NCBI GenBank assembly: GCA_964016885.1
Contig: OZ024755.1
Location: forward strand, 18,476,001 to 18,540,000
Direction of reading: 5' to 3'
DNA: 64,000 nt
Origin: Eledone cirrhosa
Lineage: Eukaryota
Both the position numbers and the translations under genes were made by a program. This document shows positions 1-64,000 of the stretch, piece after piece (the stretch's first letter is position 1; each line of letters starts with the position of its first letter). Below the pieces are notes generated by a model, which saw only the letters and a list, made by a program, of their open reading frames with translations, was not told where the DNA came from and did not search any database.

Positions 1-3000
1 TCAGCAATATAAGCTGCTGTACCAACACCACAAACACATCAGCAATGTGTGCTCCTGTACCAACACCACCAGCAATATAAGCTGCTGTATCAGCACCATC
101 AGCAATATAAGCTGCTGTACCAACACCATCAGCAATGTGTGCTCCTGTACCAACACCACCAGCAATATAAGCTGCTGTATCAGCACCATCAGCAATATAA
201 GCTGCTGTACCAACACCATCAGCAATATAAGCTCCTGTACCAACACCACCAGCAATATAAGCTGCTGTACCAGCACCACCAGCAATATAAGCTGCTGTAT
301 CAACACCATCAGCAATATAAGCTGCTGTACCAGCACCACCAGCAATATAAGCTGCTGTATCAACAACATCAGCAATATAAGCTGCTGTACCAGCACCACC
401 AGCAATATAAGCTGCTGTACCAGCACCATCAGCAATATAAGCTGCTGTACCAACACATCAGCAATATAAGCTGCTGTACCAACAACATCAGCAATATAAG
501 CTGCTGTACCAACACCACCAGCAATATAAGCTGCTGTATCAGCACCATCAGCAATATAAGCTGCTGTACCAACACCATCAGCAATATAAGCTGCTGTACC
601 AACACCATCAGCAATATAAGCTGCTGTACCAACAACATCAGCAATATAAGCTGCTGTACCAACAACATCAGCAATATAAGCTGCTGTACCAACACCACCA
701 GCAATATAAGCTGCTGTATCAGCACCATCAGCAATATAAGCTGCTGTACCAACACCATCAGCAATATAAGCTGCTGTACCAACACCATCAGCAATATAAG
801 CTGCTGTACCAACAACATCAGCAATATAAGCTGCTGTACCAACACCATCAGCAATATAAGCTGCTGTACCAACAACATCAGCAATATAAGCTGCTGTACC
901 AACACCACCAGCAATATAAGCTGCTGTATCAGCACCATCAGCAATATAAGCTGCTGTACCAACACCACCAGCAATATAAGCTGCTGTATCAGCACCATCA
1001 GCAATATAAGCTGCTGTACCAACACCATCAGCAATATAAGCTGCTGTACCAACACCACCAGCAATATAAGCTGCTGTATCAGCACCATCAGCAATATAAG
1101 CTGCTGTACCAACACCACCAGCAATATAAGCTGCTGTATCAGCACCATCAGCAATATAAGCTGCTGTACCAACACCATCAGCAATATAAGCTGCTGTACC
1201 AACACCATCAGCAATATAAGCTGCTGTACCAGCAACATCAGCAATATAAGCTGCTGTACCAGCAACATCAGCAATATAAGCTGCTGTACCAACACCATCA
1301 GCAATATAAGCTGCTGTACCAACAACACCAGCAATATAAGCTGCTGTACCAGCACCACCAGCAATATAAGCTGCTGTACCAACACCACCAGCAATATAAG
1401 CTGCTGTACCAGCACCATCAGCAATATAAGCTGCTGTACCAACACCATCAGCAATATAAGCTGCTGTACCAACACCACCAGCAATATAAACTGCTGTACC
1501 AACACCATCAGCAATATAAGCTGCTGTACCAACAACATCAGCAATATAAGCTGCTGTACCAACAACATCAGCAATATAAGCTGCTGTACCAGCACCATCA
1601 GCAATATAAGCTGCTGTACCAGCACCATCAGCAATATAAGCTGCTGTACCAGCACCATCAGCAATATAAGCTGCTGTACCAACACCATCAGCAATATAAG
1701 CTGCTGTACCAACAACATCAGCAATATAAGCTGCTGTACCAACAACATCAACAATATAAGCTGCTGTACCAACACCATCAGCAATATAAGCTGCTGTACC
1801 AACAACATCAGCAATATAAGCTGCTGTACCAACAACATCAGCAATATAAGCTGCTGTACCAGCACCATCAGCAATATAAGCTGCTGTATCAACACCACCA
1901 GCAATATAAGCTGCTGTATCAACACCATCAGCAATATAAGCTGCTGTACCAACAACATCAGCAATATAAGCTGCTGTACCAGCACCATCAGCAATATAAG
2001 CTGCTGTACCAACACCATCAGCAATATAAGCTGCTGTACCAACACCACCAGCAATATAAGCTGCTGTACCAACAACATCAGCAATATAAGCTGCTGTACC
2101 AGCACCACCAGCAATATAAGCTGCTGTACCAACACCACCAGCAATATAAGCTGCTGTACCAACACATCAGCAATATAAGCTGCTGTATCAACACCACCAG
2201 CAATATAAGCTGCTGTATCAACACCACCAGCAATATAAGCTGCTGTACCAACACCATCAGCAATATAAGCTGCTGTACCAACAACATCAGCAATATAAGC
2301 TGCTGTACCAACACATCAGCAATATAAGCTGCTGTATCAACACCACCAGCAATATAAGCTGCTGTATCAACACCACCAGCAATATAAGCTGCTGTACCAA
2401 CACCATCAGCAATATAAGCTGCTGTACCAACAACATCAGCAATATAAGCTGCTGTACCAGCACCATCAGCAATATAAGCTGCTGTACCAACACCATCAGC
2501 AATATAAGCTGCTGTACCAACAACATCAGCAATATAAGCTGCTGTATCAACACCATCAGCAATGTAAGCTGCTGTACCAACACCATCAGCAATATAAGCT
2601 GCTGTACCAACACCACCAGCAATATAAGCTGCTGTACCAACACATCAGCAATATAAGCTGCTGTACCAACACATCAGCAATATAAGCTGCTGTACCAACA
2701 CATCAGCAATATAAGCTGCTGTACTAGCACCACCAGCAATATAAGCTGCTGTATCAGCACCATCAGCAATATAAGCTGCTGTACCAACACATCAGCAATA
2801 TAAGCTGCTGTACCAACAACATCAGCAATATAAGCTACTGTACCAACAACATCAGCAATATAAGCTACTGTACCAACAACATCAGCAATATAAGCTGCTG
2901 TACCAACACCATCAGCAATATAAGCTGCTGTACCAACACCATCAGCAATATAAGCTGCTGTACCAACACATCAGCAATATAAGCTGCTGTACCAACACCA

Positions 3001-4916
3001 CCAGCAATATAAGCTGCTGTACCAGCACCATCAGCAATATAAGCTGCTGTACCAACAACATCAGCAATATAAGCTGCTGTACCAACACCATCAGCAATAT
3101 AAGCTGCTGTACCAGCACCACCAGCAATATAAGCTGCTGTACCAACACCATCAGCAATATAAGCTGCTGTACCAGCAACATCAGCAATATAAGCTGCTGT
3201 ACCAACAACATCAGCAATATAAGCTGCTGTACCAACACCACCAGCAATATAAGCTGCTGTACCAGCAACATCAGCAATATAAGCTGCTGTACCAGCAACA
3301 TCAGCAATATAAGCTGCTGTACCAGCAACATCAGCAATATAAGCTGCTGTACCAACAACATCAGCAATATAAGCTGCTGTACCAACACATCAGCAATATA
3401 AGCTGCTGTACCAGCACCACCAGCAATATAAGCTGCTGTACCAACACCATCAGCAATATAAGCTGCTGTACCAGCAACATCAGCAATATAAGCTGCTGTA
3501 CCAACAACATCAGCAATATAAGCTGCTGTACCAACACCATCAGCAATATAAGCTGCTGTACCAACACCATCAGCAATATAAGCTGCTGTACCAACAACAT
3601 CAGCAATATAAGCTGCTGTACCAGCACCACCAGCAATATAAGCTGCTGTACCAGCACCATCAGCAATATAAGCTGCTGTACCAACACCATCAGCAATATA
3701 AGCTGCTGTACCAGCAACATCAGCAATATAAGCTGCTGTACCAACACCATCAGCAATATAAGCTGCTGTACCAACACCATCAGCAATATAAGCTGCTGTA
3801 CCAACACCATCAGCAATATAAGCTGCTGTACCAACAACATCAGCAATATAAGCTGCTGTACCAACACCATCAGCAATATAAGCTGCTGTACCAACACCAT
3901 CAGCAATATAAGCTGCTGTACCAACACCATCAGCAATATAAGCTGCTGTACCAGCAACATCAGCAATATAAGCTGCTGTACCAACACCATCAGCAATATA
4001 AGCTCCTGTACCAACACATCAGCAATATAAGCTGCTGTACCAACACCATCAGCAATATAAGCTGCTGTACCAGCACCACCAGCAATATAAGCTGCTGTAC
4101 CAACACATCAGCAATATAAGCTGCTGTATCAGCACCACAAACACATCAGCAATGTGTGCTCCTGTACCAACACCATAGCAATATAAGCTGCTGTACCAAC
4201 ACATCAGCAATATAAGCTGCTGTACCAACACCATCAGCAATATAAGCTGCTGTACCAACACCATAGCAATATAAGCTGCTGTACCAACAACATCAGCAAT
4301 ATAAGCTGCTGTACCAACACCATCAGCAATGTAAGCTGCTGTACCAACATCATTAGCAATATAAGCTGCTGTACCAACACCACAAACACATCAGCAATGT
4401 GTGCTCCTGTACCAGCACCACCAGCAATATAAGCTGCTGTACCAACAACATCAGCAATATAAGCTGCTGTATCAGCACCATCAGCAATGTAAGCTGCTGA
4501 CCCAACACCATCAGCAATATAAGCTGCTGTATCAGCACCACCAGCAATATAAGCTGCTGTATCAGCACCATCAGCAATATAAGCTGCTGTACCAACAACA
4601 TCAGCAATATAAGCTGCTGTACCAACACTACCAGCAATATAAGCTGCTGTACCAACAACATCAGCAATATAAGCTGCTGTATCAACACCATCAGCAATAT
4701 AAGCTGCTGTACCAGCACCATCAACAATATAAGCTGCTGTACCAACACCATCAGCAATATAAGCTGCTGTACCAACAACATCAGCAATATAAGCTGCTGT
4801 ACCAACAACACCAGCAATATAAGCTGCTGTACCAACACCATCAGCAATATAAGCTGCTGTACCAACAACATCAGCAATATAAGCTGCTGTACCAACAACA
4901 TCAGCAATATAAGCTG
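1..4916. repeat. 30-bp minisatellite (consensus TCAGCAATATAAGCTGCTGTACCAACACCA), about 160+ copies, runs off window start
   Basis: Direct tandem periodicity with occasional 28-bp deletion variants; explains all ORFs in 1-4985. Confidence 0.98.
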
Positions 4917-5057
4917 AATGATGGTGCTGATGATCTTTTAATACAGGTCATAGAAACCCCCAGTGAAATATTATCCCCTTTCTGAAAGTTTAATAAAAAA
5001 TATTCAATAAAAAGGCTCTCTGTTAAAATAGGGGACACACCACAAGCATTGCAGATT

Positions 5058-5250
5058 GGTGGATTAGCAGTATCGGTGTTGCGTCACACATCAAGCTTTG
5101 CAGCACAAAGTTATGGCCCTTTACGTTCTGAGTTCAAATCCTGCTGAAGTTAACTTTGCCTTTCATTTTTATGAGGTCGATAAAATAAAGTACCAGTAAT
5201 GCACTGGGATAATTGCTGGTCTTGTGCCAAAAGTAGAAACAATTATTATT
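5058..5250 (+). mobile_element. tRNA-derived SINE, family 1 (diverged copy)
   Basis: A-box-like TAGCAGTATCGG, B-box GAGTTCAAATCC, body CTTTGCCTTTCAT...GTCGATAAAATAAAGTACCAG, tail GTAGAAACAATTATT shared with about 20 copies here. Confidence 0.85.
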
Positions 5251-5559
5251 TATTATTTGTTAGTTCTTTTTACAGAGACTAGCTGTTAGATTTCAACGAG
5301 GAAGCCAATGCCCCCTAACACACCAAAAACCCCCCAAAACTCTATCAACATTAGGTGTAAAGCTATAATTTTACTGTGTTTTGTAACAAAACAATAATGT
5401 TTTCCAGCATTGTCACAAGTTGAGATGTGAAGCAGGGTAGAAATATGTTATATATACTCCTTACATACTCCATTAATTCCAGGATGGAAATATTATATAT
5501 ATATATATATATATAATTTTTTATCATCTTCGCTATAACTTATATATTATTACACTGAA

Positions 5560-5750
5560 GGGCGGTGGATTGGCAGTATCAGTAGAGGGTCGGCCGCCAT
5601 GCTTTCCAGCATAGTTACGTCCCTTTACGATCTGAGTTCAAATCCCGCAGAGGTTGACTTTGCCTTTCATCCTTACGGGGTCAATAAAATAAAGTACCAG
5701 TAATGCACTGGGTATTTGCTGGCCTTGTGCCTAAAGTAGAAACAATTATT
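5560..5750 (+). mobile_element. tRNA-derived SINE, family 1
   Basis: GGGCGGTGGATTGGCAGTATC...GAGTTCAAATCCCG...GTAGAAACAATTATT; Pol III A/B boxes. Confidence 0.9.
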
Positions 5751-5928
5751 CATTTATTATCAATACTTTTATTTTTTCTCTCTATTTTTCTTTTTCTTTA
5801 TTCTTTTTTTCTTTCTCTTCTTTTTTTTTCTCTCTCTATCTTTTTCTTTTTCTTTCTTTATTAATGATGTTGTAATTTGAATTTGTAAACGCTGTGTATA
5901 ATTTTAAACAGTTTTTCCAATGATTTGG

Positions 5929-6017
5929 TTAAGCATACACCGTATTTAAGCATACACCGTATTTAAGCATACACCGTATTTAAGCATTCACCGTATTTAA
6001 GCATACACCGTATTTAA
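5929..6017. repeat. 17-bp tandem repeat (TTAAGCATACACCGTAT) x5
   Basis: Direct repeats visible. Confidence 0.9.
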
Positions 6018-6139
6018 AATTGAGTGACACAACTTCAAGTGATTAGCAATTTTAAGACAACTTAACCAATGAAACAATTGTTAATACTGTAAATAAAACC
6101 CTTTTTGTACTGTTAACCATGTTACTTTTCACTCTTTCA

Positions 6140-6190
<51 letters not shown>

Positions 6191-6315
6191 CTTACATACT
6201 CCATTAATATTTATTGATATAAATTTCCTCCCTCCACATACATCCACACACACAAAAAATGTGTTCCAATAATAAATAATACAACAAAAGAGGAGAATTA
6301 GGTGTGATTATTTAC

Positions 6316-6402
6316 CTGTTCATTTACAGATGCGACATCAACAATTTTAAAGTCATATCCATCTTTCCTTTCTTTCTCCTTTCCCATTTTCCATTGATAA
6401 AC
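6316..6402 (-). CDS. Candidate internal coding exon of an unidentified host gene (87 nt, phase 0: VYQWKMGKEKERKDGYDFKIVDVASVNEQ)
   Basis: Minus strand: long polypyrimidine acceptor TTTTTCTCTTCTTCCTCTTCAG, 87-nt exon open in phase 0, donor CAG/GTAAAT; unique sequence. Protein not recognised. Confidence 0.65.
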
Positions 6403-6483
6403 CTGAAGAGGAAGAAGAGAAAAAAAAATAACATAACAGAAGTGGAGAGAACAATGTAAATATAGATGTCATGCTATATATAT

Positions 6484-6686
6484 ATAGGAAAAGAGTCAGG
6501 ACCCCAACGGTTGAGCTCCGGCCGTTTCGACAGCTAGATCGGAACAGTTCAGATCTAGCTGTCGAATTGGCTGGAGCTCAGCCATCGGGGTCTTGACTCT
6601 GTTCCTATTACCCACTCTTTTATCCTAAGTATCGAGTACTCTGGTGCGTTATGGTCCACCTGGTTTCTTACCACACTTTCTTTGTT
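6484..6686 (+). mobile_element. Palindromic (TA)n-embedded element, family A (probable Penelope-like pLTR remnant)
   Basis: About 57-bp imperfect inverted arms (6484-6608) plus an 80-bp tail with TATCGAGTAC; related copies at 23978-24130 and 54678-54870; flanked by (TA)n. Confidence 0.65.
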
Positions 6687-6721
6687 ATATATATATATAT
6701 ATATATATAAAATAATGGTGA

Positions 6722-7039
6722 TTAAGATGCGATTAAATCACCATAATTGTTTATTGCATTATATATATTTCTGTTACATGGTTATGCATATCAGATGCTT
6801 ATACAATCATAGGTCTAGTTATGCAATCATGGAGATATGTCACTGGTCGTGTATTACCATCCAGACATATATCATCACTGTCATCACAACTGGATGGTAA
6901 TACATGCCGAGCAGCATATCCCCAATTGCATACTTACACCTATGATTATATGAGCATCTGATGAAGTCCCATGCATAACCATGAAGCAGAAATATATATC
7001 ATGCAATAAAGCAATTATGGTGAAGTAACTCCATCTTAA
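6722..7039. mobile_element. About 320-bp imperfect foldback between (TA)n tracts, family B (probable Penelope-like inverted pLTR)
   Basis: Arms pair along their length (e.g. TGTATTACCATCCAG/CTGGATGGTAATACA; CACCATAATTG/CAATTATGGTG), loop about 6865-6889; right arm holds a hammerhead core. Confidence 0.65.
6954..7004 (+). ncRNA. Minimal type I hammerhead ribozyme motif (degenerate stem II)
   Basis: GCAT-CTGATGA-(stem II)-GAAA-TATATA-TC-ATGC: stem I GCAT/ATGC, palindromic stem III, AUC cleavage triplet, followed by AATAAA. Confidence 0.6.
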
Positions 7040-7056
7040 CTACTATTAATTTGTTT

Positions 7057-7141
<85 letters not shown>

Positions 7142-7374
7142 TTCATATACATATATATATATATATAGTAAGAGGGGTGCGCTAACAGTCGAGGTGTAGG
7201 ATAGTTATATTTTTGCATATATACAGAGTGTGTAACCAAGAAATTCATATTTTCTGGCATGTTTACATGCCTAAAAATTAGATATATGAACATATTTATA
7301 AATGTTGGTGCAGTCTTGGAGACACACTTTGTATTTATGCAGATATAACTTTAATATATACATACATATATATA

Positions 7375-8283
7375 CTAGCATTAAAGCCCAGCGTTGCTCG
7401 GGGTCAGTAAGTTACCAAAGTTAGGTTGCACCACCCATTTTATGGCAGCACTTTTTTGTCTGCTAGGCACTGGGTGAATGAATTGCAGACCTGGACTGCC
7501 AAAGCAGGAGCTGCGCCAGCAGTGACAATTGTAGTTTCGCCTATGGATATTATCTCTGTGCAAAGAAGTGTTGAAATTTATTGTTTCACAGTACTTGCGC
7601 AACACACGCGTAGACGATGCCAGCCGAACAACAGAGCTGCGATGGAGTTGTTCTGCATGGTTGTCTAATGTGTGTTTTCTAAATTTAAGACAGTAGGGAG
7701 GGGCATGATATAGGGGAGAGTTAGCTGTTGTTTCTAGCAGGTTTAGTGACCTCATAGAGGATATTATTGTGTATAGTAAATAAACTGATACTTCTTTCTT
7801 CCATGTTCGTTGAGAGATTTTTTTTGTTGTTGAATAAATTTATGTTGCTTTTGAATAATTGTTGTTTCGTATGAAATGTAATAAGTTCACTTTGTCATTG
7901 AAGTAAATAAATGTTTGACTGTTCCACACTCAAAAACAAACGTTCTCTCTCTCTCTTCTTTCCTCTGCGTTCCTAAAGGAAGTTTGTAAGTTTAAGCGTA
8001 TATAAGAGAAAGTTGCAGCATGTATATAGTTTTATCGAATTTTAAGGGGAGTAAAGAAAGGAAATCAGAATGTATTAGAGGGGTAAAGCGTCATGCATTT
8101 AGTTTTATCGATTATTACCGTAATCGTGGGTGACTTTGAAATAAATAAATAGTCGTTGACCTAAGTTAGACCATTTACAACATTCTTACAGACTTTGAGT
8201 CGAATCGGTTTTAAATTGTGCAAATGTTTAAACATGGAACATGCACACACACACACACTCAACAACAATCTGCCTTTTATAGA
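7375..8283 (-). mobile_element. Non-autonomous Helitron, apparently complete (909 bp)
   Basis: Minus strand begins TC(TATAAAAGGCAG) and ends CTAG; subterminal hairpin CCCGAGCAACGCTGGG about 10 nt before the end; inserted between A and T with no TSD; (GT)n near the 5' end. Confidence 0.8.
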
Positions 8284-8491
8284 TAATTATACTTGGGGAG
8301 GGTCATATTGTTGTAATAATATTGCCTGAAATAATAACAGAACACACTCACTGTTTGGTTGGTTTTCACCAAATAAATAAATACACAAGCACAACAACAA
8401 CAAACACATATAAACACACACTAATAAATTAAGATAGAATACAATAACCAAAACACAGTCACCCAAATGCAAACACACACCAAAACCTATG

Positions 8492-8542
<51 letters not shown>

Positions 8543-9164
8543 GTATCTAAGTATGTTTGTAAGGAGGAAAAATTGGAGAAGATAGTTCAGAGATTAAATA
8601 CATAATCTCCAGGGTGTATATTTATTGTCGGTAGTAGTAGTAGTATTTTGTTTCGTTTATTTTTTAGTAGAATCCAGAATTATATTAAACTATATGGGAA
8701 GTCAGTAATTCTTTTATTACCAAGTTTTTTTTCTTTATTAATCTATATATCTACGATAAGTTTTTCAGACAACAGAAATATCTAAATATGTAAAAATTTT
8801 AATTTCATAATCACCCATATATATATTTATATGTATTATAATGTTATACTGTGTTATTTATGTGAGTGAGTGAGTGAGTGAGAGAGAGTGTGTGTATGTT
8901 GTTCGTCAGAGAGTCAGTGTGTGTGTGTGTGTGTGGGTGGGTGGGGGTGGGGTTGTTTGTTTATCTAGATACATAAAATACAAAGAAAAGGAGTTCTCTA
9001 AATGCTTTTATGTAAAAAATTAATGAAGACATGCTCAAGTAAGGCTGTATGGTGGTTAAAAAGATCAGATCACAACCACATAGTTCTGGATTCAATCCCA
9101 CTGTGTGACACCTTGTTTGTATACTTAGTGCAGTAAGTCAAGACATTTTAATAAGTGAAAAGAA

Positions 9165-9362
9165 CAATAGTATCGTTAGAGCGTCAGGCATTAAGTTTTG
9201 CAGCACATAGTTACGACTCTGTACATTCTGAGTTCAAATCCCACTGAAGTTCGCTTTGCCTTTCATCCTAATGGAGGCTATAAAATAAAGCACCAGTAAC
9301 ATACTTATCGACTTTTGCCTCCTACCAAATTGTTGGCCTTGTGCTTAAATCAGAAACAATTA
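9165..9362 (+). mobile_element. SINE family 1, older long variant
   Basis: GAGTTCAAATCCC B-box, CTTTGCCTTTCATCC body, GGCCTTGTGCTTAAATCAGAAAC tail. Confidence 0.7.
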
Positions 9363-9573
9363 ATTAAATGATTAATTCTTAAAAAAAAAAAAAAAGGGTA
9401 AAAGAGACAACCCCAAAAAGTTAAATTAATCAAGATTAAATATTAATGATAATCAAATATGGAATGTAGTTGGGGATGAGGGAGGCTGATCTTCAGTAAT
9501 ATAGCAGTCTTTTTAGAACTCATCAGTGAGGTATAGTCTAACGATATGATTGTTAGACATTAGAATGATGAGA

Positions 9574-9758
9574 GGGCGGTGGATTGGCAGTATTGGAAGA
9601 GCGCCAGACACCATACTTTGCAGCATAGAGTTATGGCCCTTTACGTTCTGCATTCAAATACCGTTGGGGTTAACTTTGTCTTTCATCCTTACAGGGTCGA
9701 TAAAATAAAGTAATGCACTGGAGTAATTGCTGGTCTTGTACCAAAAGTAGAAACAATT
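9574..9758 (+). mobile_element. SINE family 1 with target-site duplication
   Basis: Flanked by ATTAGAATGATGAGA(GGG) at 9559 and 9756. Confidence 0.9.
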
Positions 9759-9863
9759 AGAATGATGAGAGGGATTTAGGTTTTCCCTGAATGAACAAAC
9801 ACTCTTTCTTCTTTCTTGATCGATCTAAAAGATCCCAGACTTCACTCACTTACCAAGTGGAGT

Positions 9864-10963
9864 GGAACTCATCAAATCGGACCAAGGAAACAATGTTTCC
9901 ATTGGTCTTTCCATTGCTGATACTATCTACAGCTCACAGCAGTAGAACTCATCAAATTGGACCAAGGAAACAATGTTTCCATTGGTCTTTCCATTGCTGA
10001 TACTATCTACAGCTCACAGCAGTAGAACTCATCAAATCAGACCAAGGAAACAATGTTTCCATTGGTCTTTCCATTGCTGATACTATCTACAGCTCACAGC
10101 AGTAGAACTCATCAAATCGAACCAAGGAAACAATGTTTCCATTGGTCTTTCCATTGCTGATACTATCTACAGCTCACAGCAGTAGAACTCATCAAATTGG
10201 ACCAAGGAAACAATGTTTCCATTGGTCTTTCCATTGCTGATACTATCTACAGCTCACAGCAGTAGAACTCATCAAATCAGACCAAGGAAACAATGTTTCC
10301 ATTGGTCTTTCCATTGCTGATACTATCTACAGCTCACAGCAGTAGAACTCATCAAATTGGACCAAGGAAACAATGTTTCCATTGGTCTTTCCATTGCTGA
10401 TACTATCTACAGCTCACAGCAGTAGAACTCATCAAATCGGACCAAGGAAACAACGTTTCCATTGGTCTTTCCATTGCTGATACTATCTACAGCTCACAGC
10501 AGTAGAACTCATCAAATCGGACCAAGGAAACAATGTTTCCATTGGTCTTTCCATTGCTGATACTATCTACAGCTCACAGCAGTAGAACTCATCAAATCAG
10601 ACCAAGGAAACAATGTTTCCATTGGTCTTTCCATTGCTGATACTATCTACAGCTCACAGCAGTAGAACTCATCAAATTGGACCAAGGAAACAACGTTTCC
10701 ATTGGTCTTTCCATTGCTGATACTATCTACAGCTCACAGCAGTAGAACTCATCAAATCGAACCAAGGAAACAATGTTTCCATTGGTCTTTCCATTGCTGA
10801 TACTATCTACAGCTCACAGCAGTAGAACTCATCAAATCAGACCAAGGAAACAATGTTTCCATTGGTCTTTCCATTGCTGATACTATCTACAGCTCACAGC
10901 AGTAGAACTCATCAAATTGGACCAAGGAAACAATGTTTCCATTGGTCTTTCCATTGCTGATAC
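9864..10963. repeat. 80-bp minisatellite (about 13-14 copies) derived from SINE family 3 body
   Basis: Unit AACTCATCAAATCGGACCAAGGAAACAATGTTTCCATTGGTCTTTCCATTGCTGATACTATCTAC... matches dispersed SINE segments at about 37978, 40018, 63192 and (reverse) 51550. Confidence 0.95.
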
Positions 10964-11334
10964 AGACTGGTTAAACATCAACAAATGGTTAAACCTCAAC
11001 AAGCAGTTGTTTTCTGGCTAGTGTGTTGTTGTTATGTCAAAATTTAAAACTAGGTTTTGGTTTCATCTGATCATTTCTTTAGTGATACTAGAATGCTTAG
11101 TGATGATAAAAACTCAGTTATCAGTTATCTACTAAATCGTTCACCTAGTCCAAATTTAAGTTAGTCAATAGTCAAAATAATATAAATGGATCAATGAAAC
11201 AGTTTATTCTGAGCTGATGAGGAATTTTAGAAATAATTTCAACAAAGAAGATGAAAAAAAAAAAGAAAAAAGAGATAAAAAAAACTTAGTCAAATACTAG
11301 AAATTATTCCTATTCAACTAGATTTAAGTAAGAG

Positions 11335-11710
11335 ATAGAAGAAGATTGAAGAAGAGAAGAGCGAGGGGAGGGTGAAAGAGGAGAGACGGAGAAGGGGAGA
11401 GAAGGGGAATAAAAGAGTGATCGAGAAAGGGGGAAAGAGAGAGAGAAGGGGAAGAGAAGAGTGAGAGAGGAAGGGGGAAAAGAGAAGGAGAGAGAGAAGG
11501 GTGATAGAAGAGTGAGCGAGAAAGGGGGAAAGAGAAGGAGAGAGAGGCGGGGGGGGGGAATAGAGAAAAGAGTAAGAGAGAGGGTGGGAAAGAGAAGAGA
11601 GTGAGAAGGGGGAGAAAAGTGAGAGAGGGAGAATAGAAGATTGAGAGAGAAAGGGGGGAAGAGAAGAGAGTGAGAGCAGGTGGGAAAGGGAAGGAGGAGG
11701 GACGCAGAAA
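11335..11710. repeat. GA-rich low-complexity polypurine tract
   Basis: Nearly all A/G on the plus strand. Confidence 0.85.
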
Positions 11711-12231
11711 GTGATATAAAACAGAATGACAAAAAAAAATTCTGTGAATATTCGTTTAGGTTTATCAAAGAACTCAACAATAATGTAGATTCTAGATTAG
11801 TTTCCAACTAAATAAATACATCAGAGTGGTAGCATTGGTAGTAACTGTATAATTCTCATCATCATCATCAATAGTAGTACAGGTGCATATATTGAGAAGA
11901 TAGAGCTTTGTTGTGAGAACACAAAGTAGCTACCAACCAACCAGACTAGTCACATCTTTACAACTATCAACTGATGAAGATGAATTCTATCTTTTACAAA
12001 TGGAAGAGAATAAACAGGAGTTGGTTAGGTTCTCTACTTACAGTTTATCCCACCACCACCACCACCACCGCCGCCACCACCACCACCACCACCAGTTACA
12101 CACTGAATGAAGCTTTTTCTTCTTCATCTAACAATGAAGGATTCAAAGAAAAATCCCCATCACTGTTTAACGTCTCACTGTGTGTGTCTGTAGAATCCCA
12201 AAGTAAATGGGGAAGCGACCAATGTTAATAG

Positions 12232-12340
12232 AGGTACTCAATATGATAGTAGTAGAGTATATATTCATTTTATTATAGAAATGACTTCTACAAGACTAGA
12301 ACTGTTTCATTCATAAAAAAATCATCAGGAAAGTCCTTGA
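12232..12340 (-). mobile_element. Penelope-like pLTR remnant, family C
   Basis: Homologous to the 57553-57740 element, including the TATTGAGTAC tail motif. Confidence 0.6.
12283..12335 (-). ncRNA. Type I hammerhead ribozyme motif
   Basis: Minus: GACTTTC-CTGATGA-TTTTTTTATGAAT-GAA-ACAG-TTCTAGTC-TTGT-A-GAAGTC; stems I and III pair, GUA cleavage site, weak stem II. Confidence 0.55.
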
Positions 12341-12352
12341 TAATTTCACCCC

Positions 12353-12709
12353 TTCACTAAGCCAACATCACCAATTTGATGAAAGGTGGAAGTGAATTGT
12401 GTCTATAAGCCAACAGGATGAAAGGTGGAAGGAGACCTTATCTATAAGTCTACTTGGCGAAAGATGGAAGTTAATCTTGTCTATAAGCCAACATGATGAA
12501 AGGTGGAAGGAGACCTTATCTATAAGTCTACTTGGCGAAAGATGGAAGTTAATCTTGTCTATAAGCCAACATGATGAAAGGTGGAAGGAGACCTTATCTA
12601 TAAGTCTACTTGGCGAAAGATGGAAGTTAATCTTGTCTATAAGCCAACATGATGAAAGGTGGAAGGAGACCTTATCTATTAGTCTACTTAGTGATGTTGG
12701 CTTAGTGAA
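12353..12709. mobile_element. MITE-like element: perfect 19-bp terminal inverted repeats around a 78-bp (39+39) higher-order tandem repeat
   Basis: TTCACTAAGCCAACATCAC (12353-12371) and GTGATGTTGGCTTAGTGAA (12691-12709); internal units alternate TCTATAAGCCAAC... and TCTATAAGTCTAC...; no clear TSD. Confidence 0.6.
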
Positions 12710-12749
12710 AATGCCATACTTTTGAAGAAGGAGTGAAATAGTTTAATCA

Positions 12750-12906
12750 TCTACAGAAAATGGCAGTGGAAGGCAGTCATGGCAGACCAAGAAAGAGCTG
12801 GGCAGAGGTTGTGAAAGCTGACCTTAAATCACTGAGACTCAGAGAGGCAATGACAAAGGATTGCGGTGTTGAAAAGGACCTGTCCAACCCATGCAAGCAT
12901 AGAAAA
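12750..12906 (+). mobile_element. RTE-clade LINE 3' fragment
   Basis: VEGSHGRPRKSWAEVVKADLKSLRL resembles the C-terminus of the 22416-23264 ORF; ends in the AACCCATGCAAGCAT tail motif. Confidence 0.7.
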
Positions 12907-13169
12907 TTCTTAACTGAGTTCTTAACTAATTCCTTTTTTAAATATATTCTCCCTAGGAGGGTGAAAGATTAATTCAACTCTGGTAGGGTTTTCATATAGA
13001 ATTCTATTATTAAACCACAGGAAGAGGAGGAGGTGTGGGTGATTGTCACTTTTAAGGTTCTTTCAAACTGATTAGTCTAATGTGGTTGAGATATAATTCA
13101 AATTTCTATTTTTCAAATATACACAGCAAAAATTTAAAAAAGAAAATAATAAATTAAAAATGAATCAAA

Positions 13170-13430
13170 ACCTACAACTTTCATTGAATTTCTGTATGTT
13201 GATGTCTGGAGAAAAATATTTGGGCAGGGACAGAGTTCCAGCAGGATGTACTGGGGAGTGTTTAATGTGGAAGTTTAGTAGGGTGAGACTAAGTAGGAAT
13301 GTGATAATTAGAGGTGAGGCACTGAATGGGTAGAGGTTGCATATAGCTTGGTAGCTTAGTAGAGCAGCAAGTCATTAGAGTTGTCACAGAGAAGAGAGGA
13401 TGAGAGGATGAGACAAAAGTAGGAAAAAGT
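13170..13430 (-). mobile_element. Decayed CR1/Jockey-group LINE 3' remnant
   Basis: Minus translation with frameshift resembles ...PSTSCWNSVPAQIF...INIQKFNES, the WN.LP...FK-type C-terminus. Confidence 0.35.
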
Positions 13431-13699
13431 GTGTGTATATTATTGTATAATGTTTTGGTGTGTAAATAATATTTGCCAATTAGTCAAATAACTTTTTTTT
13501 TGTCTATTTTTCTTATGTATATATATATATATATATATATATAGTAGCAAAACACTAGTGTGTTATATCCACAGAGGCAGAGCACTCAGCCCATGGGACG
13601 AGTTTGGTAGAAGTAGTTCCACAACAATTAGTAAACCATCCTCAGAAATGTTACTAACTGTTGTGGAACTACTTCTATCTATCTGGAGATGAGGGTTTC

Positions 13700-13875
13700 A
13701 CATTTTTTTCGGGGGTATGTGTTACCCATATGAACTGTCTCCCCCTATTGGGGAAAATCGACTAATTTTTTTAATTGCATTTGTGATAACATTTTACACG
13801 TTTTTATTGTATGTAAACTTCCCCCTTTGTATTTGTCCCCTTCTTTTGTGCCCCTGTGGCTAATAAAGAAACATA
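13700..13875 (+). mobile_element. Tx1/L1-like LINE 3' UTR remnant
   Basis: Ends TTGTCCCCTTCTTTTGTGCCCCTGTGGCTAATAAAGAAA, matching the reverse copies at 44138 and 44470. Confidence 0.55.
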
Positions 13876-14154
13876 TCTATATATATATATATTCATCTTA
13901 TTAAGGCTAAATAGTGAATCTTGATACTCTGGAGTTTTGCCTGTTTACCACAGGGTCATCATATACGAACAGTACTCTGACATAGGTTGAACATGTGCTC
14001 TGTTAAAGATCGAGAACAGATCAGAGATTATGTAACAGAAGGGCCCTTCCCCAACTTCCACACACACTTATGAAGCAGGTTCCTAGGGTTTATTTGTAAG
14101 TTCAAATGTTCTTAAGTTCAACAATACTGAATACTATGTAGAGCAATATTGATT

Positions 14155-14616
14155 TTGAATTAAGGCACAAGGCCAGCAAATTTGAGGGAAGGGCAAAGTT
14201 GACTAAATGACTGGTACTTAATTTTATTGACCCTCGGGATAATGACGGGTAAAGTTGACTAAATGACTGGTACTTTATTTTATTGACCCTCGGGATAATG
14301 ACGGGTAAAGTTGACTAAATGACTGGTACTTTATTTTATTGACCCTCGGGATAATGAAGGACAAAGTTGAATAAATGACTGGTACTTAATTTTATTGACC
14401 CTCGGGATAATGACGGGTAAAGTTAACTAAATGACTGGTACTTTATTTTATTGACCCTCGGGATAATGAAGGACAAAGTTGACTAAATGACTGGTACTTT
14501 ATTTTATCGACCCCAGAAAAATGAAAGGCAAAGTTGATCTTGGCAAGATTTAAGCGCAGAATGTAAAGAGCCAGAACAAATAACATAACAGCATTTTATC
14601 CGACGCTCTACCAATC
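14155..14616 (-). mobile_element. SINE family 1 containing an internal 56-bp tandem array (about 6 copies, 14195-14511)
   Basis: SINE tail (GGCACAAGGCCAGCAA) and head (CCGACGCTCTACCAAT) flank repeats of AAAGTTGACTAAATGACTGGTACTTTATTTTATTGACCCTCGGGATAATG... Confidence 0.85.
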
Positions 14617-15252
14617 CCTGCTGCTATAAACAGTAATATTAATGAAAAGTTTGTACAATACAGTTGTAGCTCAATAGATATATTTTACCAACCTTAGACA
14701 GTATTCTAATGTATAAATGGCATAACAATGATAATCAAAAGAATAAATGATAATTGTTGTATATAATGTGGTTGGCTGCTTGCGTCAGTCTCTTGCATCA
14801 ATGGTGACAATGAATACTGTGACGTCACATTGACTACAACGAATACAACATATTTATAGGATGACGATGAATAGCTAACATCATCTCTTTATGCTGTCAT
14901 ATATTCATTGGAAGATAATTATTATTGTCCTACCCATGCTAGTGTGGAAGATTGAACATTAAACGATGAAGAAGATGATGATGATGATGATGATGATCCT
15001 TGTTTAGTTAAACAGTTCCCAAAGTATATGTAGAGGCTGCTTGTGTATGAATGGTTCAATTGATGGAGGATATTTTTTTTAATAACTCTAACTCAAAAGA
15101 GTGGGTATACTTGACCACCATAAGTGAATATTGTGAAGCATTACAGACATTTCTAAGCTCTATGGGTTCATTCTGTCATTACCACAGTAGAGGTCCGACA
15201 AGCTTTTGATCCCAGAGTCGGGCCAGATCGATTCAGATCGAACCTTGAGCTG

Positions 15253-15750
15253 ATCAATAGACACCCAGCAGTAGTGACCCTTACAGTCCACGTGGAAAAT
15301 GGTCATAGGGTATATTACACTGAAGAAAATGCACAATTGAAGGTTGAGTCTCCTCAAGATACAAATCTCACTGCTTTTTTTAAAGCTTTGTGATGAAGAT
15401 GTCTTTGCTAAAATCTTGCTTTGTCACAGGATTCCCACATTCTATACATGGAATAAAACGAAATGGAGCAGACGAAAGATAGGCAATCGTGTAGATGGCT
15501 ATCAAGACATCAAAGCAAGTGGAACAATAGGAAGGGTTTACATAGTCCATCATAGACATAAGGAATGTTTCCATTTAAGGTTACTCCTTCATACTGTCAG
15601 AGGGCCAACATCATTTGAAAAAATTAAAATTGTAAATTGAATTCCCTGTGCAACATATGCTGAAGCATGTAAATTACTTGGCCTACTTGAAGACGGGGAA
15701 TATTGGAAAAAGACATTGGAAGAGACAGCTCCCACACAAATGCCTAGTAT
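15253..15750 (+). pseudogene. Helitron Rep-helicase fragment, disrupted
   Basis: RHPAVVTLTVHVENGHRVYY...TNLTAFF (frameshift about 15381) KLCDEDVFAK...FYTW...IGRVY...ECFHLRLLLHTVRGPTSFEKIKIVN*IPCATYAEACKLLGLLEDGEYW: the characteristic Helitron Rep-to-helicase linker; internal stop at 15638. Confidence 0.9.
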
Positions 15751-17010
15751 ATAATATATAGGCAGCGCATATCTATATATACAATATATATAGCACATAT
15801 CTCTAAATATATAATATATATAGCCCATATCTCTAAATATATAATATATATAGCCCATATCTCTAAATATATAATATATATAGCCCATATCTCTATATAC
15901 AATATATACAGCACATATCTCTATATACAATATATACAGCACATATCTCTATATACAATATATACAGCACATATATCTAAATTTATAATATATATAGCCC
16001 ATATCTATATATATAATATATACAATATATATAGCCCATATCTCTATATATAATATATACAGCACATATATCTAAATATATGATATATATAGCCCATATC
16101 TCTATATACAATATATACAGCACATATATCTAAATATATGATATATATAGCCCATATCTCTATATACAATATATACAGCACATATATCTAAATATATAAT
16201 ATATATAGCCCATATCTATATATATAATATATACAATATATATAGCCCATATCTCTATATACAATATATACAGCACATATATCTAAATATATAATATATA
16301 TAGCCCATATCTCTATATACAATATATACAGCACATATATCTAAATATATAATATATATAGCCCATATCTCTATATACAATATATACAGCACATATATCT
16401 AAATATATAATATATATAGCCCATATCTCTATATACAATATATACAGCACATATATCTAAATATATAATATATATAGCCCATATCTATATATATAATATA
16501 TACAATATATATAGCCCATATCTCTATATATAATATATACAGCACATATATCTAAATAAATAATATATATAGCCCATATCTCTATATACAATATACACAG
16601 CACATATATCTAAATATATGATATATATAGCCCATATCTCTATATACAATATATACAGCACATATATCTAAATATATAATATATATAGCCCATATCTATA
16701 TATATAATATATACAATATATATAGCCCATATCTCTATATACAATATATACAGCACATATATCTAAATATATAATATATATAGCCCATATCTCTATATAC
16801 AATATATACAGCATATATATCTAAATATATAATATATATAGCCCATATCTCTATATATAATATATACAGCACATATATCTAAATATATAATATATATAGC
16901 CCATATCTCTATATACAATATACACAGCACATATATCTAAATAAATAATATATATAGCCCATATCTCTATATATAATATATACAGCACATATATCTAAAT
17001 ATATAATATA
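15748..17010. repeat. AT-rich minisatellite with alternating 28/30-bp monomers (AGCCCATATC / AGCACATAT), about 58-bp higher-order period
   Basis: Direct periodicity. Confidence 0.93.
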
Positions 17011-17318
17011 ATTGTTTCTACTTTTGGCACAAGGCGAGCAATTATCCCAGTGCATTACTGGTACTTTATTTTATCAAAGGCAAAGTTAACCTCAGCAGGA
17101 TTTGAACTCAGACTGCAAAGGGATGTAAAATATAATTGTTTCTACGTTTGACACAAGGCCAGCACATACCCAGTGCATTACTGGTACTTTATTTTATCGA
17201 CCCTGTAAAGATGAAAGGCAAAGTTATCCTCGGCGGGATTTGAACTCAGAATGGCAAGGGCCGTAACTCTATACATCAAAGCATGGCGTCCGACCCTCTA
17301 CCAATGCTGCCAATTCAC
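17008..17318 (-). mobile_element. Two tandem SINE family 1 copies (truncated plus near-full)
   Basis: Two TTGTTTCTAC tails (about 17012 and 17136) and two GATTTGAACTC B-boxes. Confidence 0.85.
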
Positions 17319-18049
17319 ATAATCTAAACATAAAATACAATATTTAAATATACAATATAATCTAAATAAAACAAATGATAGACCATGAAATAGTATCTAC
17401 TGTTAGTTCTAACTATTGTCATTTAGATTTGACCTGAAAGTGACCAGCTCTTACTTTACTCCACCACTTGGCCTACTTCAACAAATATTTCCAATACTCC
17501 CCACCCCCACCACCACCCTCAGTTACTTCAGTAATTTTCATTATTCACATTCTCTTTTATTTACACCAGAACAAAATTACTGTCAGAATCTATTAAATAC
17601 TCAGACCTTGTTATAGAGATATAGTATGGTATGGTATAGTACCCCAACCTTGTAACTCCTAATGTAGTCATGGAGACACAGCAGAGGGTACACACAATAA
17701 GTAAATTAGATGTTGTGGAGTTATAAAATCTAACACGATTTGAAAAGCTTAACTTATAAATATGGATAAGAAGTCCAAGTATGAAAGAGATCTACCAACA
17801 ATACTAATACTTCAGGTTTCTTTTGTCTCCTGGAGAATATTTTAATTACTATCTAGGCTAGATGACAGACAAAAGGTCTTCAGTGGTATGAGAGTTGCTT
17901 CCCATTTCACTGACAAGTCTTAACTTAATTACATTCTCATTTCATGAATATATTGCAATCAAATTAGCTAATCATGCTGGAAGCTAAGGGTATTTAATAT
18001 CACTCGTAAATGAGCTTAATTGCAATGTTGTAACTGGATCAACCTTGTT

Positions 18050-18262
18050 AGCATATATAACCTACACACTATTATATCTGTTGTTGTGAGCCACAGGTCA
18101 TCTCTGACTGAGGAGGCCTACACACTATTATATGTTATTTTTTGCCCCAGGTCATCTCTGATTTAGCAGACCTACTCACTATTATATCTGTTGTTGTTAG
18201 CTCCAGGTCAGGTCTGACTGAACAGATCTACAATCCAAGAAAGACATTCCAGTTGTGACAAA
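18050..18262. repeat. Three degenerate about 58-bp direct repeats within a dispersed repeat
   Basis: CCTACACACTATTATATCTGTTGTTG...CAGGTCATCTCTGA x3, followed by AAAGACATTCC, a motif also near 47660 and 49400. Confidence 0.6.
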
Positions 18263-18625
18263 TGATTACACTGTTCAATGTTTCCTTCTTTTTTTTTTTT
18301 AACAACAATAGCAGCATGTAATTTGAGGGAGGCTTGGCTACTACTTTCAGCAGATCAAGTGGCAAATAGAGGTTCCCATTTTATTTATTTGATTGCCTTG
18401 AACAGACTTCACTATGGTGCAAGCATTTGGACCAGGCCTCTGATTTGAGGATTTTTTTCCTCTTCCCACCACACCTAGAGGCTCTGAAAAAGTGTCACCA
18501 GCACTGCCTTTCTCTCCCTTACTAAATAGTGAAAAAAAAGGGGAGGGGCGCATATCCACTGTGACCATTTTAAAAAAAAGATGGACTGTTTTATTTGTCT
18601 AGATGATCTGTGAACTGCTTCTTCG

Positions 18626-20440
18626 GGCAGTGTTAGCTACCAGCGTCAATACATTTGGTAGGTTAAACATGTTTAGTTAGGCAGTGCTAGCTTCCAGCAA
18701 TAATACATGTAGTTTAAACATGTTTAGTTAGGCAGTGCTAGCTTCCAGCAATAATACATGTAGCTTATACATGTTTAGTCAGGCAGTGCTAGCTTCCAGC
18801 AATAATACATGTAGTTTAAACATGTTTAGTTAGGCAGTGCTAGCTACCAGCAATAATACATGTAGCTTATACATGTTTAGTGAGGCAGTGCTAGCGTCCA
18901 GCAATAATACATGTAGCTTAAACATGTTTAGTGAGGCAGTGCTAGCTTCCAGCAATAATACATGTAGCTTATACATGTTTAATGAGGCAGTGCTGGCTTC
19001 CAGCAATAATACATGTAGCTTATACATGTTTAATGAGGCAGTGCTGGCTTCCAGCAATAATACATGTAGCTTATACATGTTTAATGAGGCAGTGCTGGCT
19101 TCCAGCAATAATGCATGTAGCTTATACATGTTTAATGAGGCAGTGCTGGCTACCAGCAATAATACATGTAGCTTATACATGTTTAGTGAGGCAGTGCTAG
19201 CTTCCAGCAATAATACATGTAGCTTAAACATGTTTAGTGAGGCAGTGCTAGCTTCCAGCAATAATACATGTAGCTTATACATGTTTAATGAGGCAGTGCT
19301 GGCTTCCAGCAATAATACATGTAGCTTATACATGTTTAATGAGGCAGTGCTGGCTTCCAGCAATAATACATGTAGCTTATACATGTTTAATGAGGCAGTG
19401 CTGGCTTCCAGCAATAATGCATGTAGCTTATACATGTTTAGTTAGGCAGTGCTGGCTTCCAGCAATAATACATGTAGCTTATACATGTTTAATGAGGCAG
19501 TGCTGGCTTCCAGCAATAATGCATGTAGCTTATACATGTTTAGTTAGGCAGTGCTGGCTTCCAGCAATAATACATGTAGCTTATACATGTTTAGTTAGGC
19601 AGTGCTGGCTTCCAGCAATAATACATACAGCTTATACATGTTTAGTGAGGCAGTGCTAGCTTCCAGCAATAATACATGTAGTTTATACATGTTTAGTTAG
19701 GCAGTGCTGGCTTCCAGCAATAATACATGTAGCTTATACATGTTTAGTTAGGCAGTGCTAGCTTCCAGCAATAATACATGTAGCTTATACATGTTTAGTT
19801 AGGCAGTGCTAGCTTCCAGCAATAATACATGTAGCTTATACATGTTTAGTTAGGCAGTGCTAGCTTCCAGCAATAATACATGTAGCTTATACATGTTTAA
19901 TGAGGCAGTGCTGGCTTCCAGCAATAATACATGTAGCTTATACATGTTTAGTCAGGCAGTGCTGGCTACCAGTAATAATACATGTAGCTTATACATGTTT
20001 AGTTAGGCAGTGCTGGCTTCCAGCAATAATACATGTAGCTTATACATGTTTAGTGAGGCAGTGCTGGCTACCAGTAATAATACATGTAGCTTATACATGT
20101 TTAGTGAGGCAGTGCTATCTTCCAGCAATAATACATGTAGCTTATACATGTTTAGTGAGGCAGTGCTAGCTACCAGCAATAATACATGTAGCTTATACAT
20201 GTTTAGTGAGGCAGTGCTGGCTACCAGTAATAATACATGTAGCTTATACATGTAGCTTATACATGTTTAGTGAGGCAGTGCTAGCTTCCAGCAATAATAC
20301 ATGTAGCTTATACATGTTTAGTGAGACAGTGCTAGCTTCCAGCAATAATACATGTAGCTTATACATGTTTAGTGAGGCAGTGCTGGCTACCAGTAATAAT
20401 ACATGTAGCTTATACATGTTTAGTGAGACAGTGCTAGCTT
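18626..20440. repeat. 51-bp minisatellite (GGCAGTGCTAGCTTCCAGCAATAATACATGTAGCTTATACATGTTTAGTGA), about 35 copies
   Basis: Direct periodicity; 17-aa repeat ORFs. Confidence 0.97.
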
Positions 20441-20612
20441 CTACTTTAGGCACAAGACCAGCAATTATCCCCAGTGCATTACTGGTACTTTATTTTTTTG
20501 ACTCTGTAAGGATGAAAAGTAAAGTTAACCTCAATGGGATTTGAACTCATAACGTAAAGGGTCATAACTCTATGCTGCAAAGCATGGTGTCTGACACTAC
20601 CGATACTGCCAC
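20438..20612 (-). mobile_element. SINE family 1 abutting the 51-bp array
   Basis: TTCTACTTTAGGCACAAGACCAGC...GATTTGAACTC...CCGATACTGCCA. Confidence 0.85.
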
Positions 20613-20874
20613 TCTACATGTTGAACATTGTCAACGGTGAAGTACAACAAAGATCGGAAACATCAGGTTTCGTAGTAAAAAGTAATTAATTTTAAATGGA
20701 ACTGAAGCAAACGATTCAGAGAAAGAAAATGAAGGAAGAAACTGTTAAACATTGAAGAAGACAGCTGTATCAACTTCATAACCGATATATTGAAACCGAT
20801 GTAACTATTAGAAGGATGAATATGCGAATGATTTATAAATATAATTACTAAATATAAATATGATTTATAAATAG

Positions 20875-21246
20875 TCATCATCATCATCAACGTTTAACGT
20901 CCATCTTCCACGCTTGCATGGGTTTGGACGGGAGTTTTCCCACTTGAGGCAAGAGTGGTTGTCTTGCTCGCATAGGACTGTCTGGCGGGTTTTCTACAGT
21001 TGGATGCCCTTCCTAACACCAACCACGTTTACAGTGTGGGGCTGGGAGGTTTTTACCGTGTTGCCTACACGGCCACATTACAGCGTGGACTGTGTGTTTT
21101 TTTGTCGTGACACCTACACGATCTCATTTGTTTCGGCCTGGATGGCGCGGCACCAACATAACTTTACATAGAACGGGGTGGTGTGGATGGGGTGGGGGTG
21201 GTGGGGGTGGGACGGGGTGTATTTTGTTAGAGATGCCTACTGGCTG
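20875..21246 (-). mobile_element. 5'-truncated RTE LINE 3' UTR copy
   Basis: Reverse complement of 23286-23770; (GAT)n tail. Confidence 0.88.
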
Positions 21247-21402
21247 GAATATTTCATAAATCTTTAAATTCTTTGCTCCATATTTCTAACAAGAATAGAC
21301 TGTATTTATAACATCATCATCATCCTCATCATTATCATCTTCGTTTAACGTCCATCTTCCACGCTAGCATAGGTTAAAACAAGTTTAGTTAAATTACTTT
21401 AA

Positions 21403-21622
21403 CCCTTTAATGATCAAACTGGCCAAAACCGGTCAGAATTCTCCACCTCTTTCTGTTGAAACTGGCTGTAACTGGTCGCTCAAACTGATGTTAAGGTATT
21501 GTTCTCAAAATAAATATTTTCAAAATCCCATAGATTCGATATTATATGAGATAATTATGTGAGGTAAAGCCTTTACCATGAAAATATAATAGTATATATA
21601 AAATAATGTGAATGCTAAAGGG
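21403..21622. mobile_element. piggyBac-type MITE (subtype b)
   Basis: TTAA|CCCTTTA...TGCTAAAGGG|TTAA; four copies in window. Confidence 0.85.
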
Positions 21623-22076
21623 TTAAGGAACCTTTGACGTAATATTTACTGTGTGAAATCTAATACCTTTTACGTAATAATTGACTTTTCAGTCACAGAT
21701 ATGGATTTATATTTAAACACTTAAATAGGGGTGGTCTTGGTTGGCGAGGAGTTGAAAGGTTGAAACAATATTCCCAAACTATTTCAGCTTTGGCTTTGTA
21801 TATTCTGATTAAATACTAAAGAATGTATGTGTGTATGTATCTGTATGTACACACACACAAGTAAAGGTGGTTTATACATAAGAAAAACAAACCTATGAGA
21901 TTGTTTTCACAGTTGCCTTTTCTGTGATTTGTAAAGGGATTCCATTCCAGAGTTGTTATCCTAGAATTTCAGTAGGAAGTTTATGTAACAACAAAATAAC
22001 AAATAATAAAAAAAAAATTGGTCTCTAATTATACTAAACATATCTCACAGGGTAGGCAGGGTATAGGTACTCTCCT

Positions 22077-22121
22077 ATATATATATATAGACACATATAT
22101 ACATACACATGTATATATACA

Positions 22122-22181
<60 letters not shown>

Positions 22182-22376
22182 TGTATATATATATATAAGT
22201 GTATATATATATATAAGTGTATATATATATATATAAGTGTATATATATATATATAAGTGTGTATATATATATATATATATATAAGTGTATATATATATAT
22301 ATAAGTGTATATATATATATATAAGTGTATATATATATATATATAAGTGTATATATATATATATATATATATATAA

Positions 22377-22414
<38 letters not shown>
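22077..22414. repeat. (TA)n microsatellite punctuated by AAGTG
   Basis: Direct; the same pattern resumes at 23772-23978 after the LINE. Confidence 0.9.
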
Positions 22415-22415
<1 letters not shown>

Positions 22416-22417
<2 letters not shown>

Positions 22418-23264
22418 GACTAAAGTTCTAGTTTGTAGGAAAGAAAATAAGGCGGCGGTCCCATCGGGGAAATGGCCATGCTCAGTGTGTAGGAAAGGCG
22501 TAGGTAGAAACTCCATTTTATGTCCCAAATGCAAAGTATGGGTGCATAAAAGATGTAGTGGGATCACGGGTAAGCTAACTAAGAACATAGATTTTACATG
22601 TGGCCGGTGCTCTGGTGCAATAAGTAGCAGCAAGTGCCCACACAATACTAGCTCCTTCAACTGCGCAGAGGGTTCTATAGAAATAGTGGACAGCTTCCGT
22701 TATCTGGGTGACAAAATCAGCAGTGGGGGAGGGTGCTCTGAAAGTACAGTAGCTAGAGTCAGAACTGGATGGAAAAAGTTCAGAGAGCTTATACCACTAT
22801 TAGCCGCTAGAGGGTTCTCCCTAAAAATGAAAGGCAGGTTATACGATGCCTGCATACGAACAGCAATGCTGCATGGCAGTGAGACCTGGGCATTGTGTGC
22901 AGAGGATATACGCAGACTAGAGAGGAACGAAGCTTGCATGCTCCGCTGGATGTGCAATAGTAATATACGCGAACGGCAAAGCATAAACGAACTAAGGAAA
23001 AAATTAGAAATAAGAGGGATCAGATGTTGTTTACTCGAGAGAAGGCTACGTTGGTACGGTCACGTGATGCGCATGAAAGACGACAGCTGTATAACAAAGT
23101 GCAGGGCAATAAAGATAGACGGTAGCCACGGAGTAGGCAGACCCAGAAAAACATGGGACGAGCTGATAAATTCCGACCTCACACGCTTACACCTCTCCAA
23201 GACAATGTCACTGGACCGAGACCTTTGGCGGTACTCAGTAATAGAGAAGACCCGCCTTACCTAA
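22416..23264 (+). CDS. LINE ORF2 C-terminal part (end of reverse transcriptase, inserted C4HC3 PHD-like zinc finger, thumb/C-terminal domain); 5'-truncated, no real start
   Basis: 283 uninterrupted codons; C-x2-C-x10-C-x2-C-x4-H-x2-C-x14-C-x2-C at 22479-22610. Confidence 0.85.
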
Positions 23265-23771
23265 ATACAAAGTAAAAACCTACTACAGTCAGTAGGCACC
23301 TCTATCAAAACACACCCCCGTCCCACCACCTCCACCCCACCCACACCGCCCCTTTCAATGTAAAGTTATGTTGGTCCCACAACATCCAGGCCGAAACAAA
23401 TGAGATCGTGTAGGTGTCACGACAAAAAACACACAGTCCACGCTGTAAATGTCGCCGTGTAGGCAACACGGTAAAAACCTCCCAGCCCCACACTGTAAAT
23501 GTGGTTGGTGTTAGGAAGGGCATCCAGCTGTAGAAAACCCGCCAGACAGTCCACGCTGTAATGTGGCCGTGTAGGCAACACGGTAAAAACCTCCCAGCCC
23601 CACACTGTAAATGTGGTTGGTGTTAGGAAGGGCATCCAACTGTAGAAAACCCGCCAGACAGTCCTATGCGAGCAAGACAACCACTCTTGCCTCAAGTGGG
23701 CAAACCCCCGTCCAAACCCATGCAAGCGTGGAACACGGACGCTAAACCTGATGATGATGATGATGATGATG
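22416..23771 (+). mobile_element. 5'-truncated RTE-clade LINE (ORF 3' end, 3' UTR, (GAT)n tail)
   Basis: ORF motifs [45 protein letters not shown]; about 500-bp UTR ending GGACGCTAAACCT(GAT)n; inserted in a TA/AAGTG microsatellite. Confidence 0.93.
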
Positions 23772-23807
23772 ATATATATATAAGTGTATATATATATATA
23801 TATATAA

Positions 23808-23854
<47 letters not shown>

Positions 23855-23918
23855 AGTATATATATAAGTATATATATAAGTATATATATATATGTATATA
23901 TATAAGTATATATATAAG

Positions 23919-23962
<44 letters not shown>

Positions 23963-23977
23963 AGTATATAAATATAT

Positions 23978-24127
23978 AAATTCTGGACTCAAGTCCAGAA
24001 TTAGCCGTCGAAACGGCTTGAGCTCAGCCGTCGGGGTCCTACTCATTCCTATTACCCACTGTACTACCCTAAGTATTGAGTACTTTGGTGCGTTATGGTC
24101 CATCTGGTTCCTTACCACATTTCCTTC

Positions 24128-24130
<3 letters not shown>
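23978..24130 (+). mobile_element. Family A (TA)n-embedded element (Penelope-like remnant)
   Basis: Hairpin AATTCTGGAC-TCAA-GTCCAGAATT, then GAAACGGC...GCCGTC and the tail shared with the 6484 and 54678 copies. Confidence 0.65.
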
Positions 24131-24169
<39 letters not shown>

Positions 24170-24203
24170 GAAAAATCAGTGATGCATCTGAACTCAATTT
24201 ATT

Positions 24204-24291
24204 GTGTTACAATTATTTTGGCGGCGGACAGCTCGAGACCCGATCCTTGTGTGGATCTGTCTGACTCTGGACCTGCGGGCTCGTCGGACAC
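24204..24291 (-). ncRNA. Decayed hammerhead-like motif
   Basis: Minus: GTGT-CCGACGA-(long insert)-AAAA-TAATTG-TA-ACAC-AATAAA; two core substitutions, so probably inactive. Confidence 0.35.
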
Positions 24292-24419
24292 TTCCAATGC
24301 TTTCGTTTTATATTATATCATACTCTGCTCTGTAAGAGCATAGAGTGCTCAACCGTCATACCGCCTATGGAAGCATCTTAGCTACCATCAGACACACACA
24401 TATATATATATATATATAT

Positions 24420-24628
24420 GGAGGCACATGGCTTAGTGGTTAGAGCATTGGCCTTCTCAGACCGGGTGATGTGTTGTTTCCTTGAGCAAGACACTTTATT
24501 TCACATTGCTCCAGTTCACTCAGCTGTAAAAATGAGATGATAGGGACTGGGGTCCCTATCATTCCACTGCAAAGTGGACGTATAGGCGCCACGGAAAAAA
24601 AGCACCCAGCACTCACTGTAAATGAGGT
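24420..24628 (+). mobile_element. SINE family 2 with B-box region deleted, 3'-truncated
   Basis: GGAGGCACATGGCTTAGTGGTTAGAGC head joined to CTCAGACCGGGTG; CORE-like CCTTGAGCAAGACACTT. Confidence 0.8.
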
Positions 24629-24829
24629 GCTAAAATATTTTCGCTTTGGATGTGAATATTACACTAGTTTTACTTTCGATGTGAAATTCGTATGACCTAT
24701 TGATTTTGATGTGTTTTCTATGAATATGGCCTTCAAAATGGTTAAAAGTTGCATTATGTAATGGAGTTGGGAAGTAAAAACTATACTCTAAACAACACTT
24801 AAAACATTTTAAGTATTAAATTATTTAAA

Positions 24830-24987
24830 ATTTGATAAATATATTCTTCACTTATGATAATTTCTAAGCCTCGCGATCTAAACATAATGCATTGATTTAC
24901 CTACGTCAACTTATAAACAAGGTTTGAATTTTTGCTAATTTCTCAAACATAACACGGGGAGGTGCTTATATTCGAGTATATACGGTA
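24830..24987. mobile_element. Tc1/mariner-pogo-like DNA transposon terminus
   Basis: Ends CTTATATTCGAGTATATACGG|TA, resembling CCGTATATACTCGA-type TIRs; partner TIR not seen. Confidence 0.4.
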
Positions 24988-25585
24988 ATTATAAATTAGT
25001 TATGTGACACATGTACACATGTCTGCACGTGTACAGTTTTAATTTATACAAGAACTTTCTATCACAGCTGTACATTTTACAAATTTAAATGTTGAGTGCT
25101 CTGCAAAATTTTCATTCAGGATTACAAATAAGATACATTGCTTGCAATCTTTGAACTTCCTGGATGTTATTAAAAGCAACTAATTTGAAAAGAATCAATT
25201 AATTAAATTTTTTTGTAATTTAAAAAAATTTTGTTTTCAAAATCAAAACGCCATAATGAATTTATTGCAAATTTCTTTTAGACTTGGATAACATTTGGGA
25301 ATAATTAAAAAGTTTTAAGCATTTCCAAAACAAATAGCTAAATGTTGTCTTGGGTTAATTTCCTAATCATAGTTGAAATGTTTCAACAAAATGGTTGGAA
25401 TTATTTTCACTTTTATAAAATTCATGGTCAGAACTGAAAAGAAATGACATTTTTCATCTATCAGAACTAGAAATGGATTTTGTATGATATTTATTTACAA
25501 AGCCTGAATATATAACATCTAAATATACAGACCCATCCCACCCGTGCAATCAGGGAAAAGCGGACGTAAAAAAAAATGAAGATGA

Positions 25586-25901
25586 TGGTATATAACTTTT
25601 TACAAGGCCTGAATATATAAATATATGGTATATAACTTTTTACAAGGCCTGAATATATAAATGTATGGTATATAACTTTTTACAAGGCCTGGATATATAA
25701 ATGTATGGTATATAACATTTTACAAGGCCTGGATATATAAATGTATGGTATATAACTTTTTACAAGGCCTGGATATATAAATGTATGGTATATAACATTT
25801 TACAAGGCCTGGATATATAAATGTATGGTATATAACATTTTACAAGGCCTGGATATATAAATGTATGGTATATAACTTTTTACAAGGCCTGGATATATAA
25901 A
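25586..25901. repeat. 40-bp minisatellite (TGGTATATAACTTTTTACAAGGCCTGGATATATAAATGTA), about 8 copies
   Basis: Direct periodicity. Confidence 0.95.
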
Positions 25902-26283
25902 TAATCATTTCTACATAGACACAATAGCAGACATTTTGAAGAGGAGAGGAGTGGATAGTTAATTGTTCTCAGTACATGACTGGTACTATAACTAGTTAAC
26001 CTATACGCAAAATAACAACAAACGGTGATTTGTTGAGCTGTTGTTTATTGAATGATAAACATTTACAAAAGGTATGGAGTGATCTGCTCCTAAAGTTCAG
26101 GTCTTCTTACTCACCTCACTGGAAGTTCTACACTGCCTACTTATCTGCAATAAATGGTCTGCAGCAAAGTCCCTTCCATCAACAGTTTGTCTTTCCAGCC
26201 TCATGGCAATGCTCTACAGTACTGTATTTCATCAACTCCAGAAGGATGAAAGACTAAATATGACCTTAGAGAACTACAACAAA

Positions 26284-26472
26284 TAATTGTTTCTACTTTA
26301 GGCACAAGGCCAGAAATTACCCAGTACATTACTGGTACTCTATTTTATCGGCCCCGTAAGGATGAAAGGCAAAGTCAACCTCGGCGGGATTTGAACTCAG
26401 ATCGTAAAGGGACGTAACTATGCTGGAAAGCATGGCGTCCGACCCTCTACCGATACTGCCAATCCACCGCCC
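26284..26472 (-). mobile_element. SINE family 1 with 14-bp TSD
   Basis: CTACAACAAATAAT on both sides. Confidence 0.92.
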
Positions 26473-26530
26473 TACAACAAAATAATGCAAGGCATTTTGT
26501 CTGATGCTCTAATGGTCCTCAGATTTTACA

Positions 26531-26738
26531 GTCAAAACCAACTGGCAGGAGACACAGGGGTAGACCCCGAGTAAGATGGTTGGATAACATCGATGAGCTT
26601 GGCTGGTCAAGCTTGGGGATCCAGCCGGATCAATTGGAGATGGTTGCTTCTGACAGGACCTGCTGGAAGGAGTATTTGAGAACTCTGCCCCCCATGACCT
26701 TCCCAGGAATAAGTGGGCGAAGAAGAAGAAGAAGAAGT
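26531..26738 (+). mobile_element. RTE (Rex3/Expander-like) LINE 3' end with (GAA)n tail
   Basis: KPTGRRHRGRPRVRWLDNIDELGWSSLGIQPDQLEMVASDRTCWKEYLRTLPP. Confidence 0.8.
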
Positions 26739-27008
26739 AGCTCTAACAATTGATCACACTGAACTTTAAGTCTGGTCTCAATTCTTGATGGCTGGTTGTC
26801 ATTTTATTTCATATCATTTACATTATCAACGATCTCTGGAAACGTATGTTATCTATTTTCATGGCTACTAGGTCTGACTACCCCTAAAAAAGAAGGGACA
26901 TATTGGAAATTGTTCTAGATATATAAAGACAAGATATTCATAGCTAGAATGCCTTTTTATCATAAATCCACTCCATAAAAGTAGACCTGAGACTAAACAA
27001 CAACTACA

Positions 27009-27012
<4 letters not shown>

Positions 27013-27060
<48 letters not shown>

Positions 27061-27640
27061 TATATATACATGTACATATATACACATATATATATATATA
27101 TTTCCTTGTGTGTGTGTGTATCTATATATATATATATACACATATACATATATACATATATACACATATACATATATACACACTCACTCGCACACACACA
27201 TATATATATATTTCTTCCTTGTGTGTGTGTGTATCTATATATATATATATATACACATATACATATATACACATATACACATATACATATGTACACACTC
27301 ACTCGCACACGCACATATATATATATATTTCTTCCTTGTGTGTGTGTGTATCTATATATATATATATATATACACATATACATATATACACATATACACA
27401 TGTACACACTCACTCGCACACACACATATATATATATTTCTTCCTTGTGTGTGTGTGTATCTATATATATATATATATACACATATACACATATACACAT
27501 ATACATATGTACACACTCACTCGCACACGCATATATATATATATATTTCTTTCTTGTGTGTGTGTGTGTGTGTGTATCTATATATATATATATATATACA
27601 CACATACATATATACACATATACATATGTACACACTCACT

Positions 27641-27673
<33 letters not shown>

Positions 27674-27825
27674 TTCCTTGTGTGTGTGTGTGTGTGTGTG
27701 TGTATCTATATATATATATACACATATACACATATACATATATACACATATACACACTCACTCGCACACACACACATATATATATATTTCTTCCTTGTGT
27801 GTGTGTGCGTGTGTGTGTGTGTACA
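27013..27825. repeat. Compound microsatellite amplified as about 110-125-bp units (TTCCTT-(GT)n-ATC-(TA)n-CACATATA...-CACTCACTCGCACAC)
   Basis: About 6-7 recurrences of the same ordered modules. Confidence 0.9.
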
Positions 27826-28219
27826 CATGCAAAACAGTTTAATACCAACAGCTGCTAGCAACACTAATGACTGTGACATTTATCTAACTCTTCTAACTGT
27901 GGAAGTTGCTGTCAGTGATTTTAAATGAACAACAACAGCAACAACAGCAGCAACAACAACAACAACGACAACACTACTACTAATAAGTGTTTCTAGTTTT
28001 GGCTCAAGAATGGTGTAATATTCATATAGAAAAAGATAATTGAATGTAATAACTTTCATCTTATTGTGTTAGGTCTTGACAGAGAATGGAGCCTCCAACA
28101 CCAGTCATTTGGAATAATAGTTGCTGAGGAATCAAAATATATTGATCTGTGACTTTTATTTGTTGCAGGCATGAGTTCTATATGATAAAGACTGGCATTA
28201 AGTGTAACTGTGCAAAGAT

Positions 28220-28411
28220 ATTGTTTCTACGTTTGGCACAAGGCCAGCAATTATCCCAGTGCATTACTGGTACTTTATTTAATCGACCCCCCCCCCACCC
28301 CGTAACGATGAAAGGCAAAGTCAACCTCGGCGGGATTTTAACTCAGAATGGCAAGGGCCGTAACTCTATGCGTCAAAGCATGGCGTCCGACCCTCTACCG
28401 ATACTGCCAAT
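28220..28411 (-). mobile_element. SINE family 1 with 11-bp TSD
   Basis: CAAAGATATTG on both sides. Confidence 0.88.
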
Positions 28412-28543
28412 CAAAGATATTGGAAATTATACAGCTATAGGTATGTATGGGAAATGATGGGATTGACACCTGAAATATAGTTTTGGAGAGATGCTATGGT
28501 ACAAGCTAAACAATAAGAAGCACACACACACACACACACACAC

Positions 28544-28781
28544 ATCATCATTATCATCATCATCATCGTTTAACGTCCATCTTCCACGCTAACAAGGGTT
28601 AGATGGGAGTTGTGCCACTTGAGGCAAGGTTGGTCAGGTGACCGTGTCTCGCTCGTATAGGACTGTATCTGGCAGGCTGTCTACGGCTGGATGCCCTTCC
28701 TAACACCAACCACATTTACAGTGTGGAACTGGGAACTTTTTACCGTGTTACCTACGCGGCCACATTACAGTGTGGACTGTG
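28544..28781 (-). mobile_element. RTE LINE 3' UTR fragment
   Basis: CATCGTTTAACGTCCATCTTCCACGC...GGATGCCCTTCCTAACACCAACC. Confidence 0.8.
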
Positions 28782-29047
28782 AGTAGTTTTTTTAATTTTT
28801 TTTATATATATATTTACACACACCCCACACAAACATATATATGTACTGAAATCATAAGGACCTCCAGAGTTCGACTGATGAGAAGGGTCTTTCCTGTGTA
28901 TTATCCGTTTTTCCGTTGTTTTCACCCACTTTTTAAAAACTGTGTTTGTGTGTGTTAGAGCAGGTGTAAGAAAGCTTTTTCAAGCAGAGGGTCACCCACT
29001 TGTGATATAACTCATCATAAAGCAGGTCACATTTAAAAAATAATTCA

Positions 29048-29278
29048 AGCACCCAGTCCACACTGTAAAGTGATCGTGTAGGTATCACGTCAAAAAGCAC
29101 CCAGTTCTCACTGTAAATAAGATTGGCATTAGGAAGGGCACCCAGCTGTACAAGTCAAACCAAAATCAGTTCTGTATGAGCATGACATGGTCACCTGACC
29201 TAGCATTGCTCACAACAAGACAATTCGTCTAACCCATGCCAGCGTGAGGAAATGGACGTAAAACAAAGATGATGATAA
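29048..29278 (+). mobile_element. Diverged RTE-tail/SINE fragment
   Basis: GGCATTAGGAAGGGCACCCAGCTGT...AACCCATGCCAGCGTG...GGACGTAAAAC-GATGATGAT. Confidence 0.65.
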
Positions 29279-29567
29279 TAAATATATCTGATTCTGTTCT
29301 TATAGCTACAATTCAAATAATACTTCAACGATAAAAATCATATATTTATTTTTATTGTTTTGGTGGTTAAATATTGATTACTTGCAATAATGGGATTGAT
29401 TGATTAAATAGGTAGTTTGGTTGCAGGATGCAGAAATTGTAAAATAATATCATTTGGATTCCCAAACACAGAAAATAACTGTAACAACAGTCGATTGCAC
29501 ATATATATATATATATATATACATGCACCCACACACACACATATATATACATACACCCACACACACA

Positions 29568-29568
<1 letters not shown>

Positions 29569-29601
<33 letters not shown>

Positions 29602-29695
29602 GTTTAACGTCCATCTTCCACGCTTGCATGGGTTTGTACGGGAATTTTCCCACTTGAGGCAAGATTGGTTGACTTGCTCGTATAGGTCTATATAT

Positions 29696-29726
<31 letters not shown>

Positions 29727-29784
29727 ACGTTTAACGTCTGTGTTCCACGCTTGCATGGGTTTGGACGGGGGTTTTCCCACTTGA
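29569..29784 (-). mobile_element. Two stacked short RTE 3'-tail fragments
   Basis: (CAT)n-CGTTTAACGTC...CCCACTTGA twice, separated by TA. Confidence 0.8.
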
Positions 29785-29799
29785 TATATATATATATAT

Positions 29800-30286
<487 letters not shown>

Positions 30287-30695
30287 TAAATAGATTACAT
30301 TAATTGTCTCCTGGGAACTGGAAGTTATTTTCATTTTATTTATAACTAATTGTTTGTTTATTCTTTAATTCTTTTAGACTGTGGTCATGCTGGGGCACCA
30401 CCGACAAGCAGATCATATCAACACCAATACACCATCTGGCATATTTAGCTTTATAAATGCCCATGCCTAATGGATTTTTTTTTATTAGTAGTACATCCTG
30501 TTTATCATGCAGTCTTTTGCTTGAATAACATTGCTCTTGCAGGCTTTAAGTAGCCATTCAACTGTCTAGTAACAACAGCTAAATTCCTGGAAATCACAGC
30601 TTACAATCTTAAAATGAGAAGTACCATTGGACAATATTGTCCAAGATATACAAAAACAGATGGGATTGTCAATGCCAGAATGCTTTTGATTATAG

Positions 30696-30906
30696 GTTGG
30701 TGGATAGGCAGTAATTGGTAGAGCATCGCACAGCATGCTCTGTGACATAGTTATATCCTTTTACATTCTAAATTCAAATTATGCCAGGGTTATAGCTTTG
30801 CCTTTCATCCTTATGGATAAAAATAAAGTACCAGTAATGTCCTGGGGTCGATATAATTGACTTACCCCTCCACCCAAATTGTTAGCCTTGTGCCTAAATC
30901 AGAAAC
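30696..30906 (+). mobile_element. SINE family 1, long variant
   Basis: CTTTGCCTTTCATCC...AAAGTACCAGTAATG...extra GTCGATATAATTGACTTACCCCT...TTGTGCCTAAATCAGAAAC. Confidence 0.75.
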
Positions 30907-30965
30907 TAGTGTCGGTTTGCTGATTGAACCTAGGGCTAAACACCAACAATATCATCAACAATCAT

Positions 30966-31306
30966 GGAGGCACATGGCTTAGTGGTTAGAGCATTGGGCT
31001 TGCAATCGAAAGGTTGTGAGTTCAATTCTCAGACCGGGTGATGTGTTGTTTCCTTGAGCAAGACACTTTATTTCACATTGCTCCATTTTACTCAGCTGTA
31101 GAAATGAGATGATAGGGACTGAGGTCCATATTCCACTGTAAAGTGGTTGTGGAGGTGCCACGACAAAAAAGCACCCAGCACTCACTGTAAATGAGGTTGG
31201 TGTTAGGAAGTGCATCCAGCTGTAGAAATCAAGCCAGAATCAGTTCCCGTCCCACCCTTGTAAGCAGGGAAAAAGCGGATGTAAAATGAAATGATGATGA
31301 TGATGA
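30966..31306 (+). mobile_element. SINE family 2, full length (tRNA head, CORE-like domain, RTE-derived tail)
   Basis: A-box TGGCTTAGTGG, B-box GAGTTCAATTC, CCTTGAGCAAGACACTT, GTTGGTGTTAGGAAG...CAGCTGTAGAAA shared with the LINE UTR, (GAT)n. Confidence 0.9.
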
Positions 31307-31639
31307 ATCTCTTTCTATGTTGAAACAATTTATTTTGTGACTCTACAGATCTTATCAATACTTCCCATTGACATATATAAATGAAGAAATTGGCTGTGAA
31401 TACAAAAGAAATTGTTTGTGCATGGACACATTTGTTGAGTGAGGGACTGATATAGGATATATCATCATCATTTTACATCGCTTTTCCTTGCAAGGGTGGG
31501 ATGGGTCCTTTGTTTTACGTGTGTTGTGTTGAAGCAAATAACTTTGTGTATACTCTGGTAATGTATCTTACATTGCCCATGGAGAGCGCTGGGATACAAC
31601 CGGTACTGGCATTGATAAATATGCTGGGTCTGTGTGTAT

Positions 31640-32226
31640 ATATACATGTGTATATTTATACACATTATACATACCTATTCACACACACAAACATATATAC
31701 ACACATACATATAAACATACAATCATGCATATACATGTATATATACATACACACATACATACCTATTCACACACACAAACATATATACACACGTACATAT
31801 ACACATACATATAAACATACAATCATGCATATACATGTATATATACATACACACATACATACCTATTCACACACACAAACATATATACACACAAACATAT
31901 ACACATACATATAAACATACAATCATGCATATACATGTATATATACATACACACAAACATATATACACACAAACATATACACATACATATAAACATACAA
32001 TCATGCATATACATGTATATATACATACACACATACATACATATATATATATATATGCACACACACACACAAATACATATATATATATATATACATACAT
32101 GCGTACATACGCACACACACATACATATATATACACATACCTATTCACACACACAAACATATATACACACATACATATACACATACATATAAACATACAA
32201 TCATGCATATACATGTATATATACAT

Positions 32227-32267
<41 letters not shown>

Positions 32268-32414
32268 CACAGAAATACATACATGCATACATACGCACAC
32301 ACACATACATATATATACACATACATACCTATTCACACACACAAACATATATACACACATACATATACACATACATATAAACATACAATCAAGCATATAC
32401 ATGTATATATACAT

Positions 32415-32452
<38 letters not shown>

Positions 32453-32878
32453 GCACACACAAATACATATATATATACATACATGCGTACATACACACAC
32501 ACACATACATATATATACACATACATACCTATTCACACACACAAACATATATACACACACACACACATACATATACACATACATATAAACATACAATCAA
32601 GCATATACATGTATATATACATACACACATATATATATTTATGCACACACACACAAATACATATATATATATACATACATGCGTACATACGCACACACAC
32701 ATATATATATATATATGCACACACACAAATACATATATATATGCATACATGCGTACATACGCACACACACATACATATATATATATACATACATGCGTAC
32801 ATACGCACACACACATACATATATATATATACATACATGCATACATACATACACACACACAGACATATATATACATAT
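31640..32878. repeat. Compound CA/TA minisatellite (ACCTATTCACACACACAAAC...AAACATACAATCATGC)
   Basis: Direct recurrence of modules. Confidence 0.9.
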
Positions 32879-32999
32879 AATTGTTGATATTTGATATAAG
32901 AGGATTAATGGGAAGATGTTATCAGGTGAATTTAAAGGTTACTCCTAGAATAGCAAATATTAAATGATGTGGAATCCTGTATAGTTGTTGAGAGATGTG

Positions 33000-33298
33000 G
33001 AGTGGAAAGGTAAGTTCTTGTTGAGTGAAGTGACTTGACTTTTTACCACCCCAAAACCTACCACTACCCTACCTTGGCTGGTCATATTTTAATTTCACCT
33101 ACATTGGTAACACCAATAGGAGAGGCATGTATATCACAACATTCATAGAATGGTGTGAAGTGGAAGGGTAGAGTCTCGTTGAGTGAAGTGATTTGATTTT
33201 TTTTTATCAGCTCTAACCCTCTCCTAGCTGGCCATATTTTCATTTCATTTATATAGTTAATATCTAAATAGGACAGGCATGCATATCACAACACTCAT
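33000..33298. repeat. Diverged about 155-bp direct duplication
   Basis: GTTGAGTGAAGTGA...GCTGG(T/C)CATATTTT...AGGCATG(T/C)ATATCACAACA twice. Confidence 0.7.
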
Positions 33299-33396
33299 TG
33301 ATCAACATCTTTAAATTCAATAGGGTTAATACCTGCAGAGAGATACCTACTTTCTTACCCATCATCAGCATCATCATCATCATCACCATTGTTTAA

Positions 33397-33604
33397 CCCT
33401 TTAGCATTTAAACCGGCCATATCCGGCCAGAATTCTCTCACCTCTTTCTGTTCAAACTGGCCATAACCGGCCATTCATACTGATGTTAAGGTATTGTTCT
33501 CAAAATAAATAATATCAAAATCTCATAGATTTGATATTATGTGAGATAAAGCCTTTACTGTGAAAATATAACAATAAATATAGAGTAATGTAAATGCTAA
33601 AGGG
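33397..33604. mobile_element. piggyBac-type MITE (subtype a) nested in a SINE/LINE tail
   Basis: TTAA|CCCTTTAGCATTTA...TAAATGCTAAAGGG|TTAA; flanks rejoin as (CAT)n...GTTTAATGCCCTCTTTCCCTGC. Confidence 0.88.
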
Positions 33605-34380
33605 TTAATGCCCTCTTTCCCTGCTAGCAATGGTGGGAGGGGTGTAGCTTTGTCTATGAACAGCCAAAGAGTTGACTCTAATACACACAAAACAAATTAA
33701 ATATAGATAGATTGATTGATTGGTCTTAACATGATGAAAATGGTTTGTGATTATTGATATCTCCAAACATACTTCATTTCTATATTATTGGGAAGAGGAG
33801 GTTACTGTGAGCTGATCTTAAATCACTAACAACGGGGGTTGGGGGTTGTTGTGAGATATGATCTTAAATCACTGACACTAATAAAAGGGATGACACTAAT
33901 AAAAGGGATGACGAAAGATGAGAGTTAATGGAGGGATGCTGGAAAAGGTCTATTCAACCCATGCAAGAATGGACAAACAGATGTAAAGCAATACTGATGA
34001 TGATGATCATGATGATGATGGTTGGTGATGATGGTTGGTGATGATGGCGGGGGAGGTTGTGATGATAGCGGGGGAGGTTGTGATGATGATGATGATGATG
34101 ATGATGACAATATACCCACGTTGTCAAAGATGATGACAGAAAAGCACACCCAGTACACTCTGTAAGGTGGTTGGCATTAGGAAGGGACATTCAGTTGGCA
34201 GTAGAAACTATGCCAAATATGGAATATGAACAAGATGAGGTCACTTCGACATCCTCTAGTCTCAAGCCATGACAACCCATCCAACTGGTTAAAAATAGCA
34301 GCTAAACCTCCCTCAAAGTGCACCCTATTATCTAAACTAAGGAACAGACACATTGGATAATGAAGTGGTTGTGGTTTTCT

Positions 34381-34700
34381 GCCCCCTGAGGGTGTGTAGC
34401 CCTAAGCTATAATTTATTTAGCTTATAGGTAAGTCTAGCACTGGTTATACTGAGGCCCCCGAGGAGGTATGGCCGTAAGCTTCAGTTTATTTAGCTTATA
34501 GGTAAGTCTAGCACTGGTTATACTGAGGCCCCCGAGGAGGTATGGCCGTAAGCTTCAGTTCATTTAGCTTATAGGTAAGTCTAGCACTGGTTATACCGAG
34601 GCCCCCGAGGAGGTGTGGCCCTAAGCTATAGGTAAGACCAGCACTGGCTAAAAAGGGGACCCGAAGAATATGTGGCTCTAAGCTATAGCTTATCTAGCAC
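34381..34700. repeat. 73-bp tandem repeat, about 4 copies
   Basis: CTGGTTATAC at 34441, 34514 and 34587. Confidence 0.88.
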
Positions 34701-34820
34701 TGCACTTAATAAATATACATTCTAACCCTAGTAGGTAGGTGTAGATATTATATAACTATACACTTACCAAACATATTCTAACCCTAGTAGGTAGGTGTAG
34801 ATAGATATTATGTAACTACA

Positions 34821-35196
34821 ACAACCCTGAACACCTTTTTGATTTCCATGTGTCTAACACACGTGGACATGCCAACAAAGTCAGAAAACAGCACAGCTCC
34901 CATGACTTTTGGAAACATTATTTCACGCTCAGAGTTGCTGAAGCATGGAACAAACTACCTGCATCAGTTATTAGCTGCTGAGACACTGCATCCTTTAAAA
35001 CCTCCATGCTTCCCGAGATTCGCCAACACTACGCCTGGTGTTACCACTCCATTCACACGCACACATGTATTTCATGACTCATACACTGTTCATTTTCCTG
35101 ACATTTGTACATTATTCTATGTACTATACATGCACCTTTGATGAGTTGTAGTGCACCTGAGCACTGTACACAATAATTTCACTATAATTATTATTA
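34821..35196 (+). mobile_element. CR1-clade LINE 3' end with (TTA)n tail
   Basis: NTRGHANKVRKQHSSHDFWKHYFTLRVAEAWNKLPASVISC*DTASFK, the CR1 C-terminal TRGH...WN.LP...FK pattern. Confidence 0.82.
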
Positions 35197-35599
35197 CCAA
35201 ACATACATTCTAACCCTAGTAGGTATGTGTAGATATTATGTAACTACACACTTACCAAACATACATTCTAACCCTAGTAGGTATGTGTAGATATTATATA
35301 ACTACACACTTACCAAACATACATTCTAACCCTAGTAGGTATGTGTAGATATTATATAACTACACACTTACCAAACATACATTCTAACCCTAGTAGGTAT
35401 GTGTAGATATTATGTAACTACACACTTACCAAACATACATTCTAACCCTAGTAGGTATGTGTAGATATTATATAACTACACACTTACCAAACATACATTC
35501 TAACCCTAGTAGGTATGTGTAGATATTATGTAACTATACACTTACCAAACATACATTCTAACCCTAGTAGGTATGTGTAGATATTATATAGATTACACA

Positions 35600-35786
35600 G
35601 GGGTGAATTGGCAGTATCGGTAGAGGGTCAGACGCCATGCTTTCCAGCATAGTTACGTCCCTTTACAGTCTGAGTTCAAATCCCATCGAGGTTAACTTTG
35701 CCTTTCATCCTTACCACGTCGATAAAATAAAGTACCAGTAATGCACTGGGTAATTGCTGGCCTTGTGCCAATAGCAGAAACAATTC
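35600..35786 (+). mobile_element. SINE family 1 with 13-bp TSD
   Basis: TATAGATTACACA at 35587 and 35787. Confidence 0.92.
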
Positions 35787-36052
35787 TATAGATTACACAC
35801 TTATTAAACATATATTCTGACTGTTTTGTTAAAAGAGTAAATAAAACATTTATGAAAATCAAGCAAGTCAGTTTGAATGTCTTGTAGACATTATTGCTTC
35901 AGACAAACAAGTTAAAGCAGAACATAATTGGTAATTGAATTATTGAGAGAAAACAACAACACGTGGTCTTTAATGGTAGAAATTATAGGAATTATAGAAG
36001 AGAGAAATAAGAAAAAGAGAGTTTGAGGAAACAATAAGAGATCTATCAAATA

Positions 36053-36247
36053 ATAATTGTTTCTACTTTTTGGTACAAGGCCAGCAATTACCCCAGTGCA
36101 CTACTGGTACTTTATTTTATCGACCCTGTAAGGATGAAAGACAAAGTTAACCTCAGCAGGATTTGAACTCGGACCATAAAGGGCCATAACTCTATGTTGC
36201 AAAGCATGGCGTCCGACCCTCTACCGACACTGCCAATCCACCGCCCC
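36053..36247 (-). mobile_element. SINE family 1
   Basis: Full head to tail; imperfect TSD CTAT(C/A)AAATAAT. Confidence 0.9.
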
Positions 36248-36691
36248 TATAAAATAATGATAATAATTAAATTGATATATGTTGTAGAGAAAAACCCTGA
36301 ACACCCCCACATAACTAAAAGTGGACTAGGCGAAATGTCTATAAACAATAACTGAAATGAACTGTCAGTAGACTGAGTATACAGAGTCTCATTGTAGTGA
36401 TCTCGTTGGCAGTTTGAGATTATGTCTGGTGAATACTTTAGTTTTACCTTCGTTCGTACAGATATAGTAACAGGTTTAATACCCCATTATAACAATATAT
36501 TTATGGGAAATATGAAATAAATAGAATAACTAAAAAGAGGTATATAAACAGGTATGTAAACAACCAGAATATATTGGTTGCTAGAAACCCACAGATAGGC
36601 CCCAATACAACACTGGTAATAGGTCCAAGCCAGACATGTGTAGGTTATGGCTATACATATACAGGTAAGGGAACAGATTTAAAGCACTAGA

Positions 36692-37624
36692 ATTTTATTG
36701 TGGCCCCAGTACTACTACTTTACAGTGTGTGCTGGGTGCATTTTATTGTGGTCCAAGCACTACTACTTTACAGTGTGGGCTGGGTGCATTTTATTGTGGT
36801 CCAAGCACTACTACTTTACAGTGTGTGCTGGGTGCATTTTATTGTGGTCCAAGCACTACTACTTTACAGTGTGTGCTGGGTGCATTTTATTGTGGTCCAA
36901 GCACTACTACTTTACAATGTGGGCTGGGTGCATTTTATTGTTGTCCAAGCACTACTACTTTACAATGTGGGCTGGGTGCATTTTATTGTTGTCCAAGCAC
37001 TACCAGTTTACAATGTGGGCTGGGTACATTTTATTGTGGTCCAAGCACTACCAGTTTACAATGTGGGCTGGGTACATTTTATTGTGGTCCAAGCACTACC
37101 AGTTTACAATGTGGGCTGGGTACATTTTATTGTGGTCCAAGCACTACCAGTTTACAATGTGGGCTGGGTACATTTTATTGTGGTCCAAGCACTACCAGTT
37201 TACAATGTGGGCTGGGTACATTTTATTGTGGTCCAAGCACTACCAGTTTACAATGTGGGCTGGGTACATTTTATTGTGGTCCAAGCACTACCAGTTTACA
37301 GTGTGGGCTGGGTACATTTTATTGTGGTCCAAGCACTACCAGTTTACAATGTGGGCTGGGTACATTTTATTGTGGTCCAAGCACTACCAGTTTACAATGT
37401 GGGCTGGGTACATGTTATTGTGGTCCAAGCACTACCAGTTTACAATGTGGGCTGGGTACATTTTATTGTGGTCCAAGCACTACCAGTTTACAATGTGGGC
37501 TGGGTACATTTTATTGTGGTCCAAGCACTACCAGTTTACAATGTGGGCTGGGTACATTTTATTGTGGTCCAAGCACTACCAGTTTACAGTGTCAGCTGGG
37601 TGCATTTTATTGTGGCATCAGGAC

Positions 37625-37628
<4 letters not shown>
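36692..37628. repeat. 48-bp minisatellite, about 19 copies
   Basis: TTTATTGTGGTCCAAGCACTACCAGTTTACAATGTGGGCTGGGTACAT; 16-aa repeat ORFs. Confidence 0.96.
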
Positions 37629-37669
<41 letters not shown>

Positions 37670-37947
37670 GCTATGATAGTCATGACTGAAAAATCTCAAG
37701 TGGTGATCATCTTTGTGAGAAAGTTATGAGGCTATGAGGCTGAAATCTTAATCCTTTCATTACCATATTTCTAAGGAGCAGTCTGGTCTCTGCCAGGGTT
37801 AAAAATGCCCTAGAAACGTCATGTCAATATCAGTGCCCCTACGTCTCTCCCATGAGTTACAGGACCATACACTGTCTGTTTCAATTGATTTGGAAAATAA
37901 TCAAGATTTAGAGGGATTTAGTAAAATAACTAAACATCTCTTAGGAG

Positions 37948-38182
37948 GTATCGACAGTCGATCAACAAGAACCCAGACCTCATCAAATCGGACCTAGGAA
38001 ACAATGTTTCCATTGGTTTTTCCATTTGCTAATACTATCTACCGGTTGCAAGTCCAGGAAGAAAGATCAATGTGAAATAAAGTGTCTTGCTCAAGGACAT
38101 AATGCATCACTTGGTCCAGGAATCAAACTCACAACCTCATGATTGCAAATCCAATTCTCTAACCACTCGGCCATGCGCCTTC
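37948..38182 (-). mobile_element. SINE family 3
   Basis: tRNA head GAAGGCGCATGGCCGAGTGGTTAGAG, CORE-like CCTTGAGCAAGACACTT, distinct 3' body. Confidence 0.85.
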
Positions 38183-38351
38183 ACTAAAGAGGTATTAACT
38201 TAATTATGAACAGTCTAAAATGTGAGATTTTATGTCTTAGAACAGGAGACCATATCAGGTGTGTTAAACCAATCATAGATATGAAAAATATGTTTTACTA
38301 TAAAAGTATTGGGTATTTACATCCAAGTTTGAATATTATATATATGAGAGA

Positions 38352-38400
<49 letters not shown>

Positions 38401-38928
38401 TGTGTGTTTAAAATATTTGAAAAAATTTCTAATAATATAGTATATAAGCAGAAGAAAAACAAAATAAAACAATTTTCTTGAGTAAACATCTATTTAAATC
38501 TAAGCGTGGAAGAATATATTCAATTTATTTAAAGTCATGTATTTACTGTCGGGGAGATAGGTCTGTTGATTTACACAAATATATATATACGCAATATAAT
38601 GTAAATATGAATAGTTCTAAAAGATTGGAATTTCTATGGCTCCTACTGAAATATTTTTCTCGACATTTGAACACCTTACTAAAATAGTTTCCTAGACACT
38701 AAAATAAAATATATTTTACAACTGCCAGGATAATATAGAAAATAGAAATATCAAACTGAATCAACATTTAACAGTTAAATTGTTAAAGATTACATTCTTT
38801 TTATTTTCTTCTAGTATGTAATATTCCTTTATTTTTTATTTTTTGACCCCCTTTAGTCATGACTGAACATTGGATTTGCACCTAGAAAGTTCCATCTCCA
38901 AGGTAAAAGTCCAGGCAAGATTGTTTGT

Positions 38929-39270
38929 GGAAGCACATGGCTTAGTGGTTAGAGCATTGGCCTTGCAATCAAAAGGTTGTGAGTTCAATTCTCAGACCGG
39001 GTGATGTGTAGTTTCCTTGAGCAAGACACTTTATTTCACATTGCTCCAGTTTACTCAGCTGTAGAAATGAGATGATAGGGACTGGGGTCCCTATCATTCC
39101 ACTGCAAAGTGGTTGTGGAGGTGCCACGGCAAAAAAAGCACCCAGCACTCACTGTAAATGAGGTTGGTGTTAGGAAGGGCATCCAGCTGTAGAAATCAAG
39201 CCAGAATCAGTTCCCGTCCCACCCTTGCAAGCAGGGAAAAAGTGGATGTAAAATGATGGTGATGATGATG
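38929..39270 (+). mobile_element. SINE family 2, full length
   Basis: As 30966; internal perfect hairpin ATGATAGGGAC-TGGG-GTCCCTATCAT. Confidence 0.9.
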
Positions 39271-39363
39271 AAGACCAGCAGTCAACACATTGGTCTCCCC
39301 TCTCCACATCACGGATGTTATCCAAAGGAAAGGCAAAGGCCAATACATATATATATATATAGT

Positions 39364-39638
39364 GGAGGCATGTGGCCTAGTGGTAAGGGTGTTGCACTTA
39401 CGATCATAATGTCGTGGGTTCGATTCATGGGTTGCGTTTTGTGTTCTTGAGCAAAACACTTCTTTTCACGTTGCTCCAGTATACTCAGCTGAAAATGAGA
39501 ACCAACAATAGCTGGGTGTTTAACTCTGCGATGGACTGGTGTACTGTCCAGAGGGAGTCTTGTACTCTCAGTTACTTCATGGCTTGAAACCAGGATAAGC
39601 ACCGGCCAAATGAGCCTTCTGGCTTAAGACAGACTTTA
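39364..39638 (+). mobile_element. SINE family 4 (tRNA head, CORE-like, different 3' module)
   Basis: TGGCCTAGTGG / GGTTCGATTC boxes; CTTGAGCAAAACACTT; CTGCGATGGACTGG...GAAACCAGGATAAGC. Confidence 0.8.
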
Positions 39639-39715
39639 TATATATATATATATATATATAAAAATTTTAGTAAGTAAGTTAATTTTTAATTTTTAAAATT
39701 TTCTTATTTTATGTC

Positions 39716-39790
<75 letters not shown>

Positions 39791-40007
39791 TTAGTTAAGC
39801 AAAACAAGACCACAAATTTCACAAGGAAGACATTATTAAAAGATTGTCAACATATTTTCTACTGCATATTGCACATTGAGCACATGCCTTTACGCTTTGG
39901 CTTCTAACTAACTAATTCACCAATCTCTCCTCTCCTATCTCCATCTCTCTCTTTAAGATTGGTTACTCTTGAACTGTGTATGTATATATATATTTTTTTT
40001 TTTTTTA

Positions 40008-40220
40008 CGATCGACTTTCGTCAAATCGGACCGAGGAAAAAATGTTTCCGTTGGTCTTTCCAATTGCTAGTACTATCTATCGGTCGCAACTCCAGGTAGA
40101 TGGAGCAACGTGAAATAAAGTGTCTTGCTCAAGGACATAACGCATCGCCTGGTCCAGGAATTGAACTCACAAACTCAGGATTGCGAATCCAATTATCTAA
40201 CCACTCAGCCACACGCCTTC
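40008..40220 (-). mobile_element. SINE family 3
   Basis: Homologous to 37948-38182. Confidence 0.85.
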
Positions 40221-40243
40221 ATATAGATAGATAGAGAGAGAGG

Positions 40244-40362
<119 letters not shown>

Positions 40363-40516
40363 ATGGTTTGGTAAAGATATCCAGGGTGTAAAGACACCAG
40401 TTCATGGGACTAGTTTTAATGTTATTAAATTCAATACAACAACAAAGTCATAACATGGAAAAACATAAGGGGATACATTTCTCCTTGTTATGTTTTCAGT
40501 ATAGCATTGAATTTAA

Positions 40517-40705
40517 TAATTGTTTCTACTTTAGGCACAAGGCCAGCAATTACCAGTGCATTACTGGTACTTTATTTTATCGACTCCCGTAAGGATGAAA
40601 GGCAAAGTCAACCTCGGCGGGATTTGAACTCAGATCGTAAAGGGACGTAACTATGCTGGAAAGCATGGCGTCCGACCCTCTACCGATACTGCGAATCCAC
40701 CGCCC
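40517..40705 (-). mobile_element. SINE family 1 with 14-bp TSD
   Basis: TTGAATTTAATAAT on both sides. Confidence 0.92.
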
Positions 40706-40904
40706 TTTGAATTTAATAATAAAATATTTATATTGATAGGGTGTCATGTTTATGTGACAGACAGACAAACATGTTATACAGTTACTATATATAAAGAGAT
40801 TAAGTATACAGCTGTGATCCCTTGTAGCTCTCTTCTGAACTTTACCCTCAACATTTTTAACTTTTGACTTTATTTGGTAGACTGACAGGGCTACTTAAAT
40901 GTGG

Positions 40905-41940
40905 ATGTGTGTGTGTGTGTGTGGGAATTAACAGTGTTTGTATGTGTGTGTGCGTGAATTAACAGTGTTTGTATGTGTGTGTGTGGGAATTAACAGTGTT
41001 TGTATGTGTGTGTGTGGGAATTAACAGTGTTTGTATGTGTGTGTGTGGGAATTAACAGTGTTTGTATGTGTGTGTGGGAATTAACAGTTTATGTGTGTGT
41101 GTGTGTTGGAATTAACAGTGTTTGTATGTGTGTGTGTTGGAATTAACAGTGTTTGTATGTGTGTGTGTGGGATTTAACAGTGTTTGTATGTGTGTGTGTG
41201 GGAATTAACAGTGTTTGTATGTGTGTGTGTGGGAATTAACAGTGTTTGTATGTGTGTGTGTGGGAATTAACAGTGTTTGTATGTGTGTGTGGGAATTAAC
41301 AGTTTATGTGTGTGTGTGTGTTGGAATTAACAGTGTTTGTATGTGTTGTGTTGGAATTAACAGTGTTTGTATGTGTGTGTGTGGGATTTAACAGTGTTTG
41401 TATGTGTGTGTGTGGGAATTAACAGTGTTTGTATGTGTGTGTGCGTGAATTAACAGTGTTTGTATGTGTGTGTGTGTGAATTAACAGTGTATGTGTGTGT
41501 GGGAATTAACAGTGTTTGTATGTGTGTGTGTGGGAATTAACAGTGTTTGTATGTGTGTGTGTGGGATTAACAGTGTTTGTATGTGTGTGTGTGGGAATTA
41601 ACAGTGTATGTATGTGTGTGTGGGATTAACAGTGTTTGTATGTGTGTGTGTGGGAATTAACAGTGTTTGTATGTGTGTGTGTGGGAATTAACAGTGTTTG
41701 TATGTGTGTGTGCGTGAATTAACAGTGTTTGTATGTGTGTGTGTGTGAATTAACAGTGTATGTATGTGTGTGTGGGAATTAACAGTGTTTGTATGTGTGT
41801 GTGTGGGAATTAACAGTGTTTGTGTGTGTGGGAATTAACAGTGTGTGTGTGTGTGATTTAACAGTGTTTGTGTGTGTGTGTGTGTGGGATTTAACAGTGT
41901 TCGTGTGTGTGTGTGGGGGGGATTTAACAGTGTTTGTGTG

Positions 41941-41975
<35 letters not shown>

Positions 41976-42320
41976 GTGGGTGGGGGGGATTTAACAGTGT
42001 TTGTGTGTGTGTGTGTGTGTGGGATTTAACAGTGTTTGTGTGTGTGTGTGTGTGTGGGATTTAACAGTGTTTGTGTGTGTGTGTGTGTGGGATTTAACAG
42101 TGTTTGTGTGTGTGTGTGGGGGGGATTTAACAGTGTTTGTGTGTGTGTGTGTGGGGGGGGATTTAACAGTGTTTGTGTGTGTGTGTGTGGGATTTAACAG
42201 TGTTTGTGTGTGTGTGTGTGTGGGATTTAACAGTGTTTGTGTGTGTGTGTGTGTGGGATTTAACAGTGTTTGTGTGTGTGTGTGAGAACTAACAGTGTTT
42301 GTGTGAAAATTAACAGTTTG
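40905..42320. repeat. About 30-bp minisatellite (GT)nGGGAATTAACAGTGTTTGTAT with variable GT length
   Basis: Direct; shifts to a GGGATTTAAC variant after about 41850. Confidence 0.95.
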
Positions 42321-42334
42321 TATTTCTACTTTTC

Positions 42335-42838
42335 TGTATATTGTATATGTGTATATGTATATGTGTGTATTGTATATGTGTATATTGTATATGTGTATAT
42401 TGTATATTGTATATGTGTATCCTGCATATGTGTATATTGTATATATGTATATTGTATATATGCATATTGTATATGTGTATATATGTATATGTGTATATGT
42501 GTATATGTGTATACTATATGTGTATATATGTATATGTGTATATATGTATACTGTATATATGTATATTGTATATATGTATATTGTATATGTGTATATTGTA
42601 TATATATATATATATATGTATACTGTATATGTTGTATATGTGTATATGTATATTGTATATGTGTATATATGTATACTATATATGTATATATGTATATGTG
42701 TATATATATATACTATATATGTATATATGTATATGTGTATATATGTATATGTGTATATATGTATACTATATATGTATATGTGTATATATGTATACTATAT
42801 ATGTGTATATATGTATACTATATATGTGTATGTTGTAT
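42335..42838. repeat. Degenerate (GTATAT)n low-complexity tract
   Basis: Direct. Confidence 0.9.
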
Positions 42839-43119
42839 AAATAATGTCAAAAATCAGGTTAAATTGGAAGCAATTTGTAGACACATCAAACTAGTCCCTA
42901 AAATGACCCTCATAGCGACCTTCTCTCTCTGACATATATCATGGAGGTTAAGGGGCCATGGAGGTTAGGATGAATAAAAATCTAAAATCAGGTTGTAACC
43001 TTTACTTCTTTTTTTTTATTAGATTTCATCAAAGGATAATTTTACTACAATACCACAAACTTCGACCCCACCCAAAACTCACACTGTACCCCCCCCCCCC
43101 GCGCCATCCGCAAACCTAC

Positions 43120-43690
43120 ATCCAACAACCCCATCCCAAACCTACACACCAACCAACCCATTCAAAACCACACCCCATTCAAAACTCACACTCCAACCAC
43201 CCCATCCATAATCCCACACTCCAACCACCCCATCCATAATCCCACACTCCAACCACCCCATCCATAACCCCACACTCCAACCATCCCATCCAAAACTCAC
43301 ACTCCACCCCCACTTAAAAGCCCCACTCCAACCACCCCACCCAAAAGCCCCACTCCAACCATCCCACCCAAAAGCCCCACTTTAACCATCCCACCCAAAA
43401 GCCCCACTCCAACCATCCCACCCAAAAGCCCCACTCCAACCATCCCACCCAAAAGCCCCACTCCAACCACCCCATCCCAACCATTCCACCCAAAAGCCCC
43501 ACTCCAACCATCCCACCCAAAAGCCCCACTCCAACCATCCCATCCAAAAGCCCCACACCAACCATCCCACCCAAAAGCCCCACTCCAACCATCCCATCCA
43601 AAAGCCCCACACCAACCATCCCACCCAAAAGCCCCACTCCAACCACCCCACCCAAAAGCCCCACTCCAACCATGCCATCCAAAAGTCACA
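43120..43690. repeat. 27-bp C-rich minisatellite (CCCACTCCAACCATCCCACCCAAAAGC)
   Basis: Direct; 9-aa repeat ORFs. Confidence 0.93.
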
Positions 43691-43837
43691 CACTTCAGCC
43701 CGCCCCCGCCCCCCATATCCCCCCCAAAACCCTCCACTATAAACAACACTTCCAATATACAGCTATCAAATTCCCTGCCTTACATGTTACCAGTACACTG
43801 AAACAGAGCACAGGAACTGATACAGTAAATTTGGCAA

Positions 43838-43990
43838 TTATAGATGATAATATGTTGAGAATTGAAGGGCAACAGCCTTGCTTCTGTCCTGCTCAATAAC
43901 AATAGAATCTGGATCAGACAAATATCTAGACCAATTTTTCTCTTCAGCTGAATCACACAAACCCTCACTTCCACATACCACACACCAGCA
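43838..43990 (-). CDS. Candidate terminal coding exon (CWCVVCGSEGLCDSAEEKNWSRYLSDPDSIVIEQDRSKAVALQFSTYYHL*)
   Basis: Strong acceptor CTCTTCTCCTCTTTCTCCAG, 50 open codons of unique protein-like sequence. Frame is uncertain, and the pyrimidine tract could derive from the adjacent (GA)n. Confidence 0.35.
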   Translation of the reverse strand, partial: CWCVVCGSEGLCDSAEEKNWSRYLSDPDSIVIEQDRSKAVALQFSTYYHL

Positions 43991-44019
43991 CTGGAGAAAG
44001 AGGAGAAGAGCATAGGAGA

Positions 44020-44393
44020 TAGCTAGATAGATAGAGAGAGAGAGAGAGAGGGAGAGAGATAGGGGTGATAGATAGATAGATAGAGAGAGATAGAGGGAGA
44101 GAGAGAGAGAGATAGGGGTGATAGATAGATAGATAGATTTCTTTATTAGCCACAAGGGCGCAACAAGAAAGGGGACAATACAAAGACATGCCGGGGAGAG
44201 AGATAGGGGTGATAGATAGATAGGGGTGATAGATAGATAGAGAGAGAGGGAGAGATAGAGAGAGATATGGGTGATAGATGGATAGAGAGAGAGAGATAGG
44301 GGTGATATATATATATATAGAGAGAGAGAGTGAGAGAGATAGGGGTGATATATATATATATATAGAGAGAGAGAGAGTGAGAGAGATAGGGGT

Positions 44394-44429
<36 letters not shown>

Positions 44430-44468
44430 TAGAGGTGATAGAGAGAGAGGGGTGGTATATATATAGAT
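44020..44468. repeat. (GA)n/(GATA)n compound repeat with GATAGGGGT units; holds a Tx1-like tail at 44138-44195
   Basis: Direct. Confidence 0.85.
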
Positions 44469-44856
44469 AATTTTCTTTTTATTTGCCACCAGGGCATCAA
44501 AAAGTGGGACAAGTACAATGGGGGAGTTTACAAAACAAGGCGTCCTCAATAAGGAGGAGGCAATAACAAAATATAAAAATAAAATAAAATATAACAAAAT
44601 AAAATTTATAACAAAATCCTCAATAGAGAGGAGGCGCCTTGGGGGGTCGCACACACCCCCGAAAAAAAGTGTGCAACCCTTCTCCTCAGGAACACAGAGA
44701 GGGGGTGCTCCCTTGGTCTTTCATCTTCCTCACCTATAGTCTGATGTAGAGTGAAGGCCCATTCACACGGGCCATTCTCGCCACTTTCACCCATCTTTCA
44801 TAAAAACAGCTGGGGTGCAGCACCTCTCTCTCCATCCTGATCCTTCTTCCGAAATG
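44469..44856 (-). mobile_element. Tx1/L1-like LINE 3' end
   Basis: Minus frame HFGRRIRMEREVLHPSCFYERWVKVARMARVNGPSLYIRL* (44856-44734), then a UTR ending GGTGGCAAATAAAAAGAAAA before TATC repeats. Confidence 0.55.
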
Positions 44857-44875
44857 GGTGGTATATATATATCAG

Positions 44876-45200
44876 TATACACTGAGGATGAAAAACTCAG
44901 AGCTGTATGGGAGCATCCCAAAAGTCAGCTCAAAAGTGACACAGAGAAGACTGAGGTTGGCTGAACATGCTCACCGGCATCCAGAGTTGACATTGCACTC
45001 AGTGCTCCTTTGGGAGCCCCTACATGGACACACTAGAAGAGGAAGACCAAGGTTAACATATGTTGATGCCCTAAGGACAGACACTGGTCTGTTGGAGATG
45101 CAGGATATGGCAGCGATAATGAGGGACAGAGACCGCTGGAGAGAACTCGTCCATGGATCTCGGGAATTTTACCCACCTTAGATAGATAGATAGATATGTA
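44876..45200 (+). mobile_element. RTE-superfamily LINE 3' end with (ATAG)n tail
   Basis: RRLRLAEHAHRH...LLWEPLHG...RGRPRLTYVD...DTG...MRDRDRWR; stop overlaps the TAGA tail. Confidence 0.8.
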
Positions 45201-45504
45201 TAGATAGATAGAGAGAGAGAGGGGAAATGGAAAAAAAGAGAGTGAGAGAGATGAAATGAGATAAAGAGAGAGAGAGGGAAGAGAAAGGGCCAGAGAGGGT
45301 GGCTAGAAAACGATGGGGTGGGTGTAGGTCTACCCCAGTATAAGCTGCATGTTACCCATCAGGACAAACTGATTGTTTTATTTCTAAATGAAAATAAATA
45401 ACTATTATCACAGTTGGGTTTATGTCAGTTCTGCCATGTTGGTTGGTTTAAGATGGGGGACTTGTGAATGGCTGAGTTAATAGGGGATAGGGGTGGCAGG
45501 GAGG

Positions 45505-45558
45505 GGGAGAGGTGTGTGTGTGTGTGAGGTGTGTGTGAGAGAGAGGTGTGTGAGAGAG

Positions 45559-45622
<64 letters not shown>

Positions 45623-46755
45623 GTGTGTGTGTGAGAGAGAGAGGTGTGTGTGTGAGTGAGAGAGAGAGGTGTGTGTGTGAGAGAGAGAGGTGTGTGTGAG
45701 AGAGAGAGGTGTGTGTGTGTGTGTGAGAGAGAAGTGTATGTGAGAGAGAGAGGTGTGTGTGTGTGTGAGAGAGAGAGGTGTGTGTGTGAGAGAGAGAGGT
45801 GTGTGTGAGAGAGAGAGGGTGTGTGTGTGTGTGAGAGAGAAGTGTATGTGAGAGAGAGAGGTGTGTGTGTGTGAGAGAGGTGTGTGTGTGTGAGAGAGAG
45901 AGGTGTGTGTGTGAGAGAGAGAGGTGTGTGTGAGAGAGAGAGGTGTGTGTCAGAGAGGTGTGTGTGAGAGAGAGAGGTGTGTGTGTGTGAGAGAGAAGTG
46001 TATGTGAGAGAGAGAGGTGTGTGTGTGTGAGAGAGAGGTGTGTGTGTGTGAGAGAGAGAGGTGTGTGTGTGAGAGAGAGAGGTGTGTGTGAGAGAGAGAG
46101 GTGTGTGTGAGAGAGGTGTGTGTGAGAGAGAGAGGTGTGTGTGTGTGAGAGAGAAGTGTATGTGAGAGAGAGAGGTGTGTGTGTGTGAGAGAGAGGTGTG
46201 TGTGTGTGAGAGAGAGAGGTGTGTGTGTGAGAGAGAGAGGTGTGTGTGAGAGAGAGAGGTGTGTGTCAGAGAGGTGTGTGTGAGAGAGAGAGGTGTGTGT
46301 GTGTGAGAGAGAGGTGTGTGTGTGAGAGAGAAGTGTATGTGAGAGAGAGAGGTGTGTGTGTGAGAGAGAGAAGTGTGTGTGAGAGAGAGAGGTGTGTGTG
46401 TGAGAGAGAGGTGTGTGTGAGAGAGAGGTGTGTGTCAGAGAGGTGTGTGTGAGAGAGAGAGGTGTGTGTGTGTGAGAGAGAGGTGTGTGTGTGTGTGAGA
46501 GAGAAGTGTGTGTGAGAGAGAGAGGTGTGTGTGTGTGAGAGAGAGAGGTGTGTGTATGAGAGAGAGAGGTGTGTGTGAGAGAGAGAGGTGTGTGTCAGAG
46601 AGGTGTGTGTGAGAGAGAGAGGTGTGTGTGTGTGTGTCAGAGAGGTGTGTGTGTGTGAGAGAGAGAGAGAGAGGTGTATGTGAGAGAGAGAGGTGTGTGT
46701 GTGTGTGAGAGAGGTGTGTGTGTGTGTGTGAGAGGTGTGTGTGTAGAGAGAGAGG
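45505..46755. repeat. Alternating (GT)n/(GA)n compound microsatellite
   Basis: Direct. Confidence 0.95.
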
Positions 46756-46894
46756 TAGCTACAGGTACCATGCCTAGGGTTGTACTGTCACTCTTACCTA
46801 TCAATAGTTATGCTCTCACCTATCTCACAGTTGTAGTTGTTGCTGTTGTTTAACTCATTCTCCCTACCCACCCCACTGCACTAAACAAGCAAAC

Positions 46895-47250
46895 GTATGT
46901 GTGTGTGTGTGTGTGTGTGAGTGTGTGTGTGTGTGTGTGAGTGTGTGAGTGTGTGTGTGTGAGTGTGAGTGAGTGTGTGTGAGTGAGTGTGTGTATGTGA
47001 GTGTGAGTGTATGTGTGTGTGAGTGTATGTGAGTGTGAGTGTGTGTGTGTGAGTGAGTGAGTGTGAGTGAGTGAGAGTGTGTGTGTGAGTGAGTGTGAGT
47101 GAGTGGTGCGAGTGTGAGTGTGTGTGTGAGTGTGTGTGAGTGTGAGTGAGTGTGTGTGAGTGTGAGTGAGTGTAAGTGTGTGTGAGTGTGTGTGAGTGTG
47201 AGTGAGTGTGTGTGAGTGTGAGTGAGTGTAAGTGTGTGTGAGTGTATGTG

Positions 47251-47290
<40 letters not shown>

Positions 47291-47326
47291 TGAGTGAGAG
47301 TGTGAGTGAGTGTGTGCGAGTGTGTG
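46895..47326. repeat. (GT)n/(GAGT)n microsatellite
   Basis: Direct. Confidence 0.95.
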
Positions 47327-47645
47327 TTGGACTCCACCATTGGTTCCAACTATGACCGTTCCTGTTCCTCTAATAACAGAACAGCCTGCTCATGAAATTA
47401 ACGTGCTGCAAGTGTCTGAGCATTACACAGGCACGTGTATGTACCCCATAACAGGGAGAGTCAGCACAATACAGTATGTGATGGGGCTGACCCTTTAATT
47501 CAACAAATACAATTCAATATTATCAGCTGAGTGGACTGGATCACTGTGAAATAATGTCTTGCTCAAGGACCCTAATATGTTATTGGGAGTCTGACCTCAA
47601 TATTGTGAGGGGAACACAGTGACCATTAAGCCACACACACCTTCA
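47327..47645 (-). mobile_element. SINE family 5 (decayed tRNA head, CORE-like, distinct body ending at the CA tract)
   Basis: Minus: GAAGGTGTGTGTGGCTTAATGG...CCTTGAGCAAGACA...CACTCAGCTG...CACGTTAATTTCATGAGCAGGCTGTTC. Confidence 0.65.
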
Positions 47646-47895
47646 GGCAGATCTCTGATCAAAGACATTCAGACATAGGGTATGCAGGACCAAATTGTTC
47701 AATATGTGTCCTTCTTCTTTCATGACATCAGAGTATGACTTTAAAGAGATTCAGCTGCTACTTATTGTAAACTGGGGCCAGAGGACAGAGAACCTTTTGG
47801 GCAATAAGGTATGGTGTGTGGTGTAATAATACATTATTGTAAACTGGGGCCAAGGATTTATGGGACTTGGATAGCTGACTTCAGTTCCATAGGAG

Positions 47896-48085
47896 AAATG
47901 TTCCCTTCCCAGACGGGCAGATCTGTGTGTTGTGAGAGAAACCAAACTTCATGTCAATATTCCCTTTCCAGAGGAGCAGGTGTGTGTGTGTTGCTATAGA
48001 AACCAAACTTCATGTCAAAGTTTCTTTCCCAGAGGGTCAGATTTGTGTGTTGCTATAGAAACCAAACCTCATATCAATGTTCCCT
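47896..48085. repeat. About 60-bp degenerate repeat x3
   Basis: AGAAACCAAAC(T/C)TCAT three times. Confidence 0.75.
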
Positions 48086-48261
48086 ATATTTATAATTTCC
48101 CCTGATTATTTACATTATTTACATAACACATGGATTTATAAAGAAAACAGAAATGTTGTATAAAGTGTTAATTGTCATACATAGCACACCTCTTATACCA
48201 TTTAGTTGGAACGACTTTAGGATACAACAGCCTTTCACGTCACTAAGTTATTTTCAATGTA

Positions 48262-48652
48262 GAATGTACTGGGTACATTTTATCATGACACCAGCACTAC
48301 CACCAAGTCTACCATTTTACAGTGTGTATTAGGTACATTTTATCATGACACCAGCACTACCACCAAGTCTACCATTTTACAGTGTGTATTAGGTACATTT
48401 TATCATGACACCAGCACTACCACCAAATCTACCATTTTACAGTGTGTATTAGGTACATTTTATCATGACACCAGCACTACCACCAAGTCTACCATTTTAT
48501 AGTGTGTATTAGGTACATTTTATCATGACACCAGCACTACCACCAAGTCTACCATTTTACAGTGTGTATTAGATACATTTTCTCATGACACTACCACCAA
48601 CACTACCACTTTACAGTGTGTATTCGGTACATTTTATTGTGGCACCAACACT
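48262..48652. repeat. 60-bp minisatellite, about 6 copies
   Basis: Near-identical 60-nt lines 48301-48540. Confidence 0.95.
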
Positions 48653-49762
48653 AAAGAGGTTATTAGGTCCTTTAACATGACCAAAGGGAAATTGAAGTAA
48701 CCAGAGAGCCTGTATGTAGTTACTCACTGCAGAAATAAAACTCAAATCTCCCCCATAGCTATAAACAACTCATTTACAGAGATCCTAATATTTATTCAAT
48801 GCTAGTTCTAAACCATGATTTCAATTGCTACATTATCTTAATGTATTTATTCAAAAAAATCTGGCATAAAAATAATATGCAGAGAGAGGAAGAGAGAAAA
48901 CTAGATTTATGAAAATGTTTCGTTATAGTGGTAATATTTATAGAAGACTTTTTTGTACAAAGAGCATTAATTTTATAGTTTGAGATATCACGCTTACACT
49001 GACAGAATCACAACTGCAGAAGAAAACCAGACTAGAAAATGTTAACATATAAAAAAAATTTCGTTTAAAGTTATATAAATAAATAAAACTCCATTGAGAA
49101 ATTTCCATTATTTCAATAAGCATATAGACATGTTATTTTATAGCAGTTCTTCCAAATTTTTTTTCTGTAAGATATCATTTGTAATATTTTTAATATTTAA
49201 AATATTTTAAAGTAATTTTGTTTGAGGAACAAAGAAATAAAAGGTTTCATTGTAATTTATAATATACCAACCTACATGTGTTATTTAAAATAAATATTAA
49301 GCCACAATATTATGGAATCATCATCATCTTTAAGATTGTTTTTTTTCATTCAGATTGGAACTGAAATCACAAAGAGCCAGGACAAATACTGCAAGGATCA
49401 AAGACATTCCAACCATGACCATATCATCTTTTCATATGCACAGAGCTCATCCAATCAGAATCACATCCAATACATTAGAATGTCATCTGAGTGAGGTTTG
49501 ATGGCTATTTCTGCCTCTAAACTGAGTACAGTGTTGCACTTCTACTTAATACATAAAAACAACAACAATAATAATAAAAACCAGGTGAAGTTGTGGGAAA
49601 AGATTCAACATGGCCATTTCAACTGCTAGATATCGTAATCAAATGCTCTCAAATCACAGCCTACCACTGAGAAAAAATGTAGGACACAGTAGTCTTAGCT
49701 ATACAAAAAAAAACCAGAATGTTCATGGCTGAAACAATTTTTACCATAGGGATGTTTAACTT

Positions 49763-50146
49763 TAACCAGGGCTCATCTAGAGCTAAACATCTGATTAACC
49801 AAGGCTCATCTAGAGCTAAACATCTGCTAAACAATGGCTCATCTAGAGCAGAATATCTGATTAACCAGGGCTCATCTAAAGCTAAAAAATCTATGAAACC
49901 AGGGCTCATCTAGAGCAGAACATCTGATTAACCTGGGCTCATCTAGAGCTAAACATCTGCTAAACCAGAGCTCATCTAGAGCAAAACATCTGATTAACCT
50001 GGGCTCATCTAGAGCTAAACATCTGCTAAACCAGGGCTCATCTAGAGCTAAACATCTGCTACACCAGGGCTCATCTAGAGCTAAACATCTGTTAAATCAG
50101 GGTTTATCTAGAGCTAAACATCTGCTAGACCAAGGATGATCTAGAA
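49763..50146. repeat. 33-bp minisatellite (AACCAGGGCTCATCTAGAGCTAAACATCTGATT), about 11 copies
   Basis: Direct periodicity. Confidence 0.93.
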
Positions 50147-50586
50147 TTAAACAACAACACTAACAGATCCAGTAACCAACATATAACATCATAAGTTGTA
50201 GAATAACTTTCAGGGAGACTCCCAACTCAAGAGAGTATAAACACTAAAGATATCAACTAAAGTAATTTTGTTATCCTATTAATCTATTTTCCAATCAGGT
50301 GAGTGTGTGTATATGTAAGATCAAATTATTTTGAGGAGGTATATTTATTGTCATATGAATGAAAATAAAGATAGTGACTTTTAATCAAAATCCACCATTT
50401 ATAACACCTGACTTTATCAATAAAAAATTGTTTCACAGATAAATGAATGATAATGTCGCTTGCTTACAATATTGGGTGGGGATATAAAATATATGTATAA
50501 CCATAATAAAGGGTTGAAATGATAGGAAATCAAAAGGTGGGGAATAGTAAACTTTTGTCAATATAGTAAGTTATGAGGAAAATTGA

Positions 50587-50878
50587 TACACACACATTAC
50601 ATACTTACATTCATGCATTCCATGAATGCATACATACATTACCTACATACATTACATACATATATTCATACATTCCACACATACATCTATTATATACATG
50701 CATACATACATACATGCATACATACATACATTACATACATACATTCATACATTCCACACATACATATATTATATACATGCATACATACATACATGCATAC
50801 ATACATACATTACATACATACATTCATACATTCCACACATACATCTATTATATACATACATGCATAACATACATACAA
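50587..50878. repeat. (CATA)n-based compound repeat with about 78-bp units
   Basis: ATTCATACATTCCACAC recurs three times. Confidence 0.85.
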
Positions 50879-50980
50879 ATGTTTATTTGTAAACATACTG
50901 TATACTGTTAGATATACAAAATACTCATACATATATGTATACAGCTATGTTAGAGTGAACACCTTAATCATATATACATA

Positions 50981-51382
50981 TCATCATCATCATCATCGTT
51001 TAACGTCCATCTTCCACGCTTGCATGGGTTTGGACGGGAGTTTTCCCACTTGAGGCAAGAGTGGTTGTCTTGCTCGCATAGGACTGTCTGGTGGGTTTTC
51101 TACAGCTGGATGCCCTTCCTAACACCAACCACGTTTACAGTGTGGACTGGGAGGTTTTTACCGTGTTACCTACACGGCCACATTACAGTGTGGACTGGGA
51201 GGTTTTTACCGTGTTACCTACACGGCCACATTACAGTGTGGACTGGGAGGTTTTTACCGTGTTACCTACACGCCCACATTACAGCGTGGACTGTGTGTTT
51301 TTTTGTTGTGACACCTACACGACCTCATTTGTTTCTGACTGGATGTTGTGGTACCAACCTAACTTTACATTGAAAGGGGTGG
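50981..51382 (-). mobile_element. RTE LINE 3' UTR copy with internal about 48-bp triplication
   Basis: Homologous to 20875-21246; ACAGTGTGGACTGGGAGGTTTTTACCGTGTTACCTACACG... three times. Confidence 0.88.
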
Positions 51383-51532
51383 TATATATATATATTTGAA
51401 AAAGTGTCCCACGTGGCTAAAATCATACAAAATGTGTAAAAAACAGGAAAAACGGAGAAAACACAAGGCAGTCTCTTCTCATCAGTCGACTACTGGAGAT
51501 ATGTTGCTTCATTGTTTTATATATTGCTTTTC

Positions 51533-51657
51533 TGCCTGGAGTTGTGACAGGTAGTATTAGCAATGGAAAGACTAATGGAAACATTGTTTCCTTGGTCCAA
51601 TTTGACGAGCTCCACCCCACTCGTTAAACAAATGAGGTCTGGATCAACTATCGATAC
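51533..51657 (+). mobile_element. SINE family 3 3' fragment
   Basis: CCTGGAGTTG...GGAAACATTGTTTCCTTGGTCC; extended end matches the reverse of 9818-9870. Confidence 0.75.
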
Positions 51658-51659
51658 AT

Positions 51660-51900
51660 ACATCATCATCATCATCATCATCATCGTTTAATGTCCATCT
51701 TCCACGCTTGCATGGGTTTGGACGGGAGTTTTCCCACTTGAGGCAAGATTGGTTGTCTTGCTCGTATAGGACTGTCTGGTGGGTTTTCTACGGCTGGATG
51801 CCCTTCCTAACATCAACCACGTTTACAGTGTATATATATATATATGTCTAACCCATGCTAACGTGGGAAAAATGGACGTTAAACAGTGATGATGATGATA
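51660..51900. mobile_element. RTE tail fragments, head-to-head across a TA tract
   Basis: Minus copy 51660-51830; plus tail AACCCATGCTAACGTG...GGACGTTAAAC 51847-51900. Confidence 0.75.
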
Positions 51901-52161
51901 TATGCATATAGCATCTACAAAATGAAGGGGAAAAAGTAAAGAAGTCAAGAAAGGAAAAAGAGACTTTCTATCTTGCAAAAAGAATTCAAAATGAGATTTT
52001 CATTTTAATTAATTTATAGTAAACTTAATTTCTTTTCTATACAGAACATAAAACTTTACAAAGGAACATACACTTTTTAAGTGACTCATAATGGCTCCAA
52101 ATTTCAAATTCTACCAACCAAACCAAGCAGTTTTAAAAGGATTTCACATATAATTTATATC

Positions 52162-52477
52162 ATAATTGTTTCTACTTTAGGCACAAGGCCAGCAATTATC
52201 CCAGTGTATTACTGGTACTTTATTTTATCGACCTCGTAAGGATGAAAGGCAAAGTTAACCTCGGCGGGATTTGAACTCAGATCGTAAAGGGACGTAACTA
52301 TGCTGGAAAGCATGGCGTCCGACCCTCTACCGATACTGCCAATCCACTGCTAACTAATAATTGTTTCTACTTTTGGCACAAGGCCAGCAATTATCACAGT
52401 GTATTATTGGTACTTTATTTTATCGACCTCGTAAGGATGAAAGGCAAAGTTAACCTCGGCGGGATTTGAACTCAGAA
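52162..52477 (-). mobile_element. SINE family 1 tandem pair (full plus 5'-truncated)
   Basis: Two near-identical tail/body segments. Confidence 0.9.
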
Positions 52478-52857
52478 TGATATGATATAAATTATATAAT
52501 TTATATCATATTATTATTATATAATGACCTGTTATCTCGCCAACCCTGAAATCTAAAGCTTTGAAAGCACTAATTAGAGGAGAATATCCATCTACAATAT
52601 ATGAAACTAAGAGGATTGATTTTTATCAAAGATTTACAAATTTGGGGCATGGGTAGGTATAGGTCTTAAATTGCATAATTTTTAATCTGAGTGAAATTTT
52701 TCCCAAAGGAAAAAAAAATTGAGGCTTCTTTCTAATGGAAAATTGTAGGCCTTGCACCTAAATCAGAAACTGTTACTGACATTAAATCTTATTGACTTAC
52801 TGAAATCATTTCACATAAAACCTTTTGAAATGCCATAAAAAGAATAATATATCACGT

Positions 52858-53075
52858 AACATACACCTAGGAAATAATGCACCAAGCAACAATTGGCTGC
52901 AACATACATTCAGACATATCATAGCCACAGTTATTGCAGCTTATTAACATATAGCATACACCTATGAAATAGTGCACCAAGCAACAAATGCCTGCAACAT
53001 ACATTCAGATATGTTAGAGCCACAGTCATATTGTAACTTATCAACATGCAACATACACCTAAGAAATGGTGCATC
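52858..53075. repeat. About 97-bp diverged tandem repeat (2+ copies)
   Basis: CATACACCTA.GAAAT..TGCA recurs three times. Confidence 0.75.
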
Positions 53076-53276
53076 CAGGCATTTTATAGCTACAATGCAG
53101 CTTACAATTACACAATAGTTGCAAGGTTGTAATTATAGAGTAACATTACAGCTGGAGGTAGTATAAAGGCTACAATATAATTGTAGGCTTGCAGCTACTG
53201 TATAATTGGTTGACTTTATAGAATAGTAAATTAACAGTGAAATAGTTAGTGGTTTGTGGCCTATCACTAGCATTAA

Positions 53277-53464
53277 ACCTTTAGCATTTAAACCGGCCAT
53301 ATCCGGTCAGAATTCTTTCACCTCTTTCTGTTCAAACCAGCCATAACTGGTCGCTCATACCAATATAAATAATATCAAAATCTCATAGATTCGATATTAT
53401 GTGAGAAAAAGCCTTTACTGTGAAAATATAATAATAAATATAGTGTAATGTAAATGGTAAAGGG
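53277..53464. mobile_element. piggyBac-type MITE (subtype a, internal deletion)
   Basis: TTAA-flanked; TIR CCTTTAGCATTTA. Confidence 0.85.
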
Positions 53465-53525
53465 TTAAACTATGACCATTGGACATGACCATTATGTTAC
53501 GATAGTTTAGTCCAGCTAGCTTTAA

Positions 53526-53746
53526 CCTTTTAGCATTTAAACTGGCCATATCCGGCCAGAATTCTCTCATCTGTTTCTGTTCAAACCAGCTGTAACTGGC
53601 CACTCATACTAACATTAAGGTATTGTTCTCAAAATAAATAATATCAAAATCTCATAGATTCAATATTATGTGAGATAATTATGTGAGATAAAGCCTTTAC
53701 CATGAAAATACAATAGTAAATATAGAGTAATGTAAATGCTAAAGGG
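53526..53746. mobile_element. piggyBac-type MITE (subtype b)
   Basis: TTAA-flanked; ends TAAATGCTAAAGGG. Confidence 0.87.
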
Positions 53747-53947
53747 TTAAACTGTGACCATACGACAGGACCATTACTGGACTAGTTTAGTCCAGCTAGC
53801 TTTAAACTGTTATTCAGTACTCTCATATATCCATCACCCCACTCTCCTTGATATTATTCAGAGGAACTTTCTAGGTGCAAACTCCATGATCATTCATGGC
53901 CAATGGGAGTATTTACCCTTTTTTTATTTATATTAAAATCTTCCATT

Positions 53948-54136
53948 ATGGTTGATTGGAGTATTGGTAGAGGGTCGGACGCCATGCTTTGACGCATAGA
54001 GTTACGGCCCTTGCCATTCTGAGTTCAAATCCCGCCGAGGTTAACTTAGCCTTTCATCCTTACGGGGTCGATAAAATAAAGTACCAGTAATGCACTGGAT
54101 AATTGCTGGCCTTGTTCCTAACGTAGAAACAATTAT
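53948..54136 (+). mobile_element. SINE family 1
   Basis: Head to tail match. Confidence 0.88.
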
Positions 54137-54527
54137 AATTTTATGTGAGGAAATTGTGTTATGTTCCAAGCACCAACTTAATGAAAAATGTAAACCTCAG
54201 AAAATTCTCTAGTTTCAAAATTATGGAAAAATCATAAGCACTGTATTAGAAATATACTTGTTTCTATTTTTGGCACAAGGCCAGCAATTATCCCAGTGCA
54301 TTACTGGAGCTGTCTATCGGCTTGCTGTAAATATTTGGAGAATAATCACAATATTATTATTTCAACAGCAAGATTAAAGCATAAAAATGCATTTAAACAA
54401 TGAATGTACCTTCATATACTTCACTGTTTGGTAAACAAGATACACAGCATTATCTTTTCATCATATATTCCAGTACACATCTCTGTGTATGTGTATATAT
54501 ATGTGTGTATATGCATATAAGAGTATA

Positions 54528-54560
<33 letters not shown>

Positions 54561-54561
<1 letters not shown>

Positions 54562-54573
54562 CGGCTTGAACTC

Positions 54574-54619
<46 letters not shown>

Positions 54620-54870
54620 GGCTTGAACTCAGCCGTCAGGGTCCTACTCGTTCCTATATATATATATATATATATATATAGGAATGAGTAGGACCCCGAC
54701 GGCTGAGCTCAAGCCGTTTCGACGGCTAATTCGTCCAGAATTAGCCGTCGAAACGGCTTGAGCTCAGCCGTCGGGGTCCTACTTGTTCCTATTACCCACT
54801 CTACTACCCTAAGTATTGAGTACTTTGGTGCGTTATGGTCCATCTGGTTCCTTACCACATTTCCTTCGTT
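54561..54870 (+). mobile_element. Family A palindromic element with two upstream truncated copies in (TA)n
   Basis: 55-bp arms 54678-54732 / 54738-54792 (2 mismatches), plus tail; partial copies at 54561 and 54618. Confidence 0.7.
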
Positions 54871-54905
<35 letters not shown>

Positions 54906-54954
54906 AAATAAAGTTAAATAAAAGTCAACTGTTTAAAATTTAGCTTCGTTTATT

Positions 54955-55009
54955 ACTGCTATATATATTTCAGTGACAGCCATCTTTGGCTGGGACCTCT
55001 TCAGGCAGT
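54955..55009 (-). ncRNA. Minimal type I hammerhead ribozyme motif (best preserved in window)
   Basis: Minus: ACTGC-CTGAAGA-GGTCCCAGCCA-AAGA-TGGCTGTCACT-GAAA-TATATA-TA-GCAGT-AATAAA; perfect 5-bp stem I, 6-bp distal stem II, palindromic stem III, AUA site. Confidence 0.72.
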
Positions 55010-55135
55010 TTGAATTAGTGTGGTATAGACAAGTACATATGTTGTTTAGGTGTATAATATTGTCAGTCCTCTGATATGCCCAGTTCCTTGTTGGGTTGTT
55101 ATTTCACTGAGGAACTGTGTGTGTATATATATATA

Positions 55136-55177
<42 letters not shown>

Positions 55178-56179
55178 CACACACGCACAGCAGTGACAGC
55201 TAAACAGACTTTTTCTTACAAGGCAATAACCATGTTGCTAGAATGCAACAATATAATCATTAAATAATGTTATATAAATAAATAGGAGGAGCTTTGTTGT
55301 AGTTTAGTCTGGATCTAACATTTTCTGTCTTAGTCATTCACGTTCATCTTATGTAAACAAATACGTAAGTCAAATTGTAATATCATTTACTTTTATTGTT
55401 AGTTTCCCAGAAATAGCTTTCAGAGAACTTATATATAAAAAAAAATAAAAACACTCCAAAAAACAAACCCCAAACCACAACAAAAACCCATTCTGATTCT
55501 GAATGAAGCTTCCACCTCATTACAATCTTTCATCCATGTTGGTGTTATTATTGAAAAGAAAATGTTAGTATTTTCTACATTTACTGTTACAGCAATGAAA
55601 CCTGATAATCTGAAACTTCAAGAAGTAAATATAAGCTATATTCCAACTAGCATCTAAAATAATGTTTTCTTTCATCATCATCATCATCACCACCACCACC
55701 AGTATCACCACCACCACCACCACTTCCACCACCACCACCATCATCATCATCACCACCACTATCATCATCACCATCGTTTTAATGGTCCCTTTTCCCAGCT
55801 AGCAAAGCTTTATTTATTTATCTATAATAACAACTAATGTCAGAAATTAATTTCAACAAAAACTTTCTTACATTACTTCACATATCTCATCTCTCTTGTT
55901 TCAGTCTTACCAAATTTTCATTAAAACTTACAAATGGTAACTTTGATTCTTACAGTGATATCATTTTTTTTCTTATAAAACTACACAACATCCCAAAAAA
56001 ATTACACCACCCACACATATAAGAATCACACACAAATAAATAAAAAAAAAACACTCTTCCCAAGAAAATTTTCCCTGATTCAATTTGAGATTTCTGAGAA
56101 ACCCTCTCCAGATCAATATACAGACACATCCTTGTGGAGAAAGCCATAACTAGCCAATTCTGCATTTGTGTTTCACATT

Positions 56180-56573
56180 ACTACACACACACATATACAC
56201 TCATATACATTCATACACACACGCACATATGTATACACTCATGCACACACACACACACACACACACGTGTATACACTCATGCACACACACACACAATTAT
56301 GTATACACTCATGCACACACACAATTATGTATACACTCATGCACACACACACACACACGTGTATACACTCATGCACACACACCCACACACGTGTATACAC
56401 TCATACACACACCCACACACACACACGTGTATACACTCATGCACACCCACGTGTATACACTCATACACACACACACGTGTATACACTCATGCACACCCAC
56501 ACACACACACATGTATACACTCATACACACACACACACACACGTGTATACACTCATGCATACACACACACACA

Positions 56574-56614
<41 letters not shown>

Positions 56615-56830
56615 TGAAAACAGGGAGAAAGAGACGATTATTAGGAAGAAAAATATTTTTTTCCCCTTTTTATATATATATACACACACACACATTCACA
56701 CACACACACACATATATATATACTCATACATACATTCACACACACACACATATATATATATATACTCACACACACACACACATATATATATATATACTCA
56801 CACACACACACACATATATATATATATACT

Positions 56831-56879
<49 letters not shown>

Positions 56880-57040
56880 TCATACACACATTCACACACA
56901 CACACACACATATATATATACACTCACACACACACACATATATATATATATACACTCACATATACATGCACATATATACACATACACACACACATATACA
57001 CTCATACAAACACATTCATACACACACATTCACATATATA
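56180..57040. repeat. CA/TA compound microsatellites
   Basis: GTATACACTCAT modules, then (TA)n/(CA)n. Confidence 0.9.
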
Positions 57041-57340
57041 ATGAAATAATAATAATAACCAAAAAATAAAAACACTAAGAAAAATACACAATACCTGTCA
57101 AAATATAATTAGCAACACAAAATTCCCCTAAGTATGAACCCTAACTTTTCATAGAAATCTTATGGGAAGTTAACACAACAGTTTTATGATGAAAAACAAA
57201 AAGAATAGATCTTCTTCACCCCGCACCCCCCCTCCCCTCCTACTATATTCAGAACAGTTTTTTCATTCAAACCCAAAAGAATGTATCCCCCCCCCCCTAC
57301 CATTTGCGGAACAGTTTTTCCATTCAAATGATCTATCAAT

Positions 57341-57520
57341 GAATTGGCACTATCGGTAGAGGGTCGGACGCCATGCTTTGCAGCAAAGAGTTACGGCCCT
57401 TTATGATCTGAGTTCAAATCTCGCTGAGGTTAACTTTGACTTTCATCCTTACGGGGTCGATAAAATAAAGTACCAGTAATACACTTGGATAATTGCTGGC
57501 CTTGTGCCAAAAGTAGAAAC

Positions 57521-57525
<5 letters not shown>
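57341..57525 (+). mobile_element. SINE family 1
   Basis: Head to tail match. Confidence 0.88.
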
Positions 57526-57552
<27 letters not shown>

Positions 57553-57556
<4 letters not shown>

Positions 57557-57742
57557 TTAATATAGATGAGATTCTACAGGACTAGAACTGTTTCATTCTT
57601 TAGAAATCATCAGGATGATGATTTCTAAAGAATGAAACAGTTCTAGTCCTGTAGAATCTCATCTATATTAAAACTTTTATACTCTGCAATGTATTGAGTA
57701 CCTTACTTACTGTGGTTACCTCCGATTCAACCCGGAATAACG
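57553..57742 (+). mobile_element. Perfect 60-bp-arm palindrome plus tail in (TA)n, family C (Penelope-like inverted pLTR with hammerhead core)
   Basis: 57553-57612 is the exact reverse complement of 57616-57675; the minus strand reads CTGATGA...GAAACAG-TTCTAGTC-CTGTA; tail also at 63118-63168. Confidence 0.72.
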
Positions 57743-57769
57743 TATATATATATATATATATATTGTGTA

Positions 57770-57953
57770 GGGTGGTGGATTGGCAGTACCGGTAGAGGGT
57801 CGGACACCATGCTTTGGCGTATAGAGTTACGGCCCTTGCCATTCAAATCCCGCCGAGGTTAACTTTGCCTTTCATCCTTACGGGGTCGATAAAACAAAGT
57901 ACCAGTAATGCACTGGGTAATTGCTGGCCTTGTGCCAAAAGTAGAAACAATTA
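57770..57953 (+). mobile_element. SINE family 1 (B-box partly deleted)
   Basis: GCCATTCAAATCCCG instead of GCCATTCTGAGTTCAAATCCCG. Confidence 0.87.
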
Positions 57954-58164
57954 TATATATATAAAAAAAAAAAAAATCCCAAGTGACACTTCTAAAATAG
58001 AAAGGTGTAGATTGTTCCAGGTAAATCTTTTTGTATATAATTATAAAATGAAATTATAACTTAGACATATTTTTCCATGCATAAATAGTTTTGATACTTC
58101 TTGAAAGGAAATCTTAAAACGGCTATGGAAAATATATTAAAAAGAATCTCTGAACTCAGCATAT

Positions 58165-58765
58165 TTTTATGAAGGGTACTCAGATGTATTTTGTGTAGGG
58201 TACCCAGATTTATTTTGTACAGGGTACCCAGATCTATTTTGTGAAGGGTACCCAGATTTATTTTGTGAAGGGTACCCAGATTTATTTTGTGCAGGGTACC
58301 CAGATCTATTTTGTGCAGGGTACCCAGATCTATTTTGTGAAGGGTATCCAGATCTATTATGTGCAGGGTACCCAGATTTATTTTGTGAAGGGTACCCAGA
58401 TTTATTTTGTGAAGGGTACCCAGATTTATTTTGTGCAGGGTACCCAGATCTATTTTGTGCAGGGTACCCAGATCTATTTTGTGCAGTGTACCCAGATTTA
58501 TTTTGTGAAGGGTACCCAGATTTATTTTGTGCAGGGTACCCAGATTTATTTTGTGCAGGGTACCCAGATCTATTTTGTGAAGGGTATGTGCAGTGTACCT
58601 AGATCTATTTTGTGCAGGGTACCCAGATCTATTTTGTGAAGGGTATCCAGATCTATTATGTGCAGGGTACCCAGATCTATTTTGTGAAGGGTACCCAGAT
58701 TTATTTTGTGCAGGGTACCCAGATCTATTATGTGCAGGGTACCCAGATCTATTTTTGAAGGGTGT
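58165..58765. repeat. 24-bp minisatellite (TTTTGTGCAGGGTACCCAGATCTA), about 24 copies
   Basis: Direct periodicity. Confidence 0.95.
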
Positions 58766-59019
58766 ATACACACACACGTGTGTGAGACAGAGAGAGAGAG
58801 AATGAGAGAGAAGGGGCCCTGTTTTGAGAAGGGGGGAACGCAGATTCATGAGGGGGGTCAAGGCAGTTGCTCCCACCGCCCTGTTAACGGTGAACTGGAT
58901 GCTTTTTTTCGTGACACCAGTACTTTAGTGTGGGCTTGGTGAATTTTTCTGTGACACCACCAGTACTAAAGTTTGGTATAGAAATAGACTAGTATTTATT
59001 CTATTTGTAAAGCAATGGG

Positions 59020-59651
59020 TTAGATACCAGTTTATATTACAACACAACATGGACTAAGATACTAGTTTATATTACAACACAACATGGACTAAGATACTAG
59101 TTTATATTACAACACAACATGGACTAAGATACTAGTTTATATTACAACACAACACGGACTAAGATACCAGTTTATATTACAACACAACACGGACTAAGAT
59201 ACCAGTTTATATTACAACACAACACGGACTAAGATACTAGTTTATATTACAACACAACATGGACTAAGATACTAGTTTATATTACAACACAACATGGACT
59301 AAGATACCAGTTTATATTACAACACAACATGGACTAAGATACTAGTTTATATTACAACACAACATGGACTAAGATACTAGTTTATATTACAACACAACAT
59401 GGACTAAGATACTAGTTTATATTACAACACAACATGGACTAAGATACTAGTTTATATTACAACACAACATGGACTAAGATACTAGTTTATATTACAACAC
59501 AACATGGACTAAGATACTAGTTTATATTACAACACAACATGGACTAAGATACTAGTTTATATTACAACACAACATGGACTAAGATACCAGTTTATATTAC
59601 AACACAACACGAACTAAGATACCAGTTTATATTACAACACAACACGGACTA
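59020..59651. repeat. 35-bp minisatellite (AGATACTAGTTTATATTACAACACAACATGGACTA), about 18 copies
   Basis: Direct periodicity. Confidence 0.96.
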
Positions 59652-60011
59652 TGTGAATGAGTTAACAAAGGTGTCTCTATACTCTACAACAGTTGCAAAT
59701 AACATTGATAAACTAACACTCACAAATTAATCTGAATAAAATGTGAAAATAATTATTTTAAAACACTGACAAAAAAGAAAAGAAAATTAGTTCAATTTTA
59801 ATTTTATAATAATCACCACACCCAAGATGTCACTGATATTTGGTTGGTTAAATATACATTCACTTCCTTCACTCCACAATTACTAATATCAGGTTTGGTG
59901 ATTAACTAGTCAAATTTTTTTTTTCTTGTGAGAAGTAATGAATGACATTAGGGAGACAAAAGTATGCAGAGTGGAGCCACATACATTCATATGTGTGTAT
60001 GTGTGAGAGAA

Positions 60012-60365
60012 GAGTTCACTGGATGTGTCAGTTGCTGTTAGGCAGTCAGTGTGTGAGGCGTTGTACTGTGGTTTAGGGCAAGCTCCCTGGATGTGTCAGC
60101 TGTTGTCAGGCAGTTAGGGTATGAGGTGTTGTACTGTGGTTTTGGGCGAGCTCCCTGGATGTGTCAGTTACTATTGGACAATCAGGGTATGAGATGTTCT
60201 ACTGTGGTCTAGAGTAAACTCCCTGGATGTGTCAGTTGCTGTCAGACAGTCAGGGTATGACGTGTTGTACTGTAGTTTAGGGCGACCTCCTTGAATGTGT
60301 CAGTTGCTGTCAGGCAGTTAGGGTATGAGGTGTTGTACTGTAGTTTAGGGTGAGCTCGCTGGATC
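60012..60365. repeat. 68-bp diverged tandem repeat x5
   Basis: CTCCCTGGATGTGTCAG...TTGTACTGT recurs. Confidence 0.9.
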
Positions 60366-61189
60366 ATAAGTCTGTCTGAAGAGATGGTCATAAGTGGAAG
60401 GCTTTAAATTATAAGTCTGTCTGAAGAGATGGTTACAATTGGAAGGCTTTTAATCATAAGTCTGTCTGAAAACTCCTAAAACTATGTGTCTCTTGGGTTA
60501 ACCACGTTTGAACAACTTTAATCCAGTACTGGATTTGAGCATAAGCCAAACAAACTACAGTTTAGGGCTTTACAATCCATGGGAGGGTCTTTAAATAATT
60601 AAAAGACATATGTTTTCAATTTTTGTGAGACCTTCTGGTGTAATTTTTTAAAAACAAGGGGCCTCCAAGCTTTATATAGCCTAGGGCTGCACCAAGTCAC
60701 ATCCTTGATCATATGTCTGCTTGGTGGGGGAAGTCCTGGGGTAAAACAACAAAATTAAACTTATCTCACAACCTTTATATCATTAATTAGAGTAGCAGTA
60801 AAGACAGCAACTTTACAACAAATGTTTCTCTCCTTTCATTAGTTACCACTTCAAGAAATAAACTGATTCTTTATGGTAGCTAAACTGAGGAGATATGATT
60901 TCTGCAAGATCCATTAGGGGGGGGGAAGTATTACATTTAATGGTATTTTGAGAAATTTATCCTTTAACCACAATCTTCTGAGAGATATTATAAATAACTC
61001 CCAATGTTGAAGTATGTAGAAAACAAAAATGAAAATTATATAAAAAAACAAACATCTTGTGTATTTTTAGAAAATTATTAACAAAATTGTACAGAGAAAA
61101 AATAAAGAAATCCAAAGCAGTTTATTTTTATCTTAATTCAATATTATATATATATATAAATACATATGCACACACACACACACACACAC

Positions 61190-61270
<81 letters not shown>

Positions 61271-61314
61271 TCCCATCTAAACCCATGCTAGCGTGGAAGA
61301 TAGACGTTAAACAA

Positions 61315-61354
<40 letters not shown>

Positions 61355-61828
61355 TACTCTAATTTAAAGATCATTTGTTAAATCATTGAGTGTAAAAAGA
61401 CAGAATCTCTTAATAACTCACCACCTTCAAATTATTTCTATTTTCCAATTTTAGACACCAATCAGAAGTACTTTATTTCAGTATATATATATATATATAT
61501 ATATAACATTATTAAAATGAGAATTATATTGAAACTGTATAGATGATTTAACCTTGAAAGAAGCTGCTAAGAAGATAGCTTCAGTATTAAGATCTAATTA
61601 CAATCACTCAAATTACTAACAAAGAAAGGAAAAGATGTATATAGATTATAGAGCAGACAAAAATAAATCTAGTTAATATGAGGTGAACAACAACTAAAGG
61701 AATCAATTAGAAGGTCAATAACAATGATTTTTAAGAGACATTTGAAGTTATAGAACTAAATGATATTAAAGATGATTGACACCTCTAGCTTGTAGTATTT
61801 GCTGCATGTTTTTTATATAACACAAAGA

Positions 61829-62657
61829 CAAACTGTAGCTATAGCTAACACATGAAATAAACTGTAGTTATAGCTAATACAAGACATAAACTGTAGTTAT
61901 AGCTAATACAAGACATAAACTGTAGTTATAGTTAATACAAGACATAAACTGCAGCTATAGCTAACACATGGTATAAACTGTAGTTATAGCTATCACATGG
62001 TATAAACCAGTTATAACTAACATATGGTATAAACTGTAGTTATATCTAACACATTGTATAAACTGTAGTTATAGCTAACACATGAAATAAACTGTAGTTA
62101 TAGCTAACACATGGTATAAACTGTAGTTATAGCTAACACATGGTATAAATTGTAGTTATAGCTAACACATGGTATAAACTAGTTATAGCTATTACATGGT
62201 ATAAACTGTAGTTATAGCTAACACATGGTATAAACTGTAGTTATAGCTATCACATGGTATAAACTACAGCTATAGCTAACACATTGTATAAACTGTAGTT
62301 ATAGCTAACACATGGTATAAACTGTAGCTATAGCTATCACATGGTATAAACTAGTTATAGCTAACACATGAAATAAACTGTAGTTATAGCTAACACATTG
62401 TATAAACTGTAGCTATAGCTAACACATGGTATAAACTGTAGCTATAGCTATCACATGGTATAAACTGTAGTTATAGCTAACACATGGTATAAACTGTAGT
62501 TATAGCTATCACATGGTATAAACTAGTTATAGCTAACACATGGTATAAACTGTAGTTATAGCTAACACATGGTATAAACTGTAGTTATAGCTAACACATG
62601 GTATAAACTGTAGTTATAGCTAATACAAGACACAAACTGTAGTTATAGCTAATACAA
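61829..62657. repeat. 29-bp minisatellite (AAACTGTAGTTATAGCTAACACATGGTAT), about 28 copies
   Basis: Direct periodicity. Confidence 0.95.
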
Positions 62658-63171
62658 TTGATCCAACAATTGGAACACTTGATCCTATTGTTTATAGTGA
62701 CATAATTGAAAAGTTGTGCATTTAGATTTGAATAAACTTGTAGTTTTATAATGTGAAATATAACTTACCACACATAAAACTGCAGCTTCTAGTATTTTTG
62801 TTAAAAAACGAGTAAAATAACATCGATAGCAAATATGAGATGAGATGAAAATCAAAGCAGTAAAAACTTAGTATAAATAGGATTGTGACATCACATTTAT
62901 GACATCATAGTTAAATTCTTGATGTTTTGATTATTCTAATCATCATCATCATCATCATCATTTAATGTCCATTTCTCCATGGGTTAGATGAGTTGTCCTG
63001 TTGCGAGACAAGGCAGATCAAATGACCATGTCTGGCTCATATAAAACTGGTTCTGGCTTGGTTTCTATGGCTGGATGCCCTTCTTAACACCATAGTATAT
63101 ATATATATATACTAATATATTGAGTACCTTACTTACTGTGGTTATCCCCGATTGAACCTGGGACTCATATA

Positions 63172-63369
63172 TATCGACAGTCAATCGACTTTCATCAAAT
63201 TGCACCAAGGAAACAATTTTTTCGTTGGTCTTTCCAATTGCTACCTATCAGTCGCAACTCCATGTAGAAGGGGCAACGTGAAATAAAGTGACATAACGCA
63301 TTGCCTGGTCCGGGAATCAAACTCATAAACTCATGATTACCAATTCTCTAAACACTCAGCCACGCACCT
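63172..63369 (-). mobile_element. SINE family 3 (internally deleted)
   Basis: Homologous to 40008-40220. Confidence 0.78.
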
Positions 63370-63381
63370 ATAAAAATATAC

Positions 63382-63471
63382 AATTGTTTCTACTTTTGGC
63401 ACAAGGCCAGCAATTATCCCAGTGCATTACTGGTATTTTATTTTATCGACCCTGTAAGAATGAAAGGCAAA
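63382..63471 (-). mobile_element. SINE family 1 3' fragment
   Basis: TTGTTTCTACTTTTGGCACAAGGCCAG...GAAAGGCAAA. Confidence 0.8.
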
Positions 63472-63654
63472 CACAAGGTCAGCAATTTGAGTGGAGAGGG
63501 AGGGAGTTAATTTTATTGACCCCTAAAATTTCAAGGAAACTAAATTTATAACAGCATTTATAAATCCTATTTTGTTTATTTCAAAATACATTCAGCAAGT
63601 GAAAACAACTGTTGTGATCAAATATAGAAGAAAAAGATTTGATATAAATCATAA

Positions 63655-64000
63655 ATTATACCAAATATAGAATATACACTCATGTAAAATATCGTCAATT
63701 ATACCAACTATATAATATACACCCATGGAAATATCATAACATATACCAACTATATAATATACTCATGTAAAATATCGTAAATTATACCAACTATATAATA
63801 TACACTCATGGAAATATCATAACATATACCAACTATATAATATACACCCATGGAAATATAACATATACCAACTATATAATATACACTCATGGAAATATCA
63901 TAAAATATACCAACTATATAATATACACTCATGGAAATATCATAACATATACCAACTATATAATATACACCCATGTAAAATATCGTAAATTATACCAACT
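63655..64000. repeat. About 43-bp minisatellite (TATACCAACTATATAATATACAC(T/C)CATG...), runs off window end
   Basis: Direct periodicity. Confidence 0.92.

What the first reader, a model, noticed from the sequence alone, without database searches (positions are those of the whole stretch)
6484..7039. Recurrent two-module architecture: family A element, then (TA)n, then an oppositely oriented hammerhead+AATAAA unit, at three loci
Seen: at 6484-7039, 23978-24291 and 54678-55009, the family A tail (...CTTACCACA.TT.CTT...) is followed by a TA tract and then a minus-oriented unit of the form stem I-CYGANGA-stem II-RAAA-palindromic stem III-UH-stem I'-AATAAA. At the first locus the minus copy is the partly deleted left arm of a foldback whose right arm has the intact motif. 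Established: Penelope-like retroelements carry minimal hammerheads in their pLTRs and often insert with inverted pLTR pieces. Inference: either several PLE or retrozyme-like families share (TA)n targeting and stack tail-to-tail, or this is an undescribed composite non-autonomous ribozyme element. With only three loci, chance co-targeting is not excluded.
Basis: partly seen in the sequence, partly recalled or inferred. Interest (0 to 1): 0.75.

Follow-up and report, generated by a model that had tools for sequence, protein, structure and literature searches.

The report
Unrelated Penelope ends sharing TA repeats
The paired units are cut-short ends of four different jumping-gene families (three traced to Penelope-type elements) that sit in TA repeats, and across the genome they lie side by side no more often than at any TA repeat, so they are likely chance neighbours and not a new composite element.

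Summary
The three arrangements are in the sequence and the hammerhead motifs are not chance (3 observed, 0 in 30 shuffles). They do not form a composite element. The three downstream units belong to three separate families. Two were traced to Hydra-type frames; the third was not. A facing hammerhead unit follows 5 of 89 family A tails and 51 of 841 random TA-tract sides (p = 1.0). Genome-wide, one abundant unit faces A's tail, A's other end and an unrelated repeat at 0.309, 0.303 and 0.293%. The facing orientation is general at TA tracts (51 against 9). About 2 to 9 windows with three such pairs are expected in this genome. The scan has already reported this kind of Penelope end on other DNA of this genome. 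Side finding: 56 of 89 short A copies stop inside the ribozyme's stem II region.

The parts
6484..6685 (+). Family A, diverged copy: inverted tail-less arm 6484-6536, junction, forward arm 6546-6685 with the 3' half of a hammerhead and a 77-nt tail; end of a Hydra-clade Penelope-like element
   Evidence: 84-86% to the full-length element L145
6686..6709 (.). (TA)n tract shared by A and B1
6710..6864 (-). B1 left arm, tail-less; hammerhead 6756-6798 with an 8-nt deletion that removes core G8/A9; AATAAA at 6750-6755
6862..7058 (+). B1 right arm, tail-less; hammerhead 6954-7004 with weakened stem II; AATAAA 7005-7010; parent reading frame not found
23979..24129 (+). Family A: 24-nt hairpin at the start, forward arm 23992-24129 with tail
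   Evidence: 98% to L025
24130..24165 (.). (TA)n tract shared by A and B2
24166..24305 (-). B2 inverted tail-less arm; hammerhead 24204-24291 with long stem II, G12 mutated; end of a second Hydra-type element
24301..24390 (+). B2 tail piece on the plus strand, followed by (CA)n/(TA)n
54618..54657 (+). 40-nt fragment of family A between TA tracts, ending at the tail-less end site
54678..54870 (+). Family A foldback: inverted tail-less arm 54678-54732, forward arm 54730-54870 with tail
   Evidence: 95% to L145, 97% to L025
54871..54905 (.). (CA)n/(TA)n tract shared by A and B3
54906..55085 (-). B3 tail-less end; near-typical hammerhead 54955-55009 and AATAAA; end of a third Hydra-type element
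   Evidence: 95% over 214 nt to L361

Best explanation
Each locus holds two likely independent, 5'-truncated insertions of different hammerhead-bearing retroelement families (three of the four traced to Hydra-clade Penelope-like elements) on either side of one TA tract. Shown: family A lies at the unit junction of tandem elements of 3.53-3.54 kb with a 784-residue RT plus C-terminal GIY-YIG-type frame; B2 and B3 are joined to Hydra-type frame ends by UTRs of about 1.9 and 1.2 kb; copies of these families end at two fixed sites (with or without a tail of about 77-130 nt), mostly at TA repeats, and are often head-to-head foldbacks. Inferred from published work: the element's endonuclease cuts (TA)n, and reverse transcription starts at two internal RNA sites and is often cut short, so both ends of an insertion present an outward-pointing pLTR end. 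A TA tract that has been hit twice therefore tends to show two ends pointing into it. With more than 23,000 exact A tails and roughly one strict hammerhead unit per 22 kb, such pairs arise at about 6% of TA-tract sides.
For: Parent of A: (intact frames, tandem period 3542 or 3528 bp). Hydra motifs in that frame: RWR, DKT, CxCX5C, CxxC-E, CxH, matching section 11 and the supplement alignment of PMC8557442 by eye. B2 parent. B3 parent. Co-occurrence: 5 of 89 A tails against 51 of 841 random TA sides; pooled 7 of 134 (p = 0.85); strict descriptor alone 0 of 89 against 20 of 841. Exact genome-wide counts: 73/23,629, 31/10,237 and 8/2,733 (chi-square p = 0.99). The exact A-B3 pair occurs 9 times at A's tail and 3 times at its other end (p = 1.0). 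Compensatory changes in the hammerhead stems.
Against: Three of three A tails in one window is rare (0.06 cubed is about 2e-4) and local density does not explain it: 14 of 304 neighbouring TA sides and 0 of 6 neighbouring A tails have a facing unit. It is accounted for only by the number of windows in the genome (2 to 9 expected). The reciprocal count is higher but not significant (3 of 87 against 11 of 841, p = 0.14). B1 was not tied to a reading frame. Pfam and PDB searches did not recognise the A frame, so the clade call rests on motifs and a by-eye comparison, with no tree. The 89 copies come from the first 25 Mb of one chromosome and are exact-match (young) copies.
Confidence: 0.92

Rival explanations
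1. A, the TA tract and the inverted hammerhead unit form one composite non-autonomous element that moves as a whole.
For: 3 of 3 A tails in this window; 73 and 9 exact A-tail pairs with two hammerhead families genome-wide.
Against: The partner differs at each locus; the rates equal those at A's other end, at an unrelated repeat and at random tracts; tract lengths in the listed pairs vary; A and two of the three partners have their own autonomous parents.
Confidence: 0.02
2. Insertions are independent, but a TA tract made or lengthened by one Penelope-like insertion is a modestly better target for the next, which gives a small excess of pairs.
For: Reciprocal count 3 of 87 against 11 of 841 (odds ratio 2.7, p = 0.14); the 95% interval of 5/89 reaches 12.6%.
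Against: Exact genome-wide rates are equal for A ends and for an unrelated TA-flanking repeat, and equal to 3 of 805 random tracts of at least five TA units.
Confidence: 0.06

Closest known systems
Hydra clade of C-terminal endonuclease Penelope-like elements, e.g. Hydra-1_Obim (Craig et al. 2021, PMC8557442; seen: sections 6 and 11, search passages, supplement part 2 and search rows)
   Same: RT then C-terminal endonuclease, DKT, CxCX5C linker, CxxC and CxH motifs, (TA)n insertion, hammerhead near the 3' end, tandem and inverted 5'-truncated copies, one-sided tail.
   Different: A's parent is 3.5 kb (paper: generally under 3 kb), has RWR for RWK, a tail of 77 nt (paper: 30-40 bp for PLEs), and a U3-A8 core with a long stem II; the Hydra hammerheads in File S2 have C3-G8 cores and short stems. 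The hammerheads of these families differ from the one listed for Hydra-1_Obim.
[quoted passage not shown]
   Same: Type I motif, stem I of 4-5 bp, palindromic minimal stem III, thousands of dispersed single motifs, opposite-strand pairs 100-700 bp apart, U3-A8 variant reported in Schistosoma.
   Different: Here the opposite-strand neighbours belong to different families across a TA tract; no cleavage was tested.
Two-site internal initiation and tail of Poseidon_Ac (Frangieh et al. 2024, PMC11167929; seen: parts 1-2 of 4)
   Same: Two fixed end sites that define a tail; AT-rich targets; both DNA strands cut and extended in vitro.
   Different: Different clade; that work does not describe a 5' stop cluster inside the ribozyme in the parts read.
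Metazoan non-LTR retrozymes (bioRxiv 10.64898/2026.07.22.740005; seen: part 1 of 5)
   Same: Short non-coding repeats with a type I hammerhead related to PLE pLTRs.
   Different: Retrozymes are tandem arrays of a short unit; the units here are single or inverted ends, and three of four continue upstream into a coding element.

Membership tests
Hydra-clade PLE (parent of family A) | Single frame with RT and C-terminal GIY-YIG-type endonuclease, no N-terminal endonuclease | tested here: met
   784-residue frame, YRDD at 415, NVIY...YIG from 657; Pfam gave no direct hit (one homologue weakly GIY-YIG)
Hydra-clade PLE (parent of family A) | DKT motif, RWK motif, CxCX5C linker, CxxC and CxH around the catalytic E and N | tested here: met
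   DKT 184, RWR 104 (variant), CxCX5C 639, CNLC-SE 737, CKH 765
Hydra-clade PLE (parent of family A) | (TA)n insertion preference | tested here: met
   23,629 exact tail-plus-TA matches; flanks of 30 loci
Hydra-clade PLE (parent of family A) | Hammerhead in the pLTR | tested here: met
   U3-A8 type I motif read by eye in L141, L143, L144, L145, L146; the minimum-energy fold recovers only part of it; activity untested
Hydra-clade PLE (parent of family A) | Placement in the Hydra clade on an RT tree with reference elements | not tested
   Compared by eye with supplement sequences only
Hydra-clade PLE (B2, B3) | Unit continuous upstream with a Hydra-type frame | tested here: met
   B2: L252 frame end plus UTR, shared with L251; B3: L358 and L361, 94% alike; these frames are broken
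Penelope-like element (B1) | Unit continuous upstream with an RT/endonuclease frame | tested here: inconclusive
   Shared upstream sequence of about 0.8 kb, a tail and foldbacks, but no linked frame in 12 loci and 12 longer stretches
Naiad clade | N-terminal endonuclease, DKA motif, no hammerhead | tested here: not met
   The endonuclease is C-terminal, the motif is DKT and a hammerhead is present
Non-LTR retrozyme | Tandem short units each with a hammerhead, no coding parent in cis | tested here: not met
   Not met for A, B2 and B3; open for B1
Composite non-autonomous element (proposed) | Co-occurrence and orientation above random TA tracts, with a constant partner | tested here: not met
Hammerhead ribozyme | Self-cleavage | not testable with these tools
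   Structure and covariation only; three of the four window B copies carry damaging changes

The most novel reading that the evidence does not exclude
The ribozyme fold itself sets where copying stops. In family A, 56 of 89 copies end their forward arm 26-45 nt upstream of the predicted cleavage site, inside stem II/loop II. The junctions are nearly all different (44 kinds in 49) and the two arms of one insertion are more alike than arms of different insertions (0.9 against 2.6 differences). This would mean that both cut DNA strands prime on the same uncleaved RNA from the two tail sites, both stall at the hammerhead, and the two cDNA ends are joined, so that a MITE-like 190-bp hairpin is made anew at each insertion.
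Probability: 0.3. Interest if true: 0.45.

Novelty: new member of a known kind. Interest (0 to 1): 0.14.

Why it matters
The finding as proposed does not hold, which removes a candidate new element class. What remains is a set of very abundant Hydra-clade families, one young and with many intact frames, that could serve for tests of (TA)n targeting and two-site initiation. The stop cluster in loop II, if real, would give the PLE hammerhead a role other than cleavage.

Tried and rejected
Rfam found no hammerhead among the rows shown. I first took A's parent for a Naiad, then for Nematis-like (both recalled labels); the endonuclease position and the motifs of PMC8557442 point to Hydra. The frame next to B3 in L247/L286 was first taken as B3's parent and rejected because a TA array separates them. 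The frame pieces near B1 in L254 were rejected as its parent because other insertions and a TA tract intervene. An apparent fixed 5' end of B3 (43 of 73 copies reach one site) is not the family's limit, since several copies run further upstream. Pfam and PDB searches with the A frame and an alignment of 34 proteins (33 of the 120 listed homologues) gave nothing useful. Two doubtful singleton families (F11, F14) were dropped from the hammerhead library before counting. Three paper searches listed no paper on these families; only titles and abstract starts were seen for papers not read, and bioRxiv supplements were not available. PMC13282606 was seen as search passages only and was not used for any claim.

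Full report
Observation. The three loci read as described. A descriptor scan found hammerhead-plus-AATAAA units at + 6954-7004, - 24204-24291 and - 54955-55009, and one poor fourth match at - 12285-12332. With stem I of at least 4 bp and a 6-nt stem III segment, the window holds 3 motifs against 0 in 30 shuffles. Family A has three tail-bearing copies and a 40-nt fragment. The three downstream units (B1, B2, B3) do not match each other by blastn. Across B1- and B3-type copies, 5 of 13 named pairs change on both sides, four of them in stem I, and slid controls lose pairing (the shuffle control for that measure is not significant, 169 of 500). In B2-type copies 8 of 28 predicted pairs change on both sides. 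The window copies are partly decayed: an 8-nt core deletion (B1 left), a weak stem II (B1 right), G12 lost (B2); B3 is near typical.

What family A is. The genome is 3.0 Gb; an octopus-like host is my inference from recalled repeats and earlier notes, and was not tested. One A locus carried an RT fragment, which led to 150 scored matches at 95-100% identity, many in frames of about 784 codons. In six fetched stretches A lies at the junction of tandem units of 3528-3542 bp, and terminal copies end either at a tail-less site or 77 nt further on. The frame has RWR, DKT, YRDD, a CxCX5C linker, a GIY-YIG-like segment, CxxC and CxH. These are the Hydra-clade marks in section 11 of PMC8557442, and the sequence follows the Hydra alignment in its supplement by eye. 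Homologue search gave 2,054 proteins at E of 1e-20 or better, nearly all of the 120 listed unnamed. Full-length copies show a type I hammerhead with a U3-A8 core, a long stem II and a GUC site, so A is itself a truncated ribozyme-bearing pLTR. Two longer copies of the short-copy subfamily have a mismatched C3-A8 core (L020, L025).

What the B units are. Each has hundreds of candidate copies that end either at a tail-less site or after a tail, mostly followed by TA or CA repeats, and often as foldbacks. B2 continues through a UTR of about 1.9 kb to a Hydra-type endonuclease end (L252, confirmed by L251). B3 continues through about 1.2 kb to Hydra-type frames in L358 and L361. B1 has a tail, foldbacks and about 0.8 kb of shared upstream sequence, but no frame was found. 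At locus 2 the minus unit is the inverted arm and the tail lies to its right on the plus strand, so that pair is not truly tail-to-tail.

Test of co-occurrence. I used 89 of the 100 A tails listed by an exact pattern search (position-ordered, first 25 Mb of C1), 29 best-scoring copies, 59 hand-picked 10-kb control stretches over many chromosomes and 20 stretches beside the window. Units were detected within 300 nt by blastn to a library of 186 descriptor hits in 15 clusters, two dropped. The nearest unit was facing for 5 of 89 A tails, 2 of 54 other A ends, 1 of 29 and 4 of 21 in the best-scoring set, 51 of 841 random TA sides, 14 of 304 neighbouring TA sides and 11 of 472 positions not anchored on TA. 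The library includes hits from the control set, which may raise its rate; the descriptor alone gave 0 of 89 against 20 of 841. A copies inside the control and neighbouring stretches gave 1 of 16 tails and 0 of 17 other ends (the end-finding pattern missed at least one case). Exact counts over the whole genome agree. A 16-nt word of the commonest hammerhead family faces A's tail in 73 of 23,629 cases, A's tail-less end in 31 of 10,237, and an unrelated TA-flanking repeat in 8 of 2,733 (p = 0.99; the denominators use slightly longer patterns than the numerators). The B3 word gives 9 and 3. Reciprocally, 3 of 87 B ends face an A tail against 11 of 841 (p = 0.14).

Orientation. At random TA sides the nearest unit faces the tract 51 times against 9; at A tails 6 against 5. 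The bias is a property of TA tracts: pLTR ends abut the target, and inverted arms make both ends of an insertion point outward.

Why three of three here. The per-tail rate of about 6% makes this window unusual (2e-4), and local density is not raised. Over about 47,000 windows, 2 to 9 with three or more pairs are expected, depending on the A density assumed. A scan that reports striking windows will meet some of them.

Mechanism. Shown: family identities, two-site ends, TA flanks, foldbacks, background co-occurrence. Taken from papers: (TA)n preference, tandem and inverted structure and the tail (PMC8557442), two internal RT start sites with both strands cut and extended (PMC11167929), minimal dimer-type hammerheads in pLTRs (PMC4209133). 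Inferred: that each module here is a separate insertion by such an enzyme. The order of insertion was not determined.

Side finding. Of 89 A copies, 56 have a forward arm that stops 26-45 nt upstream of the predicted cleavage site, and 57 have an inverted arm ending at the tail-less site; a second reference gave the same cluster. Junctions are of 44 kinds in 49, and arms differ by 0.9 positions within an insertion against 2.6 between insertions in 35 copies. A short master copy with later deletions at the hairpin tip, or gene conversion between arms, is not excluded.

Earlier notes of the scan describe the same kind of Penelope ends in this genome and gave me the Hydra lead, which I then checked against the paper.

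Verdict: real motifs, known kind of element, no composite. Interest 0.14.

Noticed in passing
family A copies, L256-L345; window 6537-6545, 54720-54735: The 5' stops of short A foldbacks cluster in the hammerhead's stem II/loop II (56 of 89), with nearly unique junctions, several of them perfect palindromes.
   Followed up: partly
L141-L146 (e.g. L145:1797-1905, minus): The young full-length family has a U3-A8 hammerhead core with a long stem II; a sister subfamily (L020, L025) has a mismatched C3-A8 core.
   Followed up: partly
window 54559-54573 and 54618-54657: Tiny family A fragments (about 15 and 40 nt) set between TA tracts just upstream of the locus 3 copy.
   Followed up: no
L013, about 1630-2030: A foldback downstream of an A tail whose centre is a run of CCCTAA (telomere-like) units.
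   Followed up: no
L061-L090, L226-L250: 43 of 73 B3 copies reach one site about 110 nt upstream of the ribozyme region, and many start or flip there, although longer copies exist; a second possible stop hotspot.
   Followed up: partly
window about 6050-6143, minus strand: A further degenerate hammerhead-family end (library cluster F5) faces the TA tract at 6143-6187 and has no A copy beside it.
   Followed up: no
L286:5982-8321 (minus): Another Hydra-type frame of 779 residues (about 40% identical to A's) with a long insert, followed by a UTR and a compact hammerhead motif.
   Followed up: partly
window 33-4916: A 30-bp satellite of about 163 copies; many other minisatellites lie in the window.
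   Followed up: no
L248:2069-3556: An open frame of tandem C2H2 zinc fingers.
   Followed up: no
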